Assembly: GCA_023230665.1 (NCBI GenBank)
Contig: JALNWY010000002.1
Span: 1-61,131 of the forward strand
DNA from: Deltaproteobacteria bacterium
GTDB taxonomy: Bacteria > Desulfobacterota > Desulfomonilia > UBA1062
Direction: 5' to 3'
DNA length: 61,131 nucleotides
In this document: positions 1-61,131 of the stretch, in pieces
How the letters are laid out: each line of letters begins with the position of its first letter
Numbering within the stretch: the stretch's first letter is position 1
Made by a program: the position numbers and the translations under genes
The notes under the pieces: generated by a model
Told to the model about the DNA's origin: nothing
Databases searched by the model: none
Seen by the model: only the letters and a program-made list of their open reading frames with translations

Positions 1-123
1 ATCTATGGTTCCTTCTTTGTCGTGCCCGAGGTCGGCGTGCTCGACTATGCAGACGGCAAAGACGGCAAAAACGAACACAAGGATACCACCTACTTCGGCG
101 CAAAATGGCAGATTAACTTCTAA
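1..123 (+). CDS. 3' end of an outer-membrane beta-barrel / porin-like gene (partial; starts upstream of the window)
   Basis: Frame 1 is open from base 1 and reads IYGSFFVVPEVGVLDYADGKDGKNEHKDTTYFGAKWQINF, then TAA at 121-123. The terminal aromatic-x-aromatic pattern ending in Phe is the usual OMP C-terminal signature. A strong terminator follows. Confidence 0.5.
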   Translation: MYGSFFVVPEVGVLDYADGKDGKNEHKDTTYFGAKWQINF

Positions 124-148
124 AGGAAGCCGTATACACTATACCTCT

Positions 149-186
149 GGGGAGCCGGAAGCACTTACCCGGTTCCCCCTTTTTCC
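149..186 (+). terminator. Rho-independent terminator
   Basis: GGGGAGCCGG (149-158) pairs with CCGGTTCCCC (169-178) with one G-U pair and a 10-nt loop. It is followed by CTTTTTCC. Confidence 0.7.
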
Positions 187-199
187 GTTCCTGTCCCTG

Positions 200-986
200 G
201 AAGCCCGCACTCATGATGTACGAAATACGTGTCGGTTTTAAGAGAAAGGCCGCACCCTTGCCGCCGATATCGCACATATGCGCCGCCAGCTTTCCGGGAC
301 GATGACAAGCGATCTTCTTCTCCTCGACCAGTTCGGTCTCGGTCACGAGCAGGTCGTCATGCCCGCCCTCCTGCCCAGGACGAGAGAACCGACTACCTTT
401 GCGGCCCGCTGTCAGCACCGGCATCTGTGCGCCCTGAGTCGCCAAGGGGAGGCCGACTCGACATCGGCCTCCCCAGAGCAAGGGGGCTTATTATTTGGAT
501 GATCGCATCCTCAATTTCCTGATTGTAAAATATCCGACGGGTTTTCACCCTACTGTATTCCCGCAGTGTACCTGAGATTCATCTCATTGATCCTCGGCGA
601 AATCCTCGTCCCGTGCCATTTTCAGGGACCTCTCCTGCCTCCAAAAGGGCTCACGGCAGGGCAATGCAGTCCTCCGGCACGGGTCTGGCCCGTCTCCATG
701 ATCGCCGCAGCGGCAAAAAACACGTTCTCGTCTGGTTGATCACAGTCGTGAAATGCTCGATCCCGAGCATCCCCTGGCCCGTGTGGACCGAGAATGAGGG
801 TTGAGTAAGAAGATGCATGCGACAAACATATTTGCGACGATCGCTCTCCTCCGCACGAAAATTTCTCCAGCTGCGCCTTCCGGCAAATCTGCCGGGGCGC
901 CAGCGACGATTTTCCCAAAGATACAGGCGGAGAAGCCTGAGCAGGAGCTGCGGCGGGCTTGTCTGCCTGTGATGCCTGTGCCTTAT
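200..986 (-). pseudogene. Decayed catalytic-domain remnant of the E2 acyltransferase gene, spread over several frames
   Basis: After the TAG at 987-989, a 1-nt shift in the T7 run (992-998) continues the peptide as VDKAQASQADKPAAAPAQASPPVS, an Ala/Pro-rich E2-type linker. A third frame reads RRRAIVANMFVA...NPH, resembling the MRKAIA..M...PH start of E2 catalytic domains. The 113..481 frame reads AHMCDIGGKGAAFLLK, resembling the DHRxxDGAxAAxFL end. No single frame stays open. Confidence 0.4.
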
Positions 987-1481
987 CTACGTTTTTTTGA
1001 CAATTCTGCCACCGGATCCTGGGCCCTTCACTGCAGGGGAGATATCGACGTTGTTTTGCCGGGCATATTTCTTTGCCAGGTGGGCCGCTCTCACCTGCTG
1101 TTCAGAACTGTCGCTCTGAGGAGATATGGATGGTGTCTTCGGGGTATCAGTAGCTTCCATAGATATTTGGTATGCGGAATCATGCACCGCAGCTCCCGCT
1201 ATGTCAGACGCGATCTCCCCTGCCTTGAGTAAATACGCGACAATGGTTCCGACAGGGACACTCTCCGGCTCCTGTACCAGGATCTTCCTCTGCACGCCAT
1301 CTTCCGGGGCTTCCACGTCCATATGTGACCTTTCCCGTCTCCAGAGCGAAGAGGACCTCTCTCTTTCTGGCCTCTCCGCTTTTTTCTTTTTCCCTACGAC
1401 CATGGCTCCTTCGGTGATGGTCAGACCGAGCTTCGGCATTATCACATCAACCGGCATCTTCTTGTCCTCTCTATCTTGCAA
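987..1481 (-). pseudogene. Lipoyl-domain plus E3-binding-domain ORF of a 2-oxoacid dehydrogenase E2 (dihydrolipoamide acyltransferase); truncated and internally frameshifted
   Basis: N-terminus MPVDVIMPKLGLTITEGAMV and DVEAPEDGVQRKILVQEPESVPVGTIVAYL fit a lipoyl domain. The C-terminus ISPAVKGPGSGGRIVKK fits a peripheral-subunit-binding domain. There is no catalytic domain in frame, and the lipoyl-Lys motif is missing in this frame (see findings). Confidence 0.6.
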
Positions 1482-1484
1482 ATG

Positions 1485-2267
1485 TTATTTTCCCTTGAAG
1501 TCTGCTTTTCGTTTCTCGGCAAAGGCAGTGATACCTTCTTTCATATCTTCCGTGCTGAAACAGGCCAGGCAGTTCTTCTGGGCATACTGGAGCCCGTGCT
1601 CCATGGGCAGGTCCATCCCGATCTCCACGGCATCCTTGCAGAGCTCTACTGCAATGGGTGCATTCGCCATGATCCTGCCTGCCATCTCCTCAGCCGCAGC
1701 CACAGCCTGCCCTTTGGGGACTACCCGGTTCACCAGACCGATCCGGTATGCCTCTTCGGCGTCGATGGGGTCGCCAGTAAGCATCATCTCATGTGCCCTG
1801 CCCTTGCCGACAAGCAGGGGGAGCCGCTGAGTTCCGCCAGCCCCGGGGATGATCCCCAGCTTCACCTCGGGCAATCCGAGCTTGGCGTCTTCGTCGGCGA
1901 CACGAATCTGGCAGGAGAGGGCAAGCTCCAGACCACCTCCCATGGCAACCCCATTGATGGCGGCGATGACCGGCTGACGGAGTTTCTCGATTGCCGCAGT
2001 CATCCTGACGAGCCCGTTATCCCACCGCAGAAAGTCAATCGGCTTGAGATTGTTCAGCTCCCTGATGTCTGCGCCCGCCTGAAATCCTTTGCCGGCCCCC
2101 GTGATGATGAGTACCTTGATCTCCTCGTCCTCGTTCACTCTGGCCAGGGCGTCCGTCAACTCCGCAATCAGCTTTTGGCTGATTGCGTTGAGCACTTCCG
2201 GGCGGTTAAGAACCAGATAACCGATGTGGTTTTTCTTCTCGAGAATGATGGTTTCGTAACGATGCAT
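1485..2267 (-). CDS. Enoyl-CoA hydratase/isomerase (crotonase family)
   Basis: 260 aa with the crotonase signature: LNRPEVLNAI, ITGAGKGFQAGADI, AAINGVAMGGGLELALSC, LPEVKLGIIPGAGGTQRLP. SD AAGGAGGG lies upstream of the ATG. Confidence 0.95.
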   Translation of the reverse strand: MHRYETIILEKKNHIGYLVLNRPEVLNAISQKLIAELTDALARVNEDEEIKVLIITGAGKGFQAGADIRELNNLKPIDFLRWDNGLVRMTAAIEKLRQPVIAAINGVAMGGGLELALSCQIRVADEDAKLGLPEVKLGIIPGAGGTQRLPLLVGKGRAHEMMLTGDPIDAEEAYRIGLVNRVVPKGQAVAAAEEMAGRIMANAPIAVELCKDAVEIGMDLPMEHGLQYAQKNCLACFSTEDMKEGITAFAEKRKADFKGK

Positions 2268-2393
2268 GGCCTTTCCCTCCTTTATAGAATACCCCCTCTT
2301 CAGCAGCAGGCCTTCCTTTCGTGGGTTATGACAGCCAGACCGAGCACGAGCTTTTAATCATTGCACCATATTGATGCTCGCCGAATATTCTAA

Positions 2394-2424
2394 AAGAGAC
2401 TCCTTTCGAGTCTTACAGCCTGAC
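2394..2424 (-). terminator. Hairpin plus U-tract (candidate terminator or attenuator downstream of the minus-strand sigma54 promoter)
   Basis: On the minus strand: AGACUC-GAAAG-GAGUCU followed by CUUUUAGAAUAUU. The stem is only 6 bp, so this is weak. Confidence 0.3.
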
Positions 2425-2534
2425 TTTTCCACCCGTTATCCGGGTCTTGCAACCTTTACACCCAGACGCGAGGTTCACTCTTTCTATTTCAGATCAACGG
2501 GAACAACACGTTCCATCTCTGTTAAGGCTGAATT

Positions 2535-2599
2535 CCCCGGAGCTTGCTGCGAAAAGTCTATTCTCCCTGGGATATTTTTATACCCCTGAGCTTGCTGCG
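2535..2599. repeat. Two copies of a 17-bp direct repeat, 48 bp apart
   Basis: CCCCGGAGCTTGCTGCG at 2535-2551 and CCCCTGAGCTTGCTGCG at 2583-2599, 16/17 identical. Confidence 0.8.
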
Positions 2600-2624
2600 G
2601 GGCAGTTTATTTGCCGGATCAATA

Positions 2625-2640
2625 AGCAACTAGCGTACCA
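2625..2640 (-). promoter_or_regulatory. Candidate sigma54 (RpoN) -24/-12 promoter pointing toward the crotonase gene
   Basis: The minus strand reads TGGTACGCTAGTTGCT against the consensus TGGCACG-N4-TTGCW. The GG-N10-GC spacing is exact. Confidence 0.45.
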
Positions 2641-2671
2641 AAATTCAATTGGAGGACTTTATATAATACCA

Positions 2672-3013
2672 TCAATAGGTTATGGTTGTTGCATGATTCC
2701 TTTTGCGGTTCTCATCCCCGGAGATTTTCACAAACGAAACAACCAGTTGTTCCAGATTAGAACATCTGTGTTGATCATCGACAACAGGCCCATGGACTGC
2801 GTCCTTCATCGGCTTGGGTATGTATTCGCCAGAGAAATGGGCTGTTTCTCTTGTCATGTCCTCGTAAAACCGGTTCATCGGTACTCTGAATTTAAGGAAA
2901 CAAGCCATGCAGACCGCACGCTCCAGTGTGTACCATTTGAAATATCTCCAGCTGCATCCGAGAATCGCCCGGGAATCTCTGTTTCCCGGAAACATGGTCT
3001 GACCGCCTGGCAA
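2672..3013 (-). CDS. Hypothetical protein, orphan ORF in a low-GC islet (may be spurious)
   Basis: 113-aa ORF with no recognisable motif. It is fully overlapped by a 234-aa plus-strand ORF of equally poor quality. Composition is Trp/Cys/Met-rich. Confidence 0.2.
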   Translation of the reverse strand: MPGGQTMFPGNRDSRAILGCSWRYFKWYTLERAVCMACFLKFRVPMNRFYEDMTRETAHFSGEYIPKPMKDAVHGPVVDDQHRCSNLEQLVVSFVKISGDENRKRNHATTITY

Positions 3014-3130
3014 ATTGTTCCTTCATATTTTTTGGCCCTTGTTCGGACGAGCCAGATGCCTGGACCGGGGCAGCCCTGCCCCGGAATGTCCTTGCGCATC
3101 GGCCCAAAGAGCCATCAGAGCACCACCTGG

Positions 3131-3150
3131 CACGTGTTTCAAGACACGTG
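3131..3150. promoter_or_regulatory. Perfect 7-bp inverted repeat; candidate enhancer-binding-protein site (UAS)
   Basis: CACGTGT-TTCAAG-ACACGTG, centred about 135 bp upstream of the -24 GG of the plus-strand sigma54-type promoter. Confidence 0.3.
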
Positions 3151-3273
3151 ATACAATATGATACATGGCGTATTATTGTGTGACAACCTCTCAAACCTCC
3201 CGCTCGGAACTGGTGCGGATAATCTACTCATATCTTATTGATTTATCAGTTTAAATTGATTTATTCCCTGAAT

Positions 3274-3289
3274 TGGTTCGATTTTTGCT
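3274..3289 (+). promoter_or_regulatory. Candidate sigma54 (RpoN) -24/-12 promoter
   Basis: TGGTTCGATTTTTGCT, with GG at 3275-3276 and GC at 3287-3288. The GG-N10-GC spacing is exact and TTGC is present at -12. Confidence 0.4.
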
Positions 3290-3299
3290 ATTTAAAGGG

Positions 3300-3383
3300 C
3301 AATCAGGGAAACCTGACTCTCACTCCCATAAGGTGAGAACCCTCCTCTTACGCTGGTGGCCGTAACCGGCCACCAGATTTTTT
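3300..3383 (+). ncRNA. Candidate ~85-nt small RNA (sigma54 promoter to intrinsic terminator)
   Basis: There is no ORF. SL1 is CAGG-GAAA-CCUG (3304-3315). SL2 is UCUCAC...GUGAGA (3318-3338). A single-stranded CCCUCCUCUU (anti-SD-like) follows, then the terminator hairpin at 3355-3374 and U6. Confidence 0.4.
3355..3383 (+). terminator. Rho-independent terminator
   Basis: GGTGGCCG-TAAC-CGGCCACC (perfect 8-bp GC-rich stem) followed by AGATTTTTT. Confidence 0.75.
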
Positions 3384-3455
3384 CCTGATGATGCGCGCTG
3401 TTTGCCGGGAAGGAAGAGAATGCACACTCATTCATATCTTGATACCTCCTCAAGA

Positions 3456-3494
3456 GCCGGTACGTACAGATCCTGCACGTACCGGCATTTTTTT
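3456..3494 (+). terminator. Rho-independent terminator (second in tandem)
   Basis: GCCGGTACGT (3456-3465) pairs perfectly with ACGTACCGGC (3477-3486) around an 11-nt loop, followed by ATTTTTTT. Confidence 0.75.
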
Positions 3495-3568
3495 CAACAA
3501 GGCACAGCGGCCTTATGGAGCGGTCCGGACAAGTCATATCCTGACTGGCCTTTAAGGGAGACCTGAAA

Positions 3569-3609
3569 AGGCCTGGAAACTCCGGTGTTCTGAAGAGGCC
3601 TCCGTTTTT
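3569..3609. terminator. Palindromic-arm hairpin, possibly a bidirectional terminator
   Basis: AGGCCT (3569-3574) and AGGCCT (3596-3601) are self-complementary arms. The plus-strand tail is CCGTTTTTG and the minus-strand tail is UUUC. It lies 30 nt past the stop of the 3632..4051 gene. Confidence 0.35.
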
Positions 3610-3631
3610 GCGCCTATGGGCGGACCGCCCC

Positions 3632-4051
3632 TTATGCGGCAAGATCCAGCTGCTGGGCCGTGCCGGCTCTCCCGTCTTCCTTCAGATAGATGCCGGTAGC
3701 GCGAATCCGGCCGAGGAGTTCGTTGGTGGAATCCATACGGATATCGAACAGGGTGGAGGCCCTGCCGGACGTGGGTATGGGGACCTGTTCAGATATGCCG
3801 TCAACATCAAGATCGAACTCGAATTTCAGGGAAGTGAGATCAGCGGCGTTGCCGTCAAAGTTGATCACCAGAGGGTCGACCGGGGCGTCACCCGCCCTGA
3901 TGGACAGTATGTTCTTCTCGATGTACTCCCGGCTCATATCGAGCTCGAGTGAAAAAGCCAGGTCCCTGCCGTCCGCCGTCCGGATGATCCCCTGGGCGCT
4001 GAAACCCACATCCTCTCTTTCGCGATGCGTATGCTCGAGCTCGTACTCCAT
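3632..4051 (-). CDS. Hypothetical protein; looks like a C-terminal fragment of a larger conserved hypothetical
   Basis: 139 aa: DPLVINFDGNAADLTSLKFEFDLDVDG ... GIYLKEDGRAGTAQQLDLAA. The frame stays open for 44 codons upstream of the only ATG, with no start codon. Confidence 0.55.
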   Translation of the reverse strand: MEYELEHTHREREDVGFSAQGIIRTADGRDLAFSLELDMSREYIEKNILSIRAGDAPVDPLVINFDGNAADLTSLKFEFDLDVDGISEQVPIPTSGRASTLFDIRMDSTNELLGRIRATGIYLKEDGRAGTAQQLDLAA

Positions 4052-4389
4052 CCCCCAGCCATGCCGCTGCTCATCCTCCTGGCGAATGCCATCATGGCCC
4101 GTCGCCAGGCCCTGGCTCTCGACCTTCCCGATCCGGAGGAATCTGATCTCTCTTCCTGAGAGCAGCTCTGCATTGAGGATCTTCTATCCGGTAATTCACC
4201 TCATTCCTTTTTCATCGGTTTCGTACATGGGTTGCTTGATAGCGATTCCGAAAATAACCCGCCCGTGGATTCCCTCCGGCAGGAAGGCTTTTTGAGTCGA
4301 TGTTCCAGCCGGTTATTTATATAGTTATGCAACAAGGTCTTTAAGGAATGCACCGGGAGATTCGCTCCTGCCATACTGGAGGGCAATCT

Positions 4390-5157
4390 ATGGCTGTCAG
4401 GGAAAAGATCGTGAAGGTTGCGGCAGTGGGCGATATCCACTGCAACGAAAGCCACCGGGACGTGGTACACGCCCTTCTCGCCCATATCACCGAAACCGCT
4501 GAGGTGCTCCTGCTGTGCGGCGATCTGACAGATACCGGGCTCGTGGAAGAGGCGCACATTCTTGCCCGGGAAATCACCACCACGGTCAAGATTCCGGTCG
4601 TGGGCGTGCTGGGGAACCATGATTATGAATCAGGCAAACAGCTGGAGATCAGGCATATCCTGTGCGATGCCGGGGTGTCGCTTCTGGATGGAGAAACCGT
4701 GCAGATCCACGGGATCGGTTTTGCCGGCGTGAAGGGATTCGCAGGAGGTTTCGGCCGATATCAGCTCGAGGCCTGGGGAGAACCGGCCATCAAGGAATTC
4801 GTGCAGGAGGCAATGGATGAGGCCCTGAAGCTGGAACTGGCTCTGGCACGCTTCGAAGAGATGCCCCTTGTCGTGCTGATGCACTATTCGCCCATCCGGG
4901 CCACCGTGGAGGGAGAACCGCGCGAGATCCTCCCCTTTCTGGGATCGAGCCGTCTCGAAGTGCCTCTGACCTGGTTCGACGTGGTCGCCGTGTTCCACGG
5001 CCATGCGCACCGGGGCATGCCTCAAGGCTACACCACCAGGAACATCCCGGTCTATAACGTGGCCATGCCGCTGCTTCGTGCTCTTCATCCCGATCGTCCC
5101 CCCTTCCGGTTGCTGGAGGTCCCCTGTACCACATCCGGCACGGCTATGGGCCAGTGA
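4390..5157 (+). CDS. Metallophosphoesterase (calcineurin-like)
   Basis: Motifs VGDIHCN, LLCGDLTD, GNHDYE and FHGHAHRG. The start was moved to the ATG at 4390, preceded by GGAGGG. Confidence 0.9.
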   Translation: MAVREKIVKVAAVGDIHCNESHRDVVHALLAHITETAEVLLLCGDLTDTGLVEEAHILAREITTTVKIPVVGVLGNHDYESGKQLEIRHILCDAGVSLLDGETVQIHGIGFAGVKGFAGGFGRYQLEAWGEPAIKEFVQEAMDEALKLELALARFEEMPLVVLMHYSPIRATVEGEPREILPFLGSSRLEVPLTWFDVVAVFHGHAHRGMPQGYTTRNIPVYNVAMPLLRALHPDRPPFRLLEVPCTTSGTAMGQ

Positions 5158-5181
5158 TGGGGAATGCTTGAAGGAGAAACC

Positions 5182-5994
5182 ATGCAGAAGTTCTTGCTGG
5201 ATGAGAAGTTCTTGCTGGATGAGAAGTATCTCAGCCCGGATACCCGGAATTTCTATCGCGAGGTGTTGACCCGCCTGGGCTGGTCCAAGATATCCTTTCT
5301 TGTCGGCGGGGCCTTTGCCTTCGGGTGCTATACCCGTGTGGTGAGGGATACCAAAGATCTCGACATATTCGTTTACCCTCAGGATGCCGAAAGCATTCTC
5401 AAAGAGCTGGAACGTGCCGGCTATCAGACCGAGTTTACGGACAGGCTCTGGATAGCCAAGGCATTCCACGGCGAGTGTGTCGTGGACGTGATCTTCGGCT
5501 CGGGCAACGGTATCGGCAATGTGGATGAGGAATGGTTCGCCCATGCGTACAAAGGCGATCTCCTGGGTATCGAGGCCAGGCTCATCCCGCCCGAGGAGAT
5601 GATCTGGTCAAAGGCGTTCGTCATGACCCGGGACCGATACGACGGCGCCGACGTTGCCCACCTTCTGCTGACATTCGCCGAGCGACTGGACTGGAAACGC
5701 ATCGAACGCCGCTTTGACGTGCACTGGCGGGTTCTCTACAACCACCTCCTCCTTTTCGGGTATATCTATCCCTCCGAGCGTGCGCGCATTCCCGCATGGA
5801 TCATGCAGGAGCTGGCACAGAGGCTCAGAGAAGAAACAGAGGCGCCTCCTCCCGCCAAACGGGTCTGCCAGGGGACCTTGCTGTCCATGGTGGATTACGA
5901 TATCGATGTGGAGCAGTGGGGATATCGCGACCCCCGGCCAGTGAAACCCACGTTCAGAAATCCGGGTGCGCCGGGAGATACGGGCCGCCGGTGA
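5182..5994 (+). CDS. Nucleotidyltransferase-family protein (minimal NTase fold, unknown substrate)
   Basis: LVGGAFAFGCYTRVVRDTKDLDIFV fits the G[SG]...D.D NTase pattern. The start was moved to the ATG at 5182, behind GAAGGAG. Confidence 0.75.
   Translation: MQKFLLDEKFLLDEKYLSPDTRNFYREVLTRLGWSKISFLVGGAFAFGCYTRVVRDTKDLDIFVYPQDAESILKELERAGYQTEFTDRLWIAKAFHGECVVDVIFGSGNGIGNVDEEWFAHAYKGDLLGIEARLIPPEEMIWSKAFVMTRDRYDGADVAHLLLTFAERLDWKRIERRFDVHWRVLYNHLLLFGYIYPSERARIPAWIMQELAQRLREETEAPPPAKRVCQGTLLSMVDYDIDVEQWGYRDPRPVKPTFRNPGAPGDTGRR
5188..5223 (+). repeat. Perfect 18-bp tandem duplication inside the NTase N-terminus
   Basis: AAGTTCTTGCTGGATGAG occurs twice in tandem, giving KFLLDE-KFLLDE. Confidence 0.9.
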
Positions 5995-6164
5995 GAAGAA
6001 TCGCCGCAGACATAAGGCCCGGTACGGGCAAATCCCGGGGCATGCCCCAGGCTCACCCGTCCTGCACGACAGCTCGGGTGCTTGGGGTTTCTTGCGCAGG
6101 CACAAATTCTTGCAAAGAAGCGGGGAACTGGTCTATGAACCTGTCATGATAAGGAGGGTTGCGT

Positions 6165-6398
6165 ATGCCTCATGTTATCGTCAAGCTCTATCCCGGGAGA
6201 TCAGAAGAGCAGAAAAAACAGCTTGCCCAGGTCATTGCTCAGGACGTGGTCGCCATCATCCAGTGTGACGAGAAATCCGTGTCCGTAGCCTTTGAGGAGA
6301 TCGACCCGGACCAGTGGCCCGAACAGGTGTACAAACCGGATATCCTGGAAAGAAGACAGCACCTGTACAAAAAGCCCGGATATAACCCGTTCGAGTAG
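6165..6398 (+). CDS. 4-oxalocrotonate tautomerase family protein
   Basis: MPHVIVKLYPGRSEEQKKQLAQVIAQDV, with catalytic Pro right after the initiator Met. AGGAGG lies 7 nt upstream of the ATG at 6165. Confidence 0.9.
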   Translation: MPHVIVKLYPGRSEEQKKQLAQVIAQDVVAIIQCDEKSVSVAFEEIDPDQWPEQVYKPDILERRQHLYKKPGYNPFE

Positions 6399-6524
6399 AA
6401 AGATATGGGCCCATGCCCAACCCGGCCTTTCAGGCATGACAAAGATCTCGTCTTCTCCTTGAAAACGCGGTCCTGCATCAGACATATGTATCATGATACC
6501 AAAAGTTCGGGAGATGATCTTTTC

Positions 6525-7061
6525 ATGGAGATACTGAAATCGCCTCGCCTGATCCTCCGGCCCCTGATTCTCAACGACGCGGTTCATTTCGCCAGGCTTC
6601 TGGGTCCTGATCCGGCAGGGGTGCGCATGACCGCGAGCATTCCCAACCCGTGCACCGAAGAGGCTGCCCGGGAGTGGATCGTCCAGAATACTTGCCCGAG
6701 AACAGAACATGTATTCGCCGTCACCCATGCCCAGAGCGGTGAGTTTATGGGCGCCATAGGGTTCGGAGATTCGCCCGGAAACGGCGAGCTCGGCTATTGG
6801 ATCGGGAAGCCGTTTCGGGAAAAGGGTTATGCGACCGAGGCAATCCGCCGGATCGTGACCCATGCCTCCTATCTGGGCATCCGCCGTCTCTTTGCCGAGA
6901 CCTTCCCTACAAATCCCGCTTCTTCACGGGTCCTGACAAAGAACGGATTCCGCCTCACGGGCAGAGGAACACGCAGCATCCCCTTACGCGGAGGGGCGCG
7001 CACGATCCTGAAGTATGCCGTGGAGATCCAGGGATATTCAGGACAGAACAACCGGAAATAA
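6525..7061 (+). CDS. GNAT family N-acetyltransferase (RimJ/RimL-like)
   Basis: SPRLILRPL..., GAIGF..., ELGYWIGKPFREKGYATEAIRRIV and NPASSRVLTKNGF. An internal ATG at 6525 was chosen as the start. Confidence 0.85.
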   Translation: MEILKSPRLILRPLILNDAVHFARLLGPDPAGVRMTASIPNPCTEEAAREWIVQNTCPRTEHVFAVTHAQSGEFMGAIGFGDSPGNGELGYWIGKPFREKGYATEAIRRIVTHASYLGIRRLFAETFPTNPASSRVLTKNGFRLTGRGTRSIPLRGGARTILKYAVEIQGYSGQNNRK

Positions 7062-7113
7062 AAACCCCTCATGGAAAAACAGAGCCGACAGGCCCTGGGG
7101 TGTGATCAAAGTC

Positions 7114-7165
7114 TTGGACATAGTCTCTTTTTCGCATTATACTAGCCCGTAAAGATGTCATCTTT
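7114..7165 (+). promoter_or_regulatory. Candidate sigma70 promoter with an adjacent palindromic operator
   Basis: TTGGAC (7114-7119), an 18-nt spacer, then TATACT (7138-7143). The perfect palindrome AAAGATG-T-CATCTTT follows at 7151-7165. Confidence 0.3.
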
Positions 7166-7249
7166 GCTAAAGGAACTGCACTATGCCCAGCACCCTCATA
7201 CAATCCGGCAGGGTCATCGGCGGCACGGGATGGAAATGAGCGGCCTGCC

Positions 7250-8053
7250 GTGACCTCGCCTGTAAACGATCTCATCATCCGCGGAATCGGTTCTTTCCTG
7301 GAAGACGCCAGGTCATGCGCCGCCTTCCGAACGCGCTGGCAGGAGCCGCTGGTCGCCTTTGCCGATGCCCGCGATCATCTCTTCGAACGCCTGGGGCAGT
7401 GGGCGAGCCCGGACCATGCCATGCCTCAGAGCCTGCTCCCGGGAGCCGGGAGCGTGGCGGTTTATTTCCTGCCCTTTGAGAGTGATGTCCCCCGATCGAA
7501 CAGGACCAGCAGGCACGCATCGGATCAGTGGGCCCAAGCCTATGTGGAAACCAACGCGCTCATCACCTCCCTGAACATGCATCTCACGGGGCTGCTTCGG
7601 GCCCATGGCCTCACTGCGGCCGGGATACCGCCCACCCACAACTTCGATCAGAAGCGCCTCATGAGTCACTGGTCACACCGTCACGTGGCATGGATCGCAG
7701 GTCTCGGCACCTTCGGGGTCCATGGCATGATCATCACCCAAAGGGGATGCTGCGGGAGGCTGGGGAGCCTGGTGATATCAGGGGAATGCGAGCCCACCGC
7801 CCGGCCCGGCTACGAATTCTGCCTGCACAAGCATGGCCGCACCTGTCTGGCCTGTGTGAAAAAGTGCCGTGCCGGGGCGCTCCAGGAGGATTCGTTTGAC
7901 CGCCGCCTCTGTTATTCGATCCTTCTCGAGAATGCCCGCGTGCATGAGAACAAGGGTCTGGCAGATGTATGCGGAAAATGCCTGAGCATGGTGCCCTGCT
8001 CAGGCACGAATCCGGCAAGGAAACTCACACCTCTTTGCAAGTCCTCTGGTTAA
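7250..8053 (+). CDS. Fe-S protein related to epoxyqueuosine reductase / reductive-dehalogenase-type domains
   Basis: HRHVAWIAGLGTFGVHGMIIT is followed by Cys clusters C..C..C...C (CLACVKKCRAGAL; VCGKCLSMVPC). The exact function is not resolved. Confidence 0.55.
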   Translation: MTSPVNDLIIRGIGSFLEDARSCAAFRTRWQEPLVAFADARDHLFERLGQWASPDHAMPQSLLPGAGSVAVYFLPFESDVPRSNRTSRHASDQWAQAYVETNALITSLNMHLTGLLRAHGLTAAGIPPTHNFDQKRLMSHWSHRHVAWIAGLGTFGVHGMIITQRGCCGRLGSLVISGECEPTARPGYEFCLHKHGRTCLACVKKCRAGALQEDSFDRRLCYSILLENARVHENKGLADVCGKCLSMVPCSGTNPARKLTPLCKSSG

Positions 8054-8066
8054 GAAAGGGGAGAGC

Positions 8067-9176
8067 GTGAATATCGGACCGTTCCGATTTTCCATGCGAG
8101 AGCTCTCGGGTGCCATGGGAGATTTCGGCACCCTGCTGCCCCTGGCTGTGGGCTATATTTCGGTCTGCGGGCTCAACCCGGCAGGACTGCTGGTCATGGT
8201 CGGGCTCGCGAACATCCTGACCGGTCTGGTCTTCCGCCTCCCCATCCCCATCGAGCCCATGAAGGTCATTGCCGCGGTGGCCATTGCACAGAGCTGGGAG
8301 CCCTCGATGATCTATGCGGCGGGGTTTTCCATGGGAGTGGTGTGGCTGGCGGCATCTGCGGTCCCTGTCATGGACCGGGTGGCCGCGTTCACGCCCGAGC
8401 CGGTGATCCGCGGGATACAGGTGGCTCTGGGCGTCCTTCTGGCGGTTCAGGCGATCAAGATGGTCGCAGGCTCGTGGTTGCTGGGCGCGGTATGTATCGG
8501 CATCATCTTCTTCTTAAGAAAAAACCCGTATGCGCCCGCAGCAGTCGTGCTCATCGGACTGGGGATCGGCATCATGTTCTTGCGTGGGCAGCTGAGCGGT
8601 ATCGGGTATGCCGGCCCCTCTCTGCCGCCCCTGACCGCGTTCACGCCCATCCAGGTATGGGAGAGTATGCTGGGGGCGGGATTTGCCCAGATCCCCCTGA
8701 CCGCCACCAATGCCATTATCGTTACCGCGGCCATGATCAAGGGCTACTGGCCCCAGCGGGAGGTGGGGGTCAGCCGGCTCTCGCTGAGCACAGGCATCAT
8801 GAATCTCGCATCACCGTTCCTGGGAGGAATGCCCATGTGCCACGGTGCAGGAGGGCTTGCCGGCCAGTATTACTTCGGCGCACGTACCGGCGGGGCGAAC
8901 ATCATCGAGGGAACCATCGAGGTGGCCCTCGGGGTCCTGTTTGCCTCCTCAATCGCGAATCTCTTTGCCCTGTTCCCCGGACCCATCATCGGCGCCATGA
9001 TGCTCCTGGTGGGAATCCAGCTGGTGAGGTTAGGCAGTAAATTCGGCTCCGGAAGAGACCTGATACCCCTGGCAGCCACCGTGGTTGTCTCTCTGTTTGC
9101 CAATATGGCCTTTGGTTTTGCTGCCGGCGTGCTTGTCCATTACGGGGTCAGAAGGCTTGCCAGGGGCTGGCAATGA
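8067..9176 (+). CDS. Putative sulfate/molybdate transporter (MOT1/SulP-related membrane protein)
   Basis: 369 aa and polytopic. The N-terminus ELSGAMGDFGTLLPLAVG is characteristic. GTG start. Confidence 0.75.
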   Translation: MNIGPFRFSMRELSGAMGDFGTLLPLAVGYISVCGLNPAGLLVMVGLANILTGLVFRLPIPIEPMKVIAAVAIAQSWEPSMIYAAGFSMGVVWLAASAVPVMDRVAAFTPEPVIRGIQVALGVLLAVQAIKMVAGSWLLGAVCIGIIFFLRKNPYAPAAVVLIGLGIGIMFLRGQLSGIGYAGPSLPPLTAFTPIQVWESMLGAGFAQIPLTATNAIIVTAAMIKGYWPQREVGVSRLSLSTGIMNLASPFLGGMPMCHGAGGLAGQYYFGARTGGANIIEGTIEVALGVLFASSIANLFALFPGPIIGAMMLLVGIQLVRLGSKFGSGRDLIPLAATVVVSLFANMAFGFAAGVLVHYGVRRLARGWQ

Positions 9177-9240
9177 ATCAGGGCATGGATTCCGGGGCAA
9201 GCCCTTTGGTCCTTAAAAAATGAACGATCAGGAGGAAGGC

Positions 9241-10041
9241 ATGAAATACGATCTTCGGGACAAGGCAGTGGTTCTGACCGGCGGGAGCCGGGGAATAGGC
9301 AGGGCTGTAGCGTGGGAACTCGCAAAGGAGGGGGCGAGGATCGGGATCGCGGCCCGTGACGGAGAAAAGCTTGCGGACACGGCCCGGGCGGTCAGCGAAC
9401 ACGGATCATCGTGCGTGCTGCTTCCCTGTGATGTAGCACATGACGGGCAGGTCCGGAGCATGGTGGACCGGGCCGCAGAGGCACTGGGAGGTATCGACGT
9501 ATTCATGAACATCGCAGGGGTCACCCTGGAAAAACCCCTTGAGGAGGCAACCCCTGACGACTACCGGAGGGTGATGGAAACGAACCTGCTGGGAACCGTA
9601 CGCTGCACCTGTGCCGCCCTCCCCCATCTCAAGCAAAGCCGGGGGCTTCTGGTGAATATCGCGAGCATCATTGTGCGCACGCCGTTTCCCTATCTAGGGG
9701 TCTATGCATGTTCCAAATGGGCAGTGGCGGCCTTCAGCGCTACCCTGCGCCAGGAACTGTATGGCACGGGCGTCCGGGTGCTCACGGTTTTCCCCACTGT
9801 GGTGAGCACGGACATGAAAGACCTGGAACCAGTGCTGGCGAACTCGCCCGCGCAGAGCCCGCAGCAGTGCGCCCGTGCGATCGTCCAGGCCATCAGGAGG
9901 GGAAAGGTTGAGACGGATACGGCCATCCTTCCCAAATTCCTGAGTGCAGCCTACTGTCTTGCCCCAGGCCTGGGCGACATGATCACCCGCCTGTTTTTGC
10001 CAAGGGAGTATCGGATCCGCAAAGGAGGCGCTTATGGCTGA
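9241..10041 (+). CDS. SDR family oxidoreductase
   Basis: TGGSRGIGRA is the Rossmann motif and YACSKWA is the catalytic YxxxK. AGGAGGAAGG precedes the ATG at 9241. Confidence 0.9.
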   Translation: MKYDLRDKAVVLTGGSRGIGRAVAWELAKEGARIGIAARDGEKLADTARAVSEHGSSCVLLPCDVAHDGQVRSMVDRAAEALGGIDVFMNIAGVTLEKPLEEATPDDYRRVMETNLLGTVRCTCAALPHLKQSRGLLVNIASIIVRTPFPYLGVYACSKWAVAAFSATLRQELYGTGVRVLTVFPTVVSTDMKDLEPVLANSPAQSPQQCARAIVQAIRRGKVETDTAILPKFLSAAYCLAPGLGDMITRLFLPREYRIRKGGAYG

Positions 10042-10378
10042 AATAGATGGATACGCCATGGTTCTGACCACCTGCCCGACCCGTGAAGAGGCTCACGGCC
10101 TGGCCTCGCTACTCGTCCAAGGTCATGTGGCGGCGTGCGTCCAGATAACCGAAATCACCAGCTGTTATGAGTGGAAGGGCGAGGTGAACACCGAACCCGA
10201 GCAGCTTCTCATCATCAAGGCCCGGGCGGATGCCTATGAGAAGATCGAAAAAATCATCCGCGACAACCACAGCTATGAGGTCCCGGAGATCGTCCGGATA
10301 CCCATAGACAGGGGCTCGGCTGCGTATTTGGGATGGATCGACGAGGTGAGCGGGCAATCCTCGAACCGGCTCTCCTGA
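10034..10378 (+). CDS. cutA: Divalent-cation tolerance protein CutA
   Basis: VLTTCPTREEAHGLASLLVQGHVAACVQI...YEWKGEV...SYEVPEIV is the typical CutA1 pattern. Confidence 0.9.
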   Translation: MAEIDGYAMVLTTCPTREEAHGLASLLVQGHVAACVQITEITSCYEWKGEVNTEPEQLLIIKARADAYEKIEKIIRDNHSYEVPEIVRIPIDRGSAAYLGWIDEVSGQSSNRLS

Positions 10379-10716
10379 TCGCTGCAATGGGCGTTGCCAT
10401 GCCCTTTCTAAAGGCTCTCGGGCTCACAGGATCATTCCCGGAACCTCGGTTCTCGATTTGTGAGCATGGTCCTTGATTCGAGAATGATTGTATGCTATCA
10501 GCGTTTTACTTGTGATTGTATGGGTTTTCGCCTGATTGCCGGGTGCATCGCGCGGACACACCGCACTGGTTTCTCCCGTTGCACAGGAACGGACAGCGCC
10601 GATCCTGAAGCGACTCACCGGTTTCGGGCATTCAACGGCCTGCTTCTCGATACGGCCTTTCACCGCGCGCCTTTGGGGAGCACGCCGGTGAAGTGAGCGT
10701 GAAGGAGGTCGGTAGA

Positions 10717-11319
10717 ATGCGCCCTGACACCCGTTATTCATACAGGACATGCATTGCCCTTCTCTGTATCGCGTGGGCATTGCTTGCAGCAGGCTGTAAA
10801 CGAGGCGACATCAATCTCGTGAAAAAAAGCGTCTACGGCAACCGCGAGACAACGATCGGCGCGGCCTTCGACAGGTGCTCCCACTTTGCCAGCACCTCCT
10901 GGGACCGCATCCAGTATGAAGCAAACCGGCCCATCGTGGTCTTTACCGCAGAACTCCCCATCCAGGTGCTCCTGAACACAGTCACCGCAGATGCACACAA
11001 CTGGCTTACCCTCGAAAAAACCTATTTCGAGCAGATTGCCCCCCAGTTGGCTTATGCGTATATCCGGATCACCTTCCCGGTGGATCAAGAAAGCAAGACA
11101 TTCACCTTGGGTGATGTCATGCTCGGGATCGCCTCTGAAAAACAGACGGCATGGTCTCCCGCATTCTCCCAGGAGAAGAAAGAGCGCATCATCCAGGCCA
11201 TATACGAAGATTCTCCGGATATTTTCACCCAGGTAGCGGCCTGCGCAAACCCCTCGTTCTCCGCAGGGAGCACGCTGCTGCGCACCCTCACCGGCAAGGA
11301 CATCTCTCAGGCCCGATAA
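10717..11319 (+). CDS. Hypothetical lipoprotein
   Basis: Signal peptide with the lipobox LLAAGC. AAGGAGG lies 8 nt upstream of the ATG at 10717. Confidence 0.65.
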   Translation: MRPDTRYSYRTCIALLCIAWALLAAGCKRGDINLVKKSVYGNRETTIGAAFDRCSHFASTSWDRIQYEANRPIVVFTAELPIQVLLNTVTADAHNWLTLEKTYFEQIAPQLAYAYIRITFPVDQESKTFTLGDVMLGIASEKQTAWSPAFSQEKKERIIQAIYEDSPDIFTQVAACANPSFSAGSTLLRTLTGKDISQAR

Positions 11320-11510
11320 TGCCGCCCTATTCGAGGTTCACCTCCCTCCCGCGGCCCCGGAGGAGAAAAAGGAATCAGGCGATGATGAAAGAATACTGCT
11401 CAACAGCATGATCCCCTACAGCATCCATCACGCAGTGCGGGCAACCCCCATTGTGTTTTTCCCGGAGCCTTGGTATATAAGACTGAAAAACAATGAGACT
11501 GTGAGCTTTC

Positions 11511-13658
11511 ATGAAGAAAATCATTGCCATACCCGTCGTTTTCCTCTGTTTTTTGCTTTTCTTTGCAACCCTTCCCCTCTCCTCCGCACCCGAGCCGCCG
11601 GCAGCAGAAAAATACCTCGCGCCGCTCTCGCCCATGAAGATCCATCAGAAGGCGGATAAGGAGATACTGAAATACATCAGAAATGCACACTACCTCAAGC
11701 CGTCCATAGACGACGAACTTTCCACCAAGATCCTGGACAACTTTCTCTCCGGGCTCGATCCCCAGCGGAGTTTTCTCCTGGCATCCGACATCCGGGAATT
11801 CGAGCCGTACCGGTTCATGCTGGACGACCTGCTGAAGTCGGGAGATTTGAAACCGGTGTTTACGATCTACAACCGCTATCAACAGCGTCTGGTGGAGCGG
11901 CTGATCTTCATGATCGATGTGGTGGAGTCAGGCATCGGAGACCTCACGTTCGATGAAGACGAGTTCTTCAATACAGACCGGAAGGATGATCCGTGGCCGA
12001 AGAACAGGGAAGAGCTTCAGGACCTGTGGCGCAAGGGCGTCAAGAGCGACATCCTGGCCCTTCTGCTGGACGACAAGCCCATCGAGGAAGTACGGGAGAC
12101 ACTTTCCAAGCGCTACCGGAGCCAGCTCAACCGCACCGCTCAGACCAAGAGCGAGGACGTGTTCCAGATATTCATGAATGCCTTCTCACAGACCTTTGAC
12201 CCCCACAGCCAATATTTCTCTCCCCGACAGTCAGAAAACTTCTCCATCGATATGAGCCTCTCTCTTGAGGGCATCGGGGCCATGCTCGGGGTGGAAAACG
12301 ATTTCGTCAAAGTGATGCGCCTGATCCCCGCAGGTCCTGCAGACAAGGCGGGAGAGCTCAAGCCGGACGACCGCGTCGTCGGTGTCGGACAGGGTGTAGA
12401 CGGCGAGATCGTAGACGTGGTGGGCTGGCGGCTCGACGATGTGGTGGCTCTCATACGCGGGCCGAAAGAGACAACCGTGCGGCTGATGGTCATCCCCGCT
12501 GATGCTGCCGACAACACCCGGACCAGGATCATCTCCATTGTCCGCAACACGGTCAAGCTCGAGGAACAGGCTGCCCACAAGGATATTGTCACAGTGGAAG
12601 ACGGAGAGAGGGAGTACCGGATCGGCGTCATCACCATCCCGACCTTCTACCTTGATTTCGCTGCCCTAAACGCCGGCAGGGATGATTTCCGGAGCACGAC
12701 CAGAGATGTCAAAAGGCTCTTGGCGGAGCTCAAGGAGGCCCAGGTGCAAGGGATCGTCATTGATCTGCGCGACAACGGCGGGGGTTCTCTCCAGGAGGCG
12801 AGCACGCTGACCGGCCTGTTCATCGAACAGGGGCCCGTTGTCCAGATCCGATATGCAAACAACAAGGTGGAAAAACTCTATGACAGCGACCCCCGCATAT
12901 TCTGGAACGGTCCCCTGGCCGTGGTGGTGAACCGCCTGAGCGCCTCTGCCTCTGAGATCTTCGCAGGGGCGGTCCAGGATTACGGCAGGGGGCTGATCAT
13001 CGGCGAGGACACCTTTGGCAAGGGCACGGTTCAGAGCCTCATATCCCTGGATTACGGCCAGCTCAAGCTCACCTCGGCGAAGTTCTACCGGATCTCCGGG
13101 GCCAGCACCCAGCACCGGGGGATCACTCCGGATATCGCCTATCCCAGCCTCTACGACAAGAAAAAGATCGGCGAAGACTGCCTCGACAACGCCCTGCCGT
13201 GGGATACGATCACGGGGACCTCTCACCGGCAGTACAAGAACTTCGCGCCGCTGATCCCGCTGCTCAACGACATGCATCTCAAACGCATGGAAGCAGACCC
13301 GGACTATCTCTACCTCCAGGGCATGACCGAGCACCTGGCTCAGGTCCGGTCCAAAACCAAGGTGTCGCTCAACCGGACCGTGCGTGTCCAGGACCAAAAG
13401 CAGGTGCGCCAGAGACGCCTCGAGCTGGAGAACAGTCTCCGGGACGCCAAGGGCAAACCTTTGCTGGAAGACCTGGAAGCAGTGATCAAGGACGAGGAGA
13501 AAAAAGAGCTCCAGGGAGAAACCCGGAAGGGCAAAGGCACGGACGATCCGGTGCTGGTGGAGAGCGCCCGTATCCTGGCGGACTTCATGCGCATGCAGGT
13601 CCCGGCGGACTCTCCTCCCGAGGGAATGGCCGTGAACCAGCTCAAAGCTGCTCCGTAA
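11511..13658 (+). CDS. prc: Carboxy-terminal processing (tail-specific) protease, S41 family
   Basis: 715 aa with a signal peptide, a PDZ region and the S41 core: DLRDNGGGSL, SASASEIFAGAVQDYGRGLIIGE.TFGKGTVQ. Confidence 0.95.
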   Translation: MKKIIAIPVVFLCFLLFFATLPLSSAPEPPAAEKYLAPLSPMKIHQKADKEILKYIRNAHYLKPSIDDELSTKILDNFLSGLDPQRSFLLASDIREFEPYRFMLDDLLKSGDLKPVFTIYNRYQQRLVERLIFMIDVVESGIGDLTFDEDEFFNTDRKDDPWPKNREELQDLWRKGVKSDILALLLDDKPIEEVRETLSKRYRSQLNRTAQTKSEDVFQIFMNAFSQTFDPHSQYFSPRQSENFSIDMSLSLEGIGAMLGVENDFVKVMRLIPAGPADKAGELKPDDRVVGVGQGVDGEIVDVVGWRLDDVVALIRGPKETTVRLMVIPADAADNTRTRIISIVRNTVKLEEQAAHKDIVTVEDGEREYRIGVITIPTFYLDFAALNAGRDDFRSTTRDVKRLLAELKEAQVQGIVIDLRDNGGGSLQEASTLTGLFIEQGPVVQIRYANNKVEKLYDSDPRIFWNGPLAVVVNRLSASASEIFAGAVQDYGRGLIIGEDTFGKGTVQSLISLDYGQLKLTSAKFYRISGASTQHRGITPDIAYPSLYDKKKIGEDCLDNALPWDTITGTSHRQYKNFAPLIPLLNDMHLKRMEADPDYLYLQGMTEHLAQVRSKTKVSLNRTVRVQDQKQVRQRRLELENSLRDAKGKPLLEDLEAVIKDEEKKELQGETRKGKGTDDPVLVESARILADFMRMQVPADSPPEGMAVNQLKAAP

Positions 13659-13706
13659 AGAATAGAGCAGGATGATCAACCTTATACGAGATCGGGGAGA
13701 GAACCT

Positions 13707-14717
13707 ATGAACGTGCTGGTCACCGGAGGAGCGGGATACATCGGAAGCCACGCCTGCGTGGAGCTTCTGAACGCAGGGTATGACGTAACGGTTGTGGACA
13801 ATCTTTCCAATTCCAAGGAGGAATCACTGCGAAGGGTGGAGAGGATAACAGGCCGGCCCCTTGCCTTTCACCGGATGGACCTGCTGGACAGAGACGGTCT
13901 TGCTTCGATCTTTGCGCGCGGAGCGGTCCATGCAGTCATCCATTTCGCCGGCCTCAAGGCGGTGGGGGAATCGGTGAACATGCCCCTGCGCTACTACCAC
14001 AACAATATCACCGGAACCCTGATACTGTGCGAGGTTATGAAAGAGCACAGGGTCAGGAACCTGGTGTTCAGCTCTTCGGCCACTGTGTATGGCGAGCCGG
14101 ACACGGTTCCGATCAGGGAGGACTTTCCCCTGCGCGCCACCAATCCCTACGGGCGCTCAAAGCTCATGATCGAGGAGATCCTCCGCGATCTTTGCACATC
14201 CGATCCGGACTGGAACATCGCCCTGCTCAGGTACTTCAACCCTGTGGGCGCTCATGCGAGCGGGCTCATCGGCGAAGATCCAAACGATATCCCCAACAAC
14301 CTCATGCCGTTCATCTCCCAGGTCGCGATCGGCAAACGAGAGCAGCTCAGCGTGTTTGGAAATGACTATCCCACGATTGACGGCACCGGGGTGCGCGATT
14401 ATATCCATGTCGTGGACCTCGCCATAGGGCATATCCACGCGCTGAAAAAACTCGAACAGGGTCCCGGGGTCGCAACCTACAACCTCGGTACAGGCCGGGG
14501 CTACAGCGTCCTGGAGATGGTTCGCGCCTTTGAGAAGGCATCGGGCCGAAAGATCTCCTATCGGGTGACGGACAGGCGTCCGGGAGACATTGCCTCATGC
14601 TATGCGGACCCTGCAAAGGCACAGGAAGAACTCGGGTGGAAGGCCCTGCGCGACATCGACGAGATGTGCGCCGACTCTTGGAAGTGGCAGTCGCTCAACC
14701 CGGACGGTTATGCATGA
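13707..14717 (+). CDS. galE: UDP-glucose 4-epimerase
   Basis: [24 protein letters not shown] and [10 protein letters not shown]. Full-length at 336 aa. Confidence 0.95.
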
Positions 14718-14757
14718 GAGGGGGGAGAAAAAGCCTGCGCTCCCGGCTGGATACCCG

Positions 14758-15162
14758 ATGAGCCTCATCAAGGACATAGCCAGACAGGGAAAGGACAAGG
14801 TGCTCTCCAGGGCTCTTGAAGTCCTGGGCCGAAAGGTTGTCAGCCGGTACGGTACGCTGTGTGATATCACCCTCGACTCCCTTGACCGGAAGATCGAGAT
14901 CGAGGTACTGCTCGAAGGCGAATCAATCCCTATCCGGATTTCCATCAACCGGTTCGATATCGTCTTCGAAGGGGGAGAGGCAAGGGTGATCTTCCGGGAC
15001 ATTGCTGTATCGAGGGCGTGGATGAAAACCCTGGCCGAAGACATCCTCGAGGGCAGGGCCTTGAAAATACCTCGCAAGTACGCTAAATTGTTGGACAAGA
15101 TCGCCCAGCATACAGGTCTTTCTCCGTGGGCTCCGCATCCAGACCGATCAAAAGGCGTATGA
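14758..15162 (+). CDS. Hypothetical protein
   Basis: A 134-aa ORF remains once the part of the track ORF overlapping galE is trimmed. No motif is recognised. An alternative ATG lies at 14710. Confidence 0.5.
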   Translation: MSLIKDIARQGKDKVLSRALEVLGRKVVSRYGTLCDITLDSLDRKIEIEVLLEGESIPIRISINRFDIVFEGGEARVIFRDIAVSRAWMKTLAEDILEGRALKIPRKYAKLLDKIAQHTGLSPWAPHPDRSKGV

Positions 15163-15248
15163 TTCGCTTGCATTGGGGAGAAATTTCTATTACCTAAAAA
15201 CCTTCATGCATATGTTGCTATGAGAGAGTACAATCTTTGACGAGGATC

Positions 15249-16136
15249 ATGTTGGTACGAGAAATTCTCAAAGAGAACAAGACAAGCTTCAGCTTCGAGT
15301 TCTTCCCTCCCAAGACGCCCGGGGGATGGGACAGGCTCTTTTTGACGATCTCTGACCTCATCCCGCTGAAGCCCTCGTGGGTGAGCGTGACGTACGGCGC
15401 AGGGGGTTCCACCCGGGAGAACACCCACAACCTGGTGGTGAGGATAAAGAAAGAGACAGACCTCACGGTGGTCACTCATCTCACCTGCGTCGAAGCCACC
15501 AGAGGCGATGTCTTGGCCATTCTCGGGCGCTACGACAGCGAAGGGATCCACAATATCCTGGCCCTGCGGGGAGATGCCCCCCTCGGGCAGAGCAGTTGGA
15601 AGACAGACCCTGAAGGATTCTGCTATGCGGTCGACCTCGTCACCTTTATCAAGAAGCACTTCCCGCACATGTGCGTTGGAGTAGCCGGCTTTCCCGAAGG
15701 GCATCCGGAAACGAAAAACCGCCTGCAGGAGATCGAGTTTCTCAAGGCCAAGGTCGATGCGGGGGCAGACTACATCATCACCCAGCTCTTCTTTGACAAC
15801 CGCGACTATTACGACTTCTGCGAGCGGTGCGAACTGGCCGGTATCACGGTGCCGATCATCGCGGGCATCATGCCCGTCATATCCCGCAGCGGCATGATCC
15901 GTATGGCCGAGCTCGCGGCACGGGCACGGATACCCGCAGCTCTTCTGAAGTCGGTGCAGCGGGCCGGCAGCAACGAGTCTGTAGAACGGGTGGGCATTCA
16001 CTGGGCCACCGAGCAGGTGCGCGACCTCATCGACAACCATGCGCGAGGTATCCACTTCTACACGCTGAACAACGCTAGCGCCACCCTGAAGATCTACGAG
16101 GCCCTCGGGGTCGACGACTCGTCGCAGCTTGCCTGA
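15249..16136 (+). CDS. metF: Methylenetetrahydrofolate reductase
   Basis: FSFEFFPPKT, VTYGAGGSTR, HLTC and ILALRGD. The start could instead be the TTG at 15237. Confidence 0.92.
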   Translation: MLVREILKENKTSFSFEFFPPKTPGGWDRLFLTISDLIPLKPSWVSVTYGAGGSTRENTHNLVVRIKKETDLTVVTHLTCVEATRGDVLAILGRYDSEGIHNILALRGDAPLGQSSWKTDPEGFCYAVDLVTFIKKHFPHMCVGVAGFPEGHPETKNRLQEIEFLKAKVDAGADYIITQLFFDNRDYYDFCERCELAGITVPIIAGIMPVISRSGMIRMAELAARARIPAALLKSVQRAGSNESVERVGIHWATEQVRDLIDNHARGIHFYTLNNASATLKIYEALGVDDSSQLA

Positions 16137-16248
16137 GCCATAAAAACGCCAAGGAGATCGCCCGAGAACAGGCTGAGTCTATGATAAATCGCCATACAGC
16201 AGAAGAAAAACCGAGATTCTGTTTCGCCTCACGAAAGGAGCAACCTAT

Positions 16249-16737
16249 ATGAGCACGTGTCCCTGTGGATCCAAACTCGATTATGAGCAGTGCTGCCAGC
16301 CGGTGATCAAGGGCTCCCGGCAGGCCGGCACGGCAGAACAGCTGATGCGCTCGCGGTACACCGCGTATGTAAAGGCAGAGCTCGATTACCTTCTGGAATC
16401 CACCCATCCCTCCCAGAGGGACGATTACGACCTCAAGGGCACTAGACGCTGGGCCGAGAAATCAGAGTGGGACGGTTTGCAGATCGTATCCATCGAAGGA
16501 GGAGGCGAGGAAGACGCCGAAGGCAAGGTGGAATTCATCGCGCATTACCGCTACAAGGGCAGAAAGACAACCCATCACGAGTTGGCCGAGTTTGTCAGGG
16601 AGGACAGCAGGTGGTTCTTCCATCACGGTACCATGGTCCCCCAAAAACAGGTGATCCGCAAAGGCGAAAAAACCGGACGGAACGATCCCTGCCTGTGTGG
16701 AAGCGGACTGAAATACAAGAAGTGCTGCGGGAAGTGA
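16249..16737 (+). CDS. ychJ: YchJ family protein (UPF0225) with SEC-C motifs
   Basis: CPCGS...CC at the N-terminus and [17 protein letters not shown] at the C-terminus. Confidence 0.9.
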
Positions 16738-16787
16738 GGCACAAAATTCCGCGCTTGCACTTCAGGGCTGATCCGGTGCGCGCGCAG

Positions 16788-16824
16788 CGAGGGAAAAAGC
16801 GCGCTATTCGGATCTTTTCCCTCG
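16788..16824 (+). terminator. Strong hairpin after ychJ (probable terminator)
   Basis: CGAGGGAAAA (16788-16797) pairs perfectly with TTTTCCCTCG (16815-16824). The tail is ATTTATCAT. Confidence 0.5.
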
Positions 16825-16901
16825 ATTTATCATGAGTGTGCCCCGAAAGCGAGGGCTTGGGGCACCAACAGAGCAAGAAACCCCAATAGGAGGGCCTCTC
16901 C

Positions 16902-17555
16902 ATGTCAAAAGGTTTCAAGAAAATCCTGTCTTCGCGCATCACGATCTCCCTCCTCTACCGCTTCATCCGAGAGTATTCACGAACCTTCCGCCTCCAGGCG
17001 GAAAACGAGCGCGCATGGATGGATCATGTCGATTCCGGCGGTGCGGTGGTGCTGTGCTGCTGGCATCAGCAGTTCTTCTCCGCTATCAGGCACTTCAGGG
17101 ATTATCGCCACTACCATCCTTCGCTCATGATATCCAGGAGCGTTGACGGCGAGATCATCGCAGGGGTGGCCGAGAAAACCGGCTGGGACGTGGTGCGCGG
17201 CTCCTCGTCGAGAGGCGGCCGCGATGCACTGACCCGGATGGTGGAAAGGCTGAAGCTAAGGAGGGTCGCGGGACATATCGTGGACGGACCCCGGGGGCCG
17301 GCCGGGACCGTGAAGGCGGGGGTCATCCGCCTTGCCCAGCTCGGCGGGGCGGTCATCGCGCCCTTTTCCGTCCGGGCCGACCGGGCATGGCACTTCAACA
17401 GCTGGGACCGTTTCATGATACCCAAGCCCTTTGCCCGGGTCACGCTGCGGTTTGACGGCCTTTTCCCGGTCCCCTGCCCGTCTTCGCCCGAAGAGTTCGA
17501 AGAGCATCGTCTGAGGCTGGAAAAAATCATGCAGCCCGGGCTCATCCTCCCGTGA
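16902..17555 (+). CDS. DUF374 / lysophospholipid acyltransferase-family protein
   Basis: CCWHQQFF, SRSVDGEIIAGVAEKTGWDVVRGSSSRGG and VDGPRGPAG. Confidence 0.85.
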   Translation: MSKGFKKILSSRITISLLYRFIREYSRTFRLQAENERAWMDHVDSGGAVVLCCWHQQFFSAIRHFRDYRHYHPSLMISRSVDGEIIAGVAEKTGWDVVRGSSSRGGRDALTRMVERLKLRRVAGHIVDGPRGPAGTVKAGVIRLAQLGGAVIAPFSVRADRAWHFNSWDRFMIPKPFARVTLRFDGLFPVPCPSSPEEFEEHRLRLEKIMQPGLILP

Positions 17556-17684
17556 ATTCTCGCCTTCACTTTCTGGAAAAACCATGCTAGTTTATGGGGA
17601 ATAATTTCTTTGAGCTGCGTTTGTGCTAGAAAACACATGCTTAGATACTAAGCAGAGATAAAATCCAATTGTGAGGAGGGTATC

Positions 17685-18248
17685 ATGTTGAAGAAAGTGC
17701 TCGGAATTTTTTTGGCAACGGTCCTGTTCGTTTCCACAGGGTACGCACTGGAGGTTGGAAAGGTTAACGTGCCCGATTCCATCAGCGCCGGCGGCAGCGA
17801 TCTGGTGCTGAACGGGGCCGGCATACGGAGCAAATGGGGTCTCAAGCTCTACGTCGGCAGCCTTTTCCTCCCCCAGAAGAACACGGACGCCCAGGCCATC
17901 ATGGCTGCCGATGAACCCATGGCCATCAGGCTCAACATCATCTCCGGCCTGATCACCAGCGAAAAGATGATCACTGCCACGAGAGAAGGCTTCGAGAATG
18001 CCACGGGCGGCAACCTGGGCCCCATTGCAGGCGATGTCGAGACCTTTATCGCTGTTTTCAATGAGCCCATCAAGGAGGGAGATACTTTTGATCTCGTCTA
18101 TGCCCCCGAGAAAGGGGTGGAGGTCTTCAAGAACAGCAATCCTATTGCCGTTGTCGGAGACCTTGAATTCAAGAAGGCTCTCTTCGGGATCTGGATCTGC
18201 GACAAGCCGGCCCAAAAAAGCCTCAAAGAAGGCATGCTCGGCATGTAG
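17685..18248 (+). CDS. Chalcone isomerase-like domain protein, secreted
   Basis: Signal peptide, then LVLNGAGIRSKWGLKLYVGSLFL ... LFGIWICDKPAQKSLKEGMLG. Confidence 0.8.
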   Translation: MLKKVLGIFLATVLFVSTGYALEVGKVNVPDSISAGGSDLVLNGAGIRSKWGLKLYVGSLFLPQKNTDAQAIMAADEPMAIRLNIISGLITSEKMITATREGFENATGGNLGPIAGDVETFIAVFNEPIKEGDTFDLVYAPEKGVEVFKNSNPIAVVGDLEFKKALFGIWICDKPAQKSLKEGMLGM

Positions 18249-18273
18249 CCGGCCAGGCCCGCAAGCATGAATC

Positions 18274-18308
18274 AGAGGCTTTCAGGGCTCACCGCCCTGA
18301 AAGCCTCT
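18274..18308 (+). terminator. Hairpin terminator
   Basis: A perfect 15-bp stem, AGAGGCTTTCAGGGC / GCCCTGAAAGCCTCT, with loop TCACC. The tail TTCCATTC is a weak U-tract. Confidence 0.6.
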
Positions 18309-18458
18309 TTCCATTCAATTTCACCTGCATCTTCAAGGTTCCTCCCCTTTTTTCCGAAATGCACTCCCATGAACAGGACTCGGATGAACCATATGAATGA
18401 TCTGCCCGCACATACTTTGCAGTTGCCAGAAGAGAAAATCCTGCTAGGATAAGGTGCC

Positions 18459-19562
18459 ATGAAAACATTTATCCGGCAGCTGCTGAAGCGGTATTTTTCC
18501 GATCCTCAGGTAATCATTCTGATCTTCCTCCTCCTGGCGGGACTCGTATTCATACTTCTCCTCGGCAACATGCTGCTGCCTGTCCTTGTGGCCATCATCA
18601 TCGCCTACCTTCTCGACGGAGTGGTAACTTGGCTCCAACGTTTCGGCCTGCCCAGAAACGCCGCAGTGATCATCGTGTTCACGTGCTTCATTGCACTGGT
18701 CGCCGTGCTGCTCATCGGGCTGCTCCCGCACATATCCCGGCAGATCGCCCAGCTCGTTCAGGAACTCCCCGCCATGCTGGCAAAGGGACAGAGGGAACTT
18801 CTCAAGCTCCCGGAAAAATACCCTGATTTCTTCTCCCACGAGCGCATCAGCCAGATATTCACCTATACCGGCTCGCATATCGGAGGGTTGGGCCAGCATG
18901 TGCTCTCATTCTCCCTGTCGTCGGTCCGGAGCATCATTACACTGCTGGTGTATCTGGTCCTCGTGCCCTTCCTGGTGTTCTTCTTTCTCAAGGACAAGCA
19001 TCTCATACTCCAGTGGGCCAAGGACCTCCTGCCGGAGCAGCGCGCTCTCACCATCAGTGTATGGGTGGAGGTGAACCAGCAGTTTGCAAACTATGTCAGG
19101 GGAAAGATCTGGGAGATCGTCATCATCTGGGCGATCTGTTATGTGGTGTTCTCCTTCATGGGCTTGAAATTCGCCATGTTTCTGTCGTTCTTCGTGGGTC
19201 TCGCGGACCTGGTTCCCTATGTCGGGTCCACGATCATGGCATTCCCGGTTGCGCTCATCGCCTTTTTCCAGTGGGGCCTCGACTGGCAGTTCGTCTATAT
19301 ACTCATCGCATACGGCATCATCCAGACCTTTGACGGCAACATCCTGGCCCCCCTCCTGTTTTCAGAGGCGGTCAGCCTGCATCCGGTAGCCATCATCGTG
19401 GCCCTGCTCTTCTTCGGCGGTCTCTGGGGCGTCTGGGGGCTCATCTTCGCGGTGCCCCTGGCCACTCTTGTTCATGCGGTATCTAAGGCCTGGACCAGCA
19501 GCCTCACTAGGCCCATTCCCGTAAGCGTGGAGCAGAAAACCGCCGAGACCATCCCAGGCTGA
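18459..19562 (+). CDS. AI-2E family transporter (PerM/UPF0118)
   Basis: 367 aa and polytopic, with the typical motifs LADLVPYVGS and FGGLWGVWGLIFAVPLA. Confidence 0.9.
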   Translation: MKTFIRQLLKRYFSDPQVIILIFLLLAGLVFILLLGNMLLPVLVAIIIAYLLDGVVTWLQRFGLPRNAAVIIVFTCFIALVAVLLIGLLPHISRQIAQLVQELPAMLAKGQRELLKLPEKYPDFFSHERISQIFTYTGSHIGGLGQHVLSFSLSSVRSIITLLVYLVLVPFLVFFFLKDKHLILQWAKDLLPEQRALTISVWVEVNQQFANYVRGKIWEIVIIWAICYVVFSFMGLKFAMFLSFFVGLADLVPYVGSTIMAFPVALIAFFQWGLDWQFVYILIAYGIIQTFDGNILAPLLFSEAVSLHPVAIIVALLFFGGLWGVWGLIFAVPLATLVHAVSKAWTSSLTRPIPVSVEQKTAETIPG

Positions 19563-19758
19563 TCCCCGCATATAAACCAGGCCTTCCGCACGAGCAGGGC
19601 CCGGGTGCGCCCTTGTTGTTCAAAAAATCCGTGCTCATAAAAAAATACCAACGGCCCGATAAGACACGATAGAAACGGGGGGATTTATTTTTTTGTCCCA
19701 AGAGACGATGAGTGGATATGAATGATGGTGCCCAAACGTTGAGGATTAAGCCGCAAGA

Positions 19759-21240
19759 ATGACGCATACGCCGACCTTTCTCAAAAAATTGCGGATACTC
19801 ATCGTGGATGATTCTGCAGTGGTCAGGGGCGTCCTCGCCAAGGAACTCCTGCGATCCGGTGTCGAGGTGACCCAGGCCGAGAACGGGCAGCAGGCGCTCG
19901 ATATCGCGCTGTGCAAGGAGTTCGACCTGATCATCACCGATGTGGAGATGCCCTGCATGAACGGGATCGAGCTCTGCAGACGGCTGAAATCCAATCCCCG
20001 GACCCAGCAGACGCCTATCGTCATCCTGAGCTCTCTGGACAGCGAAGAAGACATCAAAAAAGGCTACAAGGCCGGCGCCGTCACCTACATCACCAAGGCT
20101 CAGGCCAAGGAATCCCTGATCGAAACCATCGAGACCGTGCTCCAGAAAACGACCTTTCAGCGGGGAAGGACTATCCTCGTGGTGGACGACTCTTCCACAG
20201 TGAGGACCCTGGTGGAAAAGGGTCTCAAGGAGGTGGGTTTCAAGGTGGTGAAGGCGGAAAACGGCAGGCTCGCCCTTGATGTTCTCAAACGCGAGCATCC
20301 GGACCTCATTCTCAGCGATATCGACATGCCCGAGATGAACGGAGAGGAATTCTGCCAGGCCGTACACGCCGACCCCCAGCTTGGCGCCATTCCTTTCGTG
20401 GTCATGAGCGCGAACGACGACCGCCCCATCATGCGCCGCATGCTCCAGCTCGGGGCTGATGCGTATCTGGTGAAACCCTTCAACATCGACCAGTTGGTCA
20501 TAACCGTGGAGAAGCTGCTTTCCGACAAGCTGCTCATCCTCCATAAGGAGAAAGAGCGTCTGGAGACCGAGCAAAAGCTCATCCTGGCGAGCATCACCTC
20601 GCTGTGCTGCGCGCTGGAGGCCCGCGACTCCTATACCAGGGGGCATTCGGAGGCAGTGTCGTACATCGCAACTAGAATCGCCATGGAAATGGGCATGAGC
20701 CAGGAGGAGGTCGACCTTGTAAAGCTCGGCGGCAAGCTGCACGACCTGGGGAAAATCGGTGTGCTGGACAGCGTACTGCTCAAACCCGGCAAGCTCAGCG
20801 ACGACGAATTCGCCATTATCAAGCGCCATCCGGTGATCGGCGCGGATATCCTCAGGCCGGTGCCGAGCCTCGCTAAGATCCTCCCCATCGTGCTCCATCA
20901 CCACGAGCGTTTCGACGGCAAAGGATATCCCCAAGGGCTCAAAGGCGAGGATATCCCCCTGTGGGCCAGAATCACCGCAGTGGGCGACACCTATCACGCG
21001 CTCACGAGCGACCGCCCCTATCGCAAGGGCATGGACAGGGACGAGGCCCTCCAGATCATCGAGAGCGTGAGCGGAAGCCAGCTCTGCCCCGCCTGTGTGG
21101 ATGTCTTTCTCAAAATGGAGCTCTGGCTGGGGGACCATAGCGCTGAAGAGCCGATCCAGCCCTGTCCGGAGGAGGAGAAGCCCTCTAGAGAGAATCTCAT
21201 CGTGCTGCCCAATGCACGGGCCGCACGCACCCGCACGTGA
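19759..21240 (+). CDS. Response regulator with two receiver domains and an HD-GYP phosphodiesterase domain
   Basis: REC1: ILIVDDS...DLIITDVEMPCMNG. REC2: ILVVDDS...DLILSDIDMPEMNG...KP. HD-GYP: HSEAV...KLHDLGKIGV...HHERFDGKGYPQGL. Confidence 0.92.
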   Translation: MTHTPTFLKKLRILIVDDSAVVRGVLAKELLRSGVEVTQAENGQQALDIALCKEFDLIITDVEMPCMNGIELCRRLKSNPRTQQTPIVILSSLDSEEDIKKGYKAGAVTYITKAQAKESLIETIETVLQKTTFQRGRTILVVDDSSTVRTLVEKGLKEVGFKVVKAENGRLALDVLKREHPDLILSDIDMPEMNGEEFCQAVHADPQLGAIPFVVMSANDDRPIMRRMLQLGADAYLVKPFNIDQLVITVEKLLSDKLLILHKEKERLETEQKLILASITSLCCALEARDSYTRGHSEAVSYIATRIAMEMGMSQEEVDLVKLGGKLHDLGKIGVLDSVLLKPGKLSDDEFAIIKRHPVIGADILRPVPSLAKILPIVLHHHERFDGKGYPQGLKGEDIPLWARITAVGDTYHALTSDRPYRKGMDRDEALQIIESVSGSQLCPACVDVFLKMELWLGDHSAEEPIQPCPEEEKPSRENLIVLPNARAARTRT

Positions 21241-21304
21241 GGCTGAAAAACCGGGGGAACACAGGTTTCATCCCTGCCGCCGTCGCAGGCCGGAAAGAAA
21301 GAAT

Positions 21305-21333
21305 TTGCATTTGTCTTGTGTTTTCACTATTAA
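21305..21333 (+). promoter_or_regulatory. Candidate sigma70 promoter of the aminotransferase gene
   Basis: TTGCAT, a 17-nt spacer, then TATTAA. Confidence 0.3.
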
Positions 21334-21376
21334 TCTGTTCCATTGTGGAAACGATATTCTACCAGAGGTTGCGGGC

Positions 21377-22708
21377 ATGAGAAGAGACATTGTTCACGAA
21401 GGATCAGACCAGCTGACGTATGAGATCCGGGAGATTGTCGCTGTAGCGGATGTATTGAAAAAATACGGGGTCCAGATCACCTGGGAGAACATCGGCGATC
21501 CCATTCAAAAAGGCGAGAAGCTCCCCCAGTGGATCAAGGACATTATCATCGACCTCGTGTCGGACGACAGAACCTATGGCTACGTGGCTACCCAGGGCGT
21601 GCCGGAAACACGGGAGTTCCTCGCGCAGGAGGTGAACGGGCGCGGCGGGTATCAGATCACCAAAGACGACATCGTGTTCTTCAACGGTCTGGGCGATGCC
21701 GTTGCAAAGGTATTCAACCTCATGAAACGGGAGTCGCGGGTCATCGGGCCCTCCCCGGCCTACTCGACTCATTCTTCCGCCGAGGCCGCCCATTCGGGCT
21801 ACGAGCACCTCACCTATGAGCTGGACCCGGAAAACAAATGGCTTCCCGACCTGGACGATCTCGAGAAGAAGATCAGATACAACGACTCTATCGCGGGCAT
21901 CCTCATCATCAATCCCGACAATCCCACGGGCGCCGTATACCCCCGGGAGATACTGGAGCAGATGGTGGATATCGCCCGGCGGTACCGGGTGTTCATGATC
22001 TGCGACGAAATATACAGCAACTTGGTCTATGATGCCCACAAGACCACCCATTTAAGCGAGGTGATCGAGGAGATCCCGGGCATAGCTCTGCGGGGCATCT
22101 CCAAGGAGGTGCCGTGGCCCGGGTCCCGATGCGGGTGGATCGAGGTGTTCAACCAGGACAAGCTCAACTTCAAACGCTACGTCAAAAGCCTGATAAACGC
22201 CAAGATGCTTGAGGTCTGCTCCACAAGTCTTCCCCAATACGCCATACCCCGCATCCTGGGAGACCCCAGATACCTGGGCCACCTCCAGCGGAGGCGGGCC
22301 ATATACGAAGAGCGGGCCGAGGAGGCGTGGAAATCCTTCTTGGATGTCCCGGGCGTGATGGTCAACAAGCCGCAGGGCGCCTTCTACATGACCGTGCTCT
22401 TCAAAGACAACGTGCTGAACGACCGGCAGAGCCTCTCCATCCCGGACGCGAAAATCCGCAGGTTCATCGAAGACAAAGTCAAGGGCGTGAAGCCGGACAA
22501 GCGTTTCGTGTACTATCTCCTGGGCGCCACCGGCATCTGCGTAGTCCCCTTGACAGGATTCTGCTGCGACAAACAGGGCTTCCGGCTGACCCTGCTGGAA
22601 ACGGATGACGAAAAGCGCGCGTGGACATGGCATACCATCGCAGAAAGCATCAGAGCCTACCTCGATTCCACCACCAGGACAAACGTTTCGTCTCGTTCCG
22701 CGATCTAG
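21377..22708 (+). CDS. Pyridoxal-phosphate-dependent aminotransferase, class I/II (alanine/aspartate aminotransferase-like)
   Basis: 443 aa: LTYEIREIV..., GDPIQKGE, NPDNPTGAVY and SKE...PGSRCGW. The track ORF start at 21095 overlaps the upstream gene. The ATG at 21377 was chosen. Confidence 0.9.
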   Translation: MRRDIVHEGSDQLTYEIREIVAVADVLKKYGVQITWENIGDPIQKGEKLPQWIKDIIIDLVSDDRTYGYVATQGVPETREFLAQEVNGRGGYQITKDDIVFFNGLGDAVAKVFNLMKRESRVIGPSPAYSTHSSAEAAHSGYEHLTYELDPENKWLPDLDDLEKKIRYNDSIAGILIINPDNPTGAVYPREILEQMVDIARRYRVFMICDEIYSNLVYDAHKTTHLSEVIEEIPGIALRGISKEVPWPGSRCGWIEVFNQDKLNFKRYVKSLINAKMLEVCSTSLPQYAIPRILGDPRYLGHLQRRRAIYEERAEEAWKSFLDVPGVMVNKPQGAFYMTVLFKDNVLNDRQSLSIPDAKIRRFIEDKVKGVKPDKRFVYYLLGATGICVVPLTGFCCDKQGFRLTLLETDDEKRAWTWHTIAESIRAYLDSTTRTNVSSRSAI

Positions 22709-22785
22709 CCCCCATGATCATGGGAGGCATGTAACCGGGTTCGACTGTTGCGGGTATTCCTGAGCAGCCAGGGGCCCGGGAAAGA

Positions 22786-23733
22786 GTGAGGGCGTTTCCT
22801 TTGAACGTGAGGATCTCACAGGAAAGGATCGAGTTTCAGTCGCTGGGCCAGCAGATTGCCGGAGTGCTCTTCCTGCCCGGGGGCCAGGGCCTGTTTCCCG
22901 CGCTGGTGGTCTCGCACGGCTACATGGACTTCAAGGAGAACTATGTCGAGCTCTGCGGGTATCTTGCGCAACGCGGCATCGCATCACTGGTCATGGACAT
23001 GCACGGCCATGGCGAGAGCGGCGGCGAGCGTTACCACATCCATCTGGACGAATGGATCGCTGATATTTGTGCGGCCCTGGATACGCTCCAGGCGCATCCG
23101 TCCATCGACCCGGAGTGCCTGGGCGCCTTCGGCCTTTCTTCAGGCGGTACTGCCATACTCGAAGCCGCCCTGGTAGACCCGAGAATACGTGCCCTGATCA
23201 CCCTGGACGCGACTGTCAGGCCGGTCTTGAGCGTGCCCGAGCGGATCGGCATGGGAATCCTCTCTGCGCTGGGAAGAATCAAGTATTTCCTTACGGGCAG
23301 GGATCTGAGGATCTCCCTTGTCCGCGAGGCAGGCAAGGTGGAAGCTGCACACGATCCCGAGGTCAACGAACAGTGGTTCAGCAACCCCCGGGTCGTCGAG
23401 ATGTGGTCATCCTTTCCCTTTCCCGGCTCCGAGGCATCCGTGGACGTGGACACCCTCACCCGGGTCCACCGGATCACGGTCCCGACACTCGTGCTCCACG
23501 GCGCACAGGACAGGGTGGACAGCCCTCAAACCGCTCGTATGCTCTTCGATGCCCTGACCTGCCCCAAGGAACTGCACATCATCGAGGGTAACGGCCATCT
23601 CGGCCATCTGGACCGGAACAGAGATAGGGTGATGGAACTGACCGCAGGCTGGGCCCTGAGCCGACTGAAAAGCTCCTGCAGGCAGTCCGGGGAATGCGCC
23701 TGCGGATCATCCCGGAAAAGGGGCGTGGAATGA
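22786..23733 (+). CDS. Alpha/beta hydrolase
   Basis: HGHGESGG, the nucleophile elbow GLSSGG, VLHGAQDRV and GNGHLGH. Confidence 0.85.
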   Translation: MRAFPLNVRISQERIEFQSLGQQIAGVLFLPGGQGLFPALVVSHGYMDFKENYVELCGYLAQRGIASLVMDMHGHGESGGERYHIHLDEWIADICAALDTLQAHPSIDPECLGAFGLSSGGTAILEAALVDPRIRALITLDATVRPVLSVPERIGMGILSALGRIKYFLTGRDLRISLVREAGKVEAAHDPEVNEQWFSNPRVVEMWSSFPFPGSEASVDVDTLTRVHRITVPTLVLHGAQDRVDSPQTARMLFDALTCPKELHIIEGNGHLGHLDRNRDRVMELTAGWALSRLKSSCRQSGECACGSSRKRGVE

Positions 23734-23978
23734 AGACAACCGGAAAACTGTCGACAACAGGGTTTATCACCGTCTTTTCCCTTGCAGGGGCCCTGATCTT
23801 CACCGGATGCGAGGGCAGCGAGACCAAGAGAGCGGCGGAAGAAACCGTCAAGGAGCTCAGCGGCGCAGAACTCATCGATAAGGGCGAGAAGCTCAAGCAG
23901 CAGATCAAAGACCTCAATGCAGAGGATGTCCGCAGGATTCAGGAAGATCTTTCCCGCGGCGTTTACAGGGATGAATAA
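23730..23978 (+). CDS. Small hypothetical lipoprotein
   Basis: 82 aa: MKTTGKLSTTGFITVFSLAGALIFTGC (lipobox), followed by a charged helical tail. Confidence 0.55.
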   Translation: MKTTGKLSTTGFITVFSLAGALIFTGCEGSETKRAAEETVKELSGAELIDKGEKLKQQIKDLNAEDVRRIQEDLSRGVYRDE

Positions 23979-24094
23979 AGCATCCCTGCCGCAAGCAGCG
24001 GGGTATTGAAGGCCTGACATGGAAATGGCGCACCGCCGGGGCCACGATCGCAGCACAACGGGAAAAGGCGCTGTATAAAGAGGGGGGGGTAATC

Positions 24095-24886
24095 ATGAAA
24101 AATACCGATCGTGTAGTCTGGATCACCGGCGCCTCGTCGGGCATCGGAGAGGCCCTGGCATACGCATACAGCGAAAAAGGTGCCCGCCTGATCCTTTCCT
24201 CACGCAATGAAGCAAGGCTCCGCGAGGTCCGGGATCGGTGCGCGGAGCCCGGGAGTCATCTCGTGGTTCCCCTCGATCTGCGGGATACGCCGTGCGTTGG
24301 AGCGGGATGTGCAGAGGTACTCAAACATATGGGGCACGTGGACATCCTGATCAACAACGGAGGCGTTTCTCAGCGAAGCCTTGCTATGGAAACCCCCCTG
24401 GACATAGACCGGATGATCATGGAGACGAATTTCTTCGGCACCGTGACCCTGACCAAGGCGGTCCTCCCTTCCATGGCGCAACAGCGCTCTGGCCGTATCG
24501 TGGTCATCAGCAGCCTGGTCGGCAGGTTCGGCACCCCGCTGAGATCGGCGTATTCTGCGTCAAAGCACGCCCTGCACGGGTTTTTCGAAAGTCTGAGGGC
24601 CGAGGTGTGGGGTCTGGGGATCGGGGTTACCCTGGTGTGTCCGGGTTTTATCCGGACCAACATCTCCGTCAATGCCCTCACCGGAGACGGCAGCCCCCAG
24701 GGAACCATGGACGAGGCACAGGCACACGGCATGCCGCCCGATGCATGCGCCCGGAAGATCATCGCTGCGGTTGAGAAGGGAAAACCAGAGGTGTACATCG
24801 GAGGCAGAGAACTGATGGGGGTGTACATCAAGAAGTTCGCGCCGGGATTGTTCGACCGCATCATCAGAAAGGCCAGGGTCACCTAG
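24095..24886 (+). CDS. SDR family oxidoreductase
   Basis: ITGASSGIGEA, NNGG and YSASKHA. Confidence 0.92.
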   Translation: MKNTDRVVWITGASSGIGEALAYAYSEKGARLILSSRNEARLREVRDRCAEPGSHLVVPLDLRDTPCVGAGCAEVLKHMGHVDILINNGGVSQRSLAMETPLDIDRMIMETNFFGTVTLTKAVLPSMAQQRSGRIVVISSLVGRFGTPLRSAYSASKHALHGFFESLRAEVWGLGIGVTLVCPGFIRTNISVNALTGDGSPQGTMDEAQAHGMPPDACARKIIAAVEKGKPEVYIGGRELMGVYIKKFAPGLFDRIIRKARVT

Positions 24887-25065
24887 GGCCGGCCCTCCTT
24901 AAGGGAAGCGTTGCCGGCAGGCAGGGAAGGATCCTTCTTATCCAGGGTCATACGGCACTCAATTTTCTCTCCTGCCTACCGATAACCACTGTATGCGGTT
25001 TTTTAAGCATCCCTCATGCGCCGGGATATCTCGCTGATTTGGAATCATGTTTATTGAGTGAAAGG

Positions 25066-25962
25066 ATGAGTGGACAGATGATCATCAGAGAGAAGGTGGC
25101 TGATTGCATTCAGAGCATGGACTCGGCAATGCTGAGCATGCCCGTGGATATCAGCCGGATCGTTCTGATGGCCGGAAGCCGTGACGCGAGCGCCGATGAG
25201 CTCGCCCGGTTTCTATCCGATCACCGGCCCCTCTCGGCCAGAATCGTGAAGATAGCGAACTCTCCTTGCTTCGGCCGCTGCGGGGACATCGATTCCATGA
25301 GCAGCGCCATTATCCAAACCGGGTTCCGCGAGATCGCGGCGATTGCCCTGTGCTCGAGCATCTTCACTGTGCTCTCCAGCGCGGGCACATGCTCCAATGT
25401 CGAACAGGACCGGATCTGGAAGCACGACATCGGGGCGGGCCTTTCAGTGAATCTCGTGGCAAAGAGTGCCCACGCACCGATCGACGGGTTTTCCATGCTC
25501 ACGGGTCTGCTTCACGATATCGGGAAGATCGTTTTCCATCTCTGCCTCCCTGACGAGTATCAGGAGGTTCTCCAGTGCCATCAGGCAGACCCGGTGTCCC
25601 TCCACCGAGTGGAGAGAGAACTTCTGGGTATCGACCATGGCGAAGCGGCATATCAGCTGCTTACACGCTGGAATTTCCCCGATTTCGTCTGCATGCCTGT
25701 CCGCTACCATCATGACCTGGCCCGGTGCCCCTTCGAATACTTTCGCCAGGCCATGATCCTGCATCTTGCAGACTATCTCGCCCTCCGGGCCGGCATAGGG
25801 TATAGCGGCAACATCAATCCCGAAATAAACGCAGGGGTAATGGCCACCATGGGCCTTTCGGAGACTCGGGTGGATGAACTCACAGAACAGGTGGAAGCCA
25901 TGAGCCTCCAGGCAGACTATTTCTTCGAAGCGCTAAAGGATGGAACAAAGAGAGATCACTGA
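25066..25962 (+). CDS. HDOD domain signalling protein
   Basis: LSARIVKIANSPCFG, LLHDIGKIVF and LGIDHGEAAYQLLTRWNFP. ATG at 25066 behind GAAAGG. Confidence 0.88.
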   Translation: MSGQMIIREKVADCIQSMDSAMLSMPVDISRIVLMAGSRDASADELARFLSDHRPLSARIVKIANSPCFGRCGDIDSMSSAIIQTGFREIAAIALCSSIFTVLSSAGTCSNVEQDRIWKHDIGAGLSVNLVAKSAHAPIDGFSMLTGLLHDIGKIVFHLCLPDEYQEVLQCHQADPVSLHRVERELLGIDHGEAAYQLLTRWNFPDFVCMPVRYHHDLARCPFEYFRQAMILHLADYLALRAGIGYSGNINPEINAGVMATMGLSETRVDELTEQVEAMSLQADYFFEALKDGTKRDH

Positions 25963-26876
25963 TGGAAAAGATCGTGGTGATTGGTGCCGGCAATGTAGGA
26001 ACATCCTCGGCCGCGGCCATGGCCGGAGGCAAACTGGGAGATATCTACCTCTATGATATCCTTGAAAATCTAGCGGCCGGCCGGGCCATGGACATCAATC
26101 ATGCGTCCCCTGTCCTGCATACGGACTGCCTGGTGACCGGGAGCCATTCCCCCGAGGTGCTCTCGGGCGCAGATATGGTTGTGGTCACTGCAGGCATTGC
26201 CCGGCACGCCGGCATGACCCGCCTCGATCTTCTCAGGCAGAATCTCCAGGTGATGACCGGTATATCAGGCTTTGTCATGAAGTTCTGTCCCCATGCCAGG
26301 GTGCTGGTGGTGACCAATCCCGTGGATGTCCTGACCTGGTATCTCAAGAACCTGCAGCCCGACATGAACGTTTTCGGGCTGGGCTGCTCTCTGGATACAT
26401 TCCGCTTCAGGCACTTCATCGCCCAGGCTGCAGGGGTTTCCGCAGACTGCGTTCAGGGAATGGTGATCGGTGCCCATACCGACGACATGGTTCCGCTGGT
26501 GAGCCGGGCCACGGTGGGCGGCATTCCGCTCAGGAAAATGGTGAGCGGCGAGGCCCTTGACGCGCTGTGCCAAGGAACCCGGGCAGCGGGCACGCTCATC
26601 GTGGATATGCTCCGGCATCACAGCGGATTCTACGCAGCTTCCCAGGTTGTATCCCGGATCGTAGAGGCGATGGTGCTCGACAGCCATGAGATATTTCCTC
26701 TCAGTGTGGTGTGCGCCGGAGAGTACGGCTACGACAAGATCCCCCTCGCTCTGCCGGCTGTTATCGGCCTCCAGGGCATCCACCGTATCCTCGATATCGA
26801 CCTCGAGGCTGGCGAACGCCGTGGCCTCGACCGGTGTGCATCCGCGATGAACGAGGTCATTCGCGGCCTTTCCTAG
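25962..26876 (+). CDS. mdh: Malate dehydrogenase (LDH-like MDH family)
   Basis: VIGAGNVG, GIARHAGMTRLDLL (both Arg retained), TNPVD, LDTFRFRHF and IGAHTDDMVP. The start overlaps the HDOD stop by 1 nt. Confidence 0.85.
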   Translation: MEKIVVIGAGNVGTSSAAAMAGGKLGDIYLYDILENLAAGRAMDINHASPVLHTDCLVTGSHSPEVLSGADMVVVTAGIARHAGMTRLDLLRQNLQVMTGISGFVMKFCPHARVLVVTNPVDVLTWYLKNLQPDMNVFGLGCSLDTFRFRHFIAQAAGVSADCVQGMVIGAHTDDMVPLVSRATVGGIPLRKMVSGEALDALCQGTRAAGTLIVDMLRHHSGFYAASQVVSRIVEAMVLDSHEIFPLSVVCAGEYGYDKIPLALPAVIGLQGIHRILDIDLEAGERRGLDRCASAMNEVIRGLS

Positions 26877-26974
26877 CCGCTTCCCCGCCCGTTTGTCTCT
26901 TGCGTCTACGCGCCGATGATACTAAACTCTTCTCCTGCTGTGAATCCGGTATAAAGGAGGGGGAGGGAGCGCTC

Positions 26975-28156
26975 ATGGAGCTCTTTGAGAAGGTGAAGGT
27001 AGGCGGCCTGAGCCTGGCGAACCGTCTGGTGAAGTCCGCAACCCTGGAGAATACGGCGACCCCGGACGGCCTGCCGACCCGACAGACGGCTCGCTTCTAC
27101 GAGCGGCTGGCCCGGGGGGAGTCCGGCCTTATCATCACCGGCTATGCCTATGTCCATTCGTCGGGTCGCTCCTATCCTCTCCAGCACGGCGCGGACAGCG
27201 ACGCCATGATCGAATGCTGGGGCCCGATTGTGGATGCAGTCCACGAGCACGGCAGCAGGATAGCCCTCCAGATCGTTCACGGGGGAAGACAGTGCAGACC
27301 CGGTCGTGACGGACAGGCCCTGCTGGCCCCCTCCCGTCTCCCCAATCTGGTCTATTTCTCGCTGCCCCGGAAAATGACCTCCGGCGAGATCACCAAAACC
27401 ATCCAGGACTTCGGCGCAGCAGCCGGCAGGGCCCGTGAGGCGGGGTTTGACGCGGTTCAGATCCATGCGGCCCACGGGTATCTCATCTCGGGCTTTCTCT
27501 CGCCGCTGACCAACCGCCGTAAGGACGAGTGGGGAGGCGACCCGGAGCGGAGGTCCCGGTTTCTCACCGAGGTGTTCCGCACGGTCCGCTCCACGGTGGG
27601 AGACGGTTTCCCGGTCCTGGCAAAGATGAACATTCACGACTTCGTCCCCTTCGGGCTGACCCCTGTATGCAGCTTTCCACTGGCGCGCAGGCTCGCACGG
27701 CTCGGTCTGGACGCCCTGGAGATCAGCGGCGGGCTCATGGAAAACCCCCTGGCAATGAGCAGGGGGGATGCACCCACCGCCATTATCAACCGGGGCAGGA
27801 GGCTGCACATACGGGCATACTTCTCGTCGTGCCTTGCCTTTACGAGGTTTTTCCAGCCTTTTCGCGAGAACTATTTCCAGGACTATGCCGCCAGGCTCAA
27901 ACCCGATCTCCCCATCCCGCTCATCCTCGTGGGGGGAGTGAGAAGCGTCCATAGAGCCGAGCAGGCTCTCCTCTCCGGCGCTGCCGACCTCGTTTCGCTG
28001 GCCCGTCCCCTGGTCAGGGAACCCGATCTGCCGAAAAAATGGCGGGAGGGAACCGCAGAGCGGGCGAGCTGCACCTCGTGCAATCGATGCCTGGGAGAGA
28101 TCGAGCAGGGGAGCAGACTCGCCTGTTACCAGGAGACGGGCAACCGCCGTCCCTGA
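26975..28156 (+). CDS. NADH:flavin oxidoreductase (Old Yellow Enzyme / 2,4-dienoyl-CoA reductase-like FMN domain)
   Basis: LANRLVKSAT, ALQIVHGGRQ, GFDAVQIHAAHGYLISGFLSP..N.R.DEWGG and GGVR. ATG at 26975 behind AAGGAGGGGGAGGGAG. Confidence 0.9.
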   Translation: MELFEKVKVGGLSLANRLVKSATLENTATPDGLPTRQTARFYERLARGESGLIITGYAYVHSSGRSYPLQHGADSDAMIECWGPIVDAVHEHGSRIALQIVHGGRQCRPGRDGQALLAPSRLPNLVYFSLPRKMTSGEITKTIQDFGAAAGRAREAGFDAVQIHAAHGYLISGFLSPLTNRRKDEWGGDPERRSRFLTEVFRTVRSTVGDGFPVLAKMNIHDFVPFGLTPVCSFPLARRLARLGLDALEISGGLMENPLAMSRGDAPTAIINRGRRLHIRAYFSSCLAFTRFFQPFRENYFQDYAARLKPDLPIPLILVGGVRSVHRAEQALLSGAADLVSLARPLVREPDLPKKWREGTAERASCTSCNRCLGEIEQGSRLACYQETGNRRP

Positions 28157-28438
28157 CCTTTGTTGTCCGGCATCGTCCCCTTTGTCTGCGGAAAGACTTG
28201 CGGACAACAGGTATCACCTGTACCCAGGAAACGAATCATGCTATGAATGATCCCCGCCGGATCCGCCGGACAGCCCTGCTCAAAACAGGAGTTCTTCTCT
28301 CAAGAGGCGCTAGGCCCGGGGTCTCTCAAGGCCTAAGCGAATGTCCCGCACCTCTCCGCGGACCCCTTCAGAGGAAAATCCCCGTGCGGCACCGGGCCCG
28401 GCAGCGAGACATCAAACCAATAAACAGGAGGCTACACG

Positions 28439-28969
28439 ATGAAGAGAAAACCCATCCCCTTTTCTGAGCTTCTTATCCAGGCGCACACTATCTGGTCGCG
28501 CCAGTGGCTCGTTCTCACCTGCGGTGATTTCGTATCAAGCAAATTCAACTCGATGACCGTGGGGTGGGGGAGCTTCGGGACCATGTGGAATGTTCCCATG
28601 GCTCAGGTGGTGGTCCGTCCGACGAGATACACCTATCAGTTCATGGAGCAGTACGGCACCTTCACCCTGTGCGCCCTGGGGAAAAAATACCGCGATTCAC
28701 TGAAGATTCTTGGCAGTTGCTCGGGCAGGGACAGGGACAAGATATCCGAGGCAGGGCTGACCCCTATCCCCTCTTCCAAGGTGGCGGCACCGGGCTTTGC
28801 CCAGGCCCAGCTCATCGTGGAACTCAAGAAGATCTACTGGGACGACTTCAAGCCCGGTCATTTCCTGGACCCCTCCATCGAGAAGCAGTATCCGCTCAAA
28901 GACTACCATCGGATGTACTTCGGCGAGGTACTTGCCATCTCCGGGACAGAGTCGTATTCAATTATCTAG
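28439..28969 (+). CDS. Flavin reductase-like (split-barrel FMN-binding) protein
   Basis: 176 aa: NSMTVGWGSFGTMWNVP...VRPTRYTY. SD AGGAGG is present. Confidence 0.75.
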   Translation: MKRKPIPFSELLIQAHTIWSRQWLVLTCGDFVSSKFNSMTVGWGSFGTMWNVPMAQVVVRPTRYTYQFMEQYGTFTLCALGKKYRDSLKILGSCSGRDRDKISEAGLTPIPSSKVAAPGFAQAQLIVELKKIYWDDFKPGHFLDPSIEKQYPLKDYHRMYFGEVLAISGTESYSII

Positions 28970-29093
28970 CAGTATACATCGCCGATCGCGGCCGGGAGAA
29001 GGTAATGGATCGATCGAGGAAACACGGGAAGTCAGCGTCTGCGGCTATTTCACACACAACGGCTCCGGCCGGCCATTGAAAGGGGGCGTTTCC

Positions 29094-29912
29094 ATGCTCG
29101 AGGTTCGATGGCTCGGCTGTGCAGGACTCGAACTTGCAGTAAACTCGAAAGTCGTCCTTATAGATCCCTATCTCTCCAGGCCAGGCATATTCAAAATCCT
29201 TTTCAGCCGGCTCGCGCCCGCCCACGATCTCGTCCATTCCTACACAGCAAGGCTTGCCGGAAGGGTTTCTGCACTGATCTGCGGGCACACCCACTTCGAC
29301 CATGCCCTCGATGTCCCCGAGATCGCCCGCTCCTTACGCTGCAGGTCAGTGGGGAGCAGCAGTCTGAAAACCCTTCTGGACATCTCCGGGGTATCGACAG
29401 AAGTGATCGTCTGCTCAGGCAACGAGCAGATCGAGCTCGACGATGGCATCAGGGTGCAGATGATCCCCTCACGGCACGGGCGCGTCTTCCTGGGGAGGAC
29501 GCCCTGTCCGGGCGAGATCGACCCCTCATGGACACCGCCTCTGAAGGCGAGCCAGTACCGGCTCGGCACCATGTTCATGCCCAAGATCGAAGTAGGAGAC
29601 ATCACCCTGATTCATGCAGGCAGCGCCGGCTTCATCGAGTCCGAACTCCACGGCCACCGGTGCGATGCGCTCTTCATGTGCGTGCCCGGATGGAAGAGCA
29701 TGCCCGACTATACCGCCCGCATGGTGAATATTCTCAGGCCCGAGGTGATCATTCCGTTCCACTTCGACGACTTCACCCGTCGCATGCCCAGGTCCGGAAA
29801 AATCCGCATGCTTCCCTCTATCGACCTGCAAGGTTTTGTTGAGCGCATTCACAAAAACTCGCCCGGCGCAGTGGTCCGCATCCCCAGAACCAACGAGGTG
29901 ATGCGATTCTAG
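29094..29912 (+). CDS. MBL-fold metallo-hydrolase
   Basis: LGCAGLEL...LIDPY and the metal motif CGHTHFDH. The ATG at 29094 was chosen; the track ORF starts inside the upstream gene. Confidence 0.8.
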   Translation: MLEVRWLGCAGLELAVNSKVVLIDPYLSRPGIFKILFSRLAPAHDLVHSYTARLAGRVSALICGHTHFDHALDVPEIARSLRCRSVGSSSLKTLLDISGVSTEVIVCSGNEQIELDDGIRVQMIPSRHGRVFLGRTPCPGEIDPSWTPPLKASQYRLGTMFMPKIEVGDITLIHAGSAGFIESELHGHRCDALFMCVPGWKSMPDYTARMVNILRPEVIIPFHFDDFTRRMPRSGKIRMLPSIDLQGFVERIHKNSPGAVVRIPRTNEVMRF

Positions 29913-29998
29913 ATCGCGCGGCAGTGAGAATTCTCTGTTTCCCGGTCTTTGCCGGGCCCTTTTCAGGGTGCGCTTATGGGTGTGCCGATCGGGCGATC

Positions 29999-30907
29999 CT
30001 ACCCGGGTCCGGGTGGAGCAGCCATTCCGGAAAGCCGTCCCTGACTCAGGAAAACGCCCGCAAAGACCAGGAATGATGCCGAATACTGCATGAGGGTGAA
30101 CCGCTCCCCGAGAATCAGCCATCCCAGAAACACGGTGAACACGGGGATGAGGTTCATGAACGCAGATGCCTGGCTCGCAGGGACACGGCTCACGCCGAAA
30201 TTGTAGAGCCCGTACGCGCCCAAGGTGACAAAGACCCCAAGATAGAGGATGCTGAAAAACGGAACAGGGGCGATTTCCATGGGCAGGGTATTCCCGGACA
30301 TCAGCAGGACGGGCAGATAAAACACACTGCCGGCGCACGCCTGGAGGGCAGTGAGAAAAAAGGGACGATAGCGCTCGGTGAGCTTCTTCAAGGTGACCGT
30401 GTACGCTGCCGCGCAGATCATGGCCAGAACCTCCAGAAAATTCCCCCACGCCGGGTGAGGAGCCTGCTCTGACGGCACACTGCCGGTGCTGAGCAGGAAT
30501 ACTCCTGAAATCGCGACAAAAAATCCGCTCAGGGTTTTTCTCGTCACCTGCTCGCGGAGGAACACCGAGGCCGCCACGGCCACCATGAGCGGCAATATCG
30601 CGGTGACCATCCCGGCCTGTGACGCCGAGGTGTTCTCCAGGGCCTTGGCCTCGAAGAGAAAGTACAGGCAGGGCTCGCACAGGATCATGAACACGAGATA
30701 CTTCAGATCCCCTTTTCGCCACGCATTGCCCTTCATGGCCCTGAAGAAGAACAGGGAGGCCAGGCTTCCCACCGCCATTCTTCCGAAGATCACCACCATG
30801 GGATCATACGCCTTGAAGGCGAGTTTCATTGCGATGAAAGCACTGGCCCAGAGTATCATGGCCAGGACGAGGCTGATTACGGGAAGCAGGACTGTTTTCC
30901 GGTTCAT
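29999..30907 (-). CDS. DMT superfamily transporter (EamA)
   Basis: 302 aa with 10 predicted TM segments and two EamA-like halves. Confidence 0.9.
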   Translation of the reverse strand: MNRKTVLLPVISLVLAMILWASAFIAMKLAFKAYDPMVVIFGRMAVGSLASLFFFRAMKGNAWRKGDLKYLVFMILCEPCLYFLFEAKALENTSASQAGMVTAILPLMVAVAASVFLREQVTRKTLSGFFVAISGVFLLSTGSVPSEQAPHPAWGNFLEVLAMICAAAYTVTLKKLTERYRPFFLTALQACAGSVFYLPVLLMSGNTLPMEIAPVPFFSILYLGVFVTLGAYGLYNFGVSRVPASQASAFMNLIPVFTVFLGWLILGERFTLMQYSASFLVFAGVFLSQGRLSGMAAPPGPG

Positions 30908-31104
30908 GGTGAGCTCTCTCGCTTTTACCCCCTTGGTCGATCGGTCCTGATCTCATATCACCGGCACGAGTTGCTGGGAACAGGAAAATATCCTGTCTCA
31001 TTCATGGGATCGCGGGATGACCGGCACGGGTGTGCGGGAAAAAAAAGGTGGAAACATACGCTCCTTGATTATACAATGAGGGTATCATGAAGGAGGCAAG
31101 GCAT

Positions 31105-31593
31105 ATGCATTTCTGTCCGAAATGCGGGACCAGGCTTACGGAGAAGAGCATTGAGGGAAGGCTCAAAAAGGCGTGCCCTTCCGGCGGGTGCGATTATGTG
31201 TTCTGGGACAATCCGATCCCGGTTGTCGCCGCGGTAGTGGAGCATGAAGAAAGAATCGTCCTGGTGCGCAACAAAGGGTGGCCTGAAAAGATGTTCGGTT
31301 TGGTATCGGGCTTTCTCGAAAGGGGGGAATCACCCGCTGACGCGGTCTTAAGAGAGATCAGGGAAGAGCTGGGCCTGGAAGGGGAGATCGAGGATTTCAT
31401 CGGGGTCTACCCCTTTTTCAAGATGAATCAGCTCCTCCTCGTGTTCCACGTTTCAGCCCGGGGAGAGATCTCTCTGGGAGACGAGCTGGAGGAGTTCCGC
31501 CGGGTGGCTCCCGAGAAGCTGGTCCCCTGGCCCATGGGCACCGGGCCTGCGGTGCGTGACTGGCTCGCGGGAAAGGGGCTCTTCGCATCGTGA
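31105..31593 (+). CDS. NUDIX hydrolase with N-terminal zinc ribbon
   Basis: CPKCG...CPSGGC, then the Nudix box GFLERGESPADAVLREIREELGL. The ATG at 31105 lies behind AAGGAGG; an alternative start is at 31087. Confidence 0.88.
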   Translation: MHFCPKCGTRLTEKSIEGRLKKACPSGGCDYVFWDNPIPVVAAVVEHEERIVLVRNKGWPEKMFGLVSGFLERGESPADAVLREIREELGLEGEIEDFIGVYPFFKMNQLLLVFHVSARGEISLGDELEEFRRVAPEKLVPWPMGTGPAVRDWLAGKGLFAS

Positions 31594-31740
31594 AAGGTCC
31601 GGGCCCGTCCTGCGGGTGGGAAGGCCCTTTTTCATCCTGCTCCAGTCTGCCCCCAAGGTGTGTTAGTCCTTGAGGAGCAGGGCGGAAATATGAGAAAGGT
31701 TGTTCATGCGTTCATAGATGCATAAGACAAGGAGGCTGTT

Positions 31741-32322
31741 GTGAAAAACATGACCATATTCTCTTCCATACTGCTCTTCGGACTCGTTTCCCCGGCGACT
31801 GCAGATTCCGGCAAACCCGTGGTCCGTATCGAAACCTCCAGGGGCAGCATCGTGCTTGAACTCGACAGGGAAAAGGCGCCCAAGACCGTGGACAACTTTC
31901 TCTCGCTGGTGGAATCGGGGTTCTACGAGGGCACCATCTTTCACCGGGTGATCAAGGGCTTCATGATCCAGGGTGGAGGGCTCACCGAGAACATGAATCA
32001 GAAGCCGACCGGGACCCCTGTTCCGAACGAGGCGGACAACTCTTTGAAGAATGTCCGGGGCAGCATTGCCATGGCACGCACCCAGGACCCCCACTCAGCC
32101 ACTTCCCAGTTTTTCATCAACACGGTCGACAATGCGTTTCTCAACCACAGCTCAAAGACCTTAAGCGGATGGGGATACTGCGTGTTCGGCCGTGTCGTGG
32201 AAGGCATGGACGTGGCGGACGCCATCGAGGCTTCGCATACCACGACGCACGGGATGTACACCGATGTGCCCGCAGAGCCCGTCGTGATCAACAAGGCCTC
32301 GGTGGTGGCTACGGCCCCCTGA
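31741..32322 (+). CDS. Peptidyl-prolyl cis-trans isomerase, cyclophilin type, secreted
   Basis: Signal peptide, then FHRVIKGFMIQGGG, MARTQDPHSATSQFFIN and VFGRVVEGMDV. Confidence 0.93.
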   Translation: MKNMTIFSSILLFGLVSPATADSGKPVVRIETSRGSIVLELDREKAPKTVDNFLSLVESGFYEGTIFHRVIKGFMIQGGGLTENMNQKPTGTPVPNEADNSLKNVRGSIAMARTQDPHSATSQFFINTVDNAFLNHSSKTLSGWGYCVFGRVVEGMDVADAIEASHTTTHGMYTDVPAEPVVINKASVVATAP

Positions 32323-32507
32323 TCAGGGCATGCTTGTGCGCCGGGCAGGAAGGGACGCTTTCTTGGAGCTCCCTTCTTAAGGGGATCGGGCACTGCTGCC
32401 GGTTTTCACGGGTGCCGAGGCCGTAGGGCCCAAAGGGTCAAACCCGGGATACGACCTGACGCAAGAGCCTTTACGGGGAAGAGGTATTTCGATACGCTTC
32501 CGATCTG

Positions 32508-33839
32508 ATGAGGTGGCGGGTGAACGTTTCCGAGAAAAGGTCCGTGGTTTCCTGGGCACTGTATGACTGGGCGAACTCGGCGTTTGCCACCACTGTGATC
32601 GCGGGCTTCTTTCCCCTCTTCTTCAAGCAGTACTGGAGCGCGGGCGTGGATACGGCAGTGAGCACGGCACGGCTCGGTCTGGCCAACTCGCTTGCCGGTG
32701 TGGTCGTTGCCCTTGGCGCGCCGGTCCTGGGCGCGATCGCAGACCGCGGCACCTCGCGCAAGCGCTTTCTGATCTTTTTCGCGCTGATGGGCATGGTCGC
32801 CACATCGACCCTGGCCCTTGTCTCGGCAGGGGCCTGGGTGACTGCGGTGTGGCTCTATCTCATTGCATCCATCGGGTTTTCCGGCGGCAATGTCTTCTAC
32901 GATTCCCTGCTTCCCGGGGTTGCCCCGAAAAACCAGGAGCATTTCGTGTCCGCGCTGGGATTTGCCCTGGGATACCTGGGCGGGGGCGTGCTCTTTGCCC
33001 TCAACGTGTGGATGACGCTCAGGCCGTCTTGGTTCGGGTTCACGGATTCGTCCCAGGCTGTCCGCTTTTCCTTCCTGAGCGTAGGCATATGGTGGGCCCT
33101 TTTCGCCGTGCCGCTCATGATGTTCGTGAGGGAGCCCGACAGGACCGCGCACGGCGCAGGCATGGTCAGGGAGGGCTTCAAGCAGCTCGGGCGCACCTTC
33201 CGGGAGATCAGGCACCTCAAGGTGATCTTTCTCTTTCTCGCTGCATACTGGCTCTACATCGACGGCGTGGACACGATCATCAAGATGGCCGTGGATTACG
33301 GGCTCTCTTTGGGGTTTAAGGCAGGAGATCTCATCCTTGCGCTGCTCATCACCCAGTTCGTGGGCTTTCCCTGCGCTGTGGCCTTCGGCCTGCTCGGGCA
33401 GAAAATCGGGGCAAAGCGGGCCATCCTGGCGGCCATCGGCATCTATCTCTTTGTCTCGGTCTGGGGGGCCTTTATCCGGAGCAAGGCAGAGTTCTATGCC
33501 CTGGCGGTTGTCATAGGCTTTGTACAGGGCGGAGTCCAGGCACTGTCCCGCTCCTTCTATTCCCGCATCATCCCGGAAGGCAGGTCAGCCGAGTATTTTG
33601 GATTCTACAACATGCTGGGCAAGTTCGCCGCCATCATCGGACCAATCCTCGTGGGGCTGACCGGCCTGTTCGCCAGGTCCATGGGCGCAGGAGGAATCCT
33701 GGCCAGCAGGCTCAGCATCGTGTCTCTGGCAGTCCTCTTCCTCTCGGGCGGCATCCTGCTCTTCTTTGTGGACGAGGAAGAAGGCAGGCGGGAGGCGGCC
33801 CGTCTCTCAGCACCCGATCAGGGGGCGTGCGCACCATGA
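32508..33839 (+). CDS. MFS transporter (UMF1 / Atg22-like family)
   Basis: 443 aa and about 12 TM segments. SWALYDWANSAFATTV is typical of the family. Confidence 0.88.
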   Translation: MRWRVNVSEKRSVVSWALYDWANSAFATTVIAGFFPLFFKQYWSAGVDTAVSTARLGLANSLAGVVVALGAPVLGAIADRGTSRKRFLIFFALMGMVATSTLALVSAGAWVTAVWLYLIASIGFSGGNVFYDSLLPGVAPKNQEHFVSALGFALGYLGGGVLFALNVWMTLRPSWFGFTDSSQAVRFSFLSVGIWWALFAVPLMMFVREPDRTAHGAGMVREGFKQLGRTFREIRHLKVIFLFLAAYWLYIDGVDTIIKMAVDYGLSLGFKAGDLILALLITQFVGFPCAVAFGLLGQKIGAKRAILAAIGIYLFVSVWGAFIRSKAEFYALAVVIGFVQGGVQALSRSFYSRIIPEGRSAEYFGFYNMLGKFAAIIGPILVGLTGLFARSMGAGGILASRLSIVSLAVLFLSGGILLFFVDEEEGRREAARLSAPDQGACAP

Positions 33840-34609
33840 ACGCCCATGTCCTGATCATTGATGCCCTGAATCTCATCCGCAGGGTGGATGCGGCGCGGAG
33901 GATCCATGCAGCAGGAGGCGGCACCGGTTCTTCCGTGGATGCCTGCGTGCAGTCGCTCGCACGTGCACTGAGCGAATGCGCCCCCAGCCATGCGGTGTGC
34001 GTGTTCGAGGGAAAGGGATCCAGTTTCAGGGCAGCGTTGTACCCGGAATACAAGGCAGGCCGGGCACCCATGCCCGCTGACCTCGAAGAGAGCCTTCCGG
34101 CGATCAGGAAGGCGTTTCTCGGCATAGGTGTGACGTCCATCGAGGTGAATGCCGTGGAGGCGGATGACATCATCGCGACCCTCGCCACGAAGATCGAGGC
34201 GGGAAAGCTCCACGCGAGAATTCTCTCCACGGACAAGATCTTTCTGCAGCTTCTCTCGGACCGCATCCGCGTCAGAGACCATTTTGCAAAGAAGGATCTC
34301 AACCAAGCCTACGTGTTTGAGAAGTTTCAGGTCCACAGCACCCAGCTTGCAGATCTCCTCGCCCTGGCCGGAGACCCCACGAACAGCATCCCGGGCGTTC
34401 CGTCTGTTGGCAGAAAAACCGCTGCCAGACTCCTGCAGGAATACGGCGCCCTTGAGAACATCCTCTCGAATACCCCTCGAATCGGGGGCAGGCTGGGCCG
34501 GATCATCGCGGCCCACAAGGACGACGCCCTTGTGTTCCGGAGACTCATGCTCCTGAAAAAGAATATCGATCTGGGCCTGAACCTCATGGATTTCCGCTAT
34601 CGCCGGTAA
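33827..34609 (+). CDS. xni: Flap endonuclease Xni (5'-3' exonuclease family)
   Basis: LIIDALNLIRR, YKAGR, EADD, STDK and GDPTNSIPGVPSVGRKTAARLL. It overlaps the MFS gene by 13 nt. Confidence 0.9.
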   Translation: MRTMNAHVLIIDALNLIRRVDAARRIHAAGGGTGSSVDACVQSLARALSECAPSHAVCVFEGKGSSFRAALYPEYKAGRAPMPADLEESLPAIRKAFLGIGVTSIEVNAVEADDIIATLATKIEAGKLHARILSTDKIFLQLLSDRIRVRDHFAKKDLNQAYVFEKFQVHSTQLADLLALAGDPTNSIPGVPSVGRKTAARLLQEYGALENILSNTPRIGGRLGRIIAAHKDDALVFRRLMLLKKNIDLGLNLMDFRYRR

Positions 34610-34639
34610 ACCAGGATGCGCTGCATGGGGATGGTTGGT

Positions 34640-35743
34640 CTACAGGATGGTTCGCTTCCCATTATAGCGTTCTTTGTCGTAAGACTTGTCCACGTCCACG
34701 GTCTTGATCCGGTTGATGATCTCTTTCATGGGTACCGAGGTGATCTCACCGTGTGCATAGCTCACCATCCTCCCGAAATCCTCGCTCACGATCATGTCCA
34801 CCGCGGCAATACCAAACCACCGGGCCATGAGCCTGTCACGGGCAGAGGGGACCCCTCCGCGCTGAAGATGGCTCAGGATGACGAATCTTGACTCGAAGCC
34901 GGTGTTGCGCTGGATCTGGTCGGAGAGAAACGCCGCAAGTCCGCCTAAGTTCCGGTGCCCGAAATCATCCAGCCTTTCATCTTTGCAGAATTCACCCTCT
35001 CCCTTCAGGCAGGCGCCTTCGGAGACCACCACGATGCTGTACTGGACCTCGCGGCCCTTTCTCGCCTGCAGAAGATCGAATACCCGCTCCAGCTCAAAGG
35101 GCTGTTCAGGGATGAGGATGATGTAGGCCCCGCTGCTCTCGCCGCCCTGTAGTGCGAGCCACCCCGCGTGCCTGCCCATGGTCTCCACCACGAAGATCCG
35201 GTTGTGCGACCCGGCCGTGGTCCGGAGCCGGTCGATTTCTTCGGTGATAACGTTCAGGGCAGAGTCGTAGCCCAGGGAATAGTCGGTACCCACCAGATCA
35301 CCGTCAATGGTCTTGGGGATGCCGATGGTCTTGACTCCTCGCCTGTAGAGCTTGTAGGCCACGCCCAGGGTATCTTCGCCGCCAATGGCCACCACCACGT
35401 CGATGCCCAACTTCCGGACATTTTCGATCACGATGTCCGACCGGTCGTTCTTGGGATTGAACGGATTGGTGCGCGAGGTCCCCAGGTTTGTTCCGCCATA
35501 GCGGTCCCACGTGCGGACCTTCTCCTCATCCAGAGGCTCGATAAAACGTTTTTTGCTGTCCTCATCGTCCGGGTTCACACTCACGAGTCCCTTCCATCCG
35601 TCGCGGACGCCGATTACCTCGAATTTCATCGAGCGATGCTCTGCCAGGAGAGGATCCAATGCCGTCTTCACCACCCACTTGATCGCCCCGTTCAGGCCGG
35701 GACAGTCGCCTCCGCCGGTTAGAACAGCAACCTTTGTCGTCAT
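34640..35743 (-). CDS. pfkA: 6-phosphofructokinase (ATP- or PPi-dependent PFK family)
   Basis: VLTGGGDCPGLN, IGGEDTL, GIPKTIDGD, MGRHAGW and ILSHLQRGG. The start was moved to MTTKVAV behind AAAGGAGAAGGGGAG. Confidence 0.92.
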   Translation of the reverse strand: MTTKVAVLTGGGDCPGLNGAIKWVVKTALDPLLAEHRSMKFEVIGVRDGWKGLVSVNPDDEDSKKRFIEPLDEEKVRTWDRYGGTNLGTSRTNPFNPKNDRSDIVIENVRKLGIDVVVAIGGEDTLGVAYKLYRRGVKTIGIPKTIDGDLVGTDYSLGYDSALNVITEEIDRLRTTAGSHNRIFVVETMGRHAGWLALQGGESSGAYIILIPEQPFELERVFDLLQARKGREVQYSIVVVSEGACLKGEGEFCKDERLDDFGHRNLGGLAAFLSDQIQRNTGFESRFVILSHLQRGGVPSARDRLMARWFGIAAVDMIVSEDFGRMVSYAHGEITSVPMKEIINRIKTVDVDKSYDKERYNGKRTIL

Positions 35744-35871
35744 GAACTCCCCTTCTCCTTTCATTTGTAGTCTTCACACCCAATGCATATCATACATAAT
35801 GATATTCTGTTTGATCATCTCGGCAAGTCGATGGTAAATATTGAACTCTCTGATACTAGGAGGTCTTAGAT

Positions 35872-36621
35872 ATGAAGATGATCTTTCATGAGGATTTCTA
35901 CCGGACGTATACCGCAGACCCCGCTGCGGACGAGGGCCGGATGGAGGCAGTGGTCGAGGTCGTGGGTCCCCACGTGGAGTTCGTGACCGCACGCCCTGCC
36001 CCATTGGAGGATATCGAGGCGGTTCATACCTCTGAACACATCGATCATGTCAGGCGCCAGGGGCTTCACGAGATTGCAAGCCTTGCTGCGGGCGGGGCGG
36101 TCCAAGCTGCGACGATCGGACTGAGCGAACCCTGCTTCGGCCTTATCCGGCCCCCGGGGCACCATGCCTCGGCAGGCTCCTCGTGGGGGTTCTGCTATTA
36201 CAACAACATGGCCGTGGCCCTGACGCACCTGAAAAGCAGGGGCATGATCGACACGGCGTTCGTGCTGGATTTCGACCTCCACTTCGGCGACGGCACGGTG
36301 AACATCCTTGGAAACAAAAACTATGTGACCATCTATAATCCCGAGGAACCCGATCGTTTCTCGTACATGAACAGGGTCCTGGAAGAGCTGGAGCGATGCA
36401 AGGCTGATGTGATCGGGATCTCGGCCGGATTCGACAACCATCTTCAGGACTGGGGCGGGACCCTTGCCACCGAGGACTATCAGGCGATGGGCCGGGCCGT
36501 CAGGGAGGCCGCGGCAAGAAACTCGGGCGGATGCTTCGCCATCCTCGAAGGAGGGTACAATCACCGGGTGCTGGGCCACAATGTCCTTGCCCTGATCCAG
36601 GGGCTTTCCGCTCGGATGTAG
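35872..36621 (+). CDS. Histone deacetylase-family protein (compact, 249 aa)
   Basis: RPPGHHA, DFDLHFGDGT, SAGFD and LEGGY are all present. SD AGGAGG. Confidence 0.85.
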   Translation: MKMIFHEDFYRTYTADPAADEGRMEAVVEVVGPHVEFVTARPAPLEDIEAVHTSEHIDHVRRQGLHEIASLAAGGAVQAATIGLSEPCFGLIRPPGHHASAGSSWGFCYYNNMAVALTHLKSRGMIDTAFVLDFDLHFGDGTVNILGNKNYVTIYNPEEPDRFSYMNRVLEELERCKADVIGISAGFDNHLQDWGGTLATEDYQAMGRAVREAAARNSGGCFAILEGGYNHRVLGHNVLALIQGLSARM

Positions 36622-36711
36622 AGGAAGGGAGTCCAGGATAAAAGAGGCAATGAAACCAGTCGCTGTTTCCGGCAGGCCGGAGGTCTGAGTGCTTACGGGA
36701 GGAAAGAAGAC

Positions 36712-37992
36712 ATGCAGGGTATATGGTATCTGAATGAACATTCCCTGTTCCTGAGGTTCGGCGTCGCGCTGCTCATTGGCATTCTCGTGGGCATGCAGCG
36801 GGAGTACTCCTTCGGTGAGCCGGAAAAGGAGCACGCTGCGGGGGTGCGCACCTTCGCGCTCATGGGGCTCATCGGCTGTGCATCGGCACTCGCATCTGAC
36901 TTTCTCAGCTCTCCGTGGCCCTTGGTGGCCGTAATCCTCGTCCTCGGCTGGTTCTTTGCCGTCACGTACTTTGTAGACGCATGGAAGGGACAGGCAGGCC
37001 TCACCACAGAGGTCTCGGCCCTGATAACCTTCCTGATCGGAGCACTGGTCTACTGGGGCAAGATCAAGCTCGGCGTCGCCCTGGGGGTCACCACCACGGT
37101 TCTGCTCTCAGTCAAGCCCGAGATGCACCGGTTCGTTCAGCGCATCACCCGGGACGACCTCTATGCGGCGCTGAAATTCGCGGTGATCACCGCCATCGTG
37201 CTTCCCGTTCTGCCGAACAGAAATTTCGGCCCCCCGCCTTTCGACGTCTTCAACCCCTTTGTTATCTGGCTCCTGGTGGTCTTTATCTCGGGCATCAACT
37301 TCGTGGGGTATATCCTCATCCAGATACTGGGCGCACAGAAAGGAATGGGACTGACCGGGTTTCTTGGAGGCATTGCATCCAGCACGGCCGTCACGCTGGG
37401 CATATCACAGCAGAGCAGGCGGGAACAAGGCCTTGCCCGCCCGTTTGCCATGGCCCTGCTCATCGCCTGGACCGTGATGTTCGCCCGGATCATCGTCATC
37501 GTGGCGGTGCTGAACCGGGACCTTGCCGTCCTGCTTCGGGGCCCGCTGATCATTCCGGTTTTTGTGGGCGCTGCATACGCGTTTTTTCTCTTTGCCCTGC
37601 ACAGGAGCGAGCACACTCCGGAAATGAAGATCAAAAACCCGTTCGAGCTCTGGCCCGCCATCACCTTCGGGGCCATGTTCACCCTGATCCTCTTCGCTGC
37701 CCAGGCGGCACAGATCTACTTCGGCAACAGCGGCATCTATCTCACCAGCTTTGTCACCGGTCTTGCGAATGCCGACGCCATAACGCTCTCCCTGGCGGAA
37801 CTGAGCCACTCGGCATCCGGAGGGATCGCACCCGCAACAGCCGCCACGGCGGTCGTGTTCGCGACACTGGCCAACACCCTGCTCAAGGGTGTGTTCGTCT
37901 TCGTCATCGGTTCGCCCGAGCTCAAGCGCACGATCCTGCCCGGATTTCTCTTTCTCGCGGGTTCGGTGGTCATTGCGGTGTTTCTCACCTGA
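36712..37992 (+). CDS. MgtC/SapB-family membrane protein with a DUF4010-type C-terminal region
   Basis: 426 aa and polytopic. The N-terminus FGVALLIGILVGMQRE is MgtC-like. Confidence 0.82.
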   Translation: MQGIWYLNEHSLFLRFGVALLIGILVGMQREYSFGEPEKEHAAGVRTFALMGLIGCASALASDFLSSPWPLVAVILVLGWFFAVTYFVDAWKGQAGLTTEVSALITFLIGALVYWGKIKLGVALGVTTTVLLSVKPEMHRFVQRITRDDLYAALKFAVITAIVLPVLPNRNFGPPPFDVFNPFVIWLLVVFISGINFVGYILIQILGAQKGMGLTGFLGGIASSTAVTLGISQQSRREQGLARPFAMALLIAWTVMFARIIVIVAVLNRDLAVLLRGPLIIPVFVGAAYAFFLFALHRSEHTPEMKIKNPFELWPAITFGAMFTLILFAAQAAQIYFGNSGIYLTSFVTGLANADAITLSLAELSHSASGGIAPATAATAVVFATLANTLLKGVFVFVIGSPELKRTILPGFLFLAGSVVIAVFLT

Positions 37993-38173
37993 CAGCAAAG
38001 AACAGGCGACACCCTTCTTTGCTGCCAGGGCTGTCCGCCCCGCCTCTTTTCGGCTGTGCCGTAAAAAAAGCAGGCCTGATTGAAAATCATTGTTCGATCC
38101 GGTATCATACGGCCCGGCGCATATTTTTTCATGTATATACGTGCGCATCGCCGGCAAGGGAGAGGAGGAGGTC

Positions 38174-39736
38174 ATGAAGATAAGCAGTGTCAGTCAGATG
38201 CGGGCAATGGACAGATCGGCGGTTACGACCTATGGAATCGCCGAGGCACTCCTGATGGAAAACGCCGGACTGGCAGCGTGTACTGTGCTGGAAAGGGAAC
38301 TCGGGATCCGGGGAAAGACCTTCCTCGTCTTCTGCGGCGGGGGCAACAACGGGGGAGACGGATTCGTGGCGGCAAGGAAGATCCACTCGATGGGCGGATC
38401 TCCGCTGGTGTTCATCCTGAGCGATCCAGGCACGTACCGGGGCCCGGCAAAGGCCAACCTGGATATCCTCTCAAGGTTGCCTGTTACGGTCGCCAAGCTC
38501 GATCCTTCGCAGGTCCCCCTCGATGCACTTACCCGGTGTGACGGGATTGTCGACGCCATGCTCGGCACCGGCATCGACCGGGAGGTGAGCGGCCTCTGCG
38601 CAGCGGTCATCGAGGCGATCAACAAAAGCGGCAAGCCCGTGCTCAGCCTCGACATTCCGTCCGGGGTCAACGGTGATACCGGCAGAATCATGGGCTGTGC
38701 AGTAGCTGCGGATTTTACCGTGACCTTCGGGCTGCCCAAGATCGGAAACCTGCTCATGCCGGGCTACGCCCTGTGCGGCCGGCTATACGTCAGTCACATC
38801 TCGTTTCCGCCCGAGCTCTACGAGGCCGAATCCATCCAGATAGCAGTCAACGATCCTCCGGACCTTCCCCTGCGGAATCCTGCGGGATACAAGGGCAGCT
38901 TCGGAAAGGCGCTCTTCATTGCAGGTGCGGCAGGCTACTACGGAGCGCCCTACCTCTGTGCAATGTCCTTTCTCAGGGCCGGAGGAGGCTACTCCTGTCT
39001 GGCGTGCCCCGAGAGCATGGTTCCCTTCATCGCGTCAAAGGGATGCGAAATCGTGTTCTTCCCTCAGAAGCAGACCACGGACGGGAGCATTTCGTACGAG
39101 AACAAGGGAAACCTGATCGCGCTTTCTCAGGACATGGACGTCGTAATCATCGGGCCCGGCCTTTCCCTGAACCAGGAGACCGCACGGCTCGTCCGGGACC
39201 TGGCCGCGGCGATCGACAAGCCCGTGATCATCGATGCCGACGGCATTACGGCCCTGAGCAGGGATATCAACATTCTGAAACGCAGCGCCCCTACCGTGCT
39301 CACGCCCCATCTGGGTGAGATGGCAAGGATCACCGGCCTGGACACGGCCCGGATCGATGCGGACAAGACAGGGGTGCTGACGAAGACGTGCAGGGACCTC
39401 GGCTCCATCATCGTCCTCAAGGGCGCAAATTCCCTCATCGGGTATCCTGACGGCCGCGTGCTTGTCAACGTGAGCGGTAACTGCGGGATGGCGACCGCGG
39501 GCTCGGGTGACGTGCTCACCGGCACCATCGCAGCCATGATGGGCCTGGGGCTCGATGTCGAGTCCGCCGCAGCCAAGGGCGTGTTCATCCATGGGGCTGC
39601 AGGAGACATCACGGCAGCAGACTCGGGCCAGGACGGGATGACCGCGCAGGACATCCTAAAGCACCTGCCCAAGGCGCTTCTGATGGACCGTCAAGGCAGT
39701 CTCCGTGACCTCTATCCCGGGATCGGCCTGGTGTAG
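38174..39736 (+). CDS. nnr: Bifunctional NAD(P)H-hydrate repair enzyme (epimerase / ADP-dependent dehydratase)
   Basis: YjeF_N domain: FCGGGNNGGDGFV. Carbohydrate-kinase domain: GPGL, TPHLGE and GSGDVLTG. ATG at 38174 behind GGAGGAGG. Confidence 0.93.
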   Translation: MKISSVSQMRAMDRSAVTTYGIAEALLMENAGLAACTVLERELGIRGKTFLVFCGGGNNGGDGFVAARKIHSMGGSPLVFILSDPGTYRGPAKANLDILSRLPVTVAKLDPSQVPLDALTRCDGIVDAMLGTGIDREVSGLCAAVIEAINKSGKPVLSLDIPSGVNGDTGRIMGCAVAADFTVTFGLPKIGNLLMPGYALCGRLYVSHISFPPELYEAESIQIAVNDPPDLPLRNPAGYKGSFGKALFIAGAAGYYGAPYLCAMSFLRAGGGYSCLACPESMVPFIASKGCEIVFFPQKQTTDGSISYENKGNLIALSQDMDVVIIGPGLSLNQETARLVRDLAAAIDKPVIIDADGITALSRDINILKRSAPTVLTPHLGEMARITGLDTARIDADKTGVLTKTCRDLGSIIVLKGANSLIGYPDGRVLVNVSGNCGMATAGSGDVLTGTIAAMMGLGLDVESAAAKGVFIHGAAGDITAADSGQDGMTAQDILKHLPKALLMDRQGSLRDLYPGIGLV

Positions 39737-39881
39737 TGGTATAGGCAAAAGGGTCCTGGAAAAAGAACGGTAATGATTCAGTCTTGAGGAATATGCCATA
39801 ATTGCAACGAGATTAAATTCCGCAGGTTATAAACTCATCTCGCTGGGAATTCCCCTGAAACCGAGCCATTAAAAAGAACGC

Positions 39882-39911
39882 TTGCATCCTCGTATCAAGG
39901 ATTGATAAAAT
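39882..39911 (+). promoter_or_regulatory. Candidate sigma70 promoter
   Basis: TTGCAT, an 18-nt spacer, then TAAAAT, ending 10 nt before the ATG of the methyltransferase gene. Confidence 0.35.
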
Positions 39912-39920
39912 ACGATCATC

Positions 39921-40670
39921 ATGATGTTACGTGATCTTATCCAGAAACAGGGAGAGGTTCTCTTCAGATACCGGGGCTACGTGCCTCTCTTGCTGGCGCC
40001 TGCTGTGCTGTTCGCCCTGCAGGATTCTGAGTGGATAGAACATCGGTTCGGAGATTTCTTCGATGATGTCTACGACTGGTGCTGCCTTGGAATCAGCATG
40101 GCGGGGGTCGCACTCAGAACAGCGTCCGTTGGCTACGTCCCCCGGCGGACATCCGGCCGAAACACGAAAAAGGGCCAGGTAGCGGACGAGCTGAACATGA
40201 CAGGAATGTACTCGATCGTTCGCCACCCGCTCTATCTCGCCAACATGATCATCATGATCGGATTTCTGCTCGCCACCGGGAGCATATGGCTGACGGCAGT
40301 TTGCCTGCTGGCCTGTTGCTTACATTACGAGCGGGTCGCCTGCGCTGAAGAGTCTTTTCTGATGGAAAACTTCGGCGCGCGATACCAGGCGTGGGCAAAC
40401 AGGACCCCGGCGTTCCTCCCCAAGCCATCCCTCTGGGTACCTCCCGCCCGCGGGTTCTGCTGGCGGACCGCCCTGAAGCGGGAGTATCTGACCGTATTCG
40501 GGGTGATCGCCGCGTTCACCCTGCTGGACTATGCAGAGGATCTGCTGGCTCTGGGCCGCATCGAGTTTGAAACCGAGACAACGGTCCTTTTTGTCTGCAG
40601 CTTGTGCGCGTTTCTGCTGATCCGGTATCTGCGCAAGAAAACCCGGCTGCTCCACATTGACGGACGATGA
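39921..40670 (+). CDS. Isoprenylcysteine carboxyl / phospholipid methyltransferase-family membrane protein
   Basis: GMYSIVRHPLYLANMII ... EE.FL...FG..Y..W..RTPAF. Confidence 0.8.
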   Translation: MMLRDLIQKQGEVLFRYRGYVPLLLAPAVLFALQDSEWIEHRFGDFFDDVYDWCCLGISMAGVALRTASVGYVPRRTSGRNTKKGQVADELNMTGMYSIVRHPLYLANMIIMIGFLLATGSIWLTAVCLLACCLHYERVACAEESFLMENFGARYQAWANRTPAFLPKPSLWVPPARGFCWRTALKREYLTVFGVIAAFTLLDYAEDLLALGRIEFETETTVLFVCSLCAFLLIRYLRKKTRLLHIDGR

Positions 40671-40884
40671 ACGCGCCCAACGGGGCAGCGGCAGGCTCAG
40701 TGGTGGAATCCCCGGAGAAACGACGGTCTGTTTTTTCTTGAGATCTGTGCACAAGGTTTGCTGCCGGGAAAACGTTTGACGATCATCGCTGCTGCGGTGA
40801 CGCATGCGCCGGGAAAACGTCGTGATCGCTCCGCCCACGAGAGCCGCTGTATAAATTGTGTCTCCTTTTTGATCATTTTTTCAT

Positions 40885-41070
40885 TTATTCTCTCATGGTA
40901 TGCCTCACTCCGGACGATAAGAGAGGTAACGAAAAACTCTCTTCATAACTGCCAAGATGCGTCATGCTTCTTGGTTTTTTTTTGCCCTCTCGCATGCTTT
41001 CATCAAGGCCTCCGATACCCAGGAGATCCTTGGCCCTGTTGAAAAAGAGCTCGACAGGGTTTTCGACCAT
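40885..41070 (-). CDS. Very doubtful small ORF in a low-GC spacer
   Basis: 61 aa from an internal ATG. There is no SD, it crosses an A9/T9 homopolymer, and no motif is recognised. Confidence 0.15.
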   Translation of the reverse strand: MVENPVELFFNRAKDLLGIGGLDESMREGKKKPRSMTHLGSYEESFSLPLLSSGVRHTMRE

Positions 41071-41119
41071 ATCATCCAGATCTGCAACTCGTACACCGAG
41101 AAACAGGACTCTTCCGGCG

Positions 41120-41734
41120 TCATGAGGCCATGAAGCGAAGCGCGTCACGCGCGAGCGCAACGGCAAAGAGCCACAGGAGGATACCCAGGGTCATCATACA
41201 CACGCGGTATACCCTCCCTTTCAGCAGATGGCGCGTTCTCCCGGCCAGGAGAGAGAGGCCCGCCTTGGAGCCGACGAGAAACACATAAAACCCTGCCAGG
41301 AACGATCCGGCCCCGAGCATGCCTTCGTGGAGCGCCCTGATCACCATGGGCGATCCCACTGTCATCCAGAAAAGGTATGGATGGGGATTGAGCAGATTGG
41401 CGATCACTCCCTTTCTCAGCGATCGTATGCATTCGCCTTGGCCGGCCTGTGCAGCCTTGCGGGAGACAAAGGTCTCGTATCCCAGATAGGCGACAAACCC
41501 GGCGCCGAGGAGCGAAATCCATCCCATGACCAGGGGAGATCCGGCCAGGCGTGCGATCACGAACAGCGAAAGGATCACGATGGGCAGGTCAGTGACCAGC
41601 GGAGCGAACGCGACCCGTATCCCCGCCCTGCTGCCGTGCTGCAGGGTCTCGGTCAGTACGAGCGTGAGCAGGGGCCCGGGCGCGAGCCCGGCGGAAAGAC
41701 CGAAAACAGCCCCTGATATCAGGTAAGCAGCCAT
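41120..41734 (-). CDS. LysE/RhtB family amino-acid exporter
   Basis: 204 aa. GPLLTLVLTETLQHG and NLLNPHPYLFW are typical. Confidence 0.9.
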   Translation of the reverse strand: MAAYLISGAVFGLSAGLAPGPLLTLVLTETLQHGSRAGIRVAFAPLVTDLPIVILSLFVIARLAGSPLVMGWISLLGAGFVAYLGYETFVSRKAAQAGQGECIRSLRKGVIANLLNPHPYLFWMTVGSPMVIRALHEGMLGAGSFLAGFYVFLVGSKAGLSLLAGRTRHLLKGRVYRVCMMTLGILLWLFAVALARDALRFMAS

Positions 41735-41979
41735 GGCCGATAGTCCCCTTTCTTTCCTTTATATTCACAAAGGCAGCCGGGAAACAAGCTCGGACATCCC
41801 GGCACGAAACCATGCAGCCGTCAGTGTTGCCTCAATGTCTCATCTCAGAACGTCTTTGCAAGGGAATATGAGAAATGTGAACCTGCCTTTGAATCGGGAT
41901 GAAGGGGAAGAATATGCTTGATAATGGAAGATTTCGATTTTAGAGTAACCACTATCAGCGTGTATCGAGAGGAGGTCCC

Positions 41980-42411
41980 ATGTTTCAGACAATACTCTAC
42001 CCTACGGATTTCTCGGATGTAGCCCAGAAGGCGCTCGGCTATATCGACCAGTTCAAGCCTGCAGGCACGAAAAAGGTTGTCATCGTCCACATCATTGACT
42101 CCCGGACCATGGACCTGCTCGTGTATGCCCCTACCAGCTACATGGCCATCGAGAAAGACCTGCGGGAGGAAGCACAGAGCAAGATCGAGCTTATAGGAAA
42201 ACACCTGGAGAAGAGCGGGTTCTCCGTAAGCGTGCGGGTCGAAGTCGGGATACCCTCGAACAAGATCCTTATGCTGGAAGAGGAAGAAAACGCCTCACTG
42301 ATCGTGCTGGGTTCCCACGGCAAGAGCAACCTCAAGGAGATGTTCCTCGGGTCGGTCTCCGAGAGCGTCATCCGGGCCGCCCGCAATCCGGTGCTCGTGG
42401 TGAAACGGTAA
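41980..42411 (+). CDS. Universal stress protein (UspA family)
   Basis: ILYPTDFS ... LIVLGSHGKSNLKEMFLGSVSESVIRAARNPVLVV. Confidence 0.92.
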   Translation: MFQTILYPTDFSDVAQKALGYIDQFKPAGTKKVVIVHIIDSRTMDLLVYAPTSYMAIEKDLREEAQSKIELIGKHLEKSGFSVSVRVEVGIPSNKILMLEEEENASLIVLGSHGKSNLKEMFLGSVSESVIRAARNPVLVVKR

Positions 42412-42479
42412 GGTATCTCCCAAGCCGGGGCCGGGACGATCAATGGCATGAACTTGAAAAAAGAGGATCAAAGGCCTTT

Positions 42480-43949
42480 TTAGTCCCGGGGGTCCACGAA
42501 CCTGCCGAGAAAGAGGAACAGGCCGGTCTTGTTTTCCCGGATCACGAACACGAAAGGACGGTCCGCGACAAAGGCCGCTACGGCCCCGGACCCCTTGGCC
42601 ATGACAGCACCGGACCCAGACGCCGCCTCGACTCCCTCTTCCCGAACCTCAAGGAATGCCTTGTGAACCACTGCGGTGAGAACAAGGTTTTTTTGCGACG
42701 TGATTCCGGAGAAGTCCGCTTCCTGCGTAAAAGCCGTTCTCATCCCCAAGAGGCCCAGCGTATCGGCAAGCTCGCGCCCGTCTTTAACGACAAACCGGGG
42801 AAGTGAGAGCTTCGCCCTGATTTGGGGTGATCCTGCGAGCCGGTCCAGTAACCTTGCCAGCCCCTCGTGCGTCATGCCTTCCTCAATGGCGGCCAGGTCC
42901 GTGCCCTCGCGGGGAAGTAGGATTATCAGGGAAAACGTGCCCGCATCAAAGGGTATTCCGATCGTGTCCCCCTCCTCTAAAGCCAGTGCCCTGACATCCG
43001 CCTTCCCATGCATGAAAGGCGTCTGTACCGTTTCGCCCCGGTTCGTGCGAAACGCCCTGTTGCGGGTGTCCTCCGGGTCGAACGGCTCAAGCCATTTGCC
43101 GGAAAACCGTATCACATCGGTCACCACCAGCTCTGTACTTGCATGAACCATGCCTTCATCCAGAAGCGCGGTGATCGTTCCCTGGGTCCGCTCGACTGCC
43201 CAGGCATTGATTCTTTCCAGGGCCTGCCCAGGACCTGTGGAAAAATCCACCACGAACGCGTCTGCTCCATGATAGTGCTGCAAAAGATCCAGATACTCTC
43301 TGCGATATTCGTTCCCCTCCTGCACCCACAGGGCGCGGGCGGTCTCGGGCGAGCCAGCTGCATCGTGATGGACGAGTTCGGGCCCGGGCAGGGGAACTGG
43401 GCCATGAAGACCGCCCTCACGCCGGTGGAGGCGGAGGACCGATGCCATCTCCCTCCTGGTCTGTCCACCTGCCCCGGCACAGAGCATGGTAAGCGCGGTT
43501 GAAATGCTCGAAGGAGAAAAAAGGAGGTTTCCCTTGCGCACCTTCAGGCAGGCGTAGAGATCAAGACCGAAAAGATTGCTGCTCTCTGCCTCACTGCTTG
43601 CCCCTCCTTGGTGGGCCTGCCTGTTGCCCGATCCGTTGCACAGTGAGGTGCAGGACATCCCGGGCTGCTGAAAAGCGTCTGCGGCCCCGTCCGGGACGAG
43701 TCCGGGGCCGCAGGCCTGCTCCATGGTTCCGGTTGTATCTCCGCAGCCCCACATCACATCGGAGAATATCAGATAATCGGCCGCGCCCCTGAACTCATAG
43801 GCCACCTCGAACATGCCCATGAGACAGGTGTCGAGATTGATGACATCGAAGACCACACCGCTTTCCCGCACCGCCCTGGCCAGATCAGCGAGCGAGGTCA
43901 TGGCGTGGCTGCCTGCCGAGGTAGTGTCGATGAACATTCCCTTGGCCAT
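42480..43949 (-). CDS. Serpin (residues ~125-489) carrying an in-frame N-terminal fragment of a clostripain-like C11 peptidase
   Basis: Serpin blocks: LLFSPSSISTALTMLCAGAGG, FSLIILLP, the hinge EVREEGVEAASGSG and FVADRPFVFVIRE. The N-terminus VVFDVINLDTCLMGMFEVAYEFRGAADYLIFSD matches the C11 Cys block. The true start is uncertain because the first ATG has no SD. Confidence 0.8.
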   Translation of the reverse strand: MAKGMFIDTTSAGSHAMTSLADLARAVRESGVVFDVINLDTCLMGMFEVAYEFRGAADYLIFSDVMWGCGDTTGTMEQACGPGLVPDGAADAFQQPGMSCTSLCNGSGNRQAHQGGASSEAESSNLFGLDLYACLKVRKGNLLFSPSSISTALTMLCAGAGGQTRREMASVLRLHRREGGLHGPVPLPGPELVHHDAAGSPETARALWVQEGNEYRREYLDLLQHYHGADAFVVDFSTGPGQALERINAWAVERTQGTITALLDEGMVHASTELVVTDVIRFSGKWLEPFDPEDTRNRAFRTNRGETVQTPFMHGKADVRALALEEGDTIGIPFDAGTFSLIILLPREGTDLAAIEEGMTHEGLARLLDRLAGSPQIRAKLSLPRFVVKDGRELADTLGLLGMRTAFTQEADFSGITSQKNLVLTAVVHKAFLEVREEGVEAASGSGAVMAKGSGAVAAFVADRPFVFVIRENKTGLFLFLGRFVDPRD

Positions 43950-44039
43950 GGCCGGAGAGGTCTGATAGTCCTTTCCCGCCTGAGTATCTCACCTGTGCGT
44001 CCTTATCAGAGAATCATCAGCATCCGCTTGGAGTAGAAC

Positions 44040-44256
44040 GTTCTGCCACGCCCTGTAAGGTACAGAGTAGTCCGCTTCCGGACCGGCATCAAATCACGGA
44101 AGAAGAGAGGGCCGGCCCTGAAACCGGCCGGTCCCAACTCGATGTTGCGGCAACAACTCGTAAGGAAGGAGAGCAGTGAGCAGCCTAGACGGCTATACCC
44201 ATCCGGGACCGGCTTAGCCAGTCCCTTTAACCACACCCACAGGGTGTGGCTTTTTA
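44040..44256 (+). ncRNA. Candidate structured RNA ending at a plus-strand intrinsic terminator (5' end not defined)
   Basis: Consecutive hairpins at 44053-44065, 44075-44102, 44109-44135 and 44205-44225, then the terminator at 44231-44255. No credible ORF and no plus-strand gene follows. Confidence 0.3.
44231..44255 (+). terminator. Rho-independent terminator
   Basis: CCACACCC-ACA-GGGTGTGG followed by CTTTTT. On the minus strand the run is 5' of the hairpin, so the element is plus-oriented. Confidence 0.65.
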
Positions 44257-44313
44257 CTTCTCAGTAAATCCCGCCAGGGGCGGGAACTTGAGAAAACCTC
44301 AATTCTAGCAAGG

Positions 44314-45090
44314 CTATAACAGGATCAGCGCAATGAGGATGGTGGTCGCGCCTGCCAGGAAGGCGATATCGCTCTTCCTGGCATGGGGGCACTTCATCCG
44401 GGTCCGGGTGATACCCGGGGAGTAGCCCCTTAAGGTGAGCGCGACGGCGAGGTCGTCGGCGCGGCGGAACACGCTGTGCAGGAGCGGCACGATGACCGGC
44501 ACCAGAGAGCGTATCTTCCTGAAGACGCCGCCGGTCTCCATGTCAACGCCCCGGGCCTTCTGGGCCTTGATGATGCGGTCCGTCTCCTCGAACAGCAGGG
44601 GGATGAAGCGGATCGCCAGCATGATGAGCAGGGCGATCTCGTCCACGGGAACCTTGAGGTATTTCAAGGGCTTCATGTACCACTCCATGGCCCACACCAT
44701 GTCGAGCGGCGAGGTCGTCAGGGTCATGAGGGTGGAGATCCAGATAGCGAAAACCAGCTGGAAACCGGTGTAGGTCCCGTTCGACAAACCCTGCCAGGTG
44801 GCGTGGGGAATCCAGGGAATGGGGCTGCCGGGCGTCATGAACACGTGGAGCACCGCGGTCATGGCAAAGAGCCAGAGAAAGGGGCTTAAGCCCCTGAGGA
44901 GCCTCCGGAACGACAGGCCTGCGATCAGGGTGATAAAAGAGCACGCTGCGAAAAACAACACCAGCCCGGGAGGCGTGTCCATCTGGAATGCCGCACCGAT
45001 GCTGAAAGCCATGAGAAAGAGCTTCACCCGCGGGTCCAAGGCATGGACCGGGGAATCTCCGGGGATGTACTGCCCCAGGGTCATCTGCAT
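44314..45090 (-). CDS. ecfT: Energy-coupling-factor transporter transmembrane component (EcfT/CbiQ family)
   Basis: 258 aa: HALDPRVKL, FIPLLFEE...I..AQKARG. No ecfA or S-component gene lies adjacent. Confidence 0.85.
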   Translation of the reverse strand: MQMTLGQYIPGDSPVHALDPRVKLFLMAFSIGAAFQMDTPPGLVLFFAACSFITLIAGLSFRRLLRGLSPFLWLFAMTAVLHVFMTPGSPIPWIPHATWQGLSNGTYTGFQLVFAIWISTLMTLTTSPLDMVWAMEWYMKPLKYLKVPVDEIALLIMLAIRFIPLLFEETDRIIKAQKARGVDMETGGVFRKIRSLVPVIVPLLHSVFRRADDLAVALTLRGYSPGITRTRMKCPHARKSDIAFLAGATTILIALILL

Positions 45091-45132
45091 GGCTTGTCAG
45101 AAGGGTGTGCGGGTATCATGCTCCTCGGTCCC

Positions 45133-46146
45133 TCACCGGTTTATGGAGATCAGGTGCTCCGCGATCCGGACCGCATTGATCGCAGTCCCCTTTCGGATAT
45201 TGTCAGAGACGCTCCACAGGGCGATGCCGTTTTCCGTGGAGAGATCTTCCCTGATCCTGCCAACGAAACACTCGTCCTTTCCGGTTACGTATACAGGCAG
45301 CGGGTAGATTCCTGCGGCCGGATTGTCCTCCACCCTGATGCCGGGGAAATGTTTCAGGATCGACCTGACCTTGTCTGGAGACAACTTTTTCACGGTCTGG
45401 ATGTTCACTGACTGAGAGTGGCAGTAATACATGGGCACCAGCACCATGGTGGCACTGATCCGTACGGCGCTGCTCTCCAGGACTTTTTTCGTCTCTTCTG
45501 CAATACGCATCTCGTCTGATGTATAGGCGTTGTCCAGGAAAGGGCCGACCTGGGGAATGACGTTGAAGGCCATCTGGTGCGGAAACACGGACGACCGAGT
45601 CTCCCGGAAGTTGAAGAGATCGGCGATCTGCTCGGTGAGTGCCTCCAGGGCCGTATCTCCCATGTCGGATACGGCCTGGTAGGTGGAGAGAACGACCTTA
45701 AGGACCACGGCTGCCCGATGAATGGGTCCCAGCACAAGGGCTGCCTGCACGGCGGCCGGACACGGGCTGGCGATGATGCCTTTGTTTCCGGAGATCCGGT
45801 GCGCGTTGATCTCGGGCACGACCAGCGGGACACCCTCATCCATCCGGAAGCATGGCGTGGTATCGATCACCGTGCAGCCCTGCTTTGCCGCGCCAGGGGC
45901 ATACTCTTTGCTGATCTTTTCGGTCGAGGCGAAAAAGGCGATGTCCACACCCTGAAACAAGGTTTTTTTTATGGTCTGTACCGGAATCTCCTCGTCCCGA
46001 TATTGTACGGTGCTGCCGAGCGAACCCTGGGTCGCCAGAGGGATGAGTTCCGCTGCCGGAAAATCCCGCTCTCCAAGCACGGTCACGATTTCCTTGCCCG
46101 CAGTGGTGGTCGCACCCACCACAGCGATCCGATAGTGTTTTGCCAT
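45133..46146 (-). CDS. asd: Aspartate-semialdehyde dehydrogenase family protein (Asd/USG-1-like; non-canonical active-site block)
   Basis: 337 aa: VVGATTTAGKE, PLVVPEIN, STYQAVS, HSQSV and DNIRKGTAINAVRIAE. It has IASPCPAAV where Asd normally has IANPNCSTI. Confidence 0.8.
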   Translation of the reverse strand: MAKHYRIAVVGATTTAGKEIVTVLGERDFPAAELIPLATQGSLGSTVQYRDEEIPVQTIKKTLFQGVDIAFFASTEKISKEYAPGAAKQGCTVIDTTPCFRMDEGVPLVVPEINAHRISGNKGIIASPCPAAVQAALVLGPIHRAAVVLKVVLSTYQAVSDMGDTALEALTEQIADLFNFRETRSSVFPHQMAFNVIPQVGPFLDNAYTSDEMRIAEETKKVLESSAVRISATMVLVPMYYCHSQSVNIQTVKKLSPDKVRSILKHFPGIRVEDNPAAGIYPLPVYVTGKDECFVGRIREDLSTENGIALWSVSDNIRKGTAINAVRIAEHLISINR

Positions 46147-46368
46147 GGTATTCCTTTCCTGCTCACGGCCGGCAGGCCAGCGTTGACCGGCTTAGCGGTG
46201 AGAAAACAGGCAGGTGCTTCCCCGCCCTCTTCAAAAGCCAACCTTTTTACAATGGTCCCGCAGGCGTATCATGCGGCAAAGCCCGGTGAGCGCCCCTGCC
46301 GGTGTACCGCCGGCTACCTTCTCATTCTTACGGGATATGCGGCAGGAGCACTGATCCGGGATATCCTG

Positions 46369-46863
46369 CTAGATCCCGCCCCGTTTGAGGATATGCTCCA
46401 TCAGGCCGCCATCCGCAATGAGCTCCTGCATGAACCGGGGTATGGGACGGGCCTGGTATTGCCTCCCGGTGGTGATGTCCGTAATGAGACCCGTTGAGGC
46501 ATCGACCTCCACGATATCGTTCTCTTTGATCTCCGCAGATGCCTCGTCCGATTCAAAGATGGGGAGCCCCATGTTGAAGCTGTTGCGGAAGAAGATCCGG
46601 GCAAAGCTCGACGCAATGACGCAGCTCACGCCGCTGGCCTTGATCGCTATGGGGGCGTGCTCCCGGGAGGAGCCGCACCCGAAGTTCTTTCCCGCTACGA
46701 TGATGTCGCCCTTGCTCACCTTGGAGAAAAACGCAGGGTCCGCGTCTTCCATGCAGTGCTTCTTGAGCTCCTGGGGATCCGAGGTGTTGAGGTACCGGGC
46801 CGGGATGATGGCGTCGGTGTCGATGTCGTCTCCAAAGCGAAAAACGCGTCCGCGTAGGTTCAT
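46369..46863 (-). CDS. leuD: 3-isopropylmalate dehydratase small subunit
   Basis: 164 aa from MNLRGRV: [28 protein letters not shown]. Its ATG overlaps the leuC TGA (ATGA). The upstream part of the track ORF is out of context. Confidence 0.93.
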
Positions 46864-48125
46864 TCCATTACCTCCGAGGGAGAGGATATCCTGCCCGTGA
46901 CCGCGGATGCTGCTGCGACCGCCGGACCCGAGAGGTACACCTCGCTGCCCGGATCTCCCATGCGGCCCACGAAGTTGCGGTTGGTGGTAGCCAGTGCCTT
47001 TTCCCCCTTTGCAAGGATCCCCAGATGCCCTCCCAGACAGGGCCCGCAGCTCGGGGGGCCGATAATGGCGCCCGCCTGAAGGAAGATCCTGATCAACCCT
47101 TCTTCCTCTGCCTTGAGAAACACCTCCGGGGTTGCAGGCAGAACCACGCACCGAACCCCCTTGTCGACCTTCTGTCCTTTCAGGATCCCTGCAGCGACCC
47201 TTAAGTCTTCGATCCTGCCGTTGGTGCACGAGCCGATGACCACCTGGTCGATTCTCACCTCGCCCACCTCGCTGATGGGCCTGGTGTTCTCGGGCAGGTG
47301 CGGGAAGGCCACCTGGGGCTCGATGTTTGCGCAGTCATACTCCCTGACCGACGCATACCGGGCGTCCGGATCGCTCTCGTACACGGTGTAGGGCCGCTTT
47401 GCCCGCGACCTGACGTAATCTTCAGTCTTCTCATCGGCCCGGATGATGCCCGCCTTGCCCCCTGCCTCAATGGCCATGTTCGACATGGTGAGCCGATTGC
47501 TCAGATCGAGCGAGGTAACAGCCGGGCCTTCGATCTCCAGCACGCGGTACAGGCCGCCGTCCACCCCGATGTCGCCGATGAGATAGAGGATGAGGTCCTT
47601 GCCCCCGACCCAGGGCCGTAGCTCGCCCTTGAACACGAACTTCATGCTCTCGGGCACCTTCATCCATGCCTGGGCGGTCATCATGGCCGCCGCAAGGTCG
47701 GTGCTGCCCACGCCGGTGGCGAATGCGCCGAGCGCGCCATAGGTGCAGGTGTGGCTGTCCGCGCCGATGACGAGGTCTCCGGGCAGGACGAGCCCTTTCT
47801 CCGGAAGCAGGGCGTGCTCCACGCCCACCTCGCCGCCGTCGAAGAAGTTCTTGAGCCCGTGCTGGTGCGCGAAATCCCTGACCATCTTGCACTGGTTGGC
47901 CGAGGCGATGTCCTTGTTCGGCGTGAAATGATCCAGAACAAAGACAATCCTGTCAGGGTCGGCCGGCTTCGCCTGCCCGCCCTTCAGAAATGCCTCTATG
48001 GCGAGCGGCGCGGTGATGTCGTTTGCCAGGGCCACGTCAACGTTCACCTTCACGATGTCGCCCGGCTTGACCTCGCGCGCATCCGTATGCGCTGCGAGGA
48101 TCTTTTCGGCAATAGTCATTCCCAC
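46860..48125 (-). CDS. leuC: 3-isopropylmalate dehydratase large subunit
   Basis: 421 aa with aconitase-family motifs: [27 protein letters not shown] and [10 protein letters not shown]. Confidence 0.95.
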
Positions 48126-48168
48126 GGCTTATAAGCCTCCTTGTCAGCCTGTGCCCGAAACCCGTATC

Positions 48169-49716
48169 TTAGAGATGGGGAACGTCTCCGGATCTCTTGT
48201 GCTTGAGAAACTCCATCCGGTTGAGCGCGTTCACCAGTGCCCTGGCCGATGCCACGAGAATGTCCGGATCAGCGCCCTGGCCGGTGGCGACCGTGTCTCT
48301 GTCCATGAGCTCGACCGTCACTTCGCCCTGGGCATCAAACCCTCCGGTGACCGAGCTCACCGAAAACCGCTTCAGCTCGGCATGGAATCCGGTCATCTTG
48401 ATGATGGTCTTATAGAGCGCATCGACAGGGCCGTTGCCAAAGCATGAATCCTTGACGACCTCGCCGTCCACGCCCAGCACCACCGTGGCTGCCGGGGTCG
48501 ACACAGTGCCTGAGCTCACGTTGATGTGCTTGAGCTCGTACTTGTCCGGCACCCGGTAGATCTCTTCGATCACGATGGCCTCGATGTCCGCGTCGAAGAT
48601 CTCCTTTTTCTTGTCTGATATCTCCTTGAACCGTCTGAACACCTTGTTCACGTCCTCTTCGCTCAGGCGGTACCCAAGGGATTCAAGACGCTTGCTCAGG
48701 GCATGCCTGCCCGAGTGCTTGCCCAGTACGAGGTTCGACTTGCCGTAGCCGATGGCCTCGGGCGTCATGATCTCGTAGGTGGAGCGCTCCTTGAGATAAC
48801 CGTCCTGATGGATTCCCGATTCGTGCGCAAAGGCGTTGGCCCCCACGATGGCCTTGTTGGGCTGGACCGGGATGCCGGTGATGTGCGAGACGAGGCGGCT
48901 CGCTGGATAGATCTGCGAGGTATCGATCGAGGTGTCCAGTTTGTAGAGGTCCTTGCGGACATTGAAGATCATGACAACCTCTTCGAGCGAGGTATTGCCC
49001 GCGCGCTCGCCGATGCCGTTGATGGTGCACTCGATCTGCCGGGCCCCTGCCATGACGGCCGACACCGAGTTGGCCGTTGCCATGCCCAGGTCGTTGTGGC
49101 AGTGCACACTGATCACCGCCTTGTCGATGTCCCTGATCTTCTTTTTCAGATAGCTGATCAGCTCGAAGAACTCCTGGGGATTGGTGTAGCCCACGGTGTC
49201 CGGGACATTGATCGTGCCCGCGCCCGCGGCGATGGCTGTGGAGTAGACGTCCACGAGAAAGTCCCGGTCCGAGCGCGTGGCGTCCATGGCGGAAAACTCC
49301 ACGTCCGGGCAAAGCGAGCGGCACATGCCCACGGAGTGTTCAACAGACCCCAGCACCTGATCGCGGCTCATGTTCAGCTGGTATTTCAGATGGATGTCCG
49401 AGGTGGCGATAAAGGTGTGAATCCCCGGCATGGTCGCGTTTTTCACCGCATCCCAGGCGGCCTGGATGTCCTCGTCCCTGGCCCGGCACAGCCCTATAAC
49501 CATGGACTTCTTCACCTCGCCGGCCACGGCCTGCACCGCGTCGAAATCACCGGGCGAGGAGATGGGAAACCCGGCCTCGATCCGGTCCACACCCAGGGCC
49601 TCGAGCTGTTTTGCCACCAGCACCTTCTCGTGCACGTCCATGCTTGCTCCGGGAGACTGCTCGCCGTCCCGCAACGTTGTGTCAAATATGATTATTCTCT
49701 CTTGCAGCGTTTTCAT
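48169..49716 (-). CDS. leuA: 2-isopropylmalate synthase
   Basis: 515 aa: FDTTLRDGEQSPG, HCHNDLGMATANS, NGIGERAGN and HESGIHQDG, plus a LeuA dimerisation/regulatory C-terminal domain. Confidence 0.95.
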   Translation of the reverse strand: MKTLQERIIIFDTTLRDGEQSPGASMDVHEKVLVAKQLEALGVDRIEAGFPISSPGDFDAVQAVAGEVKKSMVIGLCRARDEDIQAAWDAVKNATMPGIHTFIATSDIHLKYQLNMSRDQVLGSVEHSVGMCRSLCPDVEFSAMDATRSDRDFLVDVYSTAIAAGAGTINVPDTVGYTNPQEFFELISYLKKKIRDIDKAVISVHCHNDLGMATANSVSAVMAGARQIECTINGIGERAGNTSLEEVVMIFNVRKDLYKLDTSIDTSQIYPASRLVSHITGIPVQPNKAIVGANAFAHESGIHQDGYLKERSTYEIMTPEAIGYGKSNLVLGKHSGRHALSKRLESLGYRLSEEDVNKVFRRFKEISDKKKEIFDADIEAIVIEEIYRVPDKYELKHINVSSGTVSTPAATVVLGVDGEVVKDSCFGNGPVDALYKTIIKMTGFHAELKRFSVSSVTGGFDAQGEVTVELMDRDTVATGQGADPDILVASARALVNALNRMEFLKHKRSGDVPHL

Positions 49717-50470
49717 GCTCTGCCTCTTTCAATTGCTTTTTCTCGCGCGCGTGACTGCGGACCTGTACCACCGCGTTGCTGATCGGCCCTCCCACGATAA
49801 AGGTCATGACCAGCACGAAGATCATGATCTCCGGCGCCAGCGCAACCACCACGAGCACCAGAAGCCCGGCGACCAGGAGCTGGAAGGGATGTGCCTTGAG
49901 ATAGTTGATGTGCTTGAAGCTCGGATAACGGATCGCGCTCACCATCATGAACGACAGGGCATACATGCCCATGAGGATGACAGGCGGCGGAATGGTCCCG
50001 ATCTGCTTCGAGAGCAGGACCATGCTGGCTACCGCAGCGGCGGCTATGGGGATCGGAAGCCCCACAAAGCCCGTGGCGCCAGAGGCGTCCGTGTTGAAGC
50101 GCGCGAGTCTCAGCGCTCCGCACGCCACGAACAAGAAGCAGGCGATGAACCCCAGCCTGCCGAACTGGTTGACCTGCCAGAGGAAGGCCAGGATGGCAGG
50201 CGAGACACCGAAGGCAACCACGTCGGAGAGCGAGTCGTACTCCTTGCCGAAGGCCGAGGTGGAGTTGGTGGCCCTGGCGACCCTGCCGTCGATGCCGTCG
50301 ATGAACCCGGCCAGCAGGATCATGATGGCTGCCATGTAGAAGTTCCCTTTCAGGGAAAACGAGATGGAATAGAACCCGAAGAAGAGGCCCACCGTGGTGA
50401 TGAAGTTGGGCAGAAAGGGCACTGACCGCTTTGTTTCCGTTCCTGACTTGGTCCTGATTTTCTTCTTCAT
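49682..50470 (-). CDS. pssA: CDP-diacylglycerol--serine O-phosphatidyltransferase
   Basis: CDP-alcohol phosphatidyltransferase motif DGIDGRVAR...G.E.DSLSD. 262 aa and polytopic. Confidence 0.9.
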   Translation of the reverse strand: MKKKIRTKSGTETKRSVPFLPNFITTVGLFFGFYSISFSLKGNFYMAAIMILLAGFIDGIDGRVARATNSTSAFGKEYDSLSDVVAFGVSPAILAFLWQVNQFGRLGFIACFLFVACGALRLARFNTDASGATGFVGLPIPIAAAAVASMVLLSKQIGTIPPPVILMGMYALSFMMVSAIRYPSFKHINYLKAHPFQLLVAGLLVLVVVALAPEIMIFVLVMTFIVGGPISNAVVQVRSHAREKKQLKEAEHENAARENNHI

Positions 50471-51081
50471 TCCTTTTTTCCCCCTATGACCGTCTCACCG
50501 GCAAAGACCGTCTGGCCCCTGCTTACCGCGACGGTGTAGCCCACCGGCATATAGCACTCCAGAAGCGACCCGAACCGGATCAGCCCGATCCTCTGCCCGG
50601 CCTCGACCTTATCGCCCTCCTCGGGCATGCACGAGATCCTCCTGGCCACCAGGCCGGCGACCTGGTCGACCCGGAACACCCCGTCCTGGTTTTCGATATA
50701 GAGTATCATGCGCTCGTTGGCTTCGGTCTTTTTTCCAAGGTTGGCCATGTGGAAGGTTCCGGACCGGTAGTGCTTGCCCACCACCGTGCCCGAGACAGGG
50801 GAGCGGTTTACGTGAACATTGAAGACCGACATGAAGATAGAAATCTTCGTGCAGGGCCCCACCTGTTCCTCATCGGTGTTCACCACATCGAGGACCGTGC
50901 CGTCTGCAGGAGAGATGACCAGACCTTCACCTGCTGGCACTTCCCGCTCCGGGTCCCGGAAAAACCACGTCACGAACGCCACAGGGATGAGCCCCACGAT
51001 CCCGAGCCCCAGGCGTGCAAGGACCAGGGAAAGGAGCCCGGAGCCGAAAATGAACGGAAAGCCCTCTCTGCGGATCTTCAC
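50467..51081 (-). CDS. psd: Phosphatidylserine decarboxylase proenzyme (short type)
   Basis: 204 aa: FFRDPER, VISPADG and the self-cleavage region IRFGSLLECY. It overlaps pssA by 4 nt. Confidence 0.9.
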   Translation of the reverse strand: MKIRREGFPFIFGSGLLSLVLARLGLGIVGLIPVAFVTWFFRDPEREVPAGEGLVISPADGTVLDVVNTDEEQVGPCTKISIFMSVFNVHVNRSPVSGTVVGKHYRSGTFHMANLGKKTEANERMILYIENQDGVFRVDQVAGLVARRISCMPEEGDKVEAGQRIGLIRFGSLLECYMPVGYTVAVSRGQTVFAGETVIGGKKE

Positions 51082-52595
<1,514 letters not shown>

Positions 52596-52606
52596 AGCTC
52601 ACATCC

Positions 52607-54304
52607 TTACACGAGAAGCATATTATTGATCGGGGCCCCGGCGGGCACCATGGGATAGACGTCTTCCTCGGGGTCCACCACAAAGTCGACGATCACCGGG
52701 CCCGGTATCCGCAAGGCCTCCCGTATGGCGTCCTTGACGTCTTCGGGCCTGGTGACGCGCAGGCCCTTTGCGCCGTAGGCCTCGGCCAGCTTCACGAAAT
52801 CCGGCGAAACCGCCATGGAGGTGTGCGAGTAGCGCTTCTTGTAAAACAGCGACTGCCACTGCCTGACCATGCCCAGGTAGCCGTTGTTGAGGATCATGAC
52901 CTTGACCGGGAGGTCGTACTGTACCGCGGTGGCCAACTCCTGGATATTCATCTGGATGGAGCCGTCTCCTGCGATATCGATGACTGTTCGACCCGGAAAG
53001 GCCACCTGTGCCCCGATTGCCGCGGGAAAACCATAACCCATGGTCCCCAGCCCGCCCGAGGTCAGAAAGAGCCTCGGCTCGTTGAATTTGTAGAATTGGG
53101 CCGTCCACATCTGATTCTGGCCCACCTCGGTGGTGATGATGGTGTCGTCGGGCGCGATCTCGTCGATCATCTCGATCACGTACTGGGGCTTGACGATCTC
53201 GCTTTTGCAGTACCTGAGCGGCTGCTGCTCCTTCCAGACCTCGATCTCGCTCCGCCAGGATGCTGTCTGGGAGAGCATCTCGGCCAGCTCGGCGTCTTTG
53301 CCGGCGAGCTCGGCGAGCATGCCTCTGAGCACCATCCTGCAGTCGCCCACCACGGGCAGATCCACCTTCACGTTCTTGCTGATGGAGGTGGGATCGATGT
53401 CGATGTGGATGATCTTGGCCTTGGGCGCGAACTCGTCGACCTTGCCGGTCACCCGGTCGTCGAACCGGGCCCCGATTGCAATGAGGCAGTCCGAGTTCGT
53501 GACTGTCATATTCGCCGCATAGGTGCCGTGCATGCCCAGCATGCCCAGAGACAGCGGATCGCCCGATGGAAAGGCTCCCATACCCATGAGCGTGGTAGTG
53601 ACCGGAAGTTGAAGCCTCCGGGCAAAGTCCGAGAGCTCTTTGGATGCGCCGGCGAGCGTGACCCCGCCCCCTGCATAGATCACCGGATGCCTGCTCTTGA
53701 GGATCAAGCCCATGATGCGCCTGATCTGACCCGGATGCCCCTTGTAGGTGGGACAGTAGCTTTCGAGGCTCAGCGAGTCGGGATATTTGAAGTTCACGGT
53801 GCTCTTCATCACGTCCTTGGGAAGATCCACCAGCACCGGTCCGGGTCTGCCCGTCCGGGCGATGTAGAACGCCTCTTTGATCACCCTGCCCAGGTCGCAG
53901 ACATCCTTGACCAGGTAGTTGTGCTTGGTGCACGGCCGCGTGATCCCTACGATGTCCGCCTCCTGGAAGGCATCGTTGCCGATGAGATGCGTGGGAACCT
54001 GGCCGGTGAACACCACGATCGGTATGGAATCCATATATGCGGTGGCAATTCCGGTGACCGTGTTCGTGGCCCCCGGCCCCGATGTCACCAGGCACACGCC
54101 CACCCGTCCCGACGCGCGGGCATAGCCGTCCGCTGCATGGACCGCCCCCTGCTCGTGCCGCGACAGGATGAACTGGATATCCCGTGCATCCATGATGGCA
54201 TCGAATATATCGAGCACGGCTCCGCCGGGGTATCCGAACGCATGGGTTACACCCTCACACCGCAAGGCCTCGATAAAGGCCTGCGCTCCGGTAATTTTCC
54301 TCAT
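52607..54304 (-). CDS. ilvB: Acetolactate synthase large (catalytic) subunit
   Basis: 565 aa and ThDP-dependent: [16 protein letters not shown] and [15 protein letters not shown]...GDGS.QMN.QEL. Confidence 0.96.
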
Positions 54305-54334
54305 CTTCCGCGCCCCTTCTCACCGCATAACAAT

Positions 54335-54571
54335 TCAATATGAATCAACTTTCTCCCTGTACGAGCGGAGTATTTCTTCTATTCTGTCCTTGCCTCTGAG
54401 CTTGAGCTTCTGGATTTCCTTGCGGCGTATCTCTTCCTCGGTGCTCAGGTATCGCCGCTTGTTGATCTGTTCAAGCTTTTCTTCGTAGTCCAGGTGCTCA
54501 TCCCAGAGCTTCTTGAGCTCCTTGTTCTTGGGGATAAGCCTGCGTATCATCTGTAATTCTGTTTCTTCCAT
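54335..54571 (-). CDS. DUF465 (YdcH-like) small coiled-coil protein
   Basis: 78 aa: L..EH..YE..L..L....YLS.EEE....E.KKLKL..KD.I. SD GAGGTGA. Confidence 0.75.
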   Translation of the reverse strand: MEETELQMIRRLIPKNKELKKLWDEHLDYEEKLEQINKRRYLSTEEEIRRKEIQKLKLRGKDRIEEILRSYREKVDSY

Positions 54572-54605
54572 ACACGCTCACCTCGTGATTTCTTGGTAAA
54601 CCCTA

Positions 54606-54634
54606 TGTACATCATAGATACCTCACCATGTCAA
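54606..54634 (-). promoter_or_regulatory. Candidate promoter of the DUF465-ilv-leu cluster
   Basis: The minus strand has a perfect -35 TTGACA (54634-54629). Only weak -10 candidates (TGTACA / TACATA) lie 17-19 nt downstream. Confidence 0.3.
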
Positions 54635-54751
54635 CATAGTGATTCATTGGTGTTACAGGGCCTTCTCGACCTGCTCTTAGGGCCGACGATTCCCGGGCTG
54701 AACGTCGGAATTCCGTCCCGGTGTCGTCCGGGGCCAGGAGGACCGCACCCA

Positions 54752-55174
54752 TCAGAAGGCGATCATACCCGTGAAGAAGAAGTGAATGATCAGGGCTGGA
54801 AGCAGCACAAAGGCCAGGGCCCTATGCACCGACAACAGCCCGGTGCGCAGGCTCTTTTTTCCATAAAACAGCCAGGCCCCCGCCGCGGACGCACAGATCA
54901 GGACAAAGGCCGCGATGAGCCCGCTTACAGAGATGAACGAACCGGCGATGACCGGATATGCATGCGCTGCAAGGGCGATCAGGGCTGCCGCGCCGAAGAT
55001 TCGGTGCCGGCCTACCATGAGTTTCATGAAGCTCCGGTAGGCGTCGGCAAAGTCCGCGTATTCGCGGGGGAGCCGTTTGACGTATTCCCTGCCGATCTGC
55101 TTGAGCAGGTAGGTGGAGAACGCGGCAGCAAGTGCCAGCGCCGTCAGCCATCCGGTCAGTGCCTGTACGCTCAT
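54752..55174 (-). CDS. Hypothetical membrane protein
   Basis: 141 aa from MSVQALTGW with 4 predicted TM helices. The track ORF start at 55285 was trimmed. Confidence 0.55.
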   Translation of the reverse strand: MSVQALTGWLTALALAAAFSTYLLKQIGREYVKRLPREYADFADAYRSFMKLMVGRHRIFGAAALIALAAHAYPVIAGSFISVSGLIAAFVLICASAAGAWLFYGKKSLRTGLLSVHRALAFVLLPALIIHFFFTGMIAF

Positions 55175-55475
55175 GTTATGTTCTCTGTCTCCTTGCCTTT
55201 TTTGTCTTCGGGTCGTTTCTGCATAAAACCCAGGGATTCGGCTGTCAACAGCCAAAGCCGGTGTTGAGTCTCCGGCTCGATGCAACAGGCCCTTTTCTCA
55301 AGAGATGGCGCCTTGCCCGGGTGGCTTACAGACTTGAGGCCGGGTCGGATTGCTTCTCTTGGCAACGCCTTGTTCCATTGATGAATCATGGCCTTGCAAT
55401 TGAATGGAACACCTATAGCACATGAATGGGTGGCCGAAGAAGTGCGGTTTGAACGATGATCTTCCGGAATAAAGC

Positions 55476-56870
55476 CTATGGCGTCTCGTCCCTGATGCTG
55501 TTCCTGCGGTCCATGAGGATTCTCAGGGTAAAGACCGCGCCCGGGTTTGCCTGAGGTATCACCTCGATGTGGGACCCTATCTTGGCCAGGGCCATGCGTG
55601 CCTCTGTGAGGCCGAGACCGATCTTCATGGGGTCTGAAGAAGTGAAAGGGGCAAAGATGGACTCGATATCGTCCTTCACGCCCGGACCGTAATCACGCAG
55701 CGAAACATGGGCGAATCCGTCACGGCGGGAGAGGGTGACGAGAAACCTCTCCGACCCGGTTTCCACGGCATTGTCCAGGATGCGCGAGAATGCCGTCTGG
55801 ACATGACATGCATCCGTGCAGGCCATGAGCCGCCCGTTACCTTCGATGGCTACCTCAGGAGCAGCGGGATGACGGGAAATCACCTCGGAGACCAGGAGGA
55901 GCAGATTTCTCCGGGCATAGACGAGTCTCCTGTTCACCATATTCTCATACTGTTCGATCCTCACGATCATCTCCTCGATCCTCTGGATCGATGAGTGGAT
56001 TCCGGAAAATGCAGTGCCGGCGAATTTTGCCTTCAGGCCATTGTCTTGTTTTTCGATCCTTTTCATGTATGCGCCGATTACGGTCAGCGGGTTTCTCAGC
56101 TCGTGGGAAAGCCCGTTGATCATGAGCGTGAGGTCCTTTGCCTGCAGAGAAATCCGGTACTGCATGGACCGGATATCAGTGATGTCCCGCCCGATGACTG
56201 AAAGCGCATAGATGCGACCGTCTTCGGACAAGGGCGTGCTCATGCACGAGAATATCCCGGTCCTTCCCCCGGCCAGACGGAATCTCGTCTCGATCTTGGA
56301 GGGCACGCCTTTGCGGAAACCGTTTGCGACCATTTCGTTGACCAGGTCCTTGTCTTCGTCCACCACATAATCCACGAGCGCCCGCCCGATGACCGGCTTG
56401 GTGCCGCGAACCAGATAGTTCTGGACGGTCTCGTTGCAGAACATGATCTTGCCGGTGGGCCCCAGCGCAAAGATGAGGTCGCTGGCGTTTCTGATGATGG
56501 CATTGTACCGTTTGCTGTCCCGCAGCATGGTTTTCTGTTTTTCCTGGATAGCGAGTTCTTTTTCGTTGAGCGATCGGATCAGCCTGTCGCCGATGTCATA
56601 GGACTCACGCATCTCGGTATACAGGGTGATGATGGCCTGAATGACCATGGTATCGCGCGGTATCACTCCTACCACCTGCTCGGGCAAGGGCGTGGATATG
56701 GGGAGATCGGACACGAGATAGACCCGCCCGCCCCGGATCGCGTCCCACTGAACACAACTCTTGTCATCGAGGAAGAGCAGGCTGTTCTCGGGAACACCCT
56801 CAAGGGTCTCTGTCTGCCTGATCCCGGCCACCCCGGCGGGAACAGGACCTCCATACCAGAAAACGTCCAT
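55476..56870 (-). CDS. Cytoplasmic sensor histidine kinase (degenerate REC-like N-terminus, PAS, HisKA, HATPase_c)
   Basis: PAS: NAIIRNASDLIFALGPTGKIMFCN. H-box: LSHELRNPLT. N and G boxes: ILDNAVE, RDYGPGV and GLGL. Confidence 0.9.
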   Translation of the reverse strand: MDVFWYGGPVPAGVAGIRQTETLEGVPENSLLFLDDKSCVQWDAIRGGRVYLVSDLPISTPLPEQVVGVIPRDTMVIQAIITLYTEMRESYDIGDRLIRSLNEKELAIQEKQKTMLRDSKRYNAIIRNASDLIFALGPTGKIMFCNETVQNYLVRGTKPVIGRALVDYVVDEDKDLVNEMVANGFRKGVPSKIETRFRLAGGRTGIFSCMSTPLSEDGRIYALSVIGRDITDIRSMQYRISLQAKDLTLMINGLSHELRNPLTVIGAYMKRIEKQDNGLKAKFAGTAFSGIHSSIQRIEEMIVRIEQYENMVNRRLVYARRNLLLLVSEVISRHPAAPEVAIEGNGRLMACTDACHVQTAFSRILDNAVETGSERFLVTLSRRDGFAHVSLRDYGPGVKDDIESIFAPFTSSDPMKIGLGLTEARMALAKIGSHIEVIPQANPGAVFTLRILMDRRNSIRDETP

Positions 56871-56958
56871 GGAGAATCACTCGGAATATCGGATAATATT
56901 CTTTATTCCCCCTCATCGCCATGCTGACCGATGTGCTGTCCGAGACCAGGACCTCTCT

Positions 56959-57714
56959 CTATTTGACGATGAGAAGGTTTGCCTGCTTGAGCCTCTGGGC
57001 AAGGGAAGCGATGATCTTGTGGGCCACCTCGGGGTTTTCGCTGATGATCTTCTCCAGCCCGCCTTCGTGAACCGGGAGGATCTCGACCACGCTTCTGCCC
57101 AGGGAGCGGATGGTCGCGCTCCTCGGCTCGTTGAGGATAAAGCTCATCTCGCCGAAGTACTCGCCCGGTTTCGTGATCGTTGCGATGCGCACGCCTTTTC
57201 TGAGAACCTCGAGCCCCTGCTCTGTCTGATAGAGCTTGAATATCTCGGTACCGTTCGTCCCCTCTTCGATGATGGTCTCACCGTCGGCGAACTCACGGAC
57301 ATCGAGGTTGATCGTCTCGCTGTAGGGAATATTTGACTCGGCCACCGAGGTGGTCTGTTCAAGCTGCAGGTACGCCGAGCGCAGAACCATGCTCACCAGA
57401 CCGGGTTTGCTGAAGACGATATCTTCGATTGCCTCGGATTCGTAGGCGGCCACGCGCGAGGACTTCACAGCCTTTGCCGTGGTGCTGTAGGGAATGCCCC
57501 GATAGTAGTTTTCAAGGCCGAACACGTCACGGTCGGAGAGAATGCGGATGGGTTTGTCCATCTGGTAGATCTGGACCTCTCCCTGGAGGATCGCATAGAA
57601 GTATTCGTTGGTGTCCCCTTCCCGTACGATCAGCTCTCCGGGACGATACTCCTTAACCGATACCGCCTCGATAGTCTTGGGTTCCAGCATACTTGCCGTT
57701 TCGGCAGCAGACAC
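56959..57714 (-). CDS. Protein with two cyclic-nucleotide-binding domains and no output domain
   Basis: Domain 1: GELIVREGDTNEYFYAILQGEV...DVFG. Domain 2: GETIIEEGTNGTEIFKL...GEYFGEMSFILNEPRSATIRS. Confidence 0.88.
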   Translation of the reverse strand: MSAAETASMLEPKTIEAVSVKEYRPGELIVREGDTNEYFYAILQGEVQIYQMDKPIRILSDRDVFGLENYYRGIPYSTTAKAVKSSRVAAYESEAIEDIVFSKPGLVSMVLRSAYLQLEQTTSVAESNIPYSETINLDVREFADGETIIEEGTNGTEIFKLYQTEQGLEVLRKGVRIATITKPGEYFGEMSFILNEPRSATIRSLGRSVVEILPVHEGGLEKIISENPEVAHKIIASLAQRLKQANLLIVK

Positions 57715-57729
57715 GAGAAACTTTACCCT

Positions 57730-58746
57730 CTATCTCATTGTCAGGGGCCATATCCGGCCGTGTACTCTGATAAACTTCTCCAGCTCGGGAAAGGGCTGGG
57801 GTTCGATGGAGGGTACGACGGTTCCCTTGAGGATATCCATCACCCGTGACACTGACTCCTTCAATGCACCGAGATGGTACCCGCCTTCGAGCGAGTACAC
57901 GACCGGCGCACTTACGTTCCGGGCAGCTTCCTGGATAACGGCCGCGATAGCGGCAAACCCGTCCGAGCTGAGCAGCATGCCGCCGATGGGGTCCATTGCA
58001 TGGGCGTCGAAACCGGCTGACACCAGCACCAGCCCGGGTTCGAAATCCTCGATGATCGGCTGGAGTATGTGACGGTATACGGCCAGGAAGTGCCCGTCAC
58101 TCTTTCCCCCGCCCAGGGGACAGTTCACGGTATATCCTGTCCCCTCTCCTGCTCCGGTCTCGGACAAGGCCCCGGTCCCCGGATAGAAGGGATACTGGTG
58201 CGTCGAGAAGTACAGCACCCGGCTGTCGTCATAGAAGCTCTCCTGGGTGCCGTTTCCGTGATGGATGTCAAAGTCGACGATCGCCACCCGTTCGACCCCG
58301 AACGATCTGACGGCCTTGGATGCGGCGATCGCCACGTTGTTGAACAGGCAAAAACCCATGGCGCGGTCTTTCCTCGCGTGGTGCCCCGGCGGCCTCACAC
58401 AGGCGAATCCTGCATCGATTCCGCGATCCAGTGCCATTCTGCACAGGCTGATCAGCGACCCCACAGCTTGGAGGGAAACCTCGTACGATTCGGGACAGCA
58501 TACAGTGTCGGGGTCCAAGTTCACAGCCGAGCCCCTCACAGACGCACGGGCTATGGAATCGATGTATCCCCTGCCGTGGTTGAGCATGATGTCCTCAACC
58601 GGCGAGGCAACCGGCGGGACGAGCATGATCCCGGGATCTTCCTTGACAAACAGGGTGTGGATGCACTGAGCTCTCAGAGGACTCTCAGGATGGTAAACGC
58701 CGGTTTCGTGATCCATGAACCTTACGTCTGACACCACACCGATCAT
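57730..58746 (-). CDS. Histone deacetylase-family protein (acetoin-utilisation / class II-like deacetylase)
   Basis: 338 aa: RPPGHHA, DFDIHHGNGTQ, SAGFDAH and LEGGY. Confidence 0.92.
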   Translation of the reverse strand: MIGVVSDVRFMDHETGVYHPESPLRAQCIHTLFVKEDPGIMLVPPVASPVEDIMLNHGRGYIDSIARASVRGSAVNLDPDTVCCPESYEVSLQAVGSLISLCRMALDRGIDAGFACVRPPGHHARKDRAMGFCLFNNVAIAASKAVRSFGVERVAIVDFDIHHGNGTQESFYDDSRVLYFSTHQYPFYPGTGALSETGAGEGTGYTVNCPLGGGKSDGHFLAVYRHILQPIIEDFEPGLVLVSAGFDAHAMDPIGGMLLSSDGFAAIAAVIQEAARNVSAPVVYSLEGGYHLGALKESVSRVMDILKGTVVPSIEPQPFPELEKFIRVHGRIWPLTMR

Positions 58747-58764
58747 CGTTTTCCCCTTTTTAAG

Positions 58765-59160
58765 CTATACATAGAGATCCAGGGCGTGTGGAGCATGCTC
58801 TTTCAGGACCGGATAAACACCCCCTCCTGCGGGGCCTGGAGAAGCCTGGCGCATTCTCCCGAAGAGAAGCTCGTGAATCACCGAGGCGCTCGAAACCAGG
58901 GGGTCGGGACCCAAGGTCGTGACCTGCGCCGGAGGCGCATATTCGATCCTCCGCACAGGCGGCTCGCACCTCTCCACCTCGCCATGAAGGCGTGGGAGTG
59001 CTGTGGCCTTGCCGCCGGATATGGAATCTCTGCCGGATTCCCCCTCGATAGTGACATACCTGAACCTGCAGAAAGGGAGATCAACTGCAATCCCTTTAAC
59101 ATTCGAGATATGGGCAAAGGGATTCCCATTATGCATCTTTTTCTTGGTACGCCAATTCAT
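58765..59160 (-). CDS. Hypothetical protein
   Basis: 131 aa from MNWRTKKK; an alternative ATG is at 59136. It lies 18 nt upstream of the HDAC gene on the same strand. No motif is recognised. Confidence 0.45.
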   Translation of the reverse strand: MNWRTKKKMHNGNPFAHISNVKGIAVDLPFCRFRYVTIEGESGRDSISGGKATALPRLHGEVERCEPPVRRIEYAPPAQVTTLGPDPLVSSASVIHELLFGRMRQASPGPAGGGVYPVLKEHAPHALDLYV

Positions 59161-59393
59161 GCCTTTTGACAAGCATAATCTCCCTGCGGGCCTCCAGGCC
59201 TCTCTGTGACCCCTACCCGGGGTCCGGGTCTTTGAAGGGCAGGCCCTTTGACCATTTCCGCCGCAGAGGGCAAGGAATGAGAACCACGCTCCCAGCCCTT
59301 GAGGAACGGACTGATACAGGTGATTCACTTGAGAACACCTGAAAGCGAAATAGTATGTATCAATATAATATAGAGTGAAGGAGGTTCAGTACC

Positions 59394-60131
59394 ATGAGGA
59401 GGTTTTTCTTAGAAGGTTTGATCATTCTGTTCACGGTTGTTCTTCCAGGGTATCTCGCTGCGCAGGATATCATGGCCCAGGCCGATGCCCTCTACGAGCA
59501 GGGTGGCCTAGACAATCTCCTGAAGTCAGCGGAGCTCTATGCGCAGGCCTCTGAGGCGGACCCCGCCAGTTATGAAGCCGCATGGAAGGCATCTCGATCC
59601 TATCGGGAATACTGCAACCAGGCAAAGGAGAGCAGTGCTGAAGACTGGGAAGGTATTTGCAAGCAGTATGGAAAGATGGGCATGATGTATGGCGAGAAGG
59701 CCATCGCCCTCAATCCGGACAGGGTGGAGGGACATTTCTGGTATGGATGCTCTGTGGGAAACTACTCGGATGGTGTGAGCGTTCTCACGGCCCTTCGAGA
59801 AGGGCTCAAGGACAGAACCCAGACGAGCTTTGAAAAATCCTATGAGATCGACAAAACCTATATGACCGGCGGTCCCATCAAGGCTCTTGGCCGTTTCTGG
59901 TATGTGCTGCCCTGGCCTTTGAGCGACAAGGAAAAGGCTGTCTCATACCTGAAAGAATACAACCAGGCCTACCCTGAGGATGTCGAAGGCCAGGTCTTCC
60001 TCGCCGAGGCCCTCATCGACTCGGGAGGAGACGAAAATACGGCACAGGCAAAGGCGCTTCTGGAACAGGCCTCTGTCTGTGACGAGAAATACTTCAGCGA
60101 TTGGGCAAAGCGGCTCATGGCAGACCTCTGA
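59394..60131 (+). CDS. Secreted TPR-like helical-repeat protein (possibly TatT-like)
   Basis: Signal peptide, then helical repeats: ADALYEQGG..., GHFWYGCSVG, GPIKALGRFWYVLPWP. The function assignment is tentative. Confidence 0.7.
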   Translation: MRRFFLEGLIILFTVVLPGYLAAQDIMAQADALYEQGGLDNLLKSAELYAQASEADPASYEAAWKASRSYREYCNQAKESSAEDWEGICKQYGKMGMMYGEKAIALNPDRVEGHFWYGCSVGNYSDGVSVLTALREGLKDRTQTSFEKSYEIDKTYMTGGPIKALGRFWYVLPWPLSDKEKAVSYLKEYNQAYPEDVEGQVFLAEALIDSGGDENTAQAKALLEQASVCDEKYFSDWAKRLMADL

Positions 60132-60345
60132 TCGTATAACCGGATACCAAAAACAGGCATTCCCGGAGACCTGAATGCCCGATATCCGGCTCTATTTAAG
60201 GCCGATTTTTTTCTTGCGTGCCGGAAAGAGAGGACGCATCTCCCCTTGAGAAAGGATCGCTTCTGAGCAGGTGAAACCTTGGGTGGCAGGTACGCTCTTA
60301 GAGGGGGCTCGCCGGCAGGGAGAATCCGTATGGAGAAAAATCCGC

Positions 60346-60717
60346 TCAGTCGCCCTGAGCGGATCGGCTCAACGCGAGCAGAGAGGCCTGATCGAGCTTT
60401 CGCAGGCTGCTCAGGAGAAGCTTGACATCACGGTTGTTCTGATCATCGAATTCTATGGCCATCCCCTTGTTCCACTCGATTCTCACCACCTTGCCGGAGA
60501 CATCGATCACCTTGCCGAGGTCGTGGGCGTCAAGCGTTGCATGCAGGCTATCGCCCTTCTCCAGGGGATGATGGGTTTCGATGAATACCCCTCCGAGGCT
60601 CAAATTCCTCACAGTTCCCTTCAAGACCCTGCCGTGCGAGTCCTGATAACGTGCTTCGATCCTGAACAATTTTCTGGAATGTCTTCGCTTGTCTTTCTTC
60701 ACATCCACTCCATACAT
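60346..60717 (-). CDS. PilZ domain protein (c-di-GMP binding)
   Basis: RRHSRK followed 22 residues later by RNLSLGG, the RxxxR and D/NxSxxG motifs. Confidence 0.9.
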   Translation of the reverse strand: MYGVDVKKDKRRHSRKLFRIEARYQDSHGRVLKGTVRNLSLGGVFIETHHPLEKGDSLHATLDAHDLGKVIDVSGKVVRIEWNKGMAIEFDDQNNRDVKLLLSSLRKLDQASLLALSRSAQGD

Positions 60718-60835
60718 CTCTTATGATAGTATTATTCGTCAAAGCTGCTTTATTTCTTAATACTTTCTCTGAAAAAAGACTGTTCTTAAGGCAGGATAAC
60801 CAGGGGTTCTCTCTGGCATAAAAATTGAGAAACTG

Positions 60836-60852
60836 TTTTTCCCAGGGAAAAA
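60836..60852. promoter_or_regulatory. Perfect 8-1-8 palindrome in the pilZ / dapL divergent promoter region
   Basis: TTTTTCCC-A-GGGAAAAA. Confidence 0.3.
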
Positions 60853-60938
60853 GCTGTGGTAGATAGATCTGGGTGTTATCCTCCATGGACTAAAGCCATG
60901 AGATGACTGCCGCGAAAGAGAGGTGAGACAAAGGGGCC

Positions 60939-61131
60939 ATGATCAGAATCAACGAGAATTACCTGAATCTCAAGACATCGTATCTCTTCTCCGAAATCGC
61001 CAGGCGGGTCGCATCGTTCCAGGAAAAGAACCCTGGTGTGAAGGTGATCAAGCTCGGCATCGGAGATGTCACCCGTCCGCTGCCCGGAGCATGCATCCGC
61101 GCCCTGCACGCGGCCGTGGACGAGATGTCCG
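60939..61131 (+). CDS. dapL: LL-diaminopimelate aminotransferase (partial; runs off the window)
   Basis: The frame is open from the ATG at 60939: [49 protein letters not shown], a typical DapL N-terminus. AAAGGGG lies upstream. Confidence 0.88.

Follow-up and report, generated by a model that had tools for sequence, protein, structure and literature searches.

An open reading frame (ORF) of 489 codons on the minus strand of a contig from Desulfomonilia (positions 42480-43949 of the window, i.e., of the whole stretch of 61,131 nucleotides that was analysed) was found to unite a fragment of a clostripain-family (C11) peptidase gene, a linker, and a serpin gene. Comparison with related genomes revealed that this ORF is very probably the relic of a two-gene C11-serpin operon that was collapsed by two deletions, and most likely a young pseudogene.

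Results

Domain Composition of the Chimeric ORF

It had been predicted from the sequence that the ORF joins two modules, a block around the catalytic cysteine of C11 peptidases and a complete serpin. The N-terminal part and the remainder were compared with the respective Pfam profiles, and both comparisons yielded a significant match. The Serpin profile (PF00079) matched residues 123-487 (nucleotides 42489-43583) over profile positions 2-370 of 370, with 300.7 bits and an E-value of 2.2e-89. The Peptidase_C11 profile (PF03415, gathering cut-off 25.8 bits) matched residues 18-68 when the whole ORF was scanned (38.9 bits, E 1e-9), and residues 8-68 when the N-terminal part was scanned alone (42.3 bits, E 9e-11). 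The match to the C11 profile is far above chance level. With the NCBIfam clostripain equivalog only a partial and weak match of 13-16 bits was obtained (cut-off 550).

The C11 fragment comprises 215 bp (43759-43973, minus strand) and corresponds to codons 150-220 of the C11 gene of the related genome L002. In blastn all 215 bp aligned with an internal part of that intact gene (L002 847-1061; 89.8% identity) and with the respective region of a second relative, L003 (9125-9339; 85.1% identity). Its first 24 nt lie 5′ of the ATG of the ORF. The predicted catalytic cysteine (residue 42 in NLDTC, codon at 43824-43826) was confirmed, and the aspartate of the S1 pocket (D40, 43830-43832) has also been retained, so that in D40-T41-C42 an acidic S1 residue precedes the cysteine by two positions (for its role see PMC4850288). 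In PmC11 the catalytic dyad is formed by His133 and Cys179, and the S1 residue is Asp177 (PMC4850288). The histidine block is to be expected about 46-54 residues N-terminal of the cysteine, and not about 100 residues as had been assumed. The absence of the histidine block itself was noted correctly: the orthologous motif LWSHGSGW is located directly 5′ of the first deletion junction (see below), within the deleted segment.

A complete caspase-like alpha/beta core and the C-terminal domain are also missing; the match of the ORF is confined to profile positions 114-172 of 359, in contrast to 1-343 in the intact L002 protein. Three-frame translation of the DNA 5′ of the ATG did not uncover a hidden N-terminal C11 remnant or histidine block, and a tblastn search of the whole window with the intact C11 protein returned the 215-bp fragment only, i.e., no second C11 copy. 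As most of the domain including the histidine is missing, the product of the ORF cannot be a peptidase.

The Intact Ancestral Locus and the Two Deletions

If the chimera originated from a pair of adjacent genes, as had been considered in the original prediction, relatives should carry an intact C11 gene directly upstream of the orthologous serpin gene. This is indeed the case in the related Desulfomonilia L002 and L003, which at the syntenic site have an intact gene for a C11 lipoprotein (424 and 414 aa, respectively) directly 5′ of an intact gene for a serpin lipoprotein (477 and 488 aa) on the same strand. Three collinear blastn blocks between the window and L002 define two deletions, and both junctions could be mapped to the base. 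Deletion 1 has removed about 472 bp (L002 375-846) with the ribosome binding site, the start codon, the signal peptide and the N-terminal half of the C11 protein. At its junction (43969-43977, minus strand), which shows a GGAAGG microhomology, upstream non-coding DNA was joined to C11 codon 150. Deletion 2 has removed about 765 bp (L002 1062-1826), namely the C-terminal half of the C11 gene and the start of the serpin gene with the hydrophobic region (h-region) of its signal peptide. At this junction (43758, minus strand) C11 codon 221 (GA-) and one odd base, a T, are followed by serpin codon 53; a short CCG microhomology is present, and the join is in frame.

The window contig was derived from a metagenome, and thus a mis-joining of C11 and serpin reads during assembly had to be considered. 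This possibility was rejected because independent assemblies share both junctions. They were found in the independently assembled NCBI MAG L001, which is 99.8% identical over 20.9 kb and has the same double deletion, as well as in the JGI and Logan contigs that encode the proteins P0192 and P0214. In addition, the flanking synteny is continuous, and an assembly artefact is thus extremely improbable.

The locus had also been classified as accessory content on the grounds that bacterial serpins are sporadic. This classification could not be maintained, because the locus is non-mobile and resides in a conserved chromosomal neighbourhood (Usp, LysE, YjeF, MgtC and others) that is common to the window and L001-L003, and its G+C content (0.60) deviates little from the value for the window, 0.58.

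Translation Start and Upstream Region

The ATG of the ORF (43947-43949, minus strand) aligns with the C11 codon GCG (Ala) in L002 and ACG (Thr) in L003, and therefore the Met codon arose by a point substitution. As had been stated, an in-frame TGA lies 13 codons 5′ of the ATG, and the ATG is devoid of a well-placed Shine-Dalgarno motif; the sequence GGAAAGGA is found about 20-27 nt 5′ of it. A good Shine-Dalgarno motif was not detected before any of the candidate starts of the 489-aa ORF. The notion that the upstream frames are non-coding was corroborated, as the region 43970-44117 (minus strand) matches non-coding DNA 5′ of the intact C11 gene (86.6% identity to L002 227-374 in blastn). A terminator-like hairpin (44129-44110) is present at this retained region. 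The promoter or the 5′ leader of the operon may still reside within 43970-44117; a sigma-70 promoter scan gave no candidate 5′ of the ORF or within this region, and an Rfam scan of 42000-45200 at a permissive threshold gave nothing credible in this upstream stretch, only two chance-level eukaryotic matches.

The Serpin Segment and Its Reactive-Centre Loop

The serpin-derived segment (42480-43757, minus strand) was delimited by blastn, alignments, Pfam and an AF2 model. It extends from codon 53 of the L002 serpin gene through the stop codon, begins at V65 (VMWGCGD...) inside the former lipobox, and is 84.1% identical to L002 1827-3286 (blastn). The orthologous serpins share the sequence from VMWGC onward with the window, but theirs is preceded by a hydrophobic signal peptide. 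In the window ORF the h-region has been replaced by C11 sequence, and a signal peptide is missing: the maximal Kyte-Doolittle value over 13 residues is 1.59, compared to 2.99-3.33 in L002, L003, L010, L011 and L020.

In the AF2 model the serpin core is confident, with pLDDT values >90 for the majority of residues 120-489, while residues 1-111 have a low confidence and are not C11-like. A comparison of the ORF with PDB sequences matched many serpins, with E-values down to 2e-55. The reactive-centre loop (42570-42641, minus strand) was identified by reading the sequence, by motif comparison, and by the model, in which residues 445-455 form an exposed loop with low pLDDT. The hinge is of the inhibitory type (E437 E G V E A A S G), with Gly at P15 and small residues at P12-P9 (A-A-S-G), and P14 is Val; after the hinge region E437-E438-G439 and P12-P9 the loop continues with V-M-A-K452-G453-S. 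The prediction that a Lys is located at or next to P1 was a fair one: counting canonically from P17 (E437), Lys452 (codon at 42594-42596) is P2 and Gly453 is P1, and Lys452 would be P1 if the loop were one residue short. The in-frame join, the new ATG, and a complete serpin domain that is predicted to fold are features that run counter to a pseudogene.

A Frameshift Allele Predominates in the Species

Most conspecific assemblies contain an extra A between positions 43361 and 43362 (GAT-A-GCA; minus strand), a +1 frameshift that splits the ORF into pieces of 264 aa and 308 aa. The window has the uninterrupted, ancestral state, and the insertion, which is also present in L001, is derived relative to L002 and L003. 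In a cluster at 90% identity, 10 of the 13 distinct sequences (about 29 contigs) represented the 308-aa frameshift product, and two (two contigs) the 489-aa form. These contigs cannot be counted as independent strains, and a consensus sequence from a metagenome may be a mixture of haplotypes. The exact window protein occurs in only two contigs of the public collection. Both haplotype backgrounds exist with and without the frameshift.

The window and L001 differ within the 1.47-kb ORF by nine substitutions, eight of them nonsynonymous, and one indel. Over about 16.6 kb, the flanking genes differ by 18 substitutions, nine of them synonymous and nine nonsynonymous. The density of differences is thus about 6-fold higher at the ORF than in the neighbouring genes, and most differences are nonsynonymous, although the ratio of 8:1 versus 9:9 is not significant by itself. 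The hinge is included in these changes, as P10 was changed from A to S in the window allele (derived) and P12 from A to E in the L001-type allele. Derived replacements at conserved positions of the window allele are G271S, E316K, A350T, and A444S (P10). Since the split from L002, 25.5 synonymous and 22.5 nonsynonymous changes have accumulated on the branch of the window, compared to 26 and 26 on the L002 branch, and the branch-wide dN/dS of about 0.28 is similar to that of the orthologues. A long-term relaxation was not observed in these branch counts, which indicates that any relaxation must be recent, or that constraint persisted for most of that time.

This last result would be compatible with a serpin part that still works, as a cytoplasmic serpin translated from the new ATG or from an internal Met (residue 76 or 98), with the C11 piece as an irrelevant leader or debris. 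The serpin core is complete, and one contig besides the window likewise has an uninterrupted frame. Nevertheless, such a working serpin is unlikely. All intact orthologues are exported and the signal peptide has been lost here, none of the candidate starts is preceded by a good Shine-Dalgarno motif, the partner protease is gone, the frameshift allele predominates, and even the uninterrupted window allele has the four replacements listed above.

A further alternative, that the fusion is a real bait-type architecture, had also been put forward. The C11 cysteine block would then be a decoy or docking module, or the serpin would have been retargeted to the cytoplasm for a new role. The in-frame junction, the newly created ATG, and the complete, confidently predicted serpin domain with its inhibitory-type hinge speak for this proposal; an in-frame outcome, however, is expected by chance in one of three cases. 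Of the roughly 350 residues of the domain the C11 piece has retained 61, the histidine is not among them, and a C11-like fold is not predicted for it. Only one species-level lineage has the fusion, most assemblies from this lineage carry it in a frameshifted form, the signal peptide that all intact orthologues possess has been lost, and the excess of differences is mainly nonsynonymous and includes the hinge. Among 84 C11 relatives and 120 listed serpin relatives no independent C11-serpin fusion was found, the only exception being a frameshift fragment of the same locus. Taken together, a functional new fusion is highly improbable. It is also very unlikely that, in strains without the frameshift, the chimera is translated as a new cytoplasmic serpin, the 64 C11-derived N-terminal residues of which would dock to, or act as a decoy for, a partner of the clan CD type.

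Adjacent C11 and Serpin Genes in Other Species

Intact C11-serpin pairs were found in five other species (L002, L003, L010, L011, and L020), and the adjacency is thus conserved across species. The operon occurs in several species of Thermodesulfobacteriota from anaerobic digesters and sediments. Sequence identity among the C11-linked serpins is as low as 35-45%, but all of them have kept a reactive-loop motif M-T/S-K-G/S (in a broader form, M-[TSA]-K-[GS]) that is rare in related serpins. Based on the gene adjacency, the loop motif, and the S1 aspartate, the target of the ancestral serpin would be the neighbouring C11 enzyme. There is about an even chance that the ancestral operon encoded a dedicated pair of a clan CD (C11) protease and its serpin inhibitor, with Lys as the bait residue, and this is more plausibly the case than that the chimera is functional. 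The proposal that the serpin is matched to the Arg/Lys specificity of C11 enzymes thereby gained indirect support from the ancestral operon, but this support concerns the ancestor and does not extend to the window ORF.

One partner has decayed repeatedly and independently, i.e., the C11 gene in the window and the serpin gene in L004 and L005, in which an intact C11 gene adjoins a degraded serpin gene. From this repeated decay it seems that the two partners are not bound to each other as an obligate toxin and antidote. A literature search for serpins together with clostripain and for the gene context of bacterial serpins yielded nothing relevant, and a co-encoded bacterial C11/serpin pair was not found to be described.

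Discussion

The collapse by deletion of a protease-inhibitor gene pair, one of the two origins that had been suggested, is borne out by the intact tandem genes in L002 and L003 and by the mapped junctions. The following course of events is proposed. The operon of the ancestor in Desulfomonilia would have encoded a C11 cysteine peptidase and, downstream of it, a serpin, both of them secreted and lipid-anchored. Two microhomology-associated deletions then occurred in the lineage that led to the contig. The first took the translation signals, the signal peptide, and the half of the peptidase with the catalytic histidine; the second took the other half as well as the beginning of the serpin gene, including the hydrophobic core of the serpin signal peptide. 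The surviving 215-bp C11 piece was joined in frame to the serpin by chance, and a later point change generated an ATG inside of it, so that gene finders call one ORF of 489 aa. The product, if it is made at all, could not act as a peptidase, having 17% of the domain and no histidine, and it could not reach the periplasm or the outer membrane, where the orthologues presumably work. The locus would since have evolved neutrally, with a frameshift already in most strains of the species.

Both the loss of the native start and targeting signals relative to the orthologues and the segregation of disabling mutations in close relatives are typical of pseudogenes, and from these comparisons the product is most likely non-functional. 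The ORF is mainly a warning for annotation. What automatic calling lists as a "serpin family protein" with a significant C11 match is in this case the scar of deletions rather than a domain architecture, and a fusion family should not be founded on it. The ORF is of value in that it points to the intact ancestral operon. This operon would offer a tractable bacterial model for the control of a clan CD cysteine peptidase by a serpin, provided that the serpin proves to be the cognate inhibitor of its C11 neighbour.

Serpins are known to inhibit clan CD cysteine peptidases, e.g., CrmA or serpin B9 caspases, and Arabidopsis Serpin1 metacaspase 9. The ancestral operon resembles these cases in that a serpin with a conserved reactive-loop Lys is paired with a clan CD enzyme, the S1 Asp of which predicts Arg/Lys specificity. 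The known cases come from eukaryotes or viruses, and in none of them do protease and serpin share an operon, whereas the pairing proposed here is based on adjacency and loop motif, and in the window itself the protease partner has been destroyed.

Compared to the clostripain family (MEROPS C11, clan CD; PmC11, clostripain), residues 8-68 of the ORF align from the inter-dyad loop to the strand with the catalytic cysteine, including the S1 Asp-x-Cys motif (PMC4850288), but the ORF has no more than about 17% of the domain, without the catalytic histidine, the N-terminal strands or the C-terminal domain. With inhibitory serpins (MEROPS I4, PF00079) the ORF shares the full-length domain, a predicted native serpin fold, the hinge EEG-x-E-AA-small, and an exposed loop. 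The best matches among solved structures are Serpin B3/B4, conserpin, and bacterial serpins such as 8gxv and miropin (5ncs). It differs from inhibitory serpins by Val instead of Thr/Ser at P14, by the hinge replacements among its alleles, by the frameshift in most conspecifics and, unlike its own orthologues, by a foreign C11-derived N-terminus without an export signal.

The ORF also resembles chimeric ORFs and pseudogenes that originate from deletions between adjacent bacterial genes, with which it has in common the junction microhomology, the loss of translation signals, the later frameshift and, in the recent comparison with L001, a raised, mostly nonsynonymous substitution load. The difference is that two separate deletions have left an in-frame island of the upstream gene; in all other respects the window ORF is an ordinary member of this class.

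Domain composition of the chimeric ORF

The minus-strand ORF at positions 42480-43949 of the window encodes 489 amino acids. A Pfam-A search with the whole ORF yielded a full Serpin match (residues 123-487, profile 2-370 of 370, 300.7 bits, E = 2.2e-89) in addition to a short Peptidase_C11 match (residues 18-68, profile within 114-172 of 359, 38.9 bits, E = 1e-9; gathering cut-off 25.8 bits), and the latter widened to residues 8-68 (42.3 bits, E = 9e-11) when the first 122 residues were searched alone. Both matches were significant, C11 in the N-terminal part and serpin in the remainder, as the original prediction had anticipated, and the clostripain equivalog of NCBIfam gave a weak, partial match. 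The chimera of C11 and serpin is real and no chance resemblance.

The C11 fragment has kept the Asp-x-Cys motif (D40, C42; Cys codon at 43824-43826). It lacks the His and comprises about 17% of the domain, and thus it does not qualify as a C11 peptidase. The missing His block had been expected about 100 residues N-terminal of the Cys, but the distance had to be corrected to about 50; in PmC11 the dyad is His133/Cys179, Asp177 lines the S1 pocket, and Arg or Lys is preferred at P1 (PMC4850288). It was verified that an in-frame TGA lies 13 codons 5' of the ATG, that no coding frame is present 5' of the ORF, and that a Shine-Dalgarno sequence is absent at a useful distance from the ATG. Judged by sequence and predicted fold, the serpin portion is a genuine serpin. 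Its core was modelled confidently with AlphaFold2 (76-sequence alignment; pLDDT >90 over most of residues 120-489), and its top PDB matches were Serpin B3/B4, conserpin and bacterial serpins. Residues 1-111 had pLDDT values of 37-73 and were modelled as helices unlike the beta-strand core of C11.

Collapse of a C11-serpin operon by two deletions

A protein search retrieved P0001 (477 aa, 79% identical to the chimeric ORF), P0003 (488 aa, 67% identical) and P0002 from a Desulfomonilia MAG, which is 95% identical and just 308 aa long. The alignment of P0001 and P0003 with the ORF starts at residue 65 (VMWGCGD...) and runs through to the C-terminus; further N-terminal, both have a hydrophobic signal peptide with a lipobox-like xxGC end, whereas the window has C11 sequence instead. 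Two related Desulfomonilia assemblies (contigs L002 and L003) have, at the syntenic locus, an intact gene for a Peptidase_C11 protein (424 aa in L002, 414 aa in L003) immediately 5' of the orthologous serpin gene on the same strand. The two L002 genes overlap by 4 nt, and their products span profile positions 1-343 (C11) and 2-370 (serpin) in Pfam. The downstream genes are common to the window, L002 and L003 (Usp, LysE, YjeF-type, MgtC, deacetylase, PFK, 5'-3' exonuclease, MFS).

Comparison with L002 by blastn revealed three collinear blocks, i.e., non-coding DNA upstream of C11 (window 44117-43970, L002 227-374, 86.6% identity), C11 codons 150-220 (window 43973-43759, L002 847-1061, 89.8%) and serpin codon 53 to past the stop (window 43757-42300, L002 1827-3286, 84.1%), showing that two segments are missing from the window; the L003 comparison agreed. 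Through deletion 1 (about 472 bp, L002 375-846) C11 lost its ribosome-binding site and start codon, the signal peptide, and the N-terminal half with the His block. This block, LWSHGSGW, extends precisely to the junction, which lies within a GGAAGG microhomology. Deletion 2 (about 765 bp, L002 1062-1826) took away the C-terminal half of C11 as well as the beginning of the serpin gene with the hydrophobic signal-peptide core. At its junction there is a CCG microhomology, and a single odd base fills up a codon, so that the join is in-frame. Where the chimeric ORF has its ATG, L002 has an Ala codon (GCG) and L003 a Thr codon (ACG), indicating that the start codon arose by point substitution. The intact tandem pair and the two mapped deletions showed the original proposal of a protease-inhibitor pair collapsed by deletion to be correct.

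The DNA upstream of the orthologous C11 gene is homologous to the window as far as about 44117. Farther on, a CbiQ/ECF-T gene and an asd-leuCD-leuA cluster are present in the window and branched-chain amino-acid ABC transporter genes in L003, and therefore a synteny breakpoint lies right beside the collapsed operon. A terminator-like palindrome is present 3' of cbiQ (44231-44249), and a second hairpin at 44129-44110.

Probable decay of the chimeric ORF

The chimeric ORF is most likely a pseudogene of recent origin. The N-terminal segment is strongly hydrophobic in all intact orthologous serpins (maximum 13-residue Kyte-Doolittle values of 3.0-3.3), while the maximum of the chimeric ORF is 1.6 and lies inside the C11 piece, and hence the targeting signal is lost. 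Contig L001, from an independently assembled MAG of the same species-level lineage (99.8% identity over 20.9 kb), has both deletions and a 1-nt insertion after window position 43362, a site that is no homopolymer. With L002 and L003 as the reference the insertion is derived, and it breaks the ORF into two products, P0192 (264 aa) and P0002 (308 aa). Of the 13 distinct sequences that cluster at 90% identity, 10 are the 308-aa product (on about 29 contigs of NCBI, JGI, ENA and Logan) and two the 489-aa form (one on the window contig, one on a Logan contig of 3.9 kb); it counts against the pseudogene reading that these are tallies of contigs, not strains, and that a metagenome consensus may mix haplotypes. 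Each of the two major amino-acid haplotypes of the serpin remnant exists with and without the additional A at window 43361-43362 (compare L001:10045; P0205 versus P0206/P0207; P0214 versus P0002), which suggests strain recombination or chimeric metagenome consensus sequences.

Within the 1.47-kb ORF the window and L001 differ by nine substitutions (eight nonsynonymous) and the indel, compared with 18 substitutions (nine synonymous, nine nonsynonymous) in about 16.6 kb of flanking genes, a roughly six-fold higher density in the ORF. When L002 and L003 are used to polarise the changes, derived replacements at conserved positions are seen in both lineages, among them hinge changes (A>S at P10 in the window, A>E at P12 in alleles of the L001 type). 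Differences between the window and L001 are about as dense in the 364-bp cbiQ-serpin spacer (8 of 43 in all) as in the serpin remnant; at 44226-44228 within the spacer the two differ in length by 3 nt (AAA). However, the branch since the L002 split has a synonymous/nonsynonymous balance (25.5/22.5) equal to that of the L002 branch (26/26), and the pairwise dN/dS is about 0.28. This speaks against a pseudogene, and the collapse must therefore be recent.

A real bait-type architecture had been offered as an alternative. It found no support, because no independent or conserved fusion was present among 84 C11 relatives and the 120 serpin relatives listed, and the sole relative with both Pfam domains was P0192, a frameshift fragment of a window-type locus. 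Taken together, the lost targeting, the predicted structure, the frameshifts in L001 and the population, the excess of differences and the changes at conserved positions argue for a young pseudogene, and operon collapse followed by decay is very probably the overall explanation.

The ancestral C11-serpin operon

GTDB species representatives were scanned with a C11 alignment, and the 80 returned loci were searched with home-built serpin and C11 HMMs. Three further species (L010, L011, L020) have an intact, Pfam-confirmed C11 gene followed by a serpin gene on the same strand, abutting or overlapping, and their C11 proteins are 40-49% identical to that of L002. The intact operons (L002:400-3104; L003:8708-11467; L010:5692-8685; L011:5860-8488; L020:5491-8530) are hosted by several Thermodesulfobacteriota/Desulfomonilia MAGs; a signal peptide or lipobox is present on each of the two products. 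Sister-species contigs L004 and L005 have an intact C11 (81% identical to that of L002) beside a degraded serpin (L004:7223-8013; L005:7223-8355) with different internal deletions (about 660 bp and about 333 bp relative to L003) and frame changes, the reciprocal of the C11 decay in the window. The loss of C11 in the window lineage and of the serpin in L004/L005 argues against an obligate toxin-antidote relationship. No serpin was found within 6 kb of the remaining 75 C11 loci.

The C11-linked serpins are mutually just 35-45% identical, no closer than to unlinked bacterial serpins. Counting from hinge P17, positions 14-17 read M-[TSA]-K-[GS] in all six, and a Lys at that loop position occurs in just four of 103 related serpins (P0001, P0003, P0018, which looks L020-like, and one other of the MTKS type). 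Counted canonically, P2 falls on Lys452 and P1 on Gly453; a loop that is effectively one residue shorter, as in CrmA, would put Lys at P1. Adjacency and motif suggest that the ancestral serpin may have been the cognate inhibitor of the adjoining Arg/Lys-specific C11 peptidase, a clan CD enzyme; the S1 Asp of C11 enzymes points the same way as the loop Lys, so that the serpin may match such an enzyme.

A bacterial C11-serpin operon was not found described in the open-access literature searched. The conserved ancestral operon is a modestly interesting lead, and the chimeric ORF itself is of low interest. As a whole it is of an ordinary type, a chimera that deletions between neighbouring genes have left behind.
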